IMG/VR virus record: IMGVR_UViG_3300032280_000442 | Location: 128,001 to 192,000 of that record | Length of the DNA stretch: 64,000 nt | Source of the DNA: a virus | Lineage: Duplodnaviria > Caudoviricetes | Strand: one strand, 5' to 3' | Shown: positions 1-64,000 of the stretch, in pieces | How positions within the stretch are numbered: the stretch's first letter is position 1 | Layout: each line of letters starts with the position of its first letter | The notes under the pieces: generated by a model | Database searches by the model: none | Told to the model about the DNA's origin: nothing | What the model saw: only the letters and a program-made list of their open reading frames with translations | Made by a program: the position numbers and the translations under genes

Positions 1-173
1 GTCATAGCACCAATCTCAATCGCGATAGATAAGTAAATAGCCCAACTAATAGGGTTCGCTAAGTTATACCAAGAGACAACGTGAGATATTGATATTCCCG
101 CAACTAATAATATAGGTACTAAGAACATAGCCCTATTTGGGTGTTCTTTTACCCAATTCCATATTTTTTTCAT
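1..173 (-). CDS. membrane protein, partial (runs off window start)
   Basis: ATG at 173-171 overlaps the stop of the upstream ORF. Manual translation MKKIWNWVKEHPNRAMFLVPILLVAGISISHVVSWYNLANPISWAIYLSIAIEIGAM... is open to base 1 and has hydrophobic segments. Confidence 0.7.
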   Translation of the reverse strand, partial: MKKIWNWVKEHPNRAMFLVPILLVAGISISHVVSWYNLANPISWAIYLSIAIEIGAM

Positions 174-442
174 TATTTCTCTAATTTAGAAATTTCTTGG
201 TCAATCTCAGTTTGTCTATTAACATCTAAGATTTTTCTATCAGACGCTTGAATAGCTCTTTTTTCTGATTTAAGACCTTCAATTTTTATTTCTTTACGAA
301 GTTTAACCGATAATGTGTCAACGCTATCGTTAACATTTTGTACTTTTGTGTTAGTTGTACAGGTTTTGAAGAAAATGATTACCACAAGTAAAAACATTAT
401 TCTAACACCCCAAGCGTCAATAAAATTTAATATTCCTTTCAT
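173..442 (-). CDS. small single-pass membrane protein with C-terminal coiled coil
   Basis: Hydrophobic stretch IMFLLVVIIFF followed by Cys and a charged helical tail; translationally coupled to the next gene. Confidence 0.7.
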   Translation of the reverse strand: MKGILNFIDAWGVRIMFLLVVIIFFKTCTTNTKVQNVNDSVDTLSVKLRKEIKIEGLKSEKRAIQASDRKILDVNRQTEIDQEISKLEK

Positions 443-471
443 AATTTTTGTTTTAAGTTTATCATAAAAGT

Positions 472-503
472 AAAAAACCTTCTATTATAATAAATAGAAG
501 GTT
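472..503 (-). terminator. intrinsic terminator downstream of sigma gene
   Basis: Stem AACCTTCTATT (476-486) / AATAGAAGGTT (493-503) running into a T-tract on the minus strand. Confidence 0.6.
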
Positions 504-512
504 CTAAACTTT

Positions 513-1313
513 TTACAAATATTCAAACAATATTGAACTATCATTCCTTAATTTTCGTAAAGCCTTTTCTTTGATTTGTCTAACTCGTTCTTTTGTTAGA
601 TTAAAATCCGTACCAATATCTTCAAGGGTTCTTGGTGTCCCACTAAGACCGTAATAGTCCTCAACAATCACTTTTTCTCTTTCATCTAAAACACTTAGTA
701 AAGAATGTAACTGTAATTTTAATTCATCTTTAGTGTTAAATACCTCATCCGGCATATCCGCTTGGTCATTTTTAATGATATCTACAAGAGTATCACCATC
801 TTCGTTGATATTCATATCCAAATCAATCATTGAAGGTAGGTTTTGGAATTTATCTTCTAACTTACCACCATTAGATTCAATTGCTTTCTTAGCTCTATGT
901 AAATCCTGAACCACATTAACCGGTAGTCTAATTGTACGAGCATTATCATTTAATGATTGAAGGATGGATTGTTTAACCCACCATACAGCATAAGATATAA
1001 ATCTAAGGTTCTTAGACCAATCAAAATTTTGGATTGCTTTCATCAATCCTAAGTTACCCTCAGAGATTAAATCAGGGAAGTCTAAACCTTGATTTTGATA
1101 TTGTTTAGCAACTGTAATAACAAAACGTAAGTTACCCTCCAACAATTCTTGGTTTACATCATCAATCTCTCTTGGAGATAAAGTCCCGGACATAATCAAT
1201 TTAGATAATTCTCTCTCTCTTTCAGGAGTCATTACTTTAATCTTACGAATGTCTTTTAAATACAAGTTAATCTCTTCTTGATTAATTGGAATACCTGAGC
1301 TTTTTTCTTTCAT
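513..1313 (-). CDS. rpoD: phage-encoded sigma70 factor, RpoD/SigA family (Bacteroidota-like, no region 1.1)
   Basis: Region 1.2 LYLKDI; region 2 NLRFVITVAKQY, DLISEGNLGLMKA, FISYAVWW; ARTIRLP; region 4 TLEDIG...LTKERVRQIKEKALRKLR. Confidence 0.92.
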   Translation of the reverse strand: MKEKSSGIPINQEEINLYLKDIRKIKVMTPERERELSKLIMSGTLSPREIDDVNQELLEGNLRFVITVAKQYQNQGLDFPDLISEGNLGLMKAIQNFDWSKNLRFISYAVWWVKQSILQSLNDNARTIRLPVNVVQDLHRAKKAIESNGGKLEDKFQNLPSMIDLDMNINEDGDTLVDIIKNDQADMPDEVFNTKDELKLQLHSLLSVLDEREKVIVEDYYGLSGTPRTLEDIGTDFNLTKERVRQIKEKALRKLRNDSSILFEYL

Positions 1314-1314
1314 A

Positions 1315-1890
1315 TTAATTTGAGTATTTGTTTAATTGCGATAATTCTTTTTCAGTCAACGAATTTAAACCTTTTTCTTTAATCTTTTCTAATAATTCGT
1401 CTAAAGATGGACTACGTTGTTTGTTTTTAATTTCATCTATGTCAGACCATTCATCTTCATCATATTCAAAATAAAAATTTTCAATGTTTAAATTAAAATT
1501 ATCTCGGATTTGTTCTTGTATCATTTTTCGTACCTCAAATTCATTTGGTTCAGAACCAAGTGATTTTTCTGACATAAAGTCACTAATCCCATCATTAAAA
1601 AGATGTTTTGATATTTTTTCAGGTAAACCATATGACAATTTGTCAGACGTATAAGGTAGTAATACATACATTATCTCACCAACACCTAAAATCATATCAA
1701 CATAATCTTTCACATCCTCATAGGAATCTAATGTTGAGATTGTGAACACAGATGATTCTGGTCCAAAATAAAAATTAAGATTTGGTGTATCCGAAATAAC
1801 ACATAATTCTTCGGCAATTTGTTCTGTAAATTCTTTTGGGTTGTCGTTTTTAGCAAAGACAAATAAAATGTATTTGGTTAAGTCCTTCAT
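1315..1890 (-). CDS. hypothetical protein
   Basis: 191-aa ORF abutting the sigma gene. The C-terminal LDELLEKIKEKGLNSLTEKE motif resembles DUF6576-like short helical domains. Confidence 0.75.
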   Translation of the reverse strand: MKDLTKYILFVFAKNDNPKEFTEQIAEELCVISDTPNLNFYFGPESSVFTISTLDSYEDVKDYVDMILGVGEIMYVLLPYTSDKLSYGLPEKISKHLFNDGISDFMSEKSLGSEPNEFEVRKMIQEQIRDNFNLNIENFYFEYDEDEWSDIDEIKNKQRSPSLDELLEKIKEKGLNSLTEKELSQLNKYSN

Positions 1891-1921
1891 ACGTTATACG
1901 TTTAAATTAGATATTATGTTA

Positions 1922-1929
1922 CAAAAGTA
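1922..1929 (-). promoter_or_regulatory. Bacteroidota-type -7 promoter element TACTTTTG
   Basis: Matches TAnnTTTG about 30 nt upstream of the start at 1890; the -33 element is only partial (GTTG). Confidence 0.55.
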
Positions 1930-2457
1930 CTAAACTCTTTTGGAATAACCAACTATTTGATAAAAATCTTTTTTTCCCTCACAGTAATCTTTAACTTTTT
2001 CAAGTAATTCTTTAAACATAAAAGCTCCTGTTGTTTGTTTTTCACAAATTGAAAATAATTCAATAAATGCAGTTAAGGTCGCAATACTGTAGTATCCAGT
2101 ATTATTCAAATCATTATACTTATTAACCAGGTCTAATGTATGAACCAAATTATAATCATTTCTTTGTTCAACTGATGTGAATGGTTTGGTATTTTCATAC
2201 ATTAAAATTAAGTCATTTACATATTCTAACACAAGATTTTTATTTGATTCACATTTAACCAATAAATCCACAATCCAATGTGTATGTGATGGAGTTCTTA
2301 ATCGTTTACCCTCTTCTCGGTATTTAACAATAAAGTCAAGTTCCGGATTCTCACCTCTCATACCTTGATAAATACCAATAGTCGTTTTATCATCTGTTTT
2401 CCAATAAGTTAAAGGACTGTGAGCCACTTTTTTTCTATTATAAATTAGCTGTTTCAT
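1930..2457 (-). CDS. hypothetical protein with own promoter (moron-like)
   Basis: 175-aa ORF preceded by a terminator and a host-type promoter. Confidence 0.75.
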   Translation of the reverse strand: MKQLIYNRKKVAHSPLTYWKTDDKTTIGIYQGMRGENPELDFIVKYREEGKRLRTPSHTHWIVDLLVKCESNKNLVLEYVNDLILMYENTKPFTSVEQRNDYNLVHTLDLVNKYNDLNNTGYYSIATLTAFIELFSICEKQTTGAFMFKELLEKVKDYCEGKKDFYQIVGYSKRV

Positions 2458-2480
2458 TAATATTTAGTTAAATTAGGTAA

Positions 2481-2511
2481 CAAAGATACTAAAAAAATTA
2501 TGTTTCCCAAA
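2481..2511 (-). promoter_or_regulatory. Bacteroidota sigma70 promoter TTTG-N19-TATCTTTG
   Basis: Minus-strand TTTG (2511-2508), 19-nt spacer, TATCTTTG (2488-2481): exact match to the -33/-7 consensus. Confidence 0.75.
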
Positions 2512-2528
2512 TTTTTATTGGGAAACAT
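2491..2528 (-). terminator. intrinsic terminator at the end of sbcC
   Basis: Stem ATGTTTCCCAA (2500-2510) / TTGGGAAACAT (2518-2528), then AA and T7 on the minus strand. Confidence 0.65.
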
Positions 2529-4884
2529 AACTAATATTTTCTTCTTTTCTAATTCTTACCACATTATCCGCCCAATTTGTTACTAATGGGTTGTGAGTTA
2601 TAACAAATATTTTCTCAAAGTATTCTTTAATTTTAGAGAAAAACTCCGATACCATCTCCAAGTTATCGTTGGACATCTTTCCAAACACCTCGTCAAATAC
2701 AACAACGTTAGCTCTTGGTAATGAACATATCTTACTTAACACCGCTCTTAACGCTAGTGAAGCGATTGACCTTTCATATCCGGAACCGGACGCCATTGGT
2801 TTCTCAACTTGGGTGTTATTATCAATCATAAGGAAGTCAACCTCATTCTTATCGTTAATCTTAACTTCTAATCTAAAGTGACAACTATCCTCTAACAATC
2901 GTTGAAGTTCACTATTAATAAGTGGCATCATAGTCTTCATTATAAGTTTGGTCACACCATTCTTACCAAAAATTTCCAAATAGATTTTGTATATTCTTTC
3001 TCTCTCTGCCTCTTCCGCAATCTTTCTAATTGTTTCCAAGTTAGAAGTTATCTTAGTAGTTAGATTGGTAATTGTAAATTTATTGTTTGAAATACTAGTT
3101 TCAATAGTTTTCTTTTCACCCTCAAGTTCATCAATTCTAATCGCAGCTTTAATCAACAATCCATCTGTCTTATTATTTTCAATAATCTTATCCTGAACTT
3201 CAGAGTATCTTTCCAATTTGGTTTTCAACGCATCAATCATCAATTGAAAACGTTCAACACTTAATTCATATTTTTCTTTGATAAGTTTGTTCTTCTCATA
3301 CTCATCAAACTCTTTTTTAAGATTAACAAAACTTTCTTCTTTGCTGGTTAATTCACGCATTAACCCCTCTAATTCCTCTTTATGAGTGATAAGTCCGGCA
3401 AGTTCCCCAATTTTTGCGTTGGTAATCGCCGCATTCATTAGTTCAATACCACAGTGTTCACATTTGATTCCACCATCAACCGAACTCTTCAACTCCTCAA
3501 TACTTTTAATCTTTGCGTTGTTCTCAGCTTGTTTGGTAATTAAATCTTTAATCTCCTGTTTTACCTCATCGTGTTTATCCTCGTGATAAAATTCAGATGG
3601 TTCAACAACCTTAACACCATCTCTATCTGAAATAGCTTTGGATTTTTGTAAGTCCAACCCATTAATCTCTTCCTGAACTTTGTCCGGAGAAACCGTTACC
3701 AATTCATTATCAATGTTGTGTTTGGATTTCAATAACCCATCACGATACTCTTGACCTTTAAGGATTCTTGATTTAGCATCTTCCAATTGAGTATCTAACG
3801 TAAGATTACTCTCCGTTAGAGTATCAATGGTATCTTGACTAGTTTGGTTGTCCGTTTTAAGTTCTTCAGAGTTATAAATGTTTGACAACATTCCTTTGGA
3901 GAAGTCACTATAAATTTCTTTAGCAGCTTCTTCTTTACGTTTAAGGAAATCTAACCCCATAAACCTTGAAAGAACTTGACCCCTCGCCGTAGGTTTGGCA
4001 TCAATTAGTTCTTCCAAGTTGGTGGCAGTTGTTAGGATGGTCATTAAGAAGTCCTCTTTGGTTCCGATAGACGTTTTGATAAACGCCTCGGTCTCTCTTC
4101 GTTGTTCTCCGGTGAAGTTCTGCAAACTACCATCAGACAATCTTTTGTAGAAGTCCAACTCGGTCTTAACCGTCCATTCATTTTTCTTTGATAACTTTCT
4201 CTCAATATTTCTCAATATGATATACTCCTCACCATCGATTGTAATCTCACCTTTTACGGCAACTTTGTTTCTCTCTGTAAACCTATTGAATATCTCCTCC
4301 GCTTTGGATGTCTTGGTTGTCTCATTAAAGAATAAGAACATAAGTAAATCCACAGTAAGAACTGTCTTACCCCCAAAGTTAGGTGGGTTTGACTCTACAA
4401 CCGTAATCCCATCACACTTCTCAAAATCTATCTTCTGATTCTCACCATAGGATAAAAAGTTTGAGAACTCAATGTTTTTGATATACCATCTCTTAAACGG
4501 AGTGGCATCGGTTTGGTCCTGTAACAATTTGTTATCCACAATACTATTAAGTTGGTAGATATCATCGTAGTGTTCCATATTCCCTTTTGAATCCAAGAAT
4601 GAACGAACTAACTCTAATTGATAGTTCTCATCCAAGATGTTAAAGGATATGTCTACGGTATGTGTGGTGTCGTCAGCAACCTTTGTCTTTGTAATAACAT
4701 TAACATTGGTTGTGTTGTACTTTTTTTGAAAGTAATGACGAACACTTTTTATTTTTTCTTGTGTAAAGTTTTCAGCATAGTCCTCCCATACAATCTGTAG
4801 GTAAGGATTATCAAAACTTGTGATATCTAAATCTTTTATCATTATTGTGTAATTAAATTCTATGGGGGGATTAAATAAATCCAT
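2515..4884 (-). CDS. sbcC: SbcC/Rad50/gp46-like recombination ATPase with N-terminal extension
   Basis: IEFSNFLSYG, Walker A NFGGKT, coiled coils, Zn-hook CEHC, signature SGSGYE, Walker B VVFDEVFG, H-loop VITHN. Confidence 0.92.
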   Translation of the reverse strand: MDLFNPPIEFNYTIMIKDLDITSFDNPYLQIVWEDYAENFTQEKIKSVRHYFQKKYNTTNVNVITKTKVADDTTHTVDISFNILDENYQLELVRSFLDSKGNMEHYDDIYQLNSIVDNKLLQDQTDATPFKRWYIKNIEFSNFLSYGENQKIDFEKCDGITVVESNPPNFGGKTVLTVDLLMFLFFNETTKTSKAEEIFNRFTERNKVAVKGEITIDGEEYIILRNIERKLSKKNEWTVKTELDFYKRLSDGSLQNFTGEQRRETEAFIKTSIGTKEDFLMTILTTATNLEELIDAKPTARGQVLSRFMGLDFLKRKEEAAKEIYSDFSKGMLSNIYNSEELKTDNQTSQDTIDTLTESNLTLDTQLEDAKSRILKGQEYRDGLLKSKHNIDNELVTVSPDKVQEEINGLDLQKSKAISDRDGVKVVEPSEFYHEDKHDEVKQEIKDLITKQAENNAKIKSIEELKSSVDGGIKCEHCGIELMNAAITNAKIGELAGLITHKEELEGLMRELTSKEESFVNLKKEFDEYEKNKLIKEKYELSVERFQLMIDALKTKLERYSEVQDKIIENNKTDGLLIKAAIRIDELEGEKKTIETSISNNKFTITNLTTKITSNLETIRKIAEEAERERIYKIYLEIFGKNGVTKLIMKTMMPLINSELQRLLEDSCHFRLEVKINDKNEVDFLMIDNNTQVEKPMASGSGYERSIASLALRAVLSKICSLPRANVVVFDEVFGKMSNDNLEMVSEFFSKIKEYFEKIFVITHNPLVTNWADNVVRIRKEENISYVSQ

Positions 4885-4890
4885 TGGTTG

Positions 4891-4921
4891 AATGTCTAAA
4901 AAATGTCTAAGGAATGTCTAA
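4891..4921. repeat. three AATGTCTAA direct repeats with 11-bp period upstream of sbcC
   Basis: Copies at 4891-4899, 4902-4910 and 4913-4921. Confidence 0.8.
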
Positions 4922-5190
4922 ACTGTTTGTGGTGTTACGACCTCATCATCTGTTACATTCATTTGATTGATATCACCATTAACAATTTCATCTGAAATAA
5001 TCTCAGTGTTAATATCCATCATCTCACCGTTTTCATTTTGATATTGAGCTTTCAACTCCTCCATTTGTTTCTCAAACATTTCAGTATATTCTGCTTGAGC
5101 TTTCTTTCTTAATCCTCTAAGAGCGTTGTTTCTTGTTGTTACTCTTACTTTGTGAGCCTTTGCTCCACCACGTAATTTTGACTTTGGCAT
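4918..5190 (-). CDS. hypothetical protein (basic N-terminus, acidic C-terminus)
   Basis: 90-aa ORF in a tightly packed operon. Confidence 0.7.
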   Translation of the reverse strand: MPKSKLRGGAKAHKVRVTTRNNALRGLRKKAQAEYTEMFEKQMEELKAQYQNENGEMMDINTEIISDEIVNGDINQMNVTDDEVVTPQTV

Positions 5191-5206
5191 AATTGTTTTT
5201 ATTTAT

Positions 5207-5731
5207 TTAATTGTTATTTATTTCGTTATTCATTTGTTCTCGTATTTCCTCCAATGTTATTCCCGGTTCACTATTAATTCGTTCCTTAACCACACTAGTC
5301 AGTCTATCAATAATGTCTTGACCTAAGTTCTTATCTCTATCAGATAATCCCATATGATTAGGACTCTCACCACCTTCATCATCATTACGATAATAATCCA
5401 ACCAATCCGGTCTTTCTTGAACTTTAATACTCTCAACTTTCTTAATCATTTTTTGAACTTCCGTTTCAGACCCTTTTAACATTTTAGATATCTGAACCTT
5501 TCGTTCAATATTTCTAAACCTATTATAATAATCGTTAGTCTTCGCTCCGTGGAAGTTAATATCGGTTTTATTATCTTCCAAATAATATATGATATCAACA
5601 ATTTCATCACTGTCATCATTAATCCCCATATCATTTACCAACTGAAAGAAATCATCACATTTAATAATCTTTCTTGTCTCAGTTTTATCTCTCAAAAACT
5701 TAATTACAAAGTCACCTAACTTACTTTCCAT
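5207..5731 (-). CDS. hypothetical protein
   Basis: 174-aa ORF in the operon. Confidence 0.72.
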   Translation of the reverse strand: MESKLGDFVIKFLRDKTETRKIIKCDDFFQLVNDMGINDDSDEIVDIIYYLEDNKTDINFHGAKTNDYYNRFRNIERKVQISKMLKGSETEVQKMIKKVESIKVQERPDWLDYYRNDDEGGESPNHMGLSDRDKNLGQDIIDRLTSVVKERINSEPGITLEEIREQMNNEINNN

Positions 5732-5734
5732 ACT

Positions 5735-6085
5735 TTAATTTTTTGCAGGTCTATTTTCCTCAAACCATTCCACAATAGCATTTATTGCCCATACCGCTCC
5801 GGATGATAGAATTCCATCAAAGAACCAACTAATCCATAGTGGTGTACCAAACAATACAAATGTTGGTGAGAACACGGTTAATGATAAGAACCAACCTCCG
5901 TGAAAACTAAAACACATTGGGCAGGTTAATATACCTGAGATAAAGCTCCCTATTCTTTTGAAAGGTGCGTGTTGTGAATCCCCCCAATTTTTAAAGAAGT
6001 TTCTAACTCCTTGAAAGATTGACCCGTAGACCATAATGTTCATAAGCCCGTAGCTTAAAATGAACCAAGTTAAAATGTAAATCAT
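5735..6085 (-). CDS. membrane protein, DUF1360-like
   Basis: About 3 hydrophobic segments and an ILTCPMCFSF CxxC motif. Confidence 0.65.
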   Translation of the reverse strand: MIYILTWFILSYGLMNIMVYGSIFQGVRNFFKNWGDSQHAPFKRIGSFISGILTCPMCFSFHGGWFLSLTVFSPTFVLFGTPLWISWFFDGILSSGAVWAINAIVEWFEENRPAKN

Positions 6086-6086
6086 A

Positions 6087-6512
6087 TTATATATTATTTT
6101 GTTTATTTATTTTTTCAAGTTCTTCAATCCTTGTGTTTTTTAAAGATAGTTCTTTTCTAAGTTTCTGTAAAGTTTCTTGGAGAAGTTTAACCTTATTATT
6201 TACTTGAGTTTCGTCCCCAATTTTATCTATATTTGGGACGGGAACTTCTACTATAATTTCTTTAATGACCTCAACCTCTTTAATAACTTCCACCGGAACT
6301 TCTACCCGTATTTCACGGATTACTTCAATTTCTACCTGTTTTTCACCAACAATATCCGTTTTTTCTGAATCATCACCAAGTAAACCATATTTTTCAATGT
6401 TCAAACCATTGGTAAAACATTTAGATATAAATTTCTCGACATCCTCAATATTGTTTAACTTACAATATTCTTGAACTAATGTTAATTGATTAGTTGTTAG
6501 TTTGACTTCCAC
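6087..6512 (-). CDS. hypothetical protein with EVIKE/VEVPV repeats and coiled coil
   Basis: EIRVEVPVEVIKEVEVIKEIIVEVPV segment; overlaps the sbcD stop. Confidence 0.7.
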   Translation of the reverse strand: MEVKLTTNQLTLVQEYCKLNNIEDVEKFISKCFTNGLNIEKYGLLGDDSEKTDIVGEKQVEIEVIREIRVEVPVEVIKEVEVIKEIIVEVPVPNIDKIGDETQVNNKVKLLQETLQKLRKELSLKNTRIEELEKINKQNNI

Positions 6513-7287
6513 TGTTAACTAATTTTTCAGTTCCATTTATTATATCATCAAATGATTTCATCTTAAATGATAAGAAAGGTTTTGGATTATCCAAATCAAC
6601 AAATGAATAATCATCTGTTTCAAGATTATAGATTCCGAATCCGTGTTTGGTTATTGTCTCACCATAGTTCTGTTGGATTGTTGAACCCACCATATACGCT
6701 TTCTTACCTCCCGGGATGTTGAAGATTTGTCTTTTGTGAATATCCCCACATAAAACCAAATCACATCCGTTAAACTTATCTGTTTCAAACCCGGTTTCAA
6801 ACTTATATCCAATATCAGTTGTTAATCCCTGAACTGGTCCGTGAAATAAACCAATCTTTAATCTACCCGTATTTTCAATCTCAGGTGGAATGTTATGGTC
6901 AAGTAATGAATACACCACCCAATCAACATTATCGTCCTCGTATTCACCTCTGTTCTTCAAATAAACGATGTTATCATTCTTTAATGAATCAATTACTGGT
7001 GTTAAGGCATCCAACCTTGATGAGTTGGACTCCAAAAAATCGTGATTACCTATTATGACAATCGTTTTGGCAATTTGAGAACACTCCGTAAGAACCCAAG
7101 CCACAAACTCAATAAGTTCAGGTGTCATTTGGTTCTTAGAATGAACTAGGTCTCCGGTGAAGACAATTCTATCCGGAACAATCTCTCTGAATTGTTCCAA
7201 CATATTATTCAAGATACCTCTGTATAAGTCGTGGTCTTTAAATAATCTTATATGTAAGTCACTAAAGTGAACTAATTTTTTTATCAT
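6490..7287 (-). CDS. sbcD: SbcD/Mre11/gp47-like metallophosphoesterase nuclease
   Basis: Motifs SDLH, GDLVH, GNHD, LFHG, GDIH, GS..QQNYGE. Start moved to MIKKLVHF at 7287. Confidence 0.9.
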   Translation of the reverse strand: MIKKLVHFSDLHIRLFKDHDLYRGILNNMLEQFREIVPDRIVFTGDLVHSKNQMTPELIEFVAWVLTECSQIAKTIVIIGNHDFLESNSSRLDALTPVIDSLKNDNIVYLKNRGEYEDDNVDWVVYSLLDHNIPPEIENTGRLKIGLFHGPVQGLTTDIGYKFETGFETDKFNGCDLVLCGDIHKRQIFNIPGGKKAYMVGSTIQQNYGETITKHGFGIYNLETDDYSFVDLDNPKPFLSFKMKSFDDIINGTEKLVNSGSQTNN

Positions 7288-7288
7288 C

Positions 7289-7504
7289 TTATTTGTCAAA
7301 TAATTTAAACTCCTCATTTACGTGACCACAATCGTCACATCTGTAAGTTGGAAACGGAACAATAGTGTCTTCCGAACTTCCTGTTAACAATTTGTTAACT
7401 TTTTTTATCATAACAACTTCTTTGAAGTAGATACTGTCACACTCCTCACATACTAATGTTGGTTGTTGTTTTAAATCAATCTTTGGTTTTAATAAATCGT
7501 CCAT
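7289..7504 (-). CDS. small zinc-ribbon protein
   Basis: CEEC...CDDC pairs in 71 aa. Confidence 0.75.
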   Translation of the reverse strand: MDDLLKPKIDLKQQPTLVCEECDSIYFKEVVMIKKVNKLLTGSSEDTIVPFPTYRCDDCGHVNEEFKLFDK

Positions 7505-7532
7505 ATTCTTTTTTTATAAATTTAGTTTATTT

Positions 7533-8396
7533 TTATTTCTTTGTCAAATACTTTGACATATCCATTTCCAAGATAGTGTCTTGAACTGTCTTTGGAACAC
7601 GGAACTCTTCATATTGTCCAATTTCTTTAACAAGGACAATTACACACCCATACAATTTAATGTTTTCGTATTTGGTTCCTTGTAACATTTTAATAAGAAG
7701 TTTCCCGTAAAACGGTAATTGAGTGAAGTAATGACCCAACGCATTGTTTGGTAACTTATCAAATGGGTAATACATTTTTTTGGTAAAATGATTCTCTTCA
7801 AAATTTTTCGGTTTATTACTTTTCCAGTCTGTTATGACCAATCCAAACTCGGTTTGTTCCTTATTCATAATTAACCACACCTTATCCGGTTGTCCTGTAT
7901 ACTTCAACTCAGGGTCACCCAATACAATCTCAGTATCCAATAACACGGCACCCCTCTCAACCATAAGGTTTAGATATGTAGTACCTGCCGATATCATACT
8001 ATCCCCCTTTAATATTTGTGTAAAGTCACATTCAAAAATGGGTTGTCTCACTTCTTTATAATCCCCAAACATCTCAATGGTTTTCTTTTCCAACATATAG
8101 TGAACTCTACTTCCCATATTGGTTGAGTAATCTCCTGCCGCCTTCCACTCATCTAATAGTTGTTGTTGAACCTCAGGGTCACCTTTAGCCTTCTTTAGTG
8201 AGATACCTTCCGTATCAAACTCTTCGTAAAAGTATTTCATCACTTTACTAACGGAGGGATAATCACTTCGGATTACACCGGTTTCATCCTTCATATAATA
8301 AGTGTGGGTGTCCTCAACGAATGTTAACTCAAGTTCCTCTCTTCGTTTATCTAATAATCCTCTTATTTCTTTTGCAACCTCATTTAAATCTATCAT
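7533..8396 (-). CDS. PD-(D/E)xK (Cas4/RecB-like) exonuclease
   Basis: PSVS, GSRVH, E..GQPD, DWKS and QL..Y motifs. Confidence 0.8.
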   Translation of the reverse strand: MIDLNEVAKEIRGLLDKRREELELTFVEDTHTYYMKDETGVIRSDYPSVSKVMKYFYEEFDTEGISLKKAKGDPEVQQQLLDEWKAAGDYSTNMGSRVHYMLEKKTIEMFGDYKEVRQPIFECDFTQILKGDSMISAGTTYLNLMVERGAVLLDTEIVLGDPELKYTGQPDKVWLIMNKEQTEFGLVITDWKSNKPKNFEENHFTKKMYYPFDKLPNNALGHYFTQLPFYGKLLIKMLQGTKYENIKLYGCVIVLVKEIGQYEEFRVPKTVQDTILEMDMSKYLTKK

Positions 8397-9296
8397 CTAT
8401 TTCATTTTATAAAAGTAATCACTGATGTCACCCCTTAAATCGGCAACATCGGCATCACCCGTTAATTTTATTATTTTAACCTTACCATATAATCTCCCGC
8501 CATTTAAGTTGTGGAATAGTTTTACACCATCATTCCAAGCGTCACTATCCAAACAAATAATTATATTCCCATTTGCTTTCTCGTATAATGTATTAAGTAA
8601 TAGGTCGGACATATGTTTTCCCAACATAGCGATACTATTAGGTAAGAATATCGCATCAAACGCTCCTTCACAAAGATGAATGTCGGCATTCCAATTGATT
8701 GTACTTTCAAAAAAAATTATATCATCTTTTGATGCCTCAGGATTTTTGTATTTGGCTCTTGAGTTCGGGTCCCAACTTCGGGCAATAAAATAGTTCAACT
8801 CATCCTTACTATCATAGGATGGTATAATAATCCTTCCTGAGAATGCTCCACTATCACAGAATCCGATACCATACTTCTCAATAATCTTATCGGTAATACC
8901 TCTTTGAGTTAAGTAGTTATACGCCTGACGACGAACCGGATAAACTAAACTACTATCTTTGAATTTGGTAAATCCTTCAGGTAGTTTTAATTTAGTAACT
9001 CGTTTCTCTTTTGGTTTGTGATTTTCCGGTTGAAGTAAGTTGTAGATTTTTTTCTGTTTCTTATTACCAAAAGTATCTATAAGTTTTCCAAGAGGTCCTT
9101 TGGTATTATTTTCATCACCACAACTCCAACATTTATAAACGTGTTCAAAGTAATTTACCTCCATATTTCCTTTGTGCTGGTCTTCATCGCATACAGGACA
9201 GTCAAAAGATATTTGACCCTTTGACTCATAGTGAAGTTTTTCATCACCTAAGATATCGTGTAATATCTCCAATAAAATTTCCGCATCATCTGACAT
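8397..9296 (-). CDS. dnaG: DNA primase (Zn-finger + TOPRIM)
   Basis: CPVC/CWSC zinc finger, YLTQRGI, RIIIP, KYKNP, EGAFDA, CLDSDA. Confidence 0.87.
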   Translation of the reverse strand: MSDDAEILLEILHDILGDEKLHYESKGQISFDCPVCDEDQHKGNMEVNYFEHVYKCWSCGDENNTKGPLGKLIDTFGNKKQKKIYNLLQPENHKPKEKRVTKLKLPEGFTKFKDSSLVYPVRRQAYNYLTQRGITDKIIEKYGIGFCDSGAFSGRIIIPSYDSKDELNYFIARSWDPNSRAKYKNPEASKDDIIFFESTINWNADIHLCEGAFDAIFLPNSIAMLGKHMSDLLLNTLYEKANGNIIICLDSDAWNDGVKLFHNLNGGRLYGKVKIIKLTGDADVADLRGDISDYFYKMK

Positions 9297-9301
9297 ATAA
9301 G

Positions 9302-9332
9302 CAAAGATACGAATAAAATTATTATTATCAAA
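9302..9332 (-). promoter_or_regulatory. Bacteroidota sigma70 promoter TTTG-N19-TATCTTTG driving the primase operon
   Basis: TTTG (9332-9329), 19-nt spacer, TATCTTTG (9309-9302), just upstream of the primase ATG. Confidence 0.75.
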
Positions 9333-9384
9333 ACTTTATTAGTTTTTTAATCCTCTTATATTTATGATAATAACTTTTAAACAG

Positions 9385-9606
9385 ATGCCAACAAATATTA
9401 ACATCAATAACATATCAGGAGCAACACCCTTCAATCTTTATCTATGCGACCAAACAAACATTACTTGCATTTATATAGACACAATCCCATCATCGTCGTT
9501 ACCTTATAATTTTCAGGTCCCATCGATATTGGAATACAACCCATCTTATAATTTAAAAGTTGTTGATAATAATGGTTGTACATCAATCTTAAATATCTTA
9601 ATTTAA
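9385..9606 (+). CDS. small beta-rich module protein, paralog of the N-terminal domain of 11371..14259
   Basis: Likely start MPTNIN at 9385, downstream of TATTTAT (9359-9365). NISG..PFNLYLCD....C aligns with NISG...PYDIYVCD....C. Confidence 0.75.
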   Translation: MPTNININNISGATPFNLYLCDQTNITCIYIDTIPSSSLPYNFQVPSILEYNPSYNLKVVDNNGCTSILNILI

Positions 9607-9607
9607 T

Positions 9608-11359
9608 ATGCCTTGTAATTCTACATATTGTATAAAAAACACCGGATTAGTTGGTGCTGATGATAACTACATAACAGGTGGGACCTATAATGGTTACACA
9701 TATTGGACGGGCCAAACAAGTGGTTGGACTATATACCACACAACGGGAACAACAAATTATTGGTGCTTATCTAATACATTAGGAGGAACTTGTTATTTAA
9801 CAGGTAAATCACCTTGTACTAGTACTTGTCCTGACTTATCAAGTATCTATGTTTTTAGTGGAGCGTGTCCAACACCAACTCCAACACCAACACAGAATTG
9901 TGAAGTATTTGATTTTACCGCAATATTTAATTGTGATTTTATACCAACACCAACTCCAACACCAAGTGCTAGTCTAACACCAACACCTACGGTAACACCT
10001 TCATCGACTAATTTTTGTTCAATTATTGGTATTAGTGCTAGTGGATATACTTACACTTCAACACCCACACCTACACCTACGGTAACACCTACAATGTATG
10101 ATGAAAACACATTAAAAAAACTACCCTTTTATTCACCATTAATATCTCGTAATTGTCCGGTATTTGGGTTTGCAAATTTTTCAGCAATAACAGGACAAAT
10201 TATTTGTCCGGGAGCTTTAAAATTCCAAGATTGTTACGATACAGACCAATTTTACTATACTAATGATGTTACAGGATTGTTACCGGGTATTTATCTTGAA
10301 CAATACGCAATCTATTCCGCTATTGTAAATAATAACGGTGTTATTTCCACAAGATGTATCTCATATTTTGGTTATGATTATGACCACGGAAATATCAACA
10401 CTATACATATTACTAACTCAAATTCATATGGTCTATCTACTCAAGGAGCTTGTATACTTTGTGAAAGCGCTATTGTACCAACCCCAACACCTACTCACAC
10501 ACCAACAATGACTAAAACACCTACTTTAACACCTACACCAACGGTAACAACTACAACAACTACAACACCAACTTACACACCAACTCAAACTCCAACAAGA
10601 ACTATTGGTGCAACACCTTCGATGACACCTACTCAAACTACAACTCCAACAGTAACCACAACACCAACTAAAACACCAACGTTAACACCAACATCATCAA
10701 ATACTAATTTACCTTGTTTTGGTTACTTATATAACTTCTACTCTATTGAAGGTACAGGTACTCAATCTATAACAAGTAGTAATAGTTGGTCAGTTCCAAG
10801 TGCTACTGATTTCAATACATTATCTGTATCTGTTGGTGGTAACGCTAACTCACTAAAATTAGTTGATGTTACAACATATTGGAATTCACTCAATACCTCC
10901 GCAACTAATTCATCCGGATTTAACGGTATAGGTGGTGGAAACAGAAATATTACTAGTGGATTTTATGGACAAAAACTATTAAGTAGTTACATATCACGAA
11001 CTTCCTATTCATTAAATGAATGTGTTTATATGTCTTTAGGCACCAATAGTAATATTATACTTATTGGAGGTGCACCATCTAAAATTAACGGTTTTGCAAT
11101 TAGATTAGTTAAAAATTCAACAACATTAACACCAGGTCAAACAGGAACATATGTTGGTAATGATGGAAAAACATATAACACAATTTGTATTGGAACTCAA
11201 GAGTGGATGTCTCAAGATTTAAGGGAAACTTTATACAGAGGTTTAACTTCAATACCAAATGTTACAGACCAAACTTCTTGGTTTAATTTAACAACCGGAG
11301 CATATTGTATTTATAACAATAATCCATATTTTGTTGGTGGTTGTATTCCACCATCTTAA
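9608..11359 (+). CDS. putative virion appendage protein: Cys-rich domains, Thr-Pro linkers, circularly permuted FISUMP (Fib_succ_major) domain
   Basis: GYLYNFY, WSVPS, SGFNGIGGG.R and GFAIRLVK, followed by DGKTYNTICIGTQEWMSQDL. Confidence 0.8.
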   Translation: MPCNSTYCIKNTGLVGADDNYITGGTYNGYTYWTGQTSGWTIYHTTGTTNYWCLSNTLGGTCYLTGKSPCTSTCPDLSSIYVFSGACPTPTPTPTQNCEVFDFTAIFNCDFIPTPTPTPSASLTPTPTVTPSSTNFCSIIGISASGYTYTSTPTPTPTVTPTMYDENTLKKLPFYSPLISRNCPVFGFANFSAITGQIICPGALKFQDCYDTDQFYYTNDVTGLLPGIYLEQYAIYSAIVNNNGVISTRCISYFGYDYDHGNINTIHITNSNSYGLSTQGACILCESAIVPTPTPTHTPTMTKTPTLTPTPTVTTTTTTTPTYTPTQTPTRTIGATPSMTPTQTTTPTVTTTPTKTPTLTPTSSNTNLPCFGYLYNFYSIEGTGTQSITSSNSWSVPSATDFNTLSVSVGGNANSLKLVDVTTYWNSLNTSATNSSGFNGIGGGNRNITSGFYGQKLLSSYISRTSYSLNECVYMSLGTNSNIILIGGAPSKINGFAIRLVKNSTTLTPGQTGTYVGNDGKTYNTICIGTQEWMSQDLRETLYRGLTSIPNVTDQTSWFNLTTGAYCIYNNNPYFVGGCIPPS

Positions 11360-11370
11360 TAAATTAATAT

Positions 11371-14259
11371 ATGACATCAATAATTTTAACTAACATATCA
11401 GGTTTAACTTACCCATATGACATTTACGTATGTGATGTCTATGGTAATAATTGTGGTTATGTTTCACAAGTTATTTCATCAATTCCACCAACAATAGAAA
11501 TTGTTTTACCACCCCCATTTAATATGGCACCTGCGGTCGGTATTAAAATTATTACATCAGATAAATGTGAGAGATTTAGAGTTATTGATTGTATTAATGT
11601 TGTACCTGTTATCGTTGATTGTTCTAGTTATATTACTACAGGAGGTACGGATATATTTAAATACAATATTGACACTAATGCGTTAACCCTTCTAACGTTC
11701 CCATCATTACCATCAATTAGTGATATCGCGAACAATAGTAATAAATTTTGGATTACAGATGTTAATAACCCTCAAGAAATAACAGAGTATTACATTAACC
11801 CAACACCATTTGTTGCAATATTTAATAGAATACTATATCCGTCGAAACCTTTATTAGGATTATGTGTTAAAGATGATAATACTTTAATTTCAACAATAAC
11901 CGGAGCAACTGTCGGAGCATCCTATATTGTTGTTGAAGTAGATTTAACAACAACAATTCCAACAATCACTAATAAATTTTCATTACCGGGAACTGGTAGG
12001 ATACTTGGTGGTGATTTATATTATTTTCCAACTACAGGTAAATTATTTGTTGCAAATATTGGTTCAGGTAATACTTACTTAACTCAATATAATTATTCTA
12101 CCGGAACATTAGAATATGATACAATACTTAACCCATCAATTACAGGTGTTTATGGGTTGTCCTCAAAAAATAGTGACCTTTATCTTTTTGAATACTCGAC
12201 AGGGAAGGTATACCGTCTTGACAATATAACAATACCAACATTTACTTTAGTTCAAACAACAATTCCGGGTGTTGGCGCCGCATCATCAGATGTTAATTGT
12301 GTTATTTTTGCAACACCAACACCAACCCCAACAAATACAAATACTCCAACACCAACTCTAACACCAAACCTTTCACCATCAATAACACCAACAAACACTA
12401 CAACCCCGACATTAACACCAACAAATACGTCAACACCTACCTTGACACCAACAAACACTACAACCCCAACATTAACACCGACTAACACCACAACTCCAAC
12501 AAATACTATAACACCAACAAGAACTGTAACACCTACTATAACACCAACAAGAACTGTAACCCCTACTGTGACACCAACCAACACCATAACTTCTACCGTA
12601 ACACCAACATTAACCGTAACACCAACAGTAACACCAACAAATACTACAACACCTACCTTGACACCAACAAATACTACAACACCTACCTTGACACCAACAT
12701 CATCATCTGTTTGTTTATCTCCGGTTATCACTAATGTTACACCAATAAGTTCTAGTTTTTTATTAGTTTATTTTACACCGTCATCTAATTGTAATTCAAT
12801 ATTTTTACAATATTCGTATGATAATATCTATTGGTATTATGGTGCCGTAACTCCAAATGATTGTACATCACCATCCAGTTTTAATTCACTAACCACAACC
12901 AATACCGTATATGTTAAAATTGGTCAAGTATGTAGTGTTGGAGGTATTAGTGTATATTCTAATATTTTATCTTACACATTCCCAACCCCTACTCCTACAC
13001 CAACAAGTACTGTCACACCAACGTTGACTCCAACAAATACGCAAACAATAACACCAACAAGAACTGTAACTCCAACAACAACACCAACGTTATCCGCAAC
13101 ACCAACGTTGACACCAACAAATACGCAAACAATAACACCAACAAGAACTGTAACTCCAACAACAACACCAACAAATACGCAAACAATAACACCAACAAGA
13201 ACTGTAACTCCAACAACAACACCAACAAATACGCAAACAATAACACCAACAAGAACTGTAACACCAACTGTAACGCCTACTATAACACCGTCAATTACAC
13301 CTACTATGACTCCGACAAACACACCAACACCGACTGAAACTCAATCAATACTTTGTGAATGTTATACATTAACAAATATTAATACGGGTATGACATTTAT
13401 TGATTCTACAACTTTCCAATATATTGATTGTAGTGGTGTCACTCAAAATATCGCAGCAACTTTTGGAGGTTCAGTAGATGTTTGTTCACAAAATGTCCCT
13501 GTAAGAATCTTAGGTGACCCAGGAAGTGTTGGTCTGTCATCATTTAATTGTTGTGCGGTACCAATTTCATTAGGATATAGAGTGACAGATGCGACGTGTG
13601 TATCTTCTGGTTGGACCTTAGTTGACCTATGTGCAAATAATTCCACAACAAGTTTATGTGATGCAACAGTGTTATATCAATCGGATATTGATGGCAATTG
13701 TACCTTTGCCTCAGCATCTGCGGGTTATTATAAAACCACTGATAACATTAGTAGAAGATATTGGGATGGTCTAACATTCCCTGCCGCTTGTTATGGATGT
13801 GGTTGTCTTGTTTCCAATACAATAATAACATTATCGGATGGGTCTACCAAATTAATACAAGATATTCAAGTGAATGATGTACTTAAATCTATTGATGTGT
13901 CAGGAATGCCTCAACCTGCCGATGAGTGGTACTCTTGGAGTAGTAATACATTGAATTACGTTGATTCAACATCGACAGTAATTAATTTTACAACATACGA
14001 ATTTGATTCAGTTGTTAACATTAATAATAGTAGATTAATTGCTACTGATTCTCATAACCACGTTGTTAAACAAAATGGTGTTTGGTACATCAGAACAACG
14101 TCTGAATTAAATATTGGCGATATATTGTTAGATATAGATAATACCGAATTTGAAATCACATCATTAGTTACAATCACAGAACCAACAACAGTTTATGATA
14201 TTGACGTTAATAATAGTAACTTATATTTTGCGAATAATGTCTTAACTCACAATAAATAA
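11371..14259 (+). CDS. putative virion appendage protein: N-module, propeller-like region, two Thr-Pro stalks, C-terminal Hint domain
   Basis: Long TP repeats; Hint blocks CLVSNT, ATDSH, VYDIDV, VLTHN followed by K and stop. Confidence 0.85.
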   Translation: MTSIILTNISGLTYPYDIYVCDVYGNNCGYVSQVISSIPPTIEIVLPPPFNMAPAVGIKIITSDKCERFRVIDCINVVPVIVDCSSYITTGGTDIFKYNIDTNALTLLTFPSLPSISDIANNSNKFWITDVNNPQEITEYYINPTPFVAIFNRILYPSKPLLGLCVKDDNTLISTITGATVGASYIVVEVDLTTTIPTITNKFSLPGTGRILGGDLYYFPTTGKLFVANIGSGNTYLTQYNYSTGTLEYDTILNPSITGVYGLSSKNSDLYLFEYSTGKVYRLDNITIPTFTLVQTTIPGVGAASSDVNCVIFATPTPTPTNTNTPTPTLTPNLSPSITPTNTTTPTLTPTNTSTPTLTPTNTTTPTLTPTNTTTPTNTITPTRTVTPTITPTRTVTPTVTPTNTITSTVTPTLTVTPTVTPTNTTTPTLTPTNTTTPTLTPTSSSVCLSPVITNVTPISSSFLLVYFTPSSNCNSIFLQYSYDNIYWYYGAVTPNDCTSPSSFNSLTTTNTVYVKIGQVCSVGGISVYSNILSYTFPTPTPTPTSTVTPTLTPTNTQTITPTRTVTPTTTPTLSATPTLTPTNTQTITPTRTVTPTTTPTNTQTITPTRTVTPTTTPTNTQTITPTRTVTPTVTPTITPSITPTMTPTNTPTPTETQSILCECYTLTNINTGMTFIDSTTFQYIDCSGVTQNIAATFGGSVDVCSQNVPVRILGDPGSVGLSSFNCCAVPISLGYRVTDATCVSSGWTLVDLCANNSTTSLCDATVLYQSDIDGNCTFASASAGYYKTTDNISRRYWDGLTFPAACYGCGCLVSNTIITLSDGSTKLIQDIQVNDVLKSIDVSGMPQPADEWYSWSSNTLNYVDSTSTVINFTTYEFDSVVNINNSRLIATDSHNHVVKQNGVWYIRTTSELNIGDILLDIDNTEFEITSLVTITEPTTVYDIDVNNSNLYFANNVLTHNK
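12310..12700 (+). repeat. Thr-Pro coding repeat array 1, includes an exact 30-bp tandem duplication at 12631-12690
   Basis: acaccaacaaatactacaacacctaccttg x2 plus many degenerate ACACCAAC units. Confidence 0.9.
12982..13335 (+). repeat. Thr-Pro coding repeat array 2 with exact 54-bp units
   Basis: PTNTQTITPTRTVTPTTT unit at 13030-13083, 13114-13167, 13168-13221 and partially 13222-13262. Confidence 0.9.
13804..14253 (+). other. Hint (bacterial intein-like) domain, C812-N961
   Basis: Cys1, block B TxxH, block F VYD, terminal His-Asn; no endonuclease insert; the +1 residue is Lys, then stop. Confidence 0.85.
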
Positions 14260-14278
14260 TAACTTAGTATTATTATTT

Positions 14279-14461
14279 TTATAAAGTTTTGTCTTTAGGA
14301 TTTCTTCCTAAATTTTCGTATATCCTTAGAAGTTTTAAGGATTCGTAGTAATTTTTTTCCAATCTATCAAGTTCCTTCTCAGGAACACCTCTGTCACACG
14401 CCAATTCATAAGCCTCTTTTGCCTCTGTAACAACATTAGATATTGTATCAATCAGTTTCAT
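14279..14461 (-). CDS. small helical hypothetical protein on the opposite strand
   Basis: Likely start MKLIDT at 14461, 4 nt downstream of minus-strand TATTTAT (14472-14466). Confidence 0.65.
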   Translation of the reverse strand: MKLIDTISNVVTEAKEAYELACDRGVPEKELDRLEKNYYESLKLLRIYENLGRNPKDKTL

Positions 14462-14564
14462 ACTTATAAATATCGTCCAACTCACCATTTATTAACAACA
14501 AATGTCAATTATATTTTAATAAAATCAAACTTTAGATTATTTATAGTAAAATAAAATTCATATA

Positions 14565-15227
14565 ATGGCACAAATATATTATTTTAATCCGTGTTGCGGA
14601 GGTTTAGAACCATTTGGGATTCCAAATAATTCAATTCCATTCACAACTTTCCCTGGTTTTATCGATACAGTAGGAACTCAGTATGGTTTAGTTATTGGTT
14701 CATACTCAGGATGTGTAACATATAGTGGTGTTTCAACAACAGATTTAGGTTATGAAATAAAAAACTATGGTGATACACTTCCAACATTTTTATCATATGA
14801 TTGTGAGTTTTGTTTAGAATATATTTTTCCTTGTGTCGATACGCCTACAGTAACAACACCCATAATTATTGGGTATAAAAATGAATGTGGAATAATAACG
14901 ATTCTACCAATGCTTGTCGAATGTGAGATATCTCAACCAACATCTTCGGATTCTTTTGATGGTGAAGTTTCAGTATCAATAACAGGAGGTACACCTCCAT
15001 ATACAGTTACTTGGTCAAATAATGGTAACATATCACCCGCATTAGATGGTCAAGGCATTGGGTCATACACCGCAACAACAGTTGATTATTGGGGTGATTT
15101 TACCGCAGTAACAGTTTGTAATCTTTTTGCCGAAAAAAATTGTTCATTTAACGCAACCATTGTGGAACAAGATATTAATGATTGTTTACCAACCGCTATG
15201 TCCGGATACACATTTGATTTAACATAA
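14565..15227 (+). CDS. Cys-rich protein with one SprB-like repeat
   Basis: QPT..DGEVSVSITGGTPPYTVTWSN...GSYTATTVD. Confidence 0.78.
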   Translation: MAQIYYFNPCCGGLEPFGIPNNSIPFTTFPGFIDTVGTQYGLVIGSYSGCVTYSGVSTTDLGYEIKNYGDTLPTFLSYDCEFCLEYIFPCVDTPTVTTPIIIGYKNECGIITILPMLVECEISQPTSSDSFDGEVSVSITGGTPPYTVTWSNNGNISPALDGQGIGSYTATTVDYWGDFTAVTVCNLFAEKNCSFNATIVEQDINDCLPTAMSGYTFDLT

Positions 15228-15234
15228 AAAATAT

Positions 15235-17448
15235 ATGCCAGCAACATTTTCAGCATCAACCTGTATATCATCAAATAACACTTCACCGGGTCCATTTAAC
15301 ATTTATTTGGATAGCGACTACACATCTACACCATTTTCTTCAGCAACTCTTACACAATTAACGAGTTGCCCTTTTGTTATTATAGTCCCAACAGGAACAA
15401 CTAGTTTAGGATTTAAAGATACCCTTTTAGATTTTTGTTTTGAAACAACAATTCAAGATAATAACATCTGTAGTAATTGTAATTTAGGATTATCTAATTA
15501 TTCATCATCAACAATAACACAATTGTCTTGTGGTATTTTAACTGGTACTTGTTTAAATATTAATGATTATGTGATAAATTGGTATGGCCCAAATAATACA
15601 ACAACATTATCGTTTACTTCAGGTGCCGGTAGTTTTCTAACTACGGGTATGATTCCTCATCCTTTTTTAAATAATAATTCAATACCGTTACCTGAAGGTG
15701 TTTATACACCTGTTATTAGTAAAATTAAATTAAGTGGAATTACCTTTTCAAATACTGGTGGTACGGGTACAGTATTATTTAGTGGAAATTGTTTACCTTC
15801 AACAACTATACTACCATTATCGTGTAGTAACCAAACTAATCCTTCGAAATCTTTACCATATTCAGCATACAATCATTATATTTCTTACGAATTTCTTAAC
15901 GGAGATACACCAACACCTGTTAATTTAACGTATAAAGTTTCCGCAACTACACAATTTTTTGCTTGGAGATTTAAGGGGTCCAATAATCCGGATAGAATAA
16001 CTATTAAATTTAGTGGTAGCTCATATGGCACAAATATACTTGGGTTAGATGATTTTGTTGTCGGGAGTAATAATAATATAAACAATTTTAACTCAACAAT
16101 TTTTCCTAAATCAGCAAGTACACCTAATTTTTTTACTAAATTAACTTGTTTAACCGGGTTAACAGTAAATAATAATGATAATATTTTAATAACTATAACT
16201 CCCGGAACATCAGAAACTGTTTGGGAATTATATTCAACTTGTTTAACTAATTACGATTGTACGAGTTGTTTATTTACCAATCCGTATAAAATAATCGGTT
16301 CAACAATTACAGGTATAACCGGTAGTTGTTCCTCAAGAGTTAGATTTTCAATTTCAGGATGTAATAACTCATCTTATTTGTCAAGTGATTTATATAAATA
16401 TTATGTGGATGTTAACCAAACATCACCATTTCAATTCCCATTTAATGAAGTATCACCTAATTTTATTACTCTTGATGAGGTAGGGTCTAACCCTATTAAA
16501 TTTAATAGTGCAGAGTTCTATAATAATCAAAATTTTTGTAACCAAACAAATCTATTTAATTTAACAAGTAATTGTGCCACCGACACAAATAATGTTAGAT
16601 ATCAAAAAACATTTGTAGGTGGTGTTGGGTCTAAAGGTGTTTTAAATATCACAGGGTCTTCTACCGTAATATCAACATATTATAATAGTTGGAATTATGC
16701 TAAAACTAATTATTCCGGTAGCTCGTCCTCAACAAACGTGAACTATTATAGATATTTTTTAATTAAGATTCCTTCACAAACAAGCCCTAATAATTGTTTA
16801 GAAAATGTATCATCGGCCTCATTTAGTGTTCACCCATCCTCAACAGTATCGACAGGGTTAACTAGTAGTGGTAGTTATTATTTCAGACTAACGGCTGAAA
16901 CCATAACTAACAATTTTTCATCAACAACCACTTGTGACCTTAATTGTTTAAATTATAGTAACTTATATGTTAATAGTATTAACACCAATTCAACCGGAGG
17001 AACTTACGATAGAGAATTTATATACACACCAAATACAAATAATTTTGGGGTTTACTATACTAACCCTGTTTACGTAGGTTTTACAGTAGATATAACTAAT
17101 CAAACATTATCAGCACAAACTATTAGTGGTAGATTATATACCAACCAATGGACCACTAATACAATTCCGTATTCTGGTGTAAGTAATACATTAATACCTT
17201 CTTTTTCCGGAACATTGTGTAATTATAATACTTTAGGTGGTGTAATAATCTCTACACTTAATACTTTTTATAATAACTATAATTTTTATTATTATTTTAT
17301 TAGAACGTTTAATCTTACCGATTTTGAAATATGGTCAGCACCTACTATAAGTTATAGTGCCAACACTAACCCAAATAACGCAATTTTAGCATACAGATAT
17401 TCAGGTGGAAATGTTACATATTCATCATCAACATATATAATCGGATAA
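15235..17448 (+). CDS. Ser/Thr/Asn-rich putative virion fibre or decoration protein
   Basis: 737 aa, beta-rich, Cys pairs; N-module TSPGPFNIYL shared with the next gene. Confidence 0.78.
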   Translation: MPATFSASTCISSNNTSPGPFNIYLDSDYTSTPFSSATLTQLTSCPFVIIVPTGTTSLGFKDTLLDFCFETTIQDNNICSNCNLGLSNYSSSTITQLSCGILTGTCLNINDYVINWYGPNNTTTLSFTSGAGSFLTTGMIPHPFLNNNSIPLPEGVYTPVISKIKLSGITFSNTGGTGTVLFSGNCLPSTTILPLSCSNQTNPSKSLPYSAYNHYISYEFLNGDTPTPVNLTYKVSATTQFFAWRFKGSNNPDRITIKFSGSSYGTNILGLDDFVVGSNNNINNFNSTIFPKSASTPNFFTKLTCLTGLTVNNNDNILITITPGTSETVWELYSTCLTNYDCTSCLFTNPYKIIGSTITGITGSCSSRVRFSISGCNNSSYLSSDLYKYYVDVNQTSPFQFPFNEVSPNFITLDEVGSNPIKFNSAEFYNNQNFCNQTNLFNLTSNCATDTNNVRYQKTFVGGVGSKGVLNITGSSTVISTYYNSWNYAKTNYSGSSSSTNVNYYRYFLIKIPSQTSPNNCLENVSSASFSVHPSSTVSTGLTSSGSYYFRLTAETITNNFSSTTTCDLNCLNYSNLYVNSINTNSTGGTYDREFIYTPNTNNFGVYYTNPVYVGFTVDITNQTLSAQTISGRLYTNQWTTNTIPYSGVSNTLIPSFSGTLCNYNTLGGVIISTLNTFYNNYNFYYYFIRTFNLTDFEIWSAPTISYSANTNPNNAILAYRYSGGNVTYSSSTYIIG

Positions 17449-17450
17449 TT

Positions 17451-18740
17451 ATGAGTAAATATTATACAATAACACTATCATTTGGGACAACATCTCCAGG
17501 TCCTTACACAATTTATCTTAATCAGTCGCCACCAGCAGTAATCCCACCAAGATATCCTATAGGAGGTTTGGCGGAAAATATATCATTAGATACATTACTA
17601 GCCGGAATAACAGTTGAGGTACCGGATAACACTACATCCATTATTGTTTATAACACATATTGTGGAACTTCCTTGTTTTTAATACCACCTGTGACAATAA
17701 CATATTCCGATTTTTGTTTAACAATACGGCCAAATGGAAGACGTTCTTCAACAATTATACATTTCACTTATAGTAGTTTAGATTCAAATAATAAACCAAT
17801 TTGGTTGGGTGATGATTCACCCCAATCATCAATTAATTGGGTAAATGGTCAATGGTTATTGTCACCGAATGTTTACGATAACATAATATTTTCAACATCT
17901 CAAATAAACGCAACAACAACATACCCTACTAATTGGAATTCAGCAAATGCTAATGAAATTAACCCTATTGCAATATCATCAATTGTGATAAATGAAGGTA
18001 GTTGTGTCGAAACAAGAAAAGAATTACCTCCTGTAAGTGTTACTCAACCAACTTGTTTATGTGATGGTAGTATCATTTTTAATGTTCAATTAGATAATCC
18101 ACCATTTAATTATTCTATTGATAACGGTGTGACTTATTATTCATTCCCAATTTTTACAGACCTTTGTAGTGGAATATATAATCTATCAGTTGTTGATTCA
18201 TTAGGCGATACTTATTCAAGTTCAGTCACATTAGACAAACCAACACAAACAACCACATATAATTTATCACTTTTTACAACCAACACAACACCAGTTGTGA
18301 ATAACATATCATTAGTTAATTCTTATGAAACAACCGTTATTATAAACCCACCATTACCTGATGGAACAACAGTAACATTTGATATTATACATAACAATAG
18401 TTTCTATTCTTCACCAAATAGTGGAACATCAATATTAACAACATCAACAGTATTATCTAAAAATAGTACTACAATATCGTTAAGTAATACATCAAATTAT
18501 ACTAATGAATCTGTTAATACAATAACAAATTGTCAAAAAGAATATGTTTACCAATCAAATCTTGACGAGGTTTGGAATTCATTGACAATTACAAATAGTG
18601 ACACAATAACTATTAGTACAACATCAAGAGTTGATAAAACAACTTCAGGTGAATGTGTTGTTGGATATAGTATGGATAGTTACTCAATTAGTAATGCTGT
18701 TATCAGTGGATGCGATTGTTGCACAATAAAAATTAATTAA
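17451..18740 (+). CDS. putative virion protein with a SprB-like repeat
   Basis: N-module TSPGPYTIYL; QPTCLCDGSI...PPFNYSIDNG...FTDLCSGIYNLSVVD. Confidence 0.78.
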   Translation: MSKYYTITLSFGTTSPGPYTIYLNQSPPAVIPPRYPIGGLAENISLDTLLAGITVEVPDNTTSIIVYNTYCGTSLFLIPPVTITYSDFCLTIRPNGRRSSTIIHFTYSSLDSNNKPIWLGDDSPQSSINWVNGQWLLSPNVYDNIIFSTSQINATTTYPTNWNSANANEINPIAISSIVINEGSCVETRKELPPVSVTQPTCLCDGSIIFNVQLDNPPFNYSIDNGVTYYSFPIFTDLCSGIYNLSVVDSLGDTYSSSVTLDKPTQTTTYNLSLFTTNTTPVVNNISLVNSYETTVIINPPLPDGTTVTFDIIHNNSFYSSPNSGTSILTTSTVLSKNSTTISLSNTSNYTNESVNTITNCQKEYVYQSNLDEVWNSLTITNSDTITISTTSRVDKTTSGECVVGYSMDSYSISNAVISGCDCCTIKIN

Positions 18741-18767
18741 TAATAAAACACAGAATATTTATAAAGT

Positions 18768-21215
18768 ATGGCATATATAGTTAAAAATACATCAGCATTA
18801 ATTAATACAAGATTAACCGACACGGCTAGACTAAAACTATCTCAAGGTAATTTTAATATTTCATATTTCCAAATAGGGGATAGCGAAATTTCATATAATA
18901 CATTAACCGGAACATCTTACAATCAAACTAGTAATAATATATTAGAACCTAACTTTAATTCTCAAAATTCTGCTCAAGGTCAAACTAATAAACAGAATGT
19001 TAAATACCCTATTTATGTTGACCAAAATAACAATAACACATACGGTATTCCATTTTCAGAACCAGCAGTTTCTCCAATATATAATAGAGCAACAATGAGA
19101 GGATTTTTTAGTGGTAATTCTTCTAATTTATCACAAACCTGGAGTGCTTATACAGACACTGATTATGTTATTAATTCTAATTATGTTGTAGATATTTCAA
19201 CATTTACAGGTGGAACAAAAATTAAAATAATTTACTCAGGATGTAATATAGATATTGTTAGATTACCAGTTAAAGGAGATTTAATCACAATTTTTTATGA
19301 TGGTAATACAACTTCTTGTGGTAGTGGACCAATTTCTGTAACTCCAACATCAACACCAACCCCAACACCAACCCCATCATATGATGCTTGTGCATTACCA
19401 CTACCAACACCAACACCATCGGCCAGTTGTTGTGTCACAACACCCACAGGATGTACACCAACACCTGTTATTAACACATTTTCAAATGTTGAAAGTTGTT
19501 ACAATATTTTAACTTATAAAATTATTGATGTTTGTTTAAATGTTATAACATTAGATAGAGTAACACCTAATTATTCATATATTGCATCGGGATGTTCATA
19601 TGTTAGAACATTAGTATATCCTCCAAATATGTCCGATTTATACGATAGTATATCACCAACACCCCATTGGAATCCGGATGTAATTAATTTTGAATCTATC
19701 TGTAACACAGATGAATTTGATGTTAAGGTTTGGAATATGAATATTCCTTGGACTGAAAACCCGGCAGGGTTAATTGATTCGGGAAGTAATGCTGTGCAAA
19801 ATTATAAATCATTTGGGTCTAAATCATATATTGGAACTAAAGAATATTTAGGTTATATGTCAAATAGTGGTCAAACATTTGTTGATTATAATGGTGACAT
19901 TGAAGATTCCGTTTATTATTATGATTCGTTTAGTAATAAAATTGTTGTTACACCTAAAGAACAGAAAGCCATTGCTATTATTCACTACACAAATAATACT
20001 ATTGATTTTTTCTATGGTGAAAAATTTGCACTTGAGCAACCTATTGCCGGGACAAACCCAATTGATGTTACAGGAGATGCTAGAAATTTTAAATTACATT
20101 TACCTTGGCTAATGTGGCATAAAAATCCTTATTCTTGCGCTAGTTGTGTGGGTGAAACATTTTATGTTTATCCACCTGAAAATTCGCTTAAAATAGACGT
20201 TAATACTTTATTTAAACCACACTACATTAAATCTACTAAAAATAACGATATGAATATGCCAGGTATTCGTTATTATATGTTATGGGACTCAAACCCTAAC
20301 GCTATTGATGGTAGACCTAATAGAGTTGGTAAAGTATTTCCGGACCAAAAAATAATTATAATTGATGATGAGGAATTAATAGCTGCATTATCTTATAAAT
20401 CAAATCGTAATTGGACTTTACCTGCGGCAACCACATCATTGATTGTCCCAAATAGTTGTAATTCGGAACAATCATCACCATTAGGAGTATTAAGTGGAAC
20501 TAACCAAACAATGTATGTTACTTATTTATTAACAAACACATCATCAGGAGCAACAAATTCATTACATTGTAACTACTACTCAAGTATAGTTGGTCCAAAC
20601 GTAGATTGTGGAACACCGGGTTCTCAAAATGTTGCAGTTAGATTTGGTTCAGAATTTAATTGTTTAAAACAAATCACAGGTAATACACTTGCAAATGGAT
20701 TTGTTGCAAATAGATTTCAAATAATTTGTCAATTAGTTGAAGATGGTGGAAGACCTGAATCTGATGGTTGGAAAATAATTGATTTTACTAACCAATTAAG
20801 TGCAACAACTGTAAATGGATTTTTAACTCAAAGTGGGTTAACAAACAATACATTTGTCATTACAAACGATTTATATAACCCATCAATATCAAACCAATAC
20901 AATTTAAGTAATTACATTTCCTTACCAACAGTTGGTCAAACAGGTCAAACACTTAATTTTGGTGATGAATACTATTTTTATGGAACATTAGAAACTGACA
21001 TTCAAGCAACCATTTATGAAATGAGATATAAAATAAATCTTGGTCAAGCAGAATTCCAAAACTCATCAAATCCAAGTTGGTCTCAAGGTCTTCCTCCATA
21101 TATTTCAGAAATTGGTCTTTACGATAACGAAATGAATCTTATGATTGTATCAAAGCTACAATCTCCTGTTCAAAGACAGGGTATTCAACAGTTTTTAGTA
21201 AAATTTGATTTTTAA
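18768..21215 (+). CDS. tail or fibre-attachment structural protein (tail-collar fibre DUF3751-like termini)
   Basis: N-terminal RLTDTARLKL...YFQIGD and C-terminal ISEIGLYD...LMIVSKL.SPV; internal TP linker. Confidence 0.65.
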   Translation: MAYIVKNTSALINTRLTDTARLKLSQGNFNISYFQIGDSEISYNTLTGTSYNQTSNNILEPNFNSQNSAQGQTNKQNVKYPIYVDQNNNNTYGIPFSEPAVSPIYNRATMRGFFSGNSSNLSQTWSAYTDTDYVINSNYVVDISTFTGGTKIKIIYSGCNIDIVRLPVKGDLITIFYDGNTTSCGSGPISVTPTSTPTPTPTPSYDACALPLPTPTPSASCCVTTPTGCTPTPVINTFSNVESCYNILTYKIIDVCLNVITLDRVTPNYSYIASGCSYVRTLVYPPNMSDLYDSISPTPHWNPDVINFESICNTDEFDVKVWNMNIPWTENPAGLIDSGSNAVQNYKSFGSKSYIGTKEYLGYMSNSGQTFVDYNGDIEDSVYYYDSFSNKIVVTPKEQKAIAIIHYTNNTIDFFYGEKFALEQPIAGTNPIDVTGDARNFKLHLPWLMWHKNPYSCASCVGETFYVYPPENSLKIDVNTLFKPHYIKSTKNNDMNMPGIRYYMLWDSNPNAIDGRPNRVGKVFPDQKIIIIDDEELIAALSYKSNRNWTLPAATTSLIVPNSCNSEQSSPLGVLSGTNQTMYVTYLLTNTSSGATNSLHCNYYSSIVGPNVDCGTPGSQNVAVRFGSEFNCLKQITGNTLANGFVANRFQIICQLVEDGGRPESDGWKIIDFTNQLSATTVNGFLTQSGLTNNTFVITNDLYNPSISNQYNLSNYISLPTVGQTGQTLNFGDEYYFYGTLETDIQATIYEMRYKINLGQAEFQNSSNPSWSQGLPPYISEIGLYDNEMNLMIVSKLQSPVQRQGIQQFLVKFDF

Positions 21216-21218
21216 CCT

Positions 21219-21818
21219 ATGAAAAAAACATTAAAAGAAAGCCCTAAAGTTTTAGGGCTTGATGTTTCAACCAAAACTATTGGGTGGGCATTATTTGACA
21301 TACAAAGTAGAGAATTATTAGAATTAACCCACGTATCTCCAACACCAAAACCAAAAGAAGAAAATAAAATAAAAGAATTACTTCTTAAAGGTGAAATCTT
21401 TAGAACTAAACTTTTAGAATATAAAGATATGGGTATTAGTAAAGTTATCATTGAAGAACCTTTATTAAACTCAAATAACGTCTATACTGTACAAACATTA
21501 TTAAGGTTTAACACTTTAGTCACAAAAGAAATTTACGACGTTTTAGGTATAGTTCCTGACTTTATATCAACATATAACTCTCGTAAGTTTGCCTTCCCTG
21601 AATTAGTCAAGGAAAATGACAAAGGTAAATTTGTATTATTCGGTGGTCTTCCAAAAGACATTGATAAGAAATTAATTATATGGGATTTAATAGCCAAGAA
21701 AGAACCTCAAATAACTTGGCAATACACAAGAAACAATACCCTCAAAAAAGAAAACTTCGACCAAACAGACGCTTATTGTTGTGTCTTAGGTCATATGAGA
21801 CAAGAAAATATATGGTAA
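21219..21818 (+). CDS. ruvC: RuvC-like Holliday junction resolvase
   Basis: VLGLDVSTKTIGWA, VIIEEP and DQTDAY acidic motifs. Confidence 0.8.
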   Translation: MKKTLKESPKVLGLDVSTKTIGWALFDIQSRELLELTHVSPTPKPKEENKIKELLLKGEIFRTKLLEYKDMGISKVIIEEPLLNSNNVYTVQTLLRFNTLVTKEIYDVLGIVPDFISTYNSRKFAFPELVKENDKGKFVLFGGLPKDIDKKLIIWDLIAKKEPQITWQYTRNNTLKKENFDQTDAYCCVLGHMRQENIW

Positions 21819-21819
21819 T

Positions 21820-21849
21820 AAAAAACCCCTCTTAACGGAGGGGTTTTTT
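21820..21849. terminator. bidirectional intrinsic terminator between convergent genes
   Basis: AAAAAACCCCTC-TTAACG-GAGGGGTTTTTT. Confidence 0.85.
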
Positions 21850-21862
21850 ATTTATTAACCTA

Positions 21863-24800
21863 TTACACAGATGTAAATGTTGAGTAATTACTTTCAATTA
21901 CATTTCCATTTATTAATGTCGCAGTAATTCTTATTCTATAATTATGTGTCGATGGTGGACAAGGCCCGTTCCATCCATTAGGTCCATCACTACCCGGGAA
22001 AGGTCCTTCCCAATCTGTTGGTTGAATATTTGCACTAATCCAAGCACCATTAGCTACGATATTTGTTTGAAGTGGGTCAATATCTGTTACATACCAATGA
22101 ACAAAATATCCTTCAGGACTACTACCAGGTGAGTCAATATCTTCACAAAGTAATTCATAACTTAAAATATTTGTAGTATCAAAATTATTTAAAATCCAAA
22201 CTAATTCAGGACTATCGTTTGCAGATGAACATAGTACTAAATTTTTATAATTAGAAGGAATTAAACCTCCTTCTGTATAAGATGTACTATATAACGTCAT
22301 TGATGGAATACCTTTCTTACAAGTTGAGAAAATATCGATACTACATCCATTAGGAAACTCTTTATTACATTCAGTTTTAAAAGTATACACAATATTACCA
22401 CTACTTGTTTCTGAATATGTCACATATCCTGAAACATTTAACGTAACCGTTGTATCACCATTAGTCGGTGGATATAATATTACTTTAATAATATCACCAC
22501 TATTTGTTGGTAAAGTACCTACAAATATGTTAACATCAAAATTAGGACCAAACGAATAAACAAGACTTGTAACATTATTTGGTGTTGTAACATATATCTC
22601 ACCAGTAACATCAGCCGCTTTACAATCGCTCCAATTTCTTAAATTTGTTGGACAAGCGCCCTCAAGAGGTAGAAAATCAAGAGCTTTTTTACAATCTTCA
22701 CAAGGTGTTCTACTTGGGATATTAGGGAATAATGTCACACCACCCGTAAAGTAATTATTAGGATATGTTACACCAAACCATTGATTTTGTAATTGTTGTA
22801 AATTACTACCAATAGCCATTAATTGCCAACAAACTCTACTAGGTATGTGTAATACAACATCATTAATTAGATTACCAGGAACTGCCGGAACCGGTTGAAT
22901 AACCACAGTTGTTTCAGACGGACGACGAGTTCCACAAATCATATACACGTAATACATAGTTTTTGATGTTGTAGATGGAGTCATTGTTGGTGTATGAGTC
23001 GGTGTTACCGTTGGTGTTGTTGTCATTGTTGGTGTTTTTGTTACTGTTTGTGTTGGTGTTTTTGTTACTGTCGGTGTCGGTGTTTTTGTTACTGTCGGTG
23101 TTGGAGTTTGAGTAGGTGTTACAGGAGGTGTCGTACCAACAGTTGCTGTTGGACTTGGCGTAAGTGTCGGTGTCGCAGTTCTTGTTGGTGTTAGAGTCGG
23201 AGTTTTAGTCATTGTAACAGTAGGTGTTGGTGTATATGTAGGTGTCGGTGTTGGAGTTGGTTTAGGACAAACACAATTAATACCATAATCTATATACATT
23301 TCTACTAAAACATCTGAATTCTGTAACGATGTTGGGTCGCAATTTGTTGTAACAGTTATACTATTATTAAAAGCGTCAATAGTTACATTACCAGGTCCAA
23401 TTTGAGGACACGATTCTATCAATGAAATAACCGTTGAAAACCATAATCCGTCTGTAGGATAATCAGTTAATGATGTACTATTATAAAATATTGTAGAGTT
23501 AACACAAGCCCCAACTGTTACTTGTGCAGTAAATGTCGCTGCAGTTAATTCACAATTATAATAACCTGAGGTTATTAACGCTTGAGAAATTAATTCGTTA
23601 TATCCTTCGTAAAAATATTGTTTTGGATTAGATTCTATAATAATACTATCACTTAATTTTCCATTACAAACATTATAATAACCAGTAGAACTAAATTCAG
23701 TATAACCTCTAATAGGTCTTAATTTTGTTTTAGAACAACCAGCACTATCAACAATTCTAACTGAATAATCACCTGCAGGTAAATTAGGTATTGTCATAAC
23801 TGATGTCCCAACTGTACCCCCATTAAAATATAATGTAAATGGCGGAGTTCCATTTGTAATATAAGCAGTAATTAAACCGTCATTATTATATGAATCATCC
23901 CCTAATAAATTAAAATCAATTGTATTTGATTGGTCAATTGTAAATGGTTGTGTTTGTTTACAAAATAATGAATCTGTAACAATTGCAAGATAATTTCCAC
24001 TAACTAAATTATTAAACGTATACGAAGTTAATGATACGTTATAAATAGATTGTCCATCAATCTGATATATATACGGTGGAGTACCTCCACTAGTTATAAA
24101 TAAAGTAACTGAACCATTATCACCATTACAAGTCGTTCCGGTGGTTGAAGTTCCCAAATCAAACGTATTAACGTTATTAATTGTATACGCACTTGTAAAT
24201 GAACAAGCCCCATTATCTGTAATATCTAAAGTATAATTTCCCGAAGAAAGATTATTAAATATCCAACTTGATTCATAAACAGTATTTGAATTTTGATTAC
24301 CTAATGAGTCAGTTAAAGTAAATGTATACGGAGAAACACCCCCAAAAACAACAATAGGACCTATTACTCCCGATGAATCATTACAAGTTGAATTTGTGAT
24401 GTCTACAGAAATTATTGACATCCCTCTTGGTGTTAATAAACTTGTACTTGTTGTAAAAGTACATAAACCAGCATCAACTACTTGAATTGTGAAACCTCCC
24501 GGTCCTAATCCTGTAAAAACAACTGTTCTATCAAACGTAATGTCCGTAACACCATTTGAACCTAAATAATAAAATGGTGCAGTACCTCCAGTTATAATAA
24601 TTTCAATTTCACCATCTGAAGTAAAACAAGTTGGTTGTGTTAAATAAATAGCACCTAACCCCACAGGTGGTATAGAAAAGATAACTGTAGTATTCGATAT
24701 TGAACAATAATTACTATCAGTTACGGTAACTGTATAAGTTCCTTCTGTTAATCCTGTAATACTATCATTTGTACTTCCGTTAGACCACAAATAAGTGTAA

Positions 24801-25417
24801 GGTGCAGTACCTGTTAATCCTGTTATAAATATTTTTCCTGAATTAACCCCACATCCAGCATCATCAACAGTATATAAACCAAAACTTAAGTTTGAGGAAC
24901 TTTTAACTATTACACTCTCAGATTTTCCTGTACATCCACCACCATCGTTAGCGATAACATAATAAGTCCCAACTGATAGGTTATCAAAAACATACGAATT
25001 ATTTGCAGGATAAAATGTTGATATTAAACCCGTAATTTCACTATATAACGAAAACACCGCACTTCCATAAAAATTAGTAGTTGATGCCGTTAAAGAACCA
25101 TTATTGGAATCACAAATAGTATTATTAACATCTAATATTGAAACACAGGTTCCACTAGATATATAAATGTTTACAGGTAGAACAGTATTACCCGAAATAC
25201 AACTATCAATAATGTTAAATGAATAGGTATTCGCAGATAAATTTGTTCTAGTGTATGCACTAACGCCAGCACCTAAGGCTGTTGTTCCTGTGATTGGGGA
25301 TAACCATTGGATGGTATAATCAGGAGCTTCACCAAAAATATTAATGGTAAATGAACCTAAGTTAAGATTAGTACAATCCCCTGTTATACTAGCGTTATAT
25401 GATAAAAGACAAGACAT
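21863..25417 (-). CDS. putative virion appendage protein: about 7 SprB-like repeats, Thr-Pro stalk, C-terminal YbhB/YbcL (PEBP) domain
   Basis: Repeats C...GS/GT.PY.Y...L..G.Y...V.D..C; PEBP motifs SPELVW, EDIDSP, FVHW, GPCPP..HNY. Confidence 0.85.
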
Positions 25418-25452
25418 TTATTTTATCTAAATTATTGTATAGTTTATTTTTA

Positions 25453-28400
25453 TTAAAATCTTTGACAAGTAATACTAAATTGTACCCCAACATTTATTGA
25501 TATAGTTGTTCTTATTTGTGTTGATGAACAGTTAGTATCCCATATTCTAACCATAACCGCATTACTATCCTCATACCCAAGAATATTCCCTGACATATCT
25601 TCATAACGATAATCATATCCTAATGAAATCATTTGTTGTAACGTTTGGTCTAATGAGTAATTCCAATCATTTAAACAAGGATAACTATCTGTTATATTAT
25701 GTAACACACAATTAGGTGTATTATAAAGACCAGCACCATAAAAGAATGGTGATTGAGGAATATTAACACCATTTATCCTTATGTCAACAAACCATTGACT
25801 ACTAATCGAATTAAAATCACAATTAAATAGGGCCGGTGTAGGTCCAAGAGGAGGGTTAAGTGAATTATTAACAACATCATACAATACCAAATCAAATCCT
25901 TTATCAGGGTATCTATCACACAATGTTGACCAAACAGTACAATTGTTCAGATAAATACTACCTATAAATTTACAAGGTTTACAAAGAATCGGTACTAAAT
26001 CACAACCTCTTTGTCTTCTCCATACAAACTTTTGTCTATGAAAAATTGAATTCTCTAATTTAACACCTGTATTCCAAATAGTACTTGCCGGTATCATTTG
26101 TTCAACCAAACGAATCCAATAATCTCCCATACCACTAACATAATCAATCATAGTACTGTAGGTGAAATTATCATTTTGGACCCCCGCTAAAGATTCTGAC
26201 TGTAAATAATTCCAATATATCGATGATAGTGTTGGGTATCCACTTGTTCCTCCATCAGTCGCGTATTGTCTATTTCTAACATTAATTGTATTTCTCCAAA
26301 ATGTTTGAGCAAATTCAAAAAATGTTTGTTTTAATGGTTGAGGATTAATAACTGTTGAATCAACACCACCTCTATGTGGGTATGCAGAAATAGGGTCAGG
26401 ATTACATCTTGTTGGAGCAACATAACCTAAACCTTCATTCGCTATAGGATAGTTAGATTGTCTAGACATATACCAAACATCATATACTAATCCTTGTGCT
26501 GGATTTAAGTATAAATCAACGTTTTTAACATTAATTACTAAATTTTCATTATCAGCGTTATATAATGCGTCATACCCTCCGTCTAAATTACTTCTTGCAC
26601 CAATTTCAGTATCAACCCAACTTTTATTATTATCAACAATTGATGTTAAATTATAACCTAAATCAGTAAATGGAAATTTTCTATAAACATCCAAATATTC
26701 CTGACCATAGGTGAATGGAGCTAATTTTGTTTGATAATTTGGGTTTGACCCTGTAAATACACTTTTTGTTAAATCAGGTTGTTCCGGCGACCTATGTTTA
26801 GGTGTCGATTCAAACCATCCACTACCCATTTGATAATAATAAGTTTCAGAATTAACCGGTGACTGAGGAAAACCATAATCACTAATTGGAAAATCACTTT
26901 TAGTCACATTAGCTTCTTGAAGGACAGATGTTGTTGTAAAACCTGAATATTGATTACCTTGTATAGTAAAAGTATAACCACCGTCTAACGTAGGTAATGT
27001 TTTACTATAAGTTCCTCCTGATATGTTGGCATATTGTGAGTCAAAATCTGACATATTTATTTTTTGGCCCGCTAAATAAACATATTCATTAAACTCAACT
27101 AAAGCGTCCGGAGCACCAATCAATCTCATTAAAGTTTCGATTGACTTTCGAGTCCCTTTAGATTTAAACAAATATGCAGAATTAAGAACTAAATTTTTAT
27201 AATATTGATAATTTAATTCATCAGGTGTTTGAGATTGACCAACACCACTAAAAGCAGATTTATCTACATTTTTTTGACCAAAAACTGAAGATAAAAAATC
27301 ATCATTAGTTATTGGTGACATATTTGTTGACCAACCTAATGTTTGAGATAAATTTTTTAATAACTGTGATGGCATATCATTACCTGTATTATAATTTACA
27401 GAATTCATATAAGCCAAACCATTTATAAATTTCTTAGTTTCATCAAAACTTCTACCATAAATTTGTAATATTTTTTCAATTTTTTGGTCAGAAGTGTCAA
27501 ATTCTTTAAGTGAATCAGTTGTTAAAAATCTAGAAACAAGATTTGTTTGATAACCATCAAAAGACAAACTGATTTCATTTAACGTTGTTAAATAAGTCGT
27601 AAACGAATTTGTTAAAATATCTAAATTCCAATTACCATATAATGGCCAAGTAACTAATTTATTTTGTATATAATAAGTTCCATCATCATTTTCATTAGGA
27701 ACTTTAAAAGTTGCCGTATAAATAGGAACTATATTTCTGTTTAATAAAAATCTTTGAACCTCATCTAAATCTTCATTAAAAACTCTATTAACTTGATAGT
27801 CGTTTGGTCTAATAATTAAATCTTCATATGTTTCAGTTTGACTTGGAAACACATTACCTTTAAGATATATTTTAAGAACCCCTGTTGTCAAAGACGTTGT
27901 TGGGTCAATATGCGTAACATCATAACCACTACCACTATAATATAATGAATATTTGGTAAATTGAGTTGTCATATTTCTTAAAGGAGAAACTTGAATTTCT
28001 CTTAATTCTAAGTTTCTAGTGGAGTTAACTGTAAAATCGACATCAAATGGATTTCTAATTTTTGGAACACTAATTTCAATACTAGTTTCATCAGTGATTG
28101 GATTATAAGAAATATTTGTTGCCGTCGTACCGGTTATATAATTCTCATCCATAAAAGTAACTTCTAACGCCGCAGGGAATTTACTAATAATAGTTTCAAC
28201 TGATGTTGAAATTCTTTTAACCATTGACCCATATGAAGTAAAATTAGTTACCTGAGTTAAATCAAAATTTGGATATACTTTAAAATTATTTTCAAAAATA
28301 GCTTTTGATTGTGCAATACTATTAACACCTAACCCCTCTAAATTTATTGGGTTTGAAAATGTTCCTGTTGTAAAAGTCCTATTTGATTTTTCAGTAATAC

Positions 28401-28530
28401 CTGTTGTAAACTCAAAATTACCTTGCGTCAAACCTCCCCCCGCAACAAGTTGGAATCCAACTAAATTATCGGAAAAAGTACCAGCGCCGGAGGCTGTCTG
28501 TGGTGGACACGTAAATTTTTCTATTGCCAT
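25453..28530 (-). CDS. baseplate/tail protein (P2 gpI / gp7-like region)
   Basis: LLKNLSQTLGW and YLFKSKGTRKSIETL motifs; located in the baseplate operon. Confidence 0.65.
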   Translation of the reverse strand: MAIEKFTCPPQTASGAGTFSDNLVGFQLVAGGGLTQGNFEFTTGITEKSNRTFTTGTFSNPINLEGLGVNSIAQSKAIFENNFKVYPNFDLTQVTNFTSYGSMVKRISTSVETIISKFPAALEVTFMDENYITGTTATNISYNPITDETSIEISVPKIRNPFDVDFTVNSTRNLELREIQVSPLRNMTTQFTKYSLYYSGSGYDVTHIDPTTSLTTGVLKIYLKGNVFPSQTETYEDLIIRPNDYQVNRVFNEDLDEVQRFLLNRNIVPIYTATFKVPNENDDGTYYIQNKLVTWPLYGNWNLDILTNSFTTYLTTLNEISLSFDGYQTNLVSRFLTTDSLKEFDTSDQKIEKILQIYGRSFDETKKFINGLAYMNSVNYNTGNDMPSQLLKNLSQTLGWSTNMSPITNDDFLSSVFGQKNVDKSAFSGVGQSQTPDELNYQYYKNLVLNSAYLFKSKGTRKSIETLMRLIGAPDALVEFNEYVYLAGQKINMSDFDSQYANISGGTYSKTLPTLDGGYTFTIQGNQYSGFTTTSVLQEANVTKSDFPISDYGFPQSPVNSETYYYQMGSGWFESTPKHRSPEQPDLTKSVFTGSNPNYQTKLAPFTYGQEYLDVYRKFPFTDLGYNLTSIVDNNKSWVDTEIGARSNLDGGYDALYNADNENLVINVKNVDLYLNPAQGLVYDVWYMSRQSNYPIANEGLGYVAPTRCNPDPISAYPHRGGVDSTVINPQPLKQTFFEFAQTFWRNTINVRNRQYATDGGTSGYPTLSSIYWNYLQSESLAGVQNDNFTYSTMIDYVSGMGDYWIRLVEQMIPASTIWNTGVKLENSIFHRQKFVWRRQRGCDLVPILCKPCKFIGSIYLNNCTVWSTLCDRYPDKGFDLVLYDVVNNSLNPPLGPTPALFNCDFNSISSQWFVDIRINGVNIPQSPFFYGAGLYNTPNCVLHNITDSYPCLNDWNYSLDQTLQQMISLGYDYRYEDMSGNILGYEDSNAVMVRIWDTNCSSTQIRTTISINVGVQFSITCQRF

Positions 28531-29438
28531 TATTGAGTTATATTTGTAAAGTTTTTACTAAAATCTATATTATTTCCTCTATCTTGTCTAACCTCATATA
28601 ATAACTCATTAAATTGGTCTCTAATTTCATATAAGTTGTATTGTTTGTATATATTATTAGCATTATCATATAATGTGTAGATACCGTCATCAATAGATTT
28701 AGTTTGATTACCATATAGAGCAATTGCCAATGTTGAGAAATCGTGTTCACCAATTTCAATATCCAATGTTATTGGATTAAAGAAAGTATTTGTAATAATT
28801 ACACCTTGATTTGGTTGACCAATATATGGCGTAGCATTTGGCTTATTTGTTGGTGCCGAAGATGGTGTTAACGTACAGAATAATAAATTAGTATTATTGT
28901 CAGTATATTTATATCTAATCGCTTTTTGTGATGAGTTTGTTAAGTTTTGAACAACAGGTTCACAAAAAAATGATGAAGTAATAATTCTAAAAAAATTAGG
29001 TATTTTTGTCCCGTCCGAATTTAAATATTCAATTCTAAATCCAACCAACCCTTGATTGACAAATTTGTTACGATAAGTAGATGGGACTTGATTTAAATCA
29101 AAAATTAACCCTTTAACATTAGGAAGAGCAGATAAAACACCACAATCTAATATAGTCGTTCTTATTTGTGCAGGTCTAATAAATACGGTATATATACCTA
29201 TTTGGTTAAATTGTTCTGCAGGTAATTTTAAATTATATAACCCCCCTAATATCTCAATACCATTATTAACACCTGTAGTGTCATTATTATAGTAAGGTCT
29301 TAAAATAGACAATGCGTCCAATTTTGTTAAAACAAAATTATCCGTCTCATCTCTTGATGGTGTATAATTTAAAATTATCTCAACATCTTCCGGACTTACA
29401 TCAGCCGGTCTTATTGTTCCATATGTTCCTGTAGCCAT
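28530..29438 (-). CDS. putative structural protein
   Basis: 302-aa ORF coupled within the tail operon. Confidence 0.7.
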   Translation of the reverse strand: MATGTYGTIRPADVSPEDVEIILNYTPSRDETDNFVLTKLDALSILRPYYNNDTTGVNNGIEILGGLYNLKLPAEQFNQIGIYTVFIRPAQIRTTILDCGVLSALPNVKGLIFDLNQVPSTYRNKFVNQGLVGFRIEYLNSDGTKIPNFFRIITSSFFCEPVVQNLTNSSQKAIRYKYTDNNTNLLFCTLTPSSAPTNKPNATPYIGQPNQGVIITNTFFNPITLDIEIGEHDFSTLAIALYGNQTKSIDDGIYTLYDNANNIYKQYNLYEIRDQFNELLYEVRQDRGNNIDFSKNFTNITQ

Positions 29439-29439
29439 A

Positions 29440-30678
29440 TTATATTTTAGTATTTACATTAAAAAATTTATACCCGTATTTGACTAAATCACCTACGTTG
29501 TCAACCTCACCCAATCTCTCAACTCTTTCAAGTGCTGAGTTCTTCCCTCGTTCTATAAATATGTTGGATTGCACTTCTGCCTCGTCAATTATGTTCATTA
29601 ATAAATCATTTTTAACTATTGGTTCACAAACTACCATATTAGAGGTTAAACCTGAAGATTTTGTAACAAAAATTGTTGTTCCATTTGAATAATCATAGTA
29701 ATCAATATCATTAATTGTATAGGCCGTATATAACCCAAACCCATCTACACTTGTTCCTGAATATTTTCCAATTACACCAGTATTACCTGTTACTTGAATA
29801 CCCGGTTTATATTTAACCGAACCATATTGTTTTAAATCACTTAATGATGAGGTTGTATAACCTGTTATTAAGAAAGGAATTGATTGTCCCGTAAATGGTG
29901 GGACATTACCTGTATTAAATAACCAAATATCGTTTGTTGTTGTATCACAACTTGAATCTCCACTGAATATATAATTGTAAGAAAGTAGAGTATTCGACCA
30001 ATTACCCCCTGCCGGTTTGAAATAAGCGGTCCCTTTTTGATTTGTTACTGTAGCACCTGTAAATGGTACATACACTGTTTTCTTAATTATGTTCGTTCCC
30101 CAAGGACTCATACCTGATAAAACAATGTTATATGTTTTACCTGTTGTTACTTGAGGGTAAGGGTGTGATAAAGGTAACGTTGATGTCACAGGTTGAACTG
30201 TTGAACCGTCACCCCAATCTATCTTATATGTTGAGAATTCCAAATACTTTTTAAATTCAGTATCCGATGTATTATAGAAATAACATTGATATGGTGAGAC
30301 ACTATTACCACTAAAAACAAAATTTAACATTGTCTCTTGTTGCAATACCATACCATCAAATACCGAGTAATATCCAATATCCGTTACAGTTTCTGTTAAT
30401 AAAATTGGTACCGTTAATCCGGTTAATAATGATGTTCCAAGTTTATTTGTAACCTTTGAAAGGTTCTTGGTGTTTGTTCCTCCTGATAATACTTCAGTCA
30501 TTGATGAGTAGACATAAGATGTCCCCGTCAAATCAATTTTAAAGGTCTTGGCAGGAATAATACAACAATTATTAACTATTCCAGTACCAGTTATAGTTCC
30601 GGCGTTATAAGTCACTTTAAAAATGTCTCCACTAATAAATTCAGGTGATATTTTAATACGATAATCTCTTTCTGTCAT
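29440..30678 (-). CDS. putative structural protein with PKD-like motif
   Basis: YKIDWGDGS...SHPY motif; many [ST]Gx[ST] motifs. Confidence 0.7.
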   Translation of the reverse strand: MTERDYRIKISPEFISGDIFKVTYNAGTITGTGIVNNCCIIPAKTFKIDLTGTSYVYSSMTEVLSGGTNTKNLSKVTNKLGTSLLTGLTVPILLTETVTDIGYYSVFDGMVLQQETMLNFVFSGNSVSPYQCYFYNTSDTEFKKYLEFSTYKIDWGDGSTVQPVTSTLPLSHPYPQVTTGKTYNIVLSGMSPWGTNIIKKTVYVPFTGATVTNQKGTAYFKPAGGNWSNTLLSYNYIFSGDSSCDTTTNDIWLFNTGNVPPFTGQSIPFLITGYTTSSLSDLKQYGSVKYKPGIQVTGNTGVIGKYSGTSVDGFGLYTAYTINDIDYYDYSNGTTIFVTKSSGLTSNMVVCEPIVKNDLLMNIIDEAEVQSNIFIERGKNSALERVERLGEVDNVGDLVKYGYKFFNVNTKI

Positions 30679-30679
30679 A

Positions 30680-31501
30680 TTATGGATTTATATATTCATA
30701 CCATTTTATTGAACTCGTAGTCCCGACTCTGTTTACATTATTAAAAACCTCATATGTTCTATTTGAATAATTTAATCTAACTTCATAGTAGAAATAATCT
30801 TCAGGGTTAAATCTAAATTTTGCAGGTATAGCGCTTTGAGGTGTATTGGTCATTTTAACAAAAATACCCAATCTAGCATCAAAGAATTTTGCCGTCATAT
30901 AAAATTTACTAATATCTAAGAATTTTGTATTTCTCAACCAATATAAAAAGAAACCTTCTTTATCCCCAACATAATCTAATTTAAATGAAGGGATTTTAAT
31001 ATTAACCGGTGGTTGATAAGAAGTTGTTGTTGCTGTCACAGTAAACCCTTGTTGTACCGGTAATATTACCGTAAAATAATTTGTTTGACTAATCGCATCT
31101 TTAGTGTCGTAAAAATCCAATTTAAAAAATGATTTAGTAAACGGTTTTACATAATAATATATTTCAGTTGTTAAAAACCCTTCCGGAATATAACTTGTCA
31201 CCCAATTATTAGCCGTAGATGTTAAAACTTGTGATGAAGGATTTGCCGGAACACCTCCATTAATACTAAAAAAATGAAAATCATATTTAATATCAGTTTT
31301 AGTATCACTACTATAAGGTGCGTGTGCAAATCTTAGTATCTCAAAGTCACCAGGAAAACCAACAACCTCTTCAACAACGTTCTGTTGATATTCTTCAACA
31401 GCATTGTCTTGACCAAGAAAATCCCATTTAATTTCTATTGGTATATTGATATATTTGTCGCCCTCTTTTGGTAAGGTAAATTTATAACTATTATTATTCA
31501 C
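30680..31501 (-). CDS. putative structural protein
   Basis: 273-aa ORF in the tail operon. Confidence 0.7.
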   Translation of the reverse strand: MNNNSYKFTLPKEGDKYINIPIEIKWDFLGQDNAVEEYQQNVVEEVVGFPGDFEILRFAHAPYSSDTKTDIKYDFHFFSINGGVPANPSSQVLTSTANNWVTSYIPEGFLTTEIYYYVKPFTKSFFKLDFYDTKDAISQTNYFTVILPVQQGFTVTATTTSYQPPVNIKIPSFKLDYVGDKEGFFLYWLRNTKFLDISKFYMTAKFFDARLGIFVKMTNTPQSAIPAKFRFNPEDYFYYEVRLNYSNRTYEVFNNVNRVGTTSSIKWYEYINP

Positions 31502-33335
31502 AATTATCGTTTGTTGGTTCTGCAGCCCCGTAAAGAGTTGCGTAATTATTTAAACTACTTTCTATATAATTAGTTCCTTCAGGTATTATTCTAAAAATAA
31601 AATTACTATATGGATAATGTTTTCCGTTTAAAAATGGATAATCAACACCATTACCACTATTATCTTTAAATCCGTAACTATATAAATCTCTCCATATAAA
31701 AGAATTATAGGTTGTTGAGAAATATGAATAATCAGGAACATCCGCCATATTATTAACACTACCGGTTTCTATATAATCAGAATAATCTCTAATTTTTATT
31801 TTGTTATGTGGTTGATAATAATAACCCATTAAATTTTGAGGATTACCACCAATAGGGAAAACAATAGGATTAAATGTAAATTTATGTGAAATTTCACTAA
31901 TCATTCTTTCTTTCTGCTCATAATCATTCCATTCATAAATTCCACCATCAACAACATCACCTTCTTTTAACGAGTTCATATAAGTAAAAGTAATTGGTTG
32001 ACTATTGGGACCTAATCCACTACCAGGTATTGTCTGATAAGTCCCCAAAGAATATGGTTGATTATTTTCGTCAACAAAATTAGATGTTGTATTATTTGAT
32101 TTCCACCAAGTACTCGGAAAACCAAGAGAGGTTAAAGGTAAATTAAACTCATAACCCTGTTTTAACCCAACATATTGACCGGTATTAACATTTTTTATAC
32201 CAAATGTTAACCCAAAATAACCTTTCCATAATGTTGTTATATATAACTCACTTATTGGTCTTTTTTGGTTATCTCTTAATGGATTAACGTCAATATCTTT
32301 ATTAAACGATAAACTATATGATTGAGCCCCTTCTTTAATTGAAACTCTTTTATTATTATTTGGAGTATAAACCGGACTTTCAAATTTCTTTTTTGAACCA
32401 AATATATTTTGTTCAAATCCCGCATTAACCATAACAGCATCATTAACATTTGTTAATAATTTATGTTGTAACACATAATACTTAGATGTTGTGTCATTAG
32501 GATTCTCGTAATTAATTATTCGTTTGAAAGTTCCATTTAAACCTGACACAAATTTTGTAGACGGATATCCAATATCATAGATGTTAAACATATATTCATC
32601 AGTTCCCGGCATACCATCACCTAAGTCAAACACCTGAAATGTATCATTTGTAGTTACCACTCCATTAACAACTATTTTAATTTTAGCAAATTCACTAATG
32701 GATAATCCGTGCTTAACCGGACACACAAACCTTATAACTTTATTACCATTAATGAACGTACTACCGGTTGGAATCACAAATGGAATACCATCAGAAATTG
32801 TCCATTGAACTGGTTGTGAGTTTGGTCCATCGTAATATTCCAAAACTTTATTATAAGAATTTTTATAAGGATAACTTACAAAAAAATTCCAATTGTACGT
32901 TGAAGCACTTCTTGATATAAAATTTATATGATTGTTTGGTGGTTGAGTGTATCCACTAACATTATAATCACTACGAACAAAATCAAATTCGTGATATTGG
33001 GGAAATCCTTGCCAATTAACATTTGCGGAACCTACATTACATTGTTGTAACAATGAGGCGTTTTGATTAATATAATATAAATTATTTTCTAATGGGGTAT
33101 ATCGTGTTGACCCTGTATACGCATTTTCATACAATAATTGAAATTTACAAACAGGTCTAAAAGTTGTTGATTTTTGTCTTTCATCATCAAATAATTGAGC
33201 AAGATTAACATCAATACTTCTATCAAACTCTAGTAAATTCTTTGAATTTTGAACTAAAGGTGTCGGTATAGACAAATCGGTATTAGTTGACGTTTTGTAT
33301 CTTAATGAACCTAAAACAATTCTAATATTATCCAT
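31494..33335 (-). CDS. putative structural protein
   Basis: 613-aa ORF in the tail operon. Confidence 0.7.
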   Translation of the reverse strand: MDNIRIVLGSLRYKTSTNTDLSIPTPLVQNSKNLLEFDRSIDVNLAQLFDDERQKSTTFRPVCKFQLLYENAYTGSTRYTPLENNLYYINQNASLLQQCNVGSANVNWQGFPQYHEFDFVRSDYNVSGYTQPPNNHINFISRSASTYNWNFFVSYPYKNSYNKVLEYYDGPNSQPVQWTISDGIPFVIPTGSTFINGNKVIRFVCPVKHGLSISEFAKIKIVVNGVVTTNDTFQVFDLGDGMPGTDEYMFNIYDIGYPSTKFVSGLNGTFKRIINYENPNDTTSKYYVLQHKLLTNVNDAVMVNAGFEQNIFGSKKKFESPVYTPNNNKRVSIKEGAQSYSLSFNKDIDVNPLRDNQKRPISELYITTLWKGYFGLTFGIKNVNTGQYVGLKQGYEFNLPLTSLGFPSTWWKSNNTTSNFVDENNQPYSLGTYQTIPGSGLGPNSQPITFTYMNSLKEGDVVDGGIYEWNDYEQKERMISEISHKFTFNPIVFPIGGNPQNLMGYYYQPHNKIKIRDYSDYIETGSVNNMADVPDYSYFSTTYNSFIWRDLYSYGFKDNSGNGVDYPFLNGKHYPYSNFIFRIIPEGTNYIESSLNNYATLYGAAEPTNDNCE

Positions 33336-33336
33336 A

Positions 33337-36300
33337 TTAATTTACTACATTATTTGTGTTTATCCATTTAACTCTAAATCTATCAAATGCTGATGCTCCT
33401 CGTCTTAAACCAAAATAAAAATGAAATGGTGCTCCTGTAGTCACTAACTTATCATCACTAGGATTTCTTTGCCAATCACCTGACGCTGCACTTAATTCAA
33501 AACCACCATTAACACTAGGTTTAATCGCATATATATATCCTTTATAATACTGAGTTATTTGAGTAACGTCATTTCTAAAATACCTTGAAGATTGGGCTAC
33601 TCTATCTAATGACTGATATTTATGTGAGAACACCGTACTACCATTAACTGTGAAATCCCAATTATTATATTGTTTACCAAAAATAGAGTCATTTTCTTCA
33701 ATAGCCCATTGTGATAATGGAACTCTTTGAGAGTATACCGGAAAATTATTAAAGGTACAGTTACTATTTGTAACACCTGAAGGATTAATAATTGTTCTTT
33801 TTGGTGTTATATAATCTCTCAATTGAGTATCTGAAGAAAAGAAAATACCTAAAACATTACTACAATCAAAATAAATTGGATTTTGACCGGTAGGACTATC
33901 CGGATAATTTGATGCCACGAATGGTGCAACACCTAACTCTGAATTAATTGAAATTAATTGAGCGTAATCCGCATCAATCATTAATTTAGTCCCTCCAGCA
34001 CCTCTACCTGGTCGACCATTAGAAAAATAAGCTAAAATGTTAGACTTAACTATTAAACCTAAAACATCATTACCAACAAATCTACTTACTATAAACAAAT
34101 TAAGAATGTCATCAACAGTACCAAAAGAAGACGTTTCTAATCTATTAGCAATATACCCGTCATAATCATCCGACATTACCAACTCTTGTAAATAATCAGC
34201 TCTTGGCCCTAAATCCATTATTGTTGTTGGGAACCCAATATTACCCGTTCCAATCTGTTCAAACTCATTTGTTGTTGTGTCATAAGGTGTTGCTCTATAA
34301 TAAAAGTTTCTTGTTTGATTATGATACATTAAAACACTATCACAATAGTCAAATATTGGTTGATTTGGTGTTGGACTAGTCGGCGAAGTATACGCCCCAA
34401 TTTGATTTTTAAATGGAAAAGCGTATAACACCCCATTAACCCAATTATTCACAAATCTATGTGAAAACACGTTTCGACAAGCACCAAGTATAACCAAATT
34501 TCGAGCAATCCACTCAAACATTAGTTTCCAATCATAACCTAATGATAAAAAGATTGTTGTTACAAATTTATAACAACCAAATTCAAAAATTGTTTGACCC
34601 AAATATCTTTGACAATCGGAACCAGCAATATTTATTGTACCATTATTACAACCATAACAAGATAAATTAACAGAACCATTACAAGTAAACGAGTCAAACA
34701 CCCTATTAATTGCCGGAGAACCCGCTAAGTCTTGGAAAGTATACTGTAAGTCACCAGAACCCGCACTTGCGGAGCTACCTTGACTACTAGATACCACTAA
34801 AACACCATCTTCAGGTATTAAAAATATTTTAAAATTAGTATTTTTTTGTAATACCATACCATTACAACAATATTCTTCAACATTAGTTGAGGTAGGCAAT
34901 CTATCACCTCTCATAACAGTTTCATAACCACCTTTAGGATTAATAGATGGATTTAAATTACCTAAGGTAAAGTTTATAGTATTACCGGTTGTGTCATAAA
35001 TTCTTGTAAAATAATTTGATGAAATAGAATAGGGACCATTTCCTGTTACATTGTAAACGGTGTCAACATTACCACCACCAGTTGTTTCGTCATAAGCATT
35101 ATAAAGTTCAAGATTACTATACATAATCGGACCTCCCTCAATAATTTCATTTGGAAAATATCCTTGATTATTACCCGTATTTGTAGTGTAAGGATTACTA
35201 ACATTTATAAAATTAATGTTCGCATAACCAAAAAATGTTCGTATATAAAGAGTATAAACTCTCTGGCTAAACCTATTTTGAGGACTAACTCTTAACCCTG
35301 TCTGTACTCCATTTGTTGGGCCTGTATTGGCGACATTAGTAGTAATTGTTGTAACATTATTTATATTACCCCCACAATTAGCTTTCCACCCCATCGCGGT
35401 TTTATCCATATAAGAATAGTAACTAATTAAATTGGAACTAAAACCTGAGTATTTCGACACCAACAACCCATTTTGATTTACCTGAGGTTGACCAAACTCA
35501 TATGTTGTTACAGGACCTCTTACTTCAGTTATTTGTGGTCTATACGAAAATGAATTAAAATATAATTTTTGACTTGAATATGAATCTGTACTAATATTAC
35601 TATTATTTAAATGACTATTTAAATGACTAACATTTAAAAATTTACCCTGAATTGGTATGTTCATATGGTAAAGACCTGTAACTGTTTTACTATTATAAGA
35701 TGTGTTCCCAAACAATCTACCTAAACCATATGATATTTTTACTTTTGGGGTATAAGGGTCAACACCTCTATTTAAAATTAAAACACACATATTTTGAACA
35801 TCCTCAATAAAATCTAAACAATTAATTATTTGATTTTCGGCTTCATTAAGACGGTTAGAAACGCGACCTTCAGTTTCCTCAATAGCCATAAGTGTTGGAT
35901 TATTAATATAACGACTATTTAAAGAATCTCTACCTATTTGATTACTACACTGACCACTGAATTGACTATAAGTCATACCTGTTATTACTTGGAAATACTC
36001 TACATCTGTCGGAAACTTATGATAATTATTTGTAGTGTCCGCAGTAATATTAACTGAATATGTTTTTTGTAAATTACTACCTGAACTACCATCAGGATTA
36101 GCATAAAAAACTGTTATATTTGTTTGACCTGTTGAGGTTACACCAGTAATTGCATTATTACCATATGTATTTAAAACACCACCTGTAAGATTGACGTCTT
36201 TGGTTAATGTTGGATTTTGAAACGCAATTAATTGACCTGCTGGTAAATTTTGAATACTACTTTTATCACAAAGTATTACAATAGTATTATCAGTATGATA

Positions 36301-38589
36301 CTCTGATTGTTGAGGATTAAAATTAACAGAAATTATATTTACCCCACCACCCGGGTTATTTGTACTACTATTAAAATATTTTGCTTTAACATTAAATAAA
36401 TTAATTTTATCAGAAATTGGTAAATTAGTCGTATAACAAAATCTTGTATTATTCGGGTCTGTTGGATAAGTAAAACTTTGTACATAAGGTGCACCAATGT
36501 TATTTGAGGCATATTGATTATCATATAAAACCCCTGTTAAATTTTGATTAAAAATTTGAGCGACGACCGATTCATATCCATTAGGTGTGTTAGGACCTCT
36601 TGTCGGAATATTAAACGATGCCGGACTAAATAATGATAACATACCAGGAGATAAATCTATTGAGGTAATATCAGTATTAGACACAATAGACACACAACTA
36701 TCAACTTTATTTCCAGCATTTGCTGATGGAGCACCTGTGGCTTCACCAATATCCTCACTTGTGTTTGAATCCGGACTACAAGGACATAGTTCACAATCAG
36801 GATAAGTTAAAATAGGTACTTTAACACCCGATAAATCAATTTTAAATAACTGTTTAACAATAAGAAAAAGAAGTCCTGCCAAAGCAAGATACGCCAATCC
36901 CGCTAAAAATGTTCCAATACTAAATGTCACACCAAGCCCAATACCTGTCGCCCCCGCACACGTTAAAAGACCAATTATACCATAATATGCAACTAATAAA
37001 GGTAATAATATTGTCCTTAAAATCCAAACAACAAAATATAATATGTGTAGTAATAGTATTAACGCAAAAAATACCGGAGTTAAAATTATACTAAAAAACA
37101 TAAAAATGATATATAAAATATCAAATCTAAAGTTCCCATCATTTGTTGGGAATCTATTATTAACACTCGCACAATTATTGTCTAATATATTTTTAATACC
37201 AATATATCTTTCTATACCACTACCTTCTCTTCTACCTGAAATAAATTGAGAAACCGTATAAACTTTATTATATTGCATTAAATAAAATTTATCATCACAA
37301 TTAATGGCCTCTTGTACTATTTTTTGAGCTAAAATATTATCTGATGTTGTACCTGTACGAGCATAATCATTCCAATCAACACTAAACGCGTAAGATTGTT
37401 GTACATTACTACCTTTGTATTCTTTAATATTTGGTACTAAAAAATACCCTCGTCTTGTAGGCTCACTTAATGATGGTGACTGAGACCACTTAATTTTAAA
37501 TCTATATTTGGCTTTAGTTGGTATACCAACTTCCGGGTCATTAGATAATACTTGTTCACCAAATTCATTAGTGGTATAATAATCTAAATTCATTGGTACA
37601 TCAATTAACCAAGTACCGTTTTCATCTATAACTTTACCACCACCTTCTAAACTAAAATTTTCTAAAATTGGTCGTCCATTTGAATCTTGTAAGATTGTTT
37701 GTCTAATCGCTAATATATCTCCAGGACCTACGGTTAAATCACATAAATGGCCTGAATTACTTGGTGGTCTACATCCTGTTGATAACGCATTACTATTTGT
37801 TGTTGAAATTATTGACCCCATAAAAATAGATGTTGGTCTAATATCCACATTAGCTTCACTAGTTAAATCAAAATCAGTTCTTGTAATACCTAAATTACAA
37901 ATTTCAGGTTGACCCCATAACGGGTCTACCTCAATAGATTTACTAAGATTAATAATTTGAGGTAATTCACGTAAATTATTTGATGACCTAAAATTAGTTC
38001 CAGAAACTTGAGCCTCAGTTGCAAGACCCATTCTAATTAAATCTTGAGGTGATAAAGAAAACTCCCCAATATCAGATAAATCAACGTCCATAACAATAGT
38101 ATGAGACCCCACAGGAACACCAAATATCATATAGTCACCACTTTCATTAGTGATTGCGTTATATTTGTAATATTTGTCGTAAACCTCAATTAATGTTGGG
38201 TCCGTTAAAACATCATTTCTTGTGAAAAAAGTTCCGGTCGGAACGTGAGCACTATATGATTTAACATAAGGTAGTAGATTATATCTATACCCCTCATCAT
38301 TATTATCTAATAATGATTTATATGGATATAATTCGGATATAATAGGATTGTTTTGGTCTACACTATCTATAGGAATAAAGATAGAAACTTTAGCATTTGG
38401 AATACCAAAACCATTATTGACACTAACACGTCCAACAATAACTCCATAATCAGAACATTGTCTTGTATAGATATCACTTTGTAATATTTTTAAGGATAGA
38501 ATTTCTAAATGCTCGAATTCTTGTTCAATTAATACCTTCAAAGAAGTATCGACACCGACCTTCGTTCTTATTCTATATGACTTTGACAT
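33337..38589 (-). CDS. large baseplate-associated protein with N-terminal carboxypeptidase-regulatory-like domain and internal multi-helix hydrophobic segment
   Basis: GRVSVNNGFGIPNAKVSI...TNESGDYMIFGVPVG; hydrophobic aa ~488-580; directly downstream of the gp6-like gene. Confidence 0.75.
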   Translation of the reverse strand: MSKSYRIRTKVGVDTSLKVLIEQEFEHLEILSLKILQSDIYTRQCSDYGVIVGRVSVNNGFGIPNAKVSIFIPIDSVDQNNPIISELYPYKSLLDNNDEGYRYNLLPYVKSYSAHVPTGTFFTRNDVLTDPTLIEVYDKYYKYNAITNESGDYMIFGVPVGSHTIVMDVDLSDIGEFSLSPQDLIRMGLATEAQVSGTNFRSSNNLRELPQIINLSKSIEVDPLWGQPEICNLGITRTDFDLTSEANVDIRPTSIFMGSIISTTNSNALSTGCRPPSNSGHLCDLTVGPGDILAIRQTILQDSNGRPILENFSLEGGGKVIDENGTWLIDVPMNLDYYTTNEFGEQVLSNDPEVGIPTKAKYRFKIKWSQSPSLSEPTRRGYFLVPNIKEYKGSNVQQSYAFSVDWNDYARTGTTSDNILAQKIVQEAINCDDKFYLMQYNKVYTVSQFISGRREGSGIERYIGIKNILDNNCASVNNRFPTNDGNFRFDILYIIFMFFSIILTPVFFALILLLHILYFVVWILRTILLPLLVAYYGIIGLLTCAGATGIGLGVTFSIGTFLAGLAYLALAGLLFLIVKQLFKIDLSGVKVPILTYPDCELCPCSPDSNTSEDIGEATGAPSANAGNKVDSCVSIVSNTDITSIDLSPGMLSLFSPASFNIPTRGPNTPNGYESVVAQIFNQNLTGVLYDNQYASNNIGAPYVQSFTYPTDPNNTRFCYTTNLPISDKINLFNVKAKYFNSSTNNPGGGVNIISVNFNPQQSEYHTDNTIVILCDKSSIQNLPAGQLIAFQNPTLTKDVNLTGGVLNTYGNNAITGVTSTGQTNITVFYANPDGSSGSNLQKTYSVNITADTTNNYHKFPTDVEYFQVITGMTYSQFSGQCSNQIGRDSLNSRYINNPTLMAIEETEGRVSNRLNEAENQIINCLDFIEDVQNMCVLILNRGVDPYTPKVKISYGLGRLFGNTSYNSKTVTGLYHMNIPIQGKFLNVSHLNSHLNNSNISTDSYSSQKLYFNSFSYRPQITEVRGPVTTYEFGQPQVNQNGLLVSKYSGFSSNLISYYSYMDKTAMGWKANCGGNINNVTTITTNVANTGPTNGVQTGLRVSPQNRFSQRVYTLYIRTFFGYANINFINVSNPYTTNTGNNQGYFPNEIIEGGPIMYSNLELYNAYDETTGGGNVDTVYNVTGNGPYSISSNYFTRIYDTTGNTINFTLGNLNPSINPKGGYETVMRGDRLPTSTNVEEYCCNGMVLQKNTNFKIFLIPEDGVLVVSSSQGSSASAGSGDLQYTFQDLAGSPAINRVFDSFTCNGSVNLSCYGCNNGTINIAGSDCQRYLGQTIFEFGCYKFVTTIFLSLGYDWKLMFEWIARNLVILGACRNVFSHRFVNNWVNGVLYAFPFKNQIGAYTSPTSPTPNQPIFDYCDSVLMYHNQTRNFYYRATPYDTTTNEFEQIGTGNIGFPTTIMDLGPRADYLQELVMSDDYDGYIANRLETSSFGTVDDILNLFIVSRFVGNDVLGLIVKSNILAYFSNGRPGRGAGGTKLMIDADYAQLISINSELGVAPFVASNYPDSPTGQNPIYFDCSNVLGIFFSSDTQLRDYITPKRTIINPSGVTNSNCTFNNFPVYSQRVPLSQWAIEENDSIFGKQYNNWDFTVNGSTVFSHKYQSLDRVAQSSRYFRNDVTQITQYYKGYIYAIKPSVNGGFELSAASGDWQRNPSDDKLVTTGAPFHFYFGLRRGASAFDRFRVKWINTNNVVN

Positions 38590-38661
38590 TTTTTATCTTT
38601 TTAAATAAATAGTTTATACACTATTTTTAAAAGATAATTCATTATTTTAAAAAATAAATTA

Positions 38662-40500
38662 TTATGAAAAGTTAACAGTTTTTAAATTTTTAACTCTAAT
38701 ATTAATATCTTTATTAGGATATTTTATTTGATAAGTTTGATTTGGTTGAGCAAAAATTGTATCATCAATTAATTCAATTTGTTTTGTTGTACTATCAATA
38801 TATCTTTGAGATGTTTGAGATGATGAATATTGTCCACCAACTTGATTAAATACTTGAATATCCGACAATGAAATTACGCCATTTTCACTTTGTATTAATC
38901 TTCTTAATTCAGATATATTAACATTCTCACCCATTTGTCTGTTAAGAGGGTCAAAATACTCAGAAACTATTGTAATTATTTGAGAAATAACGGTTCCTTG
39001 ATTTTGTGTATTATCTAAAACAACATCAATATTAAAACTTAAATCAATAACATTCGCACTTTGAATTGACACATAATCATTAATCATTCGATAATTTGAC
39101 AAATAATTTGCAACATTATTTTTTAGTGTGTTTGAAATAACTTCGGTTAATCTACCGGTTTCATCATAAGATAACATTTGAACTATTATCTTATTATTAT
39201 TTTCAGTTATTGAAACTTTTGCAGGTGCCCCAAATTGTGATGGCATTGTTCTAATTAACGACTCATAATCATTAACAGTAACCGCTCTTTTTTGTGATGA
39301 AAAATTATACGCAACTAAATTTCTAACTTCCTCTGTTGTTGGGAAACTCGCCCCACCAATCGCTGCGGTTACATTAGTACATCTTAACGAATTAACCACA
39401 GTTGTGTTAACACTATCTGATGGACCATTAACAAAAAATGATACGGTGCCTATTTGTGTAATAGCATTCACACCAATATTACTACCAACACCTCCACCAA
39501 CTCTGTATTGAACAAATAAAGTTGTGTTTGCCTTTAAAGAACTACCTAACGCTAAATTATTAGAATACTTATATAAATTTAATTGATAACCATCCCTTGC
39601 AAATTCTCTTAATTGTTCATCTGCCGATTGTGAACCACCACCAAAAGTCATTTTTAAAAATCCTTCAGGTGTAAATTCTGTAATAAATTTACTACTAGTC
39701 TGTAAATATTTTCCAACTTTAATACCCGGTGCGTCCGATACTTTTGTTGGGTCTTCAACAAATACTCTATCTTCCGCTAAAGAATCCACTTCATACCATC
39801 TATTATCTAAACCTAAAAACTCTTGTACTGATGGGATATTTGTGTATTGTGTACTATCTTTTAACAATACACTAGTCACCCCCAACACATTTTTATCCGG
39901 TAAAAATAATTCATAAAAAGGTCTAACATCATTTGGCGTTATAACTTTTTTAAATACTTTTGTGGTACCATTAACCACAGTTTCTCGTTTAGTGATTGTA
40001 TAATTTAATAATTTATTATTAGAATCAAAATTAGGTATTTTTAACCTATTAGGAAATCCCTCACCATTTATTGGCGACGCAAAATCAATATCGTAAACCG
40101 TTTCAAATACTTGTCCCGCACCATTTACTTGAGAACCTCTACGTAATATACCACAATATCTCAAATCTTCTTTATCTCCAAAAGCAGGAACTGTAATTGA
40201 GAAATCAACTAAAGCAACTGATGGTCTCATACCCGGAACTTTCAATCCATAGGTTTTTGCAATATTAAATATGGATGACCTTTGTTGTGCATATTGAAGA
40301 ACAGTCTCTTGAATACTTCTATCAATATTAAACTGTAAGTTGTCGGTTACCGCAGCATTTAAATCCAATAATACCGAAAAAACAGACGCATCGTTAAAGT
40401 TTTGAATAGTGTCCGGATAATAGGTTTTAGTAAAGTTAATTAACTCTGTTCTAATTGATTGGAAATCTCTTGTAGTATAGGAAATTTTTTTGTTTGCCAT
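38662..40500 (-). CDS. baseplate wedge subunit (T4 gp6 / Baseplate J-like)
   Basis: SYTTRDFQSIRTEL, AQQRSSIFNIAKTYG, YRVGGG..SN, RAVTVNDY. Confidence 0.85.
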   Translation of the reverse strand: MANKKISYTTRDFQSIRTELINFTKTYYPDTIQNFNDASVFSVLLDLNAAVTDNLQFNIDRSIQETVLQYAQQRSSIFNIAKTYGLKVPGMRPSVALVDFSITVPAFGDKEDLRYCGILRRGSQVNGAGQVFETVYDIDFASPINGEGFPNRLKIPNFDSNNKLLNYTITKRETVVNGTTKVFKKVITPNDVRPFYELFLPDKNVLGVTSVLLKDSTQYTNIPSVQEFLGLDNRWYEVDSLAEDRVFVEDPTKVSDAPGIKVGKYLQTSSKFITEFTPEGFLKMTFGGGSQSADEQLREFARDGYQLNLYKYSNNLALGSSLKANTTLFVQYRVGGGVGSNIGVNAITQIGTVSFFVNGPSDSVNTTVVNSLRCTNVTAAIGGASFPTTEEVRNLVAYNFSSQKRAVTVNDYESLIRTMPSQFGAPAKVSITENNNKIIVQMLSYDETGRLTEVISNTLKNNVANYLSNYRMINDYVSIQSANVIDLSFNIDVVLDNTQNQGTVISQIITIVSEYFDPLNRQMGENVNISELRRLIQSENGVISLSDIQVFNQVGGQYSSSQTSQRYIDSTTKQIELIDDTIFAQPNQTYQIKYPNKDINIRVKNLKTVNFS

Positions 40501-40504
40501 AATT

Positions 40505-40963
40505 TTATATATTAATAATTACAAAATCGCTACTATTAAACACATCATTATTAATGATATAATCAATTTTAACTTTTGCAGTATGTTCATTATTTGAGAT
40601 GTTAGGTACACGAAATACTCTTTCATCATTATCGTTTATATAACTACCTTTATCTTCGTCAGTATCTGAAGCCGCTCCAATAGAAATATTAGTAATTCTT
40701 ATACCCGGTAGATATATTCCGGCAGCCTCTCTTATTTCCGTTTCTATTTCTGAAAAAGTAGGACCGTCTAACGGTTCAAAGATAAATTCATATAATCTTG
40801 TCCCAAAATCAGGTAAATAATATCTACTACCTTTTTTTGATAATAAAAGGTGTATTAAATTAGACCTAATTTCTTGGTCACTATAATCCGATAAATCTAA
40901 ATATTTTCCATCATAAGAATCTCTGAAAGGAAAAGTTAACCCATATGTTGTTCCATCTGCCAT
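40505..40963 (-). CDS. baseplate gp25-like protein
   Basis: GLTFPF, IRSNLIHLLLSKKGSRYYLPDFGTRLYEFIFEP. Likely start MADGTT at 40963. Confidence 0.85.
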   Translation of the reverse strand: MADGTTYGLTFPFRDSYDGKYLDLSDYSDQEIRSNLIHLLLSKKGSRYYLPDFGTRLYEFIFEPLDGPTFSEIETEIREAAGIYLPGIRITNISIGAASDTDEDKGSYINDNDERVFRVPNISNNEHTAKVKIDYIINNDVFNSSDFVIINI

Positions 40964-41011
40964 AACTATAAATATAGTGTCGTCATTATTTTTTATAAAT
41001 ACCCCCAAAAT

Positions 41012-41038
41012 AAAAAATCACGACCTAAGTCGTGATTT
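41012..41038 (-). terminator. intrinsic terminator after nrdA
   Basis: AAATCACGAC-CTAA-GTCGTGATTT running into a T-tract on the minus strand. Confidence 0.8.
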
Positions 41039-41047
41039 ATATTCTTG

Positions 41048-43462
41048 TTAAGAACCACATCCGAAACATTCAAATTCCGTATCTGTTGGTTTTAAAGTTA
41101 GTTCAACTGTTGGTTTCTCAATTTGTTTTGGTTGACCTACTTTTGAAATGTCCACCGCCAAGTGTTTAGCTCCGGTTGATATCGCTTTTGTTCTAACATA
41201 ATAACAAAGAGTTTTTAATCCTTTACCCCAAGAATGGAAGTGTGATGATGAAATCTTTGATAATGTTGGGTTTGACATATAGATATTCATTGATTGTGAT
41301 TGGTCAATGAATGGTGCTCTGTCAGCCGCCATATCAATAAGCTCTCTTTGAGATATTTCCCAAATTGTTTTGTATTTTGGAATTAAATGTTCAATCCTTT
41401 TAACTTTCTTGTTATAATTTTTATCTTCTTGGTCAAGATAATTATTAAAGTTAATATTTTGAATTGACCCTTCATTCATAATGATTTCGTTTTTCAAATC
41501 TTCAGACCAAATACCAATTTTCTCAAAATCGTTAATTAAGTATTTGTTAACAATTAAAATCTCACCACCAACAACACGACGATTAAATAAAGCCGAGTGA
41601 GCCGGTTCTGTCATTTCAAATGAACCTGTGATTTTAGCCGAAGAAGCTACTGGCATCTGAGCCGTGAATAACGAGTTACAAACCCCGTGATTGGATACTT
41701 CTAACTTAAGTGAGTCCCAATCCCACATTCTACCTAACCCTTCGTAATCTAATCCCCACATATCAAATTGGAATATACCTTTTGACATTGGTGAACCTTT
41801 AAAGAATTCGTATGGTTTATATTCGCCTGATTTACATAACTCCATACTCTCAGTGATTGCTGCAAAATAGATGGTTTCAAAGATTTCTTTGTTTAATTGT
41901 TTTGCCTCTTCAGATGTGAATATGTAATCCATTAAGAAAAACACGTCGGCAAGACCTTGAGTTCCAATAGCAATCGCTCTTTGTTCTAACCCACCTTTTC
42001 TACCTTGTTCAGTTGAATAACTATTAATGTCAACAACTTTGTTAAGTGCTCTAACAACCTTTCTAACTTCACTATAAAGTAATTTGAAATCAAACTCTCC
42101 TTTAACAATAAAGTTCTTCAATACCATAGATGATAATGTACAGATTGCGGTAGTATTCTCATCAGTATATTGGTAAATCTCATTACATAAGTTAGATTGT
42201 TTAATCACCCCAATATTTTGATGGTTAGTTTTTCTGTTAGCACTATCTTTAGAACATAAGTAAGGAACTCCGGTTTCAACCTGAGATTCAATAATCTTAT
42301 TCCAAATTGTTTGTGCTTTTACTTTTTTACCAAGACCAAGTTCAACCGCTTTATTATAGTTTGATTCATACTCATCACCATAAGTTTCCTGCAATGGTTT
42401 GATACCCGCTTTTTTAATATCGTTAGGACAGAACAAATACCAATCCGCATTGTCCTTAACCGCATTCATAAAGTTGTCCGGTAACCATATTGAGGTAAAT
42501 AAATCTTTTGCTCTTAATTCTTCAGCCCCCGTATTCTTTTTGATTTCAAGTAAATCAATAATATCTTTGTGCCAAGGTTCAATGTATATAGCAGCACTAC
42601 CCGGTCTTCTACCTTGTTGATTAAAGAATCTTAACCCTTCGTTAACAATCTTTAGGTATTTTAATAAACCACCGGCAAATCCACCTGATGAGTTAATACG
42701 ACTCTCTTTACTACGAATGTTTGACATACATAATCCAATACCCGCAGCATCTGACGAATATGTTGAAATATCGTTGAATGTTTGTAATAACCCTTCTCTT
42801 GAATCTCCGTGATTGTATTTCAATACACAAGACGCTAGTTGAGGAGTTCTAGTCCCCGCATTAATCATAATTGGTGTTGCAGGAGATATAACTTGATTTG
42901 ATAATGATTGATAATACTCAACCGCTTGTTCAAATGATTTAGTAACCCATAAAGCAACTCTCATATACATATGTTGAGGTCTTTCAATTACTCTACCTTC
43001 AGGATTTTTTAACAAATACATTTCTTGTAATGATTTCCACGCAAAATAATCAAAATTGTAATCATTCTCGTGATTTATTACAGAATCAATATTTTCCGTA
43101 CCATATAGTTCAATAGTCTCCATTAACTTATCGTTAATGATACCATCAACGTGTAAGGTGTGCATTGTGTTACAAAAACTATCATCAGTTTCTTTGTGGT
43201 ATGCAGAAATAGCCACAGAAGACGCCAATCTTGAATAATCGTGGTGACTTCCGGTATATGCTGCAGCAATCTCGTAAACCAATTTATCCAACTCTTTGGT
43301 TGTAATAACACCCTCTGTTGGAACCGAAGTAATCACCTTAATGAATACCTCGTCAGCATTTACATTTAATCCTCTTGCCGCTCGTTTAACTCTATTATAA
43401 ATTTTTTGGGGGTTGAACGAAACTTCGTCCCCCCCTCTTTTTCTTATCTTTAGTGACATCAT
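41048..43462 (-). CDS. nrdA: ribonucleotide reductase class Ia alpha subunit with ATP cone
   Basis: ATP cone, SPATP, LASC, SNLCNEI, MPVASSA, DQSQS, C-terminal CFGC. Confidence 0.96.
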   Translation of the reverse strand: MMSLKIRKRGGDEVSFNPQKIYNRVKRAARGLNVNADEVFIKVITSVPTEGVITTKELDKLVYEIAAAYTGSHHDYSRLASSVAISAYHKETDDSFCNTMHTLHVDGIINDKLMETIELYGTENIDSVINHENDYNFDYFAWKSLQEMYLLKNPEGRVIERPQHMYMRVALWVTKSFEQAVEYYQSLSNQVISPATPIMINAGTRTPQLASCVLKYNHGDSREGLLQTFNDISTYSSDAAGIGLCMSNIRSKESRINSSGGFAGGLLKYLKIVNEGLRFFNQQGRRPGSAAIYIEPWHKDIIDLLEIKKNTGAEELRAKDLFTSIWLPDNFMNAVKDNADWYLFCPNDIKKAGIKPLQETYGDEYESNYNKAVELGLGKKVKAQTIWNKIIESQVETGVPYLCSKDSANRKTNHQNIGVIKQSNLCNEIYQYTDENTTAICTLSSMVLKNFIVKGEFDFKLLYSEVRKVVRALNKVVDINSYSTEQGRKGGLEQRAIAIGTQGLADVFFLMDYIFTSEEAKQLNKEIFETIYFAAITESMELCKSGEYKPYEFFKGSPMSKGIFQFDMWGLDYEGLGRMWDWDSLKLEVSNHGVCNSLFTAQMPVASSAKITGSFEMTEPAHSALFNRRVVGGEILIVNKYLINDFEKIGIWSEDLKNEIIMNEGSIQNINFNNYLDQEDKNYNKKVKRIEHLIPKYKTIWEISQRELIDMAADRAPFIDQSQSMNIYMSNPTLSKISSSHFHSWGKGLKTLCYYVRTKAISTGAKHLAVDISKVGQPKQIEKPTVELTLKPTDTEFECFGCGS

Positions 43463-43463
43463 A

Positions 43464-44417
43464 TTAAAAATCGTCTGTAAATGTTAATGACTCACCTAAC
43501 TTAGCCTTTTGATACTCCATTGTTCTTGATTCAAAGAAGTTACCTTTTGTTTCAACAGCAATCTGTTCCATAAATTTAAATGGTTGTTCCACATTAAAGT
43601 GTTTTTTACAACCAAATTTAACTAATAAACCATCAGTAACAAATTCAAGGTATTGTTTCATTAAATTTGAGTTCATACCAATTAAAGACACTGGTAATGA
43701 TTCTGTTATAAATTCTTTTTCAATCTCTAACGCAGATAGTAAAATTTCTTTAATTCTTTTTTCTGTTGGTTTGTTCTCAACGTGATTATTAATCAAATGA
43801 ATTGCAAAATCACAATGTAAATTCTCATCTTTAAAGATTAATGAGTTAGCATTACATAATCCTTGCATAATACCTCTTGATTTCATCCAAAAGATAGAAC
43901 AGAACGAACCTGAGAAGAAGATACCTTCAACCGCAGCGAACGCCACTAATCTTTCTTGGAAAGAAGCGTTCTCAATCCAATCAAGAGCCCATTTAGCTTT
44001 CTTTTGAACTGCCGGTAATCTATCAATTGCGTGGAAACATTCATCTTTCTCTTTATCATCAGACACATAAGTATCAATCAACAATGAATACATTAACGAG
44101 TGAATGTTCTCCATCATAATTTGGAATCCGTAAAAGAACTTTGCTTCAGCATATTGAACCTCTTTTAAGAAATTCTCAGCCAAGTTTTCATTTACAATAC
44201 CATCAGATGCCGCAAAAAACGCTAATATATTTTTAAGGAAATATCTTTCATTATCAGATAGGTTTTCCCAATCTCTAATATCGTTAGATAAATCTACTTC
44301 TTCTGCCGTCCAAAAAGCCGCTTGATGTTGTTTGTAAAATTCCCATATATCATTATGTTCGATTGGGAAAATAACGAATCTGTCGTTATTCGGTTGTAAT
44401 ATTTTTTCTTCTTTCAT
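43464..44417 (-). CDS. nrdB: ribonucleotide reductase class Ia beta subunit
   Basis: [46 protein letters not shown]. Confidence 0.96.
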
Positions 44418-44418
44418 A

Positions 44419-45804
44419 TTAATTGTTTTGTGTTTGTTCTTTTTGTTTTCTCTTGTCTAACAAGTCTTTTATTCTTTGTCTATTTCTTTCCTCAGTTTGT
44501 TCTTCTAATCCTAAGAACGTTACCGAACTTTCTGTATCAATCTCTAACATACCATTATCAAATTTACAATTCTCAAATACAACACCATCATCACCAATAC
44601 GTGATTTAGTAATTGCAATCGTTGCTAGTTTCATTTCTTTTTGTTGTAGAGATTTAGCCACGGAAATGATTACGTGCCCAACCTGTGCTTTTTTGATAGA
44701 ACCACCCATTTGGTCAGTTGTTACAACATCAGAAGATATTGAACTTCTATTACCTTGAGTTGCAGTCCATCCAACTAAATTAAGTTCGTGACACATAGCC
44801 TCAAATGCTCTCATAACAGACCCTTCAGATTTCCATTCATCCCCCAAGTTTTTATCAGGAACCACACAATCAATGTAGTCCAATAATACCATATCAATTT
44901 TGTTTCCTTCAGAAATCATTTTTCTAATTTGATTCTTAATTTGCATCATTGTTACAGTATCAGATGGAAGTTTTTTAAGTATAAGTTCGTTAGTCATTTT
45001 TTCCTTAACTTCTTTTACTTTATCCATAACTTCATCTTTTCTAATAGACAATTCATCCGGATGGATTTTTGTCCATAAAGTAATGTGTTTACGTTGAATA
45101 ATCTTTGGGTTATCCTCAAAGAAAATTTGTAAAACATTGTATCCCAAATTAAACGCGTGATTTGAGATTTTTGTTAGTAAAGTTGATTTACCAACACCTG
45201 TTGGTGCTAATACTACACCGATTTCACCTTTTGCAAGACCACCTTTTAAGAGTCTATCTATCCCCGGAATACCCATTGGTATTGGATGACGATAATCCTC
45301 GTTTAAAACATCATCTAAGTTACTGAAAACACTCTCAGTTCCCTTATCGTGTTCCCCTACTTGAAGAGCTTTACTCACCATCTCTTCTAATGTGTCATAA
45401 CTCTCAAATTCACCCGTGTCGATGATTTTTTGAGCTTTAACCATTACTTTCTGTAACTCCTGTTGTTTACAGAACTTCATCGATTTTTCTTGTACAAATT
45501 CAGCCCCTTCAAGTGTAGACTCCTTAACTTTTGTAAGGGTATCAATAATGATTTTTGCCGCTAAGGGTTGTTGTATCTCAGATTTTGTAATTTGTTCTAA
45601 GGTGTCAAAGGTTGGTGTGTGTTCGTATTTTGTATAATACTCTTTAATCATTTGAATGATTAATTTGAAGTATTTATTCTCAAAATAACTTGTTTCAATC
45701 ACATCTATAATAGACCTTGAGAAATCTTTGTCGATAATGATTTGGTTTAATAATTGTATCTGAAAGGTACTACCTAGATACTCGAAATTTTTGTTTGACG
45801 CCAT
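44419..45804 (-). CDS. dnaB: replicative DNA helicase (DnaB / T4 gp41-like)
   Basis: Walker [26 protein letters not shown]. Confidence 0.9.
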
Positions 45805-45834
45805 ATATTTTTTCTTTTAGTGTAATAATAAATA

Positions 45835-46287
45835 CTACACACTTAGGGTAACATCTAGATATTTTTTTGTTAAATTTTTAGATGAAAAGATGTCAGTCAA
45901 CTCCATCAATAAGTTTTTTAGGTGTGGGCGTACATCCACAGTATATCTTATCTTTGGAGGGTATACTTTAGCATCCACCTGTCTATGACAAATTGTCATA
46001 TCATTTTGTTTAATAAAGATGTTAAAGTACTCAGGACCATCCGTATAAGACGTTTCCAAAATAGCCGGATTGTTAATAATTTCGTACATATTGTCCGTCA
46101 TATACGTCACGGTTTTCAATGATAATTGTGTGTGAATATCGTCTCTAAATTCACGAAGTAATTCATAAAGTTCTAATGAGTTTTTTGCCTCACTGTTAAA
46201 CTCTCTCACGTTAAAAAATCTCTGTACAATGATGTTATCATTTACCATCATTAAGAATTCTAATTTTACCGATTCTTGGTCTTTCAT
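45835..46287 (-). CDS. hypothetical protein
   Basis: 150-aa ORF in the replication operon. Confidence 0.75.
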   Translation of the reverse strand: MKDQESVKLEFLMMVNDNIIVQRFFNVREFNSEAKNSLELYELLREFRDDIHTQLSLKTVTYMTDNMYEIINNPAILETSYTDGPEYFNIFIKQNDMTICHRQVDAKVYPPKIRYTVDVRPHLKNLLMELTDIFSSKNLTKKYLDVTLSV

Positions 46288-46295
46288 AGTTTTAA

Positions 46296-47300
46296 TTAAT
46301 TGTTGTTATAATTTCTTTTTTCTTTTCTTGTTAGTTTCATAAAGGGTCTAACAAAATTTACCCACGCATCATCCCCCTTTGGTAGATATTTAAAAAAACC
46401 GTCTTCCATCATCATCTTTATAAGATTCCTATGACCCCTTCCATCAGGGTCTAAAGTTTCTCTATAATATAACTCTACAAGTTCTTTAGCATCATCAGTA
46501 ATTAACGGATTTGATAGATTTATTATTTTCTCATTAATAGTGAAAAATTCCTCCCCATATATACCGGTTTTTGTTTTACCCGATAATAAGTTTTGTAGTG
46601 TTTTATTGTTTTTGTTCTCCTTTAGTAAGTTTTCAGTTTTTTCTAAAATATCGGTAATTGAAACCGGTTTTTCAAGTAGTTCAGGAAAAAACTTGATGAG
46701 AGTTTTTTCACCTAACCCTGAAATACCATCGATGTTATCAGATTTATCTCCCGATAAAATTTTATAAGTTTTAATATTTTGATGAGGAAATTCGTAAATT
46801 TCACATTTGATTTTACTACCAAGAGTATACGTCTCTTTAGTTCTTGGATAATAAACCGATACCTTATCTGATATAAGTTGTGTAAGGTCTTTATCCCCCG
46901 AATAGATGGTTTTTTGTTCGTTCTCAGAGATTTGGCAATAATAAGAAATCAAATCATCCGCTTCATTATTATCTACGTTGATTTGTCTTATATAACAATC
47001 CTCCAAGTATTGTTTGATTCTCTCTTTCTGCTCAGTGAAAGAATCTAACTTATACTCGTTGTCTCTGTCTCTACGTTGTTCTTTATATTGGGGATAAATA
47101 AGTTTGCGAGCTGAAGAGTTATCATCACCATCCCACATAACAACAACTTTATCAAAGTTTTGTTCATCTATCAAACGTCTAATTGTATTGATAAAATGCC
47201 ATAACCCACCTATGTGTTTTGTTCCGTTAAAAAAATCTTTAACTCCGCAAATACCAACCTTTAATAGGTAATTTCCGTCGACCAAAAGTGTTTTAGTCAT
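46296..47300 (-). CDS. 5'-3' exonuclease / flap endonuclease (PolA N-terminal domain, T4 RNase H-like)
   Basis: LLVDGN, WDG, YK..R, EADD, SGDKDLTQL, GDKSDNIDGISGLGEKT. Confidence 0.92.
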   Translation of the reverse strand: MTKTLLVDGNYLLKVGICGVKDFFNGTKHIGGLWHFINTIRRLIDEQNFDKVVVMWDGDDNSSARKLIYPQYKEQRRDRDNEYKLDSFTEQKERIKQYLEDCYIRQINVDNNEADDLISYYCQISENEQKTIYSGDKDLTQLISDKVSVYYPRTKETYTLGSKIKCEIYEFPHQNIKTYKILSGDKSDNIDGISGLGEKTLIKFFPELLEKPVSITDILEKTENLLKENKNNKTLQNLLSGKTKTGIYGEEFFTINEKIINLSNPLITDDAKELVELYYRETLDPDGRGHRNLIKMMMEDGFFKYLPKGDDAWVNFVRPFMKLTRKEKRNYNNN

Positions 47301-47321
47301 TTGTTTTGTTTGTATTCGTTA

Positions 47322-48050
47322 CTATAAAATTTTGTTACTTTTTTTCAAATTATCTTCCGCCCATAATGGTTGGAGATTTTCATAATGACACAACTTATAA
47401 AGTTCGTCTTCTGTTTTCGCCGATGATAATGGAATGATGTGGTCAATATGCCACTCACTCCTGTTATCCCAACTCATACCATCAGTAAATTGGGTTTCTA
47501 AATGTTCTTTTAAAAATTGGGGAGAACACCCTACGATTTCGAAGGTTTTGTTTTTTTTGGTTATGTTTCGGGTTTTAAGAAACGATAAAAGTCTAGACCT
47601 CATTACACATTTTAATCTAAAAATAACATCATTTTTTAATCTTAAAGAATGATAAAGATTTCTTTTTACTTTAATTTTTTCCTTATTTTTTTCTGACCAT
47701 TCTTTTTTATAAGTTAAAATATTTTCTTTATTCTTCTCATAATATATTTTATACCTGTTTGGGTCTTTTTGATATCTTTTTTTTGACCTATCATTATCTT
47801 TTATCCTAATAACATCAATATTTTCTTCTCGGTAATTTTTAACTTTTAATAATATTTTTTCCCGGTTATCAACATATTCTTTTCTTTTTTGGTCTTTTAT
47901 TTTTTCATCGTTATTATCCCTATATTTTTTCCAAACAAGATAAGAACATTGTTTACATTCAGTTCTAAACCCATCTTTAGAATCTTTTCTTTTTCTAAAA
48001 TTAGACAATTCTTTTTCAATATTACACTTACCACAAACTTTAGTTTCCAT
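47322..48050 (-). CDS. free-standing HNH (homing-type) endonuclease
   Basis: N-terminal CxxC..CxxC, basic helical repeats, WHIDHIIP...HYENLQPLWAEDNLKKS. Confidence 0.87.
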   Translation of the reverse strand: METKVCGKCNIEKELSNFRKRKDSKDGFRTECKQCSYLVWKKYRDNNDEKIKDQKRKEYVDNREKILLKVKNYREENIDVIRIKDNDRSKKRYQKDPNRYKIYYEKNKENILTYKKEWSEKNKEKIKVKRNLYHSLRLKNDVIFRLKCVMRSRLLSFLKTRNITKKNKTFEIVGCSPQFLKEHLETQFTDGMSWDNRSEWHIDHIIPLSSAKTEDELYKLCHYENLQPLWAEDNLKKSNKIL

Positions 48051-48192
48051 TTTTAATATATTCTTTTAATAATTTATTAACAAGGGAAGATAAGTTTATA
48101 GATTTATCCTTAAAGTATTGAGGTAATTGGGGGTCAATCGCAACCGAAACCTTTACCTTTTTTTTATCTTCATCAATTTTATGTCTTCCCAT
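48040..48192 (-). CDS. 50-aa ribbon-helix-helix-like DNA-binding protein (not in the ORF track)
   Basis: MGRHKIDEDKKKVKVSVAIDPQLPQYFKDKSINLSSLVNKLLKEYIKNGN; overlaps the HNH start; TATTTAT 5 nt upstream. Confidence 0.72.
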   Translation of the reverse strand: MGRHKIDEDKKKVKVSVAIDPQLPQYFKDKSINLSSLVNKLLKEYIKNGN

Positions 48193-48244
48193 ATTATATA
48201 AATATCTTAAAAATACTTAAAAGTAGTAATAGTATCAATTTTTT

Positions 48245-49231
48245 TTAACTAAAATCTTCTTCTTCAGTTTCACCCAAAATAATCTCACCTGTTCCACTAA
48301 GAATCGCATTCCAATAACCAGAATATTCTTTTTTATATTTATCTAAAGCTTCTTTTGTATCAGATATATAACCGTGAGGAACCGCAATAATCTTACCATC
48401 CTTGTATGCAATCCCATTTACGTGATTTTTCAAAATAGAAATTTTAGTTCGTATAGCATAGGAAATTGTTCTTCCATTTTTTGTTGCCGTTATATGATTT
48501 ACCCCCGCCTTTTTTTGATTACCAAATAGAAATACTAATGAAGACGCTAAATATAATGCCTCACCACCTTTGGGTTTAATTTCTGGTTGACCAAAAGGTC
48601 CATCAGGAAGGAGAACCCAAGGCTGATTACAAACAACTAAAGTATTATAATAAGGATAATCTTCTTTTTTAGATTTAGAAATTCTAGAATGAATCCCCAT
48701 ACCTATTTTATCCGCAAGTACTTTAGCGTTAAACATACCCCCACCTTTACCATCAAATGTCATCTGACACGGTATACTTCCAATTGAGTCCCATAGGAAC
48801 AATAAACTATAAGGTATATCTCCCTTTTCTTGAGCATCTAATATATCATTTATAAAATCAGTTGCTTGTTCAATAACATCAAAAGAATCGTTAAATATAA
48901 AATGACCGTCCCATTCCCCATCTTCATTTTGTTCAGCTTGTAATCCTAATTCTACTGCGTGAAACCAGGACCATTTTTTTTCTGTTATAATTAACACCGG
49001 TAAATGTCCTTTTTTTTGAGCATCAACAGCCGCTAATATCATAGCCGTTGTTTTTGAAGCATTACTATGCCCCAAGAACATATTAATACCCCCCATTACA
49101 GGACCTGGTAAACCGCAAGCATCCATAAAAGCTTCACCGCAGTTATAGAAACTCTCAGGTTTGTATTTTGTTTTTGTCGAGAATTTACCTTTTATATCCT
49201 CTAACGAAAATGTTTTCTTTTTAATCGCCAT
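48245..49231 (-). CDS. recA: RecA/UvsX-like recombinase
   Basis: Variant Walker A GHSNASKT, TE, WDSIGS, NQPW, KGGEAL, KN motifs. Confidence 0.85.
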   Translation of the reverse strand: MAIKKKTFSLEDIKGKFSTKTKYKPESFYNCGEAFMDACGLPGPVMGGINMFLGHSNASKTTAMILAAVDAQKKGHLPVLIITEKKWSWFHAVELGLQAEQNEDGEWDGHFIFNDSFDVIEQATDFINDILDAQEKGDIPYSLLFLWDSIGSIPCQMTFDGKGGGMFNAKVLADKIGMGIHSRISKSKKEDYPYYNTLVVCNQPWVLLPDGPFGQPEIKPKGGEALYLASSLVFLFGNQKKAGVNHITATKNGRTISYAIRTKISILKNHVNGIAYKDGKIIAVPHGYISDTKEALDKYKKEYSGYWNAILSGTGEIILGETEEEDFS

Positions 49232-49270
49232 ATGTCTAATTAATTTATTTTTTTAGTTTGTTTAGACAAG

Positions 49271-49298
49271 TTGGACACCGAGTAATCTCAGTGCCCAA
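49271..49298 (-). other. RNA stem-loop between ssb and recA
   Basis: Minus-strand UUGGGCACUGAG-AUUA-CUCGGUGUCCAA pairs fully with two G-U wobbles, which work only on the transcribed strand; no U-tract. Confidence 0.55.
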
Positions 49299-49322
49299 GT
49301 TATATGTCCAAGTTTTGTTTGA

Positions 49323-50177
49323 CTAAAATGGCATATCATCGTCCTCTTCAGCACCAGCTTGTGGGTCAATCGGAGCAGATGGTTTAGAACCACCAAATGA
49401 CATTTCATCTTCGTCAGAGTTACCATAATCATAACCACCTTTATCTGAGTTCCATTTTGGAGTTTCTCCTCTTGCAATAGCCTCTAAGTATTCAACAGGT
49501 TTTTTAGAATAAACATCTTCCCAAGTTAACTCATCGTTAATCCAAGATTCCGCAATTCCTTTATCTTCGTGAACCGGAGTTGCATCATCATACATAACTG
49601 TCTGAATTACTGTGTAGTAAGCACCTTTTGGAGTTTTCGCTTTAGTTAATTCTAAGATAATATCTCTACCTTTTTCAGGGTCTGCAATATCACCTTTGTT
49701 TCTGTAGATTGGAATAATTTTGTCGTATATTCCCTCATTTTTGTAGTTAGACTTAAATCTCCAAAATTTAACACCGTCTTCTTCATTATCTCTATCGATA
49801 ACTTTAACAATGTAAAATTTACGTGATAAGTAATTTGACGCTAATTTTTTATCAGCCTCTTTACCTGTTGAACGTAATTCTTCGTAAACCTCTGTTAAAG
49901 GTGAACGTTCACTGTCGTTTTTTCCCGGGTCATAAAATTTTTGGAATTTTCCGTCTACTTGAATCTCGTGGTACCAAACTTCTTTAAATGGTGAAGAACC
50001 ATCTTTTGTTGGTAAGATTCTTAATCGTTTTTGTCCTTGAGTTTCCTTATCAGTAAGGATTGCTGCAAAGTATTTTTTCATTCTTTCTTCTTGTGTGAAT
50101 TTTGAGGTAGAAGAAGTACTACCTTGTTTTGCTTTCTCGTATTGAGCCAAAACTGCGTCTAATGAATTTGTCGCCAT
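49323..50177 (-). CDS. single-stranded DNA-binding protein (T4 gp32-like)
   Basis: RLRILP, PF.EVWYH, VIDRD.EEDGVKFW, DPEKGRDI, acidic tail ending DDDMPF. Confidence 0.85.
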   Translation of the reverse strand: MATNSLDAVLAQYEKAKQGSTSSTSKFTQEERMKKYFAAILTDKETQGQKRLRILPTKDGSSPFKEVWYHEIQVDGKFQKFYDPGKNDSERSPLTEVYEELRSTGKEADKKLASNYLSRKFYIVKVIDRDNEEDGVKFWRFKSNYKNEGIYDKIIPIYRNKGDIADPEKGRDIILELTKAKTPKGAYYTVIQTVMYDDATPVHEDKGIAESWINDELTWEDVYSKKPVEYLEAIARGETPKWNSDKGGYDYGNSDEDEMSFGGSKPSAPIDPQAGAEEDDDMPF

Positions 50178-50206
50178 AGTGTTTAAAATATTTAAAGGTT
50201 TATAAA

Positions 50207-50235
50207 AGTATAAGTGTCAGCCGTGTGTTTGTCAA
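50207..50235 (-). promoter_or_regulatory. canonical sigma70-type promoter TTGACA-N17-TATACT upstream of ssb
   Basis: TTGACA at 50235-50230, 17-nt spacer, TATACT at 50212-50207. Confidence 0.6.
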
Positions 50236-50246
50236 ATTGTTTTGTG

Positions 50247-50271
50247 AAAAAAAGGGTCCGAAGACCCTTTT
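50247..50271 (-). terminator. intrinsic terminator with UUCG tetraloop
   Basis: Minus strand AAAAGGGTC-TTCG-GACCC-TTTTTTT. Confidence 0.85.
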
Positions 50272-50273
50272 AA

Positions 50274-50924
50274 TTATCTTACTTGTTGAAACCCTGATAT
50301 ACTATCATCAAAATTTCTAAATGTTTTTTTAATTTCTATTGGTGAATAATCTTCAACCTCATCTTGAGTTAAAATATATTCATTTTTTCCTGATTTTTCC
50401 ATATCTTCTTCTTTGTCATCAAAGAATTGACTTAATTTTTGATTGAATGGACCTGAGTCTAAAGTTCTTAACTCTAATTTTTCTTGAGGAGTTTTTTCTC
50501 TATATTTTTCAATCTTCATTTCTAAATCATTTAATTTAGACATAATACCATCCATTTCACCTAACTTAGATTCTAAGTTATCTAAATGTTGGAATAAGTT
50601 CTCAAAATATTCTTCTTGTTTCTCTTCAACTTTTTTCTGAGATTTTACTAAATCAGTAATATCCATTTCTTCAGTCTTACCTTTGTCATCACCTTCACCA
50701 ACTTTTTCAACATCAGGGTCATTTTCTAAATCAACCGGTTGTGGTCCAGCAGGTGCCGCAGGTGTTGCAGGGGCAACAGGTGCCGGTGCTCCACCAGCAG
50801 GTGGTAAAGCGTTTGGGTCTTCACCCGGAGGTGGTGGTAATGTAGCGTCTTGTTCTACAATATAACTATTAATTGAATTGTATCTAGCAATTTCTTCTAA
50901 AATTCTATTATCTACTTTTTTCAT
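50274..50924 (-). CDS. hypothetical acidic protein with Pro/Ala linker and coiled coil (possible head-associated protein)
   Basis: 216 aa; PPPPGEDP...APAPVAPATPAAP; heptad region. Confidence 0.75.
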   Translation of the reverse strand: MKKVDNRILEEIARYNSINSYIVEQDATLPPPPGEDPNALPPAGGAPAPVAPATPAAPAGPQPVDLENDPDVEKVGEGDDKGKTEEMDITDLVKSQKKVEEKQEEYFENLFQHLDNLESKLGEMDGIMSKLNDLEMKIEKYREKTPQEKLELRTLDSGPFNQKLSQFFDDKEEDMEKSGKNEYILTQDEVEDYSPIEIKKTFRNFDDSISGFQQVR

Positions 50925-50925
50925 T

Positions 50926-51150
50926 TTATCCGTTTAATAATTGTTTTACACCAGTTGTTGTTTCAACTTGTATTTTTCTATTTTGACTCATTGTATTGTC
51001 AACTCTTTCAATTAAACCGTCTTTCATTCTAATTGTATAACAATCTCCCGAATCCAAGTCACAAACTTGCTTTGAACCGTTACCCATATCTTTTTCTGTA
51101 GTACGGGTTTTTTTACCTAAGTAATTCTCTAATAATGATTTTGTATCCAT
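50926..51150 (-). CDS. hypothetical protein
   Basis: 74 aa; TATTTAT upstream (51170-51164). Confidence 0.72.
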   Translation of the reverse strand: MDTKSLLENYLGKKTRTTEKDMGNGSKQVCDLDSGDCYTIRMKDGLIERVDNTMSQNRKIQVETTTGVKQLLNG

Positions 51151-51194
51151 AATCTTTTTATATATAAATATCTGTTAGTTAAGAAAAATTTAAA

Positions 51195-54100
51195 TTAACA
51201 ACTTGTTCCATTTTTAGAACAAGGTTTTCCGTCCCAAACAATTTGAGTACCGGTGTATGGTTTAGAATAACAATTACAACAAATATCATTTTTAATTGCA
51301 TCCCACTCACCAACACCAATTATCTGACGATAATCTAACCCTTCATCCGGACAATCTAATGGCATAATAACTTTATGACGTACAAACGATATATCAGAAA
51401 ATGCGTTAATTTTAACAATAAAAGTACTTTTATAAGTACTCTCGTCACGAACCAGTTCTATAGCTTCAATAGCATTAGCATTAGTTATAAATGAACCTGT
51501 ATTGTTTTTATTAGTATTAAAAGTAAATGACGCAATTTCAACTAACGTTATTTGACCCGGAAGATATAATTTAGCCGGATATGATTGACTTAATATATTA
51601 TCACTAGTAACTACAAAATCACCACTTAAAGACCCATTACTATTTATTTTTAAATTTCTAAAGAAATAATCTCCAAGAGCATATGATGTTTCAAGAATAC
51701 TTTTATCCCCACTAGTTGTTGGTGGTGGTGTTGATGATGCCGGTGGATTTGCCGGTGGTGTTTGATTAGTATTGTTTCCACTTGCCGGATTGTATTCATT
51801 AATCGCCTTTTGAACATTATTTTCTATTGTTTTAATATCAGTAGAACTCATTGAGGTATAAACTGAATCCGGACTTATTCCCGCATCACCATTTAGTATA
51901 ATGAATTTAGTGATATCTGTTGCCGATATACTATTAATTGTTGCAACTCTATCTTTATATCTAGAAATTAAGAAATCAATATTTTGATTTAAACTAGTAA
52001 ATGTAACATATGGTGTGTTTGAATCACTACAATAATATTTCTTAGTTGTAAAGAAAGGTTCAACAGATGGTCCCCAATCTTGTAATAAATCCACACTACT
52101 GTAATTATTAAATTGAGATTGTAACATACCTGCTTGAGATGACCTTAGATACATTATAGAAAATACAACGTAACTTAGTTTTTGGTCAACTTGTTTTGAG
52201 GTAATGATATCAACAACTTCTTTATAAGTTGCACTAGTACTTAATTTATCATTAGTAACTGTAAACTTATCGTATTTATTCTGTTTTGCAACCATAGGTT
52301 TACAATTCTGACTATTACTTTGATTCACCGCATCTTGTTTTGTATTTTTTTCAGCTTTCTCATCAGTTTGTTTTTGAACACTAGTATTAGCAGTAGTCGC
52401 TGTAGTTGATTTAACCGCCTTTTCTTTCTCTTGTCTATCTTTTTTATTTTTTTCTTGAATTGATTTTAATAATGTTGTCTTTAACGATTGAAGATAATTA
52501 TCTATCTTAGGTAGAGACGCTGTTGGTTGTCTAATACCTTCAAACACAGTATCAAAATGTCCTGGTGTTATAGTATGGTTAACTTTTTGTATCATATATG
52601 GACCACTAAACATTGGAACGTGTCTTAAATTAAAATACATCGTTGGTTGTATCATAGCGTTACCCATCATAGTTACAGTACAAGCATAACTTCTATTTTT
52701 ATATAAATTATATAATGAATTATTTTGAGTGGCCCCACCTCTATTGTTTGCCTGATTAGCCATTTGATTTAACACTTCTAAAGATTCTGCGGTTGCTAAT
52801 CCAGGATTTTGAGCAACATTAAATCCTTGAAATATAGATTGGTTTTGAGGTCCAAAATCAACATTAAACCCGACAACTTTATTTGATTTATCCCAATCAT
52901 TTTTACCTATTTGATTTTCAACCAATGGATTATCAACACGTCTTAAATCAAAAGCATCATTTCGATATCTAAAATCAACATTTTCTTTAATATCAAGTTG
53001 TTCACTTGGTTTTCCAGCATAAAAACAAACCATCTTAGCGGATGAATTTCTAGTATCAACATTCATAAAAGTACCAAACAATGTGTTAGCAAACTCTAAA
53101 GTCCCCTCCGGTTTTGGTTTAGGGTTTTTTACCGCATCTTGAACATTATAAAAATTAACATATGAAGGTATATTCATAACCACAAAGTTATTTTCAACTA
53201 ATATTGTTTGAACATATGTTAACATTGTGGTTTTAACATTAATGTTTGTTAAATTATCTTTTAATTTTTCAACATCAACAAGGATTAAATTACCAATATC
53301 TCTACTCGCTCTATCCAATAATAATATGTCCTCAAATAATGTTTTTTGTTTAAAATCAAATCCGGAAATCCATTTATCGTTTGTTGCTTTAAATGATTCC
53401 CATAATTCAAGTTTAGTTTGTTTACTTTCCAAAACTGTTTTAGCTTCAGGTTGAGGGGTAAAATTAACATTAGGTAATGATTTTTGTAATTTAATCATAA
53501 GACTATTAATTACTCTGTCAGTAAACGAGTCCAAATTATCTAAATACCCATTCATTAATTTAACAAACTTTTGATAATTTAATGTATTATCTTTTAATTT
53601 TTGAGTTGCATAAATTTTAATAATTGGTGCTAACTTTTCAATATTATATACATCAAAAGCTACGTTACAATCAATAAAGAAGTCAGTAATATATGAACCA
53701 CCATCTTTATAAGATAATTCAGGTATCTCAGAAAAACCAACATATGTGTCAAGAGCCTTCCATTCTAATGGGTAATTATTAACAGAATTAATATATGTTG
53801 TTCCACTAGGTAATGCGTTTGGTGTATTATAATTATAATAATCCCACGTAATAGGAGTTTCAATTCTATGATTATTTGAAAATGTATAAAACAATTGTTT
53901 ATTAAACGAAGATGGATTACCTAATTTAAAATAAACATCGTAATTTAAAAATTGAGAGATTATATTACTTATACCCGTTAATTGTTTTGACTGAACATCA
54001 CTAACAAATTGATTATCATTGGTTGTTGTATTAGTAACTTTCATCATTGTTCTCATTAATGATTGAAAATTTTTAAATGATTTTTGAGTATCAGTTTCCG

Positions 54101-57100
54101 TTGAATTTTTATCCACATCGTAATCATAAACAGAAATCGTAAATTTTAAAAATTCTGATTCAAAATTATCTAAAGCATCCCTATCAAAAACTGAAAAAAT
54201 TTCACTCATTTTTGTATAATCAGTAGATACTCCATTAATTGAAAAATTCTCTTGAGCACTTTGACCCGCAAAAATTTGTTTTAAATAACGAATAGGGTCT
54301 GGTTTAACAACCTTACCATTATCAAAATACCCATAATTAGGTGCCGTCCAAAATAATCTAACAGACCCATTATACATAGATGTATTACCCGTAACTTGAT
54401 AAACTATATTACCTGAGTTATCAAAACACTCATTCTTAGTTTGATTTATTAACCCTCCGTGAGAAGGTACCACATAAGAATATTGTCCGTAATCTGTGGT
54501 GAGTGAAACCGACCAGGGAATTACAGATATAGTTTTACTATTTCCGGTAGTTGTACCAACAACATTATTAATAATCGCTTCCGGTACACTATTTAACTTA
54601 ACACCTTTACTAAAACCATTTTGAATGTCCGAACTTGTATAATCAGTATAAACATTATATCCTTGATAAAAGACACTAAAGTCATTTATCAATTTAGGGT
54701 AAAAACCGGTATTAATTATTGTTTGAATACTAGTTGCACCTATTGGATATGCCGGTATCACATCGACATTTTCTAACACCATAGTAGTTGCAGATGTTTG
54801 TCCCGGAATTGTAAAATTATAAACAGTCGATGTTTTACCACTAACCGGGTCATAATTAGTTACGTAATCAAAATCTTTCCAACAATTATTTAATATATCT
54901 ACATTAGTATTAACATATGTTTTATATCGATACCAAATAGACCCTATTTTTAGTACCCACGCATATGGGACTTTATGTATAGCCGCAAATTTTTTCATAG
55001 ACGCAAAAATGTAATCTAAATTTTCGTCAGAATAATTTGATTGGTTACCATTGTATGTTTTATATTTCTCTCTTAATGTGGATAACGGTAAACTATTAAT
55101 AAACAAATACGCCGAACTAACATAAGGATTTTTAACACTATTTTTATAATTTTCAACACCTTCCTGAATTGAGTTAATAAAATATGGTGTATTTAAAATT
55201 GATGTGGTCTGATAATTACTAACAAGTCCGGTATAATTTAAATATTTAACATCACCCTCTGTAGGTAATTGATTTGTATATGTTCTAGTACTATAAAAGT
55301 CTCTCAAATCATCATTAATAATTGTTGGCATTACAACATTTTTATACACAAAATTAGTAATTGGTTTTTTAACGTCTTCAGATTGTGAATCACTAAAGTT
55401 AGTAATTACCTTTTTAGTTGGATTATATAATAATGTTTTAGTAGTATTAAACGCCAATTTTTCATCGGTAGCAACCCCATTGGCCAACCCTGTTTGAACC
55501 CAATTTTTATCAGTAAAAGGATAAGTGTCAGTAAAATCATATTTGTTTGAGGTAGTTGAATTTGAAACATAATCTATAATGTCTTTTTCACTTGTCACCG
55601 AAACCAATGGTTGTGCTTTAGAACTATTTATAGTTTCACTAGAAATAAATTCAAATGAAGCATTTTCAACAATATTTTTAATATATGGTGTGTTAAAAAT
55701 TCCCCTTATGTAATTTTGCCAACTAATAGAAACCCCTTCATTTGAAATATGTTTTAGCACATTTTCAAAATTAGCAGAGGTAAGATTATACTCTTTTAAA
55801 GTTTTAATTAATTCAACATCACTATTATCAGATACACTAATATTAATATTATTACTTTCACCCTCGGCAATTACATTTGAAATTTTATCAGCATCCGATG
55901 TTAAATTATTAACTCTATCTAATTTAGTATAATTTGAGGTTAGTAGGGTTCTTTCATAAATTTCATACAGATATTTACTAACAACTTTATTTGCGTAAAC
56001 ATCATCACTTATAGGAAATTCAATAGCACTTGAAGATACTCTATTTGGTTCTGTACCAGGATTTGATGTTTTAGTTGGTGGAGGTGGTGGTGGAGTTTTC
56101 TGAGTCATACCTTTAATGAATTCTTCAACAAACTCAATTTCAGGCCAAACATCATATAAATAACCTTTAGTATCACCAATAATATCACTATCACCCGGAT
56201 ATCTTAATTCGTATTTCTCTTGACCATTTTCACCCGGAGTTTCTTTAATAACTTGAGGCCAAGGATAAACCGGTTGATTTTTATCATCACCTGACTCTTT
56301 ACTGTCCGCGCTAGCATTTGCAATCTGTTTATTAAAAATGACACCTTTTCTAATTTTAGAATCTCTTTGGTCCCAAGCTTTAGTATGAACATCGTCTAAT
56401 AAACGTAAGAATGCCTCACCATTAGCAAAAACAACAGCTAAGACATTTCTAATTGTAGGGACAAATCCAATACCGTTATCTTTATTTTCTAATAATGATG
56501 CTAAGGCCTTTGTTAATTCGTCTTCAATTTTATCTCTCCAAGTTTTTAAATCTTTATTCATTCTATCGGTTAAATCGATAAATGAACCTGTACCTTCAAA
56601 TACAAAGTAATTTGATACAATTTGTTTAGCACCATTTTTAAGTGTTACAGTAGTATTATCAAATATATTTGAGTTTTGTAATTCAGCTTGAAATTTTGTT
56701 AAATCTTCAGGCGTAGGTTGGCTGTTTTTTTTCTGTAATTTATAAGTTTCAGTTAAATCAATATCACTCGGATTAATATTAATAACAAATACTCCCTGAG
56801 TTTCATATTTAATACTATTAGGTATTGAACATTTAGTTACTTTACCATTAATAGTGTAACTACCTTTACCATTAACATTACCACAAGTAACATTCTCATT
56901 AAGTAATTTATTATACTTATCAATAATACCTTTTAATTTTGAAATTGCCTCACTTTTCTTTTGAGCGTCTAAACCTTTTTTAAAAGTATAAATTTTTTGA
57001 CCAGTTTTGTTTTTAATATAATAATTCTCAGTATCCATAAATTCATTGAACCAAGATGTTTTTACATTATAAAACACTTCTTTTTGATAGTTAAATAAAT

Positions 57101-58121
57101 ATGTGCCGTATGTTTCTAAATTAGTTAATGGGTCTAAGTTTTGTTTTATAAAAGAATCAAGAATATTTTTAATAAAATTTTCAAGTCTATCTCTCATTTG
57201 CATTAAAGTAATTTCAGGAAAATCATCAGGTATCAAACCTTTTGATTTATATTCACTATACATTTCTCTAATTTTTTGATAACCTCGTTCAACCACAACA
57301 TTTTCTGTTTGTGTTGTTTTACTTGGACCTCCACTAGTTTTACTAATATTAAATCTTGATTGATACATATGTGGGGTTGCTAATAAAGCACCCATAGTTA
57401 TATCAGTTAATACCGTATATTTGTATGTGTAAAATTTTAAATCAACCGTAAAATTAGAAGTTTCCGCATTATAAGTTGTTGTGAAATTTTGTAACATTAA
57501 AGCCAATTTAACCGCTTTACCAAAATATCCTTTAATTGTTAAATAAAATAATGGATATGGTAAATTAAAAAAGGCTGCGTATGGTGAATTATCTCCCGCT
57601 TCAAATAATGCTCGTCCTTTAATATCTACTAACTTAATATCAATCGTTGGCATAAAATCCAATCCTTGTCTAATATTAATTGATGTCACCCCCAATAAAC
57701 CGTTATCGGTTGAACCAGGTTTACCCCCTGAACTAATAGTTTGTTTAATATAAAAATCATCACTATTATTTGGATTAGTGACTCCTTGAAACGTTGGTTG
57801 ATTAACACCCTCACCTTTGATAGCACCTTTACCGGTTATCTCATCAGTATACGAATTATCCAAATAGGCTTTATCACCCGGTTTTAAAAAATTAATTTTA
57901 GCAATAGATACAGTTCTAATTGAATCGTTGTTTCCAACTCCAATAGCTAATTTAGTTCTTGGTAATACACTACACTCAAGATTAGCATACATTACTAAAT
58001 CTTCTTGACTAACATATCTATCCAATACTTTATCATTACTATCAATAACTTTGTTTGGGTCAATAATTGTAATATTATTGTAGTCAAATTCGACCAATAT
58101 ATTTTCGGGTTTACCTACCAT
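51195..58121 (-). CDS. very large baseplate hub-like protein (gp27/GPD-like C-terminal module)
   Basis: CTVTMMGNAMIQPTMYF...SGPYMIQKVNHTITPG.F.T.F.G.R motif; follows the LysM gene. Confidence 0.65.
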   Translation of the reverse strand: MVGKPENILVEFDYNNITIIDPNKVIDSNDKVLDRYVSQEDLVMYANLECSVLPRTKLAIGVGNNDSIRTVSIAKINFLKPGDKAYLDNSYTDEITGKGAIKGEGVNQPTFQGVTNPNNSDDFYIKQTISSGGKPGSTDNGLLGVTSINIRQGLDFMPTIDIKLVDIKGRALFEAGDNSPYAAFFNLPYPLFYLTIKGYFGKAVKLALMLQNFTTTYNAETSNFTVDLKFYTYKYTVLTDITMGALLATPHMYQSRFNISKTSGGPSKTTQTENVVVERGYQKIREMYSEYKSKGLIPDDFPEITLMQMRDRLENFIKNILDSFIKQNLDPLTNLETYGTYLFNYQKEVFYNVKTSWFNEFMDTENYYIKNKTGQKIYTFKKGLDAQKKSEAISKLKGIIDKYNKLLNENVTCGNVNGKGSYTINGKVTKCSIPNSIKYETQGVFVININPSDIDLTETYKLQKKNSQPTPEDLTKFQAELQNSNIFDNTTVTLKNGAKQIVSNYFVFEGTGSFIDLTDRMNKDLKTWRDKIEDELTKALASLLENKDNGIGFVPTIRNVLAVVFANGEAFLRLLDDVHTKAWDQRDSKIRKGVIFNKQIANASADSKESGDDKNQPVYPWPQVIKETPGENGQEKYELRYPGDSDIIGDTKGYLYDVWPEIEFVEEFIKGMTQKTPPPPPPTKTSNPGTEPNRVSSSAIEFPISDDVYANKVVSKYLYEIYERTLLTSNYTKLDRVNNLTSDADKISNVIAEGESNNINISVSDNSDVELIKTLKEYNLTSANFENVLKHISNEGVSISWQNYIRGIFNTPYIKNIVENASFEFISSETINSSKAQPLVSVTSEKDIIDYVSNSTTSNKYDFTDTYPFTDKNWVQTGLANGVATDEKLAFNTTKTLLYNPTKKVITNFSDSQSEDVKKPITNFVYKNVVMPTIINDDLRDFYSTRTYTNQLPTEGDVKYLNYTGLVSNYQTTSILNTPYFINSIQEGVENYKNSVKNPYVSSAYLFINSLPLSTLREKYKTYNGNQSNYSDENLDYIFASMKKFAAIHKVPYAWVLKIGSIWYRYKTYVNTNVDILNNCWKDFDYVTNYDPVSGKTSTVYNFTIPGQTSATTMVLENVDVIPAYPIGATSIQTIINTGFYPKLINDFSVFYQGYNVYTDYTSSDIQNGFSKGVKLNSVPEAIINNVVGTTTGNSKTISVIPWSVSLTTDYGQYSYVVPSHGGLINQTKNECFDNSGNIVYQVTGNTSMYNGSVRLFWTAPNYGYFDNGKVVKPDPIRYLKQIFAGQSAQENFSINGVSTDYTKMSEIFSVFDRDALDNFESEFLKFTISVYDYDVDKNSTETDTQKSFKNFQSLMRTMMKVTNTTTNDNQFVSDVQSKQLTGISNIISQFLNYDVYFKLGNPSSFNKQLFYTFSNNHRIETPITWDYYNYNTPNALPSGTTYINSVNNYPLEWKALDTYVGFSEIPELSYKDGGSYITDFFIDCNVAFDVYNIEKLAPIIKIYATQKLKDNTLNYQKFVKLMNGYLDNLDSFTDRVINSLMIKLQKSLPNVNFTPQPEAKTVLESKQTKLELWESFKATNDKWISGFDFKQKTLFEDILLLDRASRDIGNLILVDVEKLKDNLTNINVKTTMLTYVQTILVENNFVVMNIPSYVNFYNVQDAVKNPKPKPEGTLEFANTLFGTFMNVDTRNSSAKMVCFYAGKPSEQLDIKENVDFRYRNDAFDLRRVDNPLVENQIGKNDWDKSNKVVGFNVDFGPQNQSIFQGFNVAQNPGLATAESLEVLNQMANQANNRGGATQNNSLYNLYKNRSYACTVTMMGNAMIQPTMYFNLRHVPMFSGPYMIQKVNHTITPGHFDTVFEGIRQPTASLPKIDNYLQSLKTTLLKSIQEKNKKDRQEKEKAVKSTTATTANTSVQKQTDEKAEKNTKQDAVNQSNSQNCKPMVAKQNKYDKFTVTNDKLSTSATYKEVVDIITSKQVDQKLSYVVFSIMYLRSSQAGMLQSQFNNYSSVDLLQDWGPSVEPFFTTKKYYCSDSNTPYVTFTSLNQNIDFLISRYKDRVATINSISATDITKFIILNGDAGISPDSVYTSMSSTDIKTIENNVQKAINEYNPASGNNTNQTPPANPPASSTPPPTTSGDKSILETSYALGDYFFRNLKINSNGSLSGDFVVTSDNILSQSYPAKLYLPGQITLVEIASFTFNTNKNNTGSFITNANAIEAIELVRDESTYKSTFIVKINAFSDISFVRHKVIMPLDCPDEGLDYRQIIGVGEWDAIKNDICCNCYSKPYTGTQIVWDGKPCSKNGTSC

Positions 58122-58437
58122 AATAATAGAAATGATTATCTAATTGAGATTTATATTCTTGTAAAGATGATACTAAAGGAAATGGAATTGTCAATATACC
58201 ACCATCCGGTATAGACCACTCATTACCCCCAAAAATTGGATTTGCCGCAAGTATTAACCACCCAAAAGTAGGTGTTCCATAGTATTGTTGAGATATCTTA
58301 TCTAATCTAGATTGACCAATCTTGTAAATATATCTTTTATCTGAAGATTTACTAGAAATTGATATATACGGAACAACGGTTTGTTCCCCATTTAATAAAA
58401 ATTGATTATATCGATTATAATTTTGTCTATTATCCAT
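58111..58437 (-). CDS. LysM-type baseplate wedge protein (gp53 / tail X-like)
   Basis: RLDKISQQYYGTP..GWLILAANP...IPDG..LTIP. Confidence 0.82.
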   Translation of the reverse strand: MDNRQNYNRYNQFLLNGEQTVVPYISISSKSSDKRYIYKIGQSRLDKISQQYYGTPTFGWLILAANPIFGGNEWSIPDGGILTIPFPLVSSLQEYKSQLDNHFYYYGR

Positions 58438-58440
58438 TTT

Positions 58441-61400
58441 TTAATTAAATTGAGTTTTATCAGTCCAAGTTGTTTTATCACCACCATTATTACCATTATA
58501 TAGTAAAGTTAAATTTTTAATTTGTTGGTCATTCATTGAAGATGGTTCTGTAGTATAATTAAATTTACGTATTTTACCTTTTTTATAAAGGTTTTCAACC
58601 ACAAGATAATTTCTATATTTTTCACTTTTTTTAAGTGTTTTATAATATTTTTCTTCAGCATCTAATTCATCTTTAACTTTATCTCTAAAATTATTAACTA
58701 TTTTATTAAATTTTTTACTTAGATTTGGTGTTGATTTGTCTAACTCATTAGTGACTATTGTTGATTTAAACGTGTTAAATTTATCACTATTATTGAATAC
58801 TTGAGCCATAATCATAAAAAATCTTTTATCTGTAATATCACTAATTTCAGTTGTGAATGGGTTAAAATCACCAGGACTATCATAGTCATTATATATTACA
58901 CCTTCATCAATTAAGAATTGATTGAATGTTTGAAAATCTGTAGAAACTTTTTCATAATCTCTCCACAATTCTTCATATGTATTTGCGGGTATTGGGAAAC
59001 TTGAACTATCAGTTTCCGTTGTTGCCGAAATGTTATATATTTTTGATTTTGCATCAACAAAAATACCGTCCGATAATGTTGTTACAAAATTAATTTTTCT
59101 GAATACTTGAACCATATCAACTTGTTGTTGAACGACATTACTAATAATACTATTTACACCTAAACTAAAATCTGCTTGATAATCAGTTAAATATTTTTTT
59201 AGATTTGTTTTAACACTTCTAAGAGTTGAGTCGTTAAAATTATCCGCAATTAATCCTAAAATAATAAAATTAGTATCATTATCCACATCATTAATTGTCT
59301 CGGTAAATAAATCATCAATTCTAGATTCAAAAACAGATTTCCCAAAAATTTTGACCGTAGCGGGAACAGGTAAGTTTGTAGTATTAAAGTTAAATAAACC
59401 ATCCGGATATTGTCTTTCTTTTGAAATTAATTGCCAAATACCGTCATTATATGATTTCGACATACTTTCCGCCTGATTTATAATATTAGTATAATAATCT
59501 TTAGTTACATCCAATAAACTATCCATAATTTTTGTATAGGTTATATCACCTGTTTGACCACTAGTACCATTAACAGTTGTTTGAATCTGACCTATAGTCT
59601 CTCCCGCAGGATTTGTTTGTTGATTATCAACCGTTGTTTGTTGAGGTTGTTCATCAATTAAAGATTGGAAATATTGCTTATCTAATTTCTTCCAACTATC
59701 ATCTGTTGCCGTAGCTCTTTCATCGTAAATTTCCGTATTTGCATAATAGTTAAAAGATAACGCGTTTTGTAATTGTTCAACAGGTTTTTCAAGACCCATA
59801 CCACCAATCATATCAAAATTCATTGTTACGTTAGCAATCATTGGTTGTATACCAATACCTTCAGGATTCATATCAAATACTAATGGTTCATAACTAAATG
59901 AAACCGCTCTAGGTATTATTTTACAATGATAAAAATCACCTATTCTTAAAACTAACACAGGAGGAGCACCAAATGAGGTGTTTAACGCATCATTAGCAAC
60001 TATTTGACCTTTATCACCAATAACCGGAATTGTTTCACCAGGTCTAACACATTGATTTAAGAATGTTAAACGAGAGTTTAATCCTTCAGGTGTAATAGAG
60101 TGAAAAGCAGGGTTAAAATATTTAATTTTTTCCTGTATTGAGTCATATAACATTGGGACCTCTTTTTTAACCACATCAAAATAATCACATTCAGAAAGTA
60201 ATCTTCTTAAGATTAATTTACTAATACCTTCTTTAATTGTTTTTTCAGTTCTAAAAGTCGGTACAGGTTTAGGTTTTTGTTCTGTTGATGTTGTTGTTGT
60301 TTTTTGGTCAATAATTGGTTTTTCTACAGGTACAACCGGTTTATCTTGAGGTATTGCTGTCACAGTTATATCTGTAATAACAACTCTTCTACAAGCCATT
60401 GCCGATACGGAATACCATTGAGAATCTTTAGTTACTTTACCGTTTTTATCTTTAATATCTTCAGTACAATTAATCGCACCACCAAAACCATTTTTTGATG
60501 ACTTAGGTGTAGCAGTATCATCTTCACCAAGAGTATCAATATTAGGAAATGTTAAAGTTTTATCTTCAGTTATAAATTTACCTAATTTAGTTGTTTTAAA
60601 ATATTCGATAACTGAATTAGCTCTTCTTTTTGATAACGTAACATTATACGTTTTATTAGCTGGTGCTGATGCAGCAGCTCTTAACGACACTTTAATTATC
60701 CCCGTTTTCTCACTTAATATTTTAAAAGCATCCTCAACAAACCCTGTATTTATATAATTAAAATTATCAATAACAACATTTTCAAAAAATTGTTTAACAT
60801 TAAGATTTGTACTACCTGACGCAAATGTTTTACTTGAAATTGCAACATATTGGTCTTGATTCATACTGTAGGTGTAGTTATCATAATCAGCCTTATATGT
60901 TGAATTAGGAATTGGATTTGTTCGATTACTAGGACCCGGAATATCATTATCAAAATAAAACCCAAAATTATTATATTTTGAATCTAAATCACAAGAAGGT
61001 TCAGGGTTTGTTTGAGGGGTACTATTTCCAGCAGTTGTTTCAGTTCCAACAGATGCTGCACCTACCGCACTTTCTATAACCGTTTTAGCAGTTTCTTTAT
61101 CTAAATTAGGGTTGTTTAATATTTGTTGATAAGTGTACAAATCTTTAGTTGGAACCGTATTAAATTTCTTAGCCAACTCATAGATATCATACTTAACACA
61201 TCCCGCAAAAAATGAATCAATTATAGAATTTATTCTTTCTTTATTTTGTCCTTTTAATTGTTTTTCAACAAGAACATTCATAACAGAAGGATGGTCAACA
61301 ATAATTTTCCAACTTAATGTTCCGGTTCTTTGAGTATCCTTATACGTATATATTGGTTCAGGTCTTCCTAAGAATGTTGTTGGAGTCCAATTCGCAGTAC

Positions 61401-63381
61401 TCGTATCGTTAAATTTAATATCATACGGTGGGAACCACATAACTCTACCCCCGTTTGGTCCTTTTTCACAAACAGGTAATTCATCATATGTAAACCCTTG
61501 TTTACTTGATGTTCTCCAAGCCAAATTCTCAATTGAGAACATATATTTTTTAGCATACCCACCAATTCCATTTGGACCATCAGCAATAATGTTTGTTGAC
61601 CCCGGATTTCTTGTTGGTGAAATGTTTAAATTGAATGTATTATCAAATACCGAACCCGCGTATTGTCGTCCACTTGTTGTTATACCATCAACTTTTTGTA
61701 AATCATTGTAAGTATAATATGGGGTATCTTTAGTGAAAACCCTACAATATTCAATACCCGCTTCACCACCTGTTGTTTGGTCAGTGTACGACACAACTTG
61801 AGAACCTTTAGTAATTTCTTTATAACCGTCGTGGAATACCTTACTAACTTGATTAATAGCATTACCTACGTGTTTTAATCTTGTAATACCTTGTACATTA
61901 TCCGCAGAATCAACCAATCTTTGTGTTTGGTCTAAAATAGATGTTTTCTTAAATGTAAAATTAGTTGACTCATCACGAGTATAGTTACTACTAATTAAAT
62001 TATATTCAGGGTCAGCAGAACCTGAACCCCCACCGGGAGTGGCTTTAAAACCTGCGTTTGCTTTATATTTTGGAGATGTCCAAACAAATTGACCATCAAT
62101 ACCTCCACCATCACTTAATGATTTAGCCGCTAACCCAAAATTAAGAGTATCTTGGTTACCTTCATATAAAATACCTAATTCGGATGGTCCATACACTGGA
62201 ACATCATCTTGTTGTCCAAAAGCGTTAACAGGAACTTGATTTGGAGGTGAAGTTATTGTTGATGGTTCAGAATTTCTACTACCAACATAATAACCCCCAA
62301 CTAATGTTCCATTATCGGGATTTATTAAACTAACTATCGCTTGTCCAATACCTAATAACCCACCAAAATTTTTGTCATAACTTGGCTGATAACGGTTATA
62401 ATTAAGATTTCTAAATAAAACAGACCTTTGACCATTTCCGGTATTTGCTAAAAATATTTCAGATGGGTTTCTTTTAATATTTAATATTGGACCTAAAAAT
62501 CCACCGGTTAATTGGTTAACAACATTTAAAGCGGTAGATGTTTGTTGTGTTTGACCATTTCTTGTATTATCCGTAAAATAATCTCCCGGAATTAATGAAA
62601 CCGGCCAATACGCACCACCTAATCTTGTAATTAAATCTGCCGCCGCAGTAATAGGGTCTTCCGGTGATGTAATCTTCCAATTTCTATAAACTAAAGGTTC
62701 TTGTCCTGATATAATTAGACTAGCCTCAAAAGGGTCGGATAATGATTCTAAATTTACTTGACCAACAGTGTTAATAAAAATTTGTCTATTAATTCTATCT
62801 TGAAATAATTCATTAAGATATGTCGCACCTAATCTCGCTAAATAAGAATCTTGAGATAATGAACCATTATCACCCGTTGGATTTGTAGATAATAAAATCT
62901 CATACGGAGAATATGATGATGCAACAAAATTTGTTGGTAAATAAGGTTGATGTATTGGTTGACCTAATATTTGAGTCGTAACCCCATACATATCATTAAA
63001 ACCACCAACAGGTCCGTAGTAATTATCAATATACGCAGCGTCAATGAAAAATTCATTAACTAAATCTAAAGCAGTATCGGTCGGTGCGTATTCACCCTGA
63101 TTTGAGTTTACCGGAAGTAGAGGTCCATTAAAATTAATATTTAAATCATATCCACCGTTAGGACCGTATTCATTTAACGGATATAATAATTGAGCAAAAG
63201 GGTCGTTAGCAATTAAATCATTTGGAGAATCAACAACACTAAAGTTATTCAAAGATACTTCTGTGTTTATATTAGATGCTGGCGGTGTATAAACACCACT
63301 AACAGTATATGGAACTAAATTTTTAGCCAATAAAATATCTCTAAATGAAGATGATGATGCAAATGATAATGTACTTGGCAT
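58441..63381 (-). CDS. large tail-tube-initiator-like protein with inserted OmpA-like domain
   Basis: FLGRPEPIYTY..TQRTGTLSW and PPVLVLRIGD motifs flanking FYFDND...YNVTLSKRRANSV...RRVVI. Confidence 0.7.
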   Translation of the reverse strand: MPSTLSFASSSSFRDILLAKNLVPYTVSGVYTPPASNINTEVSLNNFSVVDSPNDLIANDPFAQLLYPLNEYGPNGGYDLNINFNGPLLPVNSNQGEYAPTDTALDLVNEFFIDAAYIDNYYGPVGGFNDMYGVTTQILGQPIHQPYLPTNFVASSYSPYEILLSTNPTGDNGSLSQDSYLARLGATYLNELFQDRINRQIFINTVGQVNLESLSDPFEASLIISGQEPLVYRNWKITSPEDPITAAADLITRLGGAYWPVSLIPGDYFTDNTRNGQTQQTSTALNVVNQLTGGFLGPILNIKRNPSEIFLANTGNGQRSVLFRNLNYNRYQPSYDKNFGGLLGIGQAIVSLINPDNGTLVGGYYVGSRNSEPSTITSPPNQVPVNAFGQQDDVPVYGPSELGILYEGNQDTLNFGLAAKSLSDGGGIDGQFVWTSPKYKANAGFKATPGGGSGSADPEYNLISSNYTRDESTNFTFKKTSILDQTQRLVDSADNVQGITRLKHVGNAINQVSKVFHDGYKEITKGSQVVSYTDQTTGGEAGIEYCRVFTKDTPYYTYNDLQKVDGITTSGRQYAGSVFDNTFNLNISPTRNPGSTNIIADGPNGIGGYAKKYMFSIENLAWRTSSKQGFTYDELPVCEKGPNGGRVMWFPPYDIKFNDTSTANWTPTTFLGRPEPIYTYKDTQRTGTLSWKIIVDHPSVMNVLVEKQLKGQNKERINSIIDSFFAGCVKYDIYELAKKFNTVPTKDLYTYQQILNNPNLDKETAKTVIESAVGAASVGTETTAGNSTPQTNPEPSCDLDSKYNNFGFYFDNDIPGPSNRTNPIPNSTYKADYDNYTYSMNQDQYVAISSKTFASGSTNLNVKQFFENVVIDNFNYINTGFVEDAFKILSEKTGIIKVSLRAAASAPANKTYNVTLSKRRANSVIEYFKTTKLGKFITEDKTLTFPNIDTLGEDDTATPKSSKNGFGGAINCTEDIKDKNGKVTKDSQWYSVSAMACRRVVITDITVTAIPQDKPVVPVEKPIIDQKTTTTSTEQKPKPVPTFRTEKTIKEGISKLILRRLLSECDYFDVVKKEVPMLYDSIQEKIKYFNPAFHSITPEGLNSRLTFLNQCVRPGETIPVIGDKGQIVANDALNTSFGAPPVLVLRIGDFYHCKIIPRAVSFSYEPLVFDMNPEGIGIQPMIANVTMNFDMIGGMGLEKPVEQLQNALSFNYYANTEIYDERATATDDSWKKLDKQYFQSLIDEQPQQTTVDNQQTNPAGETIGQIQTTVNGTSGQTGDITYTKIMDSLLDVTKDYYTNIINQAESMSKSYNDGIWQLISKERQYPDGLFNFNTTNLPVPATVKIFGKSVFESRIDDLFTETINDVDNDTNFIILGLIADNFNDSTLRSVKTNLKKYLTDYQADFSLGVNSIISNVVQQQVDMVQVFRKINFVTTLSDGIFVDAKSKIYNISATTETDSSSFPIPANTYEELWRDYEKVSTDFQTFNQFLIDEGVIYNDYDSPGDFNPFTTEISDITDKRFFMIMAQVFNNSDKFNTFKSTIVTNELDKSTPNLSKKFNKIVNNFRDKVKDELDAEEKYYKTLKKSEKYRNYLVVENLYKKGKIRKFNYTTEPSSMNDQQIKNLTLLYNGNNGGDKTTWTDKTQFN

Positions 63382-63445
63382 ATTTTTTTTCTTTTATAAT
63401 AAATAGATTAATAACCTATTTTTAATGTGGTTTTACTATTATTCA

Positions 63446-64000
63446 TTATTTTTTAGGCATTGGTCCAAAATTAGCATCAGCAAACGCAGTTTTAACTTGA
63501 CTCACAATTTGTTGTTGAACTTCAGGTTCTTTTAAAACTCTCTGAAGTGACGCGGCGTCCACCCCATTAGGTGTTGTAACATTAACATTTAAATTTACAT
63601 CAACAGTTGATTTATTATTTACAGATTGACTTCCAACAGTATTATTTGTTGAATTAGTTCCTGTTGGAATGTTTGAATTTTCAGGTGGCAAGGTCCCTGT
63701 TGCTCGTTGAACGGATTTAGCAATATCTTTAAAAATTGGAAACGCCTCAGAAATTTCATTTGCTTGTTTTTCCACATTTGAAAATGCGGTAGTCATTTCA
63801 TTTTTAACAAAACTACCAAAATTAGTTAAAATACCACCTAAATCAGCAGTGACTTGACCTGTTTCTGCATATTGATGAATAGCATTACCTAATGTATCTA
63901 GTGTCTTATCAACACCTTTAGCAATGTTTTTTGCCGATAAATTTTCACCAGGAATTTCCTTTACAGCCTCCGCGATTGCTTTACCACCTTTTAAACCTTG
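63446..64000 (-). CDS. C-terminal part of a probable tape measure protein (partial)
   Basis: Frame open from 64000 to the stop at 63446; helical Ala/Gly-rich sequence ending VDVNLNVNV; located upstream of tube-initiator, LysM and hub genes. Confidence 0.55.
   Translation of the reverse strand, partial: QGLKGGKAIAEAVKEIPGENLSAKNIAKGVDKTLDTLGNAIHQYAETGQVTADLGGILTNFGSFVKNEMTTAFSNVEKQANEISEAFPIFKDIAKSVQRATGTLPPENSNIPTGTNSTNNTVGSQSVNNKSTVDVNLNVNVTTPNGVDAASLQRVLKEPEVQQQIVSQVKTAFADANFGPMPKK

What the first reader, a model, noticed from the sequence alone, without database searches (positions are those of the whole stretch)
13804..14259. Terminal Hint domain with a one-residue (Lys) C-extein: possible self-activating protein-ligation device on a stalked virion protein
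Seen: the 962-aa protein ends ...CYGCG|CLVSNT...ATDSH...VYDIDV...VLTHN-K-stop. This is a complete ~150-aa Hint fold with Cys1, TxxH and His-Asn, no endonuclease, and no Cys/Ser/Thr at +1. Established: Hedgehog and BIL-type Hint domains form a thioester at the -1 residue that can be resolved by an external nucleophile or amine. Inference: autoprocessing would leave a Gly811 thioester, chemically like activated ubiquitin, at the tip of a long stalk. That could couple the protein covalently to another virion protein, a small molecule or a host surface amine without E1/E2 enzymes. Alternatively it is a self-removing folding or assembly chaperone.
Basis: partly seen in the sequence, partly recalled or inferred. 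Interest (0 to 1): 0.82.

Follow-up and report, generated by a model that had tools for sequence, protein, structure and literature searches.

The report
Self-processing Hint cap ending a phage fibre
The last 151 residues of a 962-residue appendage protein of an uncultured 309-kb phage are a complete intein-like (Hint) self-cutting domain plus one final lysine. It belongs to a large, unannotated family that caps phage fibre and surface proteins and most likely removes itself after translation.

Summary
ORF 11371-14259 (+) ends CYGCG|C812...T892xxH895...H960-N961-K962, followed by two TAA stops.

- **Fold:** An AlphaFold2 model (pLDDT 90) matches Tetrahymena BIL2 (Z 19.3) and the C. thermocellum A-type BIL (Z 18.7).
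- **Not a truncation:** 25 of 30 relatives also end THNK-stop.
- **Family:** At least 1,311 clusters. Cys1, TxxH and HN are essentially invariant, Lys sits at +1 or +2 in 130 of 160 domains, and the tail is 10 residues or fewer in 102 of 160.
- **Selection:** The Hint is under purifying selection (dN/dS about 0.1). It is far more conserved (74-96%) than the Cys-rich tip domain before it (26-70%).
- **Cassette behaviour:** It recombines as a discrete DNA unit (13753-14259).
- **Optional:** Syntenic relatives carry Hint-less alleles. Two Hint-less tip proteins end exactly at the junction.

My reading is a self-removing C-terminal maturation cap, the analogue of the S74 chaperone of tail fibres, possibly ligating its own Lys. 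This scan found the same family before on other DNA. I found no paper describing it on phage fibres.

The parts
11371..14259 (+). Whole gene: 962-aa modular appendage protein (P0001), ending in a Hint domain
   Evidence: A syntenic orthologue with the same flanking genes lies on a 95-kb contig (P0160) and on L004.
11371..11592 (+). aa 1-74: small N-terminal beta module. It is the only part shared by all alleles at this locus and also occurs as stand-alone ORFs of about 68-100 aa. Inferred role: attachment module.
   Evidence: loci L017-L065 match only residues 1-74/80; AF2 model.
11623..12285 (+). aa about 85-305: six-bladed beta-propeller-like domain
   Evidence: AF2 pLDDT 81. Foldseek top hits are YWTD/Kelch propellers at E 1e-9 to 1e-8 with TM only 0.4-0.5. 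Atlas structure rows are SGL/NHL-type propellers.
12301..12705 (+). aa about 311-445: Pro/Thr-rich tandem-repeat linker 1 (the 'stalk')
12706..13050 (+). aa about 446-560: middle beta-rich domain with no family match
   Evidence: Conserved at 85-90% in P0004, P0160, P0161 and P0168.
13051..13383 (+). aa about 561-671: Pro/Thr-rich tandem-repeat linker 2
13384..13803 (+). aa 672-811: hypervariable Cys-rich tip domain (N-extein end). It has 7 invariant or nearly invariant Cys, an RRYWDG motif and a terminal C807-x-x-C810-G811.
   Evidence: Only 26-70% identical among relatives whose Hints are 74-96% identical. No PDB fold match above Z 3.1 (inconclusive).
13753..14259 (+). Conserved DNA cassette: the last 17 codons of the tip domain plus the Hint, Lys and stop. 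It behaves as a discrete recombination unit.
   Evidence: In the non-syntenic L006 (a 1167-aa Laminin_G_3 protein) the Hint-region similarity (88%) covers exactly 13753-14259. In the syntenic L004 and L007, similarity is lost by about 13384 or earlier and resumes at 13752/13753.
13804..14253 (+). aa 812-961: Hint (A-type BIL-like) autoprocessing domain. Cys812 is at 13804-13806, Thr892 at 14044-14046, His895 at 14053-14055, His960 at 14248-14250 and Asn961 at 14251-14253.
   Evidence: dN/dS is 0.08-0.20 against 27 relatives.
14254..14262 (+). Lys962 codon (AAA), the one-residue C-extein, followed by tandem stops TAA TAA
   Evidence: Lys at +1 or +2 in 130 of 160 family domains.

Best explanation
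The Hint is a self-removing C-terminal cap of an A-type BIL kind on a modular phage appendage (fibre or adhesin) protein.

Proposed mechanism:
1. After folding, Cys812 attacks the Gly811 carbonyl (N-S acyl shift, assisted by Thr892/His895). This makes a Gly811 thioester.
2. Asn961, assisted by His960, cyclises and frees Lys962.
3. The thioester is then resolved in cis, either by an amine of that same Lys or by water. Use of the alpha-amine is the Dassa 2004 BIL route. Use of the epsilon-amine before or after Asn cyclisation is the BIL2-like isopeptide route.

The net result is a mature protein of 811-812 residues ending at the Cys-rich tip, plus a free 150-aa Hint that is discarded.

Functionally the Hint is a transient maturation module. 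It travels with exchangeable tip cassettes and is conserved while the tip diversifies. This makes it the Hint-fold analogue of the self-cleaving S74 intramolecular chaperone at the end of many tail fibres and spikes.

Shown: fold, catalytic residues, family-wide terminal position, selection, modularity and optionality. Inferred: that cleavage happens, how the thioester is resolved, and what the cap is good for.
For: - **Catalytic apparatus.** It is complete and invariant in 125 aligned family members: Cys812 in 124/125, Thr/Ser892, His895, His960 and Asn961 in 125/125.
- **Fold.** It matches active BIL and mini-intein structures.
- **Terminal position.** This is the family norm. Of 160 domains in the best 150 of 1,311 clusters, 157 end HN and 102 have tails of 10 residues or fewer. 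None has Cys or Thr at +1.
- **Linker.** A flexible Gly-rich linker precedes Cys1 in most members.
- **Selection.** dN/dS is 0.08-0.20 at dS 0.17-1.8, so the protein activity is selected and not only the DNA.
- **Conservation pattern.** The Hint is 74-96% identical where the adjacent tip is 26-70% identical. The cassette has sharp DNA borders. A variable receptor-type domain flanked by a conserved self-cleaving end is the pattern known for S74-capped fibres.
- **Hint-less alleles.** P0182 is a complete ORF ending in TAG with a T4-type portal gene downstream. It and P0181 end ...SCISC-stop, at the CxxC two residues before the point where the Hint begins in the aligned Hint-bearing homologue P0170. 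A Hint-free end at that point is therefore a functional protein.
- **Context.** P0179 lies directly after Baseplate_J_C and a 1586-aa protein in a 373-kb phage. Flavobacterium chromosomal members sit beside an S74-capped tail fibre and Phage_fiber_rpt genes. Alexandravirus gp108, annotated 'virion structural protein', and phage NCTB carry C-terminal Hints next to tail-fibre genes.
- **Lys tied to HN.** Lys at +1/+2 is kept whether the C-extein is 1 residue, a 30-50-aa Cys-rich peptide or another Hint. It is absent in the three related terminal Hints that lost HN.
Against: - There is no experimental evidence of cleavage for any member of this family. The annotation 'virion structural protein' for Alexandravirus gp108 comes without peptide coverage that I could find.
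- Simple N-cleavage would not need His-Asn or the Lys, so their near-invariance is only explained if C-cleavage or cis-ligation matters. That step is conjecture.
- Hint-less alleles show that the tip can exist without the cap, so its benefit is undefined.
- Pro/Thr linkers and a beta-propeller suggest a monomeric beads-on-a-string protein rather than a trimeric fibre. This weakens the analogy with trimerisation chaperones.
- The virion location of this particular protein is inferred from neighbours (SprB, Fib_succ_major and PT-rich proteins; baseplate wedge about 24 kb away).
Confidence: 0.6

Rival explanations
1. The Gly811 thioester is kept latent on the assembled particle or in the infected cell. 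It is resolved by an external nucleophile such as a lysine of another virion protein, a small amine or thiol, or a host-surface amine. The fibre tip thereby becomes covalently coupled without E1/E2-type enzymes.
For: The closest solved relative by sequence and by fold is Tetrahymena BIL2. Its depositors report that it conjugates the upstream ubiquitin-like domain to lysines of other proteins through an isopeptide bond, without ATP (PMC8616854). The -1 residue is Gly, as in ubiquitin, and is invariant in the close family. Strong purifying selection on the Hint fits an active chemical role.
Against: The Hint is optional at the orthologous locus, and the flanking genes are the same with and without it, so no Hint-specific partner gene is visible nearby. 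Hint-less tips end at the junction. Invariant HN and the conserved cis Lys are unnecessary for trans-ligation. Hedgehog-type Hints, which transfer to an external nucleophile, lack the HN.
Confidence: 0.17
2. The chemistry is the same as in the best explanation (self-excision), but there is no benefit to the phage. The Hint is an intein-like genetic passenger that hitch-hikes on tip-domain cassettes. It is kept active only because an inactive copy would leave a bulky domain on the tip.
For: Presence is sporadic and cassette-like, on unrelated N-exteins including collagen, BACON, fn3, Laminin_G_3, DUF5977 and P-domain. The DNA borders are sharp. Hint-less alleles exist. Purifying selection of this strength would also be expected of a passenger that must keep excising, as is generally held for mini-inteins (background knowledge, not tested here).
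Against: There is no homing endonuclease or other means of spread (domain about 150 aa). 18 of the 20 clusters holding this tip domain keep the Hint. Insertion at the extreme C-terminus behind a Gly linker, with a conserved Lys, looks like a designed module rather than random invasion. The family is very large and consistently terminal.
Confidence: 0.15
3. The Hint does not cleave at all. It stays on the mature protein as a structural or binding end domain, or trims only the C-terminal Lys.
For: No processing data exist. Some Hint-fold domains are non-catalytic. Foldseek and VIA report fold only.
Against: Every residue needed for both cleavages is invariant across the family. The degenerate copies seen in tandem arrays show what loss looks like: Cys1, HN and Lys are all gone. 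Natural Hint-less forms end at the junction.
Confidence: 0.06

Closest known systems
A-type bacterial intein-like (BIL) domains (Amitai et al. 2003; Dassa et al. 2004; C. thermocellum BIL, PDB 2LWY)
   Same: About 140-150 aa Hint without an endonuclease. It has Cys1, TxxH, a C-terminal His-Asn and a non-nucleophilic +1 residue, and it sits in variable, non-conserved surface-type proteins. The family profile hits 2LWY at E 3e-12 with Z 18.7 and rmsd 1.8 A over 132 residues. Reviews describe N- and C-cleavage, with occasional ligation by the freed C-flank amine (PMC7664689, PMC7765530).
   Different: Here the domain sits at the extreme C-terminus with a C-extein of 1 residue, or 1-10 residues across the family. 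Lys at +1/+2 is conserved in 81% of members. The hosts are phage appendage proteins. Pfam and NCBIfam models score below their cut-offs.
Tetrahymena thermophila BUBL BIL2 (PDB 6TMM, 6Y75)
   Same: It is the best solved match by sequence (4e-8 for a single sequence, 1e-21 for the profile) and by fold (Foldseek E 2e-9, VIA Z 19.3). It has Gly at -1, a similar start (GG|C/A-FVSNTQITMAD against CG|CLVSNTIITLSD) and a similar end (FFANGVLAHN against YFANNVLTHN). It is reported to form a Lys isopeptide with the N-extein (PMC8616854).
   Different: BIL2 lies between two ubiquitin-like domains in a eukaryotic polyprotein, and its nucleophilic Lys belongs to a folded C-extein or to other proteins. Here the N-extein is a Cys-rich fibre tip and the C-extein is a single Lys.
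Peptidase S74 intramolecular chaperone (endosialidase-type C-terminal domain of tail fibres and spikes, PF13884)
   Same: The position and logic are the same: a conserved self-cleaving domain at the very C-terminus of phage fibre proteins, downstream of a variable receptor-binding part. An S74-capped fibre gene lies directly upstream of a Hint-capped gene in a Flavobacterium locus (L143).
   Different: The fold and chemistry are unrelated (a Ser-Lys dyad protease against a Cys thioester with Asn cyclisation). There is no sequence match here. S74 domains trimerise, and nothing suggests that for this Hint.
Pretoxin-HINT (PF07591) of polymorphic toxins, and Hedgehog Hog domains
   Same: Both have the Hint fold and release a neighbouring domain autoproteolytically. 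There are weak Pfam hits (PT-HINT 16 bits, Hint 14.9 bits) and 1AT0 matches at Z 17.4.
   Different: PT-HINT precedes a C-terminal toxin, and none is present here. Hog domains lack the His-Asn end and carry a sterol-recruiting extension, whereas this protein stops one residue after Asn.

Membership tests
HINT superfamily (Hedgehog/intein fold) | Horseshoe-like all-beta Hint fold | tested here: met
   AF2 pLDDT 90.4. Foldseek returns 47 PDB hits at E<=1e-3, all Hint domains. VIA-align gives Z 13-19 to 26 intein, BIL and Hog representatives.
HINT superfamily (Hedgehog/intein fold) | Block A nucleophile (Cys/Ser1) and block B Thr-x-x-His | tested here: met
   Cys812 in 124/125, Thr/Ser892 in 125/125 and His895 in 125/125 of the family alignment.
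A-type BIL domain | C-terminal His-Asn with a non-nucleophilic residue at +1 | tested here: met
   H960-N961-K962. HN in 157/160 domains and no Cys or Thr at +1.
A-type BIL domain | Mini size with no homing endonuclease, placed in variable non-conserved proteins rather than in a conserved site of an essential enzyme | tested here: met
   150 aa. N-exteins are diverse. The tip is hypervariable and the Hint is optional at the locus.
A-type BIL domain | Closer in sequence to reference BILs than to inteins | tested here: met
   Profile against PDB: BIL2 1e-21, 2LWY 3e-12, best intein 2.7e-9. No curated BIL model was available to score against. Pfam Intein_splicing scores 28.7 bits, below its cut-off of 35.8.
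A-type BIL domain | Autocatalytic N- and C-terminal cleavage | not testable with these tools
   Needs expression of aa 672-962 and of C812A/N961A mutants.
Canonical (class 1) intein | Cys/Ser/Thr at +1 and a functional C-extein restored by splicing | tested here: not met
   +1 is Lys and the protein ends there. True inteins picked up by the same motif scan have HN|C or HN|S inside ORFs that continue about 250-490 residues beyond the HN (L159-L165).
Hedgehog Hog domain | Sterol-recruiting region after the Hint and no His-Asn end | tested here: not met
   HN is present and only one residue follows.
Pretoxin-HINT (PF07591) | Pfam gathering score reached and a toxin domain downstream | tested here: not met
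   16 bits against a cut-off of 27.7. There is no downstream domain.
Peptidase S74 intramolecular chaperone | Homology to PF13884 | tested here: not met
   No Pfam hit. The resemblance is functional and positional only.

The most novel reading that the evidence does not exclude
This Hint family may use the conserved Lys at +1/+2 as its built-in nucleophile. That would be a lysine-dependent mode of protein splicing that caps the fibre's C-terminus with an isopeptide-linked Lys or short tail. When a better-placed amine is offered, the same chemistry could transfer the fibre tip onto another protein or onto a host-surface amine. It would be a phage counterpart of the E1/E2-free conjugation reported for Tetrahymena BIL2, and a natural source of self-activating C-terminal ligation tags.
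Probability: 0.2. Interest if true: 0.8.

Novelty: new variant of a known kind. Interest (0 to 1): 0.6.

Why it matters
**Phage biology.** If these caps cut themselves off, phage fibre and adhesin maturation has a second, chemically different self-cleaving end module besides the S74 chaperone. This one is present in at least 1,311 sequence clusters that Pfam and NCBIfam do not call, so annotated lengths of many receptor-binding proteins overstate the mature protein by about 150 residues. The conserved module next to a hypervariable tip also marks a recombination boundary that is useful for reading or engineering host-range cassettes in laboratory phages.

**Protein chemistry.** A Hint that is naturally terminal, with Gly at -1 and a conserved Lys after Asn, is a ready-made system for testing lysine-mediated splicing or isopeptide formation.

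**What is not new.** The fold, the thioester chemistry and the BIL class are known, and this scan has already met the family on other DNA.

Tried and rejected
- **Recent truncation, sequencing error or read-through.** Rejected. THNK-stop is conserved in 25 of 30 relatives, there is a double TAA, the next ORF is on the other strand, and long ORFs throughout the window argue against stop-codon recoding.
- **Second Hint in the genome.** None found.
- **Shared N-terminal modules among neighbouring window genes.** blastp found nothing involving P0001 at E<=1e-4; the only pair was 17451-18740 with 21863-25417.
- **Profile search of viral contigs with the tip-domain alignment.** Replaced.
- **Fold of the Cys-rich tip.** No PDB match above Z 3.1 within the two-domain model, and Atlas feature search gave no usable hit. 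This is inconclusive and not evidence of a new fold.
- **+1 residue of BIL2.** The PDB alignments stop at His because of the N143A mutation, so I could not read it. The primary BIL2 paper is not held.
- **Literature.** Ten searches found no paper describing a C-terminal Hint or BIL on phage fibres. The Dickeya phage AD1 paper gives no proteomics. This covers only the held library.
- **Apparent second Hint hits in some loci.** These were insignificant.
- **Terminator scan after the gene.** None found.
Full report
**1. What is there**

The window is part of a 308,574-bp IMG/VR virus record with direct terminal repeats, estimated complete. GC content is about 31%. It encodes a baseplate wedge protein, ribonucleotide reductase, a DnaB-type helicase, a primase and an SbcC-like protein. 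It is therefore an uncultured jumbo tailed phage.

ORF 11371-14259 (+) gives a 962-aa protein, P0001. Its layout is:
- **aa 1-74:** a small beta module.
- **aa about 85-305:** a beta-propeller-like domain (AF2 pLDDT 81; Foldseek hits to YWTD/Kelch propellers).
- **aa 311-445:** a Pro/Thr tandem-repeat linker.
- **aa about 446-560:** a middle beta domain.
- **aa 561-671:** a second Pro/Thr linker.
- **aa 672-811:** a Cys-rich domain.
- **aa 812-961:** the Hint, followed by Lys962 and TAA TAA.

**2. Is it a real Hint?**

Yes.
- Pfam gives only sub-threshold hits: Intein_splicing 28.7 bits, plus Hom_end_hint, PT-HINT and Hint. NCBIfam gives nothing.
- phmmer against PDB sequences finds Tetrahymena BIL2 at 4e-8.
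- A 125-sequence family profile finds BIL2 at 1e-21, the C. thermocellum A-type BIL 2LWY at 3e-12, and then mini-inteins.
- The AF2 model of aa 672-962 has pLDDT 90.4.
- That model aligns to BIL2 with Z 19.3 (1.9 A over 139 residues), to 2LWY with Z 18.7, to the gp41-1 and NpuDnaB inteins at Z 18, and to the Hedgehog domain 1AT0 at Z 17.4.
- In the family alignment Cys812 is present in 124/125 members. Thr/Ser892, His895, His960 and Asn961 are each present in 125/125.

**3. The family**

An exhaustive phmmer search of 1.84 billion cluster representatives found 1,311 clusters at E<=1e-3 and 325 at E<=1e-10. Among 160 Hint domains in the best 150 proteins:
- 157 end His-Asn.
- 102 are followed by 10 residues or fewer before the stop.
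- +1 is never Cys or Thr.
- Lys is at +1 (53 domains) or at +2 in a further 77, so 130 of 160 (81%) have Lys at one of the two positions.

Cys1 usually follows a Gly-rich linker. The Lys is kept whether the C-extein is one residue, a 30-50-aa Cys-rich peptide or another Hint in a tandem array. Three related terminal Hints that have lost His-Asn also lack the Lys. This ties the Lys to the C-terminal junction rather than to the fold, although the sample is small.

N-exteins include collagen-like repeats, BACON, fn3, a proprotein-convertase P-domain, Laminin_G_3 and DUF5977.

**4. The close family and the locus**

Thirty related cluster representatives of 288-1167 aa share the last 300 or so residues.
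- 25 end THNK-stop. Five have tails of about 8-11 residues.
- The Hint is 74-96% identical to the window's, while the Cys-rich domain just before it is only 26-70% identical, with one near-identical exception.
- Nei-Gojobori dN/dS for the Hint against 27 distinct relatives is 0.08-0.20 at dS 0.17-1.8. The protein is therefore under purifying selection, and not merely a recently spread DNA segment.

At the DNA level:
- In two syntenic relatives (L004 and L007) similarity has been lost by about 13384 or earlier. It resumes at 13752/13753, which is 17 codons before Cys812, and then continues through the Hint and the downstream genes.
- In a non-syntenic gene (L006, a 1167-aa Laminin_G_3 protein) the Hint-region similarity is 88% and covers exactly 13753-14259; only weak matches in the repetitive Pro/Thr-linker DNA lie outside it.

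The Hint plus a short adapter is thus a discrete cassette.

**5. The Hint is optional**

Searching viral contigs with aa 1-315 gave 56 loci, and none of those genes ends in a Hint. Four of them (L013, L014, L017, L028) are syntenic with the window. They have the same primase-side genes and the same upstream gene region, and the same small minus-strand ORF downstream. Three of them (L013, L017, L028) also have the SprB-repeat gene downstream. Each carries an orthologous gene with the same N-terminal module(s) but a different tip, such as DUF285 repeats, and no Hint.

In the other direction, a profile of the Cys-rich tip found 20 clusters. Eighteen have the Hint. Two do not: P0182 (364 aa) and P0181 (375 aa). 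P0182 is a complete ORF on its contig, with a TAG stop, an AT-rich spacer and then a T4-type portal gene. It ends ...WSGSCISC-stop. This aligns with ...WGGACTLC in P0170, where the next residues are TG|C of the Hint. A protein ending at the N-extein boundary therefore exists naturally.

**6. Context elsewhere**

- P0179 (399 aa, Hint 74% identical to the window's) lies in a 373-kb phage directly after a Baseplate_J_C protein, a 176-aa protein and a 1586-aa protein.
- In the cultured-phage collection, tblastn hits are the Alexandravirus jumbo phages of Erwinia and Dickeya. AD1 gp108 is 479 aa, collagen-like with a C-terminal Hint ending VLAHN|TDIVAKAEKK. It is annotated 'virion structural protein' and sits among tail-fibre genes. 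Phage NCTB has a 1304-aa 'large intein domain protein' ending VLVHN|APVDQKH.
- A motif scan of one genome per prokaryote species gave 38 loci, of which 29 are in Flavobacterium. These are 286-425-aa proteins made of an N-part, a poly-Gly linker, the Hint, THN[YIFV]K and 1-7 further residues. In the two loci examined they lie next to an S74-capped tail fibre, Phage_fiber_rpt, DUF5977 and DUF285 genes.
- One distant member lies next to secretin, pilin and T2SSE genes, so the family is not limited to phage fibres.
- Together with the SprB, Fib_succ_major, BACON and DUF285 domains and the low GC content, this makes a Flavobacterium-like (Bacteroidota) host a reasonable guess. It is not shown.

**7. 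Mechanism**

Established knowledge is that Hint domains with Cys1/TxxH form a thioester at the -1 residue. A C-terminal His-Asn cleaves by succinimide formation. A-type BILs give N- and C-cleavage products and can ligate flanks through the freed C-flank amine (Amitai 2003 and Dassa 2004, as summarised in PMC7664689 and PMC7765530). BIL2 makes Lys isopeptides (PMC8616854).

My inference for this protein is:
1. A thioester forms at Gly811.
2. Asn961 cyclises and releases Lys962.
3. The thioester is resolved by that Lys or by water.
4. The Hint is discarded.

I prefer this to external ligation for three reasons. The Hint is dispensable at the locus. Hint-less tips end at the junction. The conserved HN-Lys points to a cis reaction. 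I cannot say what advantage the cap gives. Candidates are protection or folding of the Cys-rich tip in the cytoplasm, timing of assembly, or service as a conserved 3' recombination anchor that must be removed from the protein. A purely passenger status remains possible.

**8. Novelty**

The fold, the chemistry and the BIL class are known. What I did not find described in the ten literature searches available is:
- the terminal position on phage appendage proteins;
- the size of the family;
- its invisibility to Pfam and NCBIfam;
- the conserved +1/+2 Lys;
- the cassette behaviour.

Earlier follow-ups of this scan reached the same family on other genomes, including the conserved lysine (e1-3507311 and e1-3282460). 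Those notes were leads that I re-tested here on this locus. I class the finding as a new variant of a known kind, with interest 0.6.

Noticed in passing
window 11371-11592 (aa 1-74 of P0001); loci L018-L020, L032-L065: The first 74 or so residues form a module that also occurs as stand-alone ORFs of about 68-100 aa in dozens of related viral contigs. It is the only part conserved in all alleles at this locus. It is possibly the virion-attachment piece of a modular appendage kit.
   Followed up: partly
P0022, P0038, P0040, P0045, P0046, P0061, P0080: A subfamily of the same Hint is followed, after HN-K or HN-xK, by a 30-50-residue Cys-rich peptide (6-8 Cys) instead of a stop. This looks like a Hint-released disulfide-rich peptide. 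Earlier scan notes describe ATP-grasp-Hint-Cys-peptide fusions.
   Followed up: no
P0035 (9 matched stretches), P0097 (7), P0057 (5), P0072, P0095, P0087: Some proteins are made of tandem arrays of this Hint joined by ...HN-K-G-G-G|C... linkers. Some first copies have lost Cys1, His-Asn and the Lys. What such arrays produce is unexplained.
   Followed up: no
window 13789-13806 (C807-Y-G-C810-G811-C812): In the close family a CxxC motif ends the N-extein one or two residues before the catalytic Cys1, giving C-x-x-C-G-C here. A disulfide to Cys1 could act as a redox trap that delays cleavage, as shown for some engineered and natural inteins. This is pure speculation. The wider family has poly-Gly at this position instead.
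   Followed up: no
L013, L014, L017, L028 against window 11371-14259: The orthologous gene in syntenic relatives carries quite different tips, such as DUF285 (BspA-like) repeats in L014 and L028, behind the same N-terminal module. This is a clear case of tip swapping at one appendage locus.
   Followed up: partly
L131/L143 (F. olei), L133/L145 (F. collinsii), L134/L147, L139/L154: Several Flavobacterium chromosomes hold two Hint-capped genes 7-11 kb apart. In L143 the gene directly upstream is a 751-aa tail fibre with the classical Peptidase_S74 self-cleaving chaperone, so both kinds of self-cleaving cap occur side by side.
   Followed up: partly
L168 (P0091, 1439 aa): One distant family member is not in an obvious phage context. 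It sits beside secretin, T2SSE ATPase, pilin-like and TraG-like coupling protein genes.
   Followed up: no
window 9608-11359 (+) and 21863-25417 (-): Neighbouring large proteins carry Fib_succ_major, SprB repeats, PEGA and a PEBP domain with Pro/Thr linkers. With the low GC content this points to a Bacteroidota, possibly Flavobacterium, host. Other first-reader notes on this genome propose a phage-encoded mucin-type O-glycosylation system for such linkers. I did not test that.
   Followed up: no
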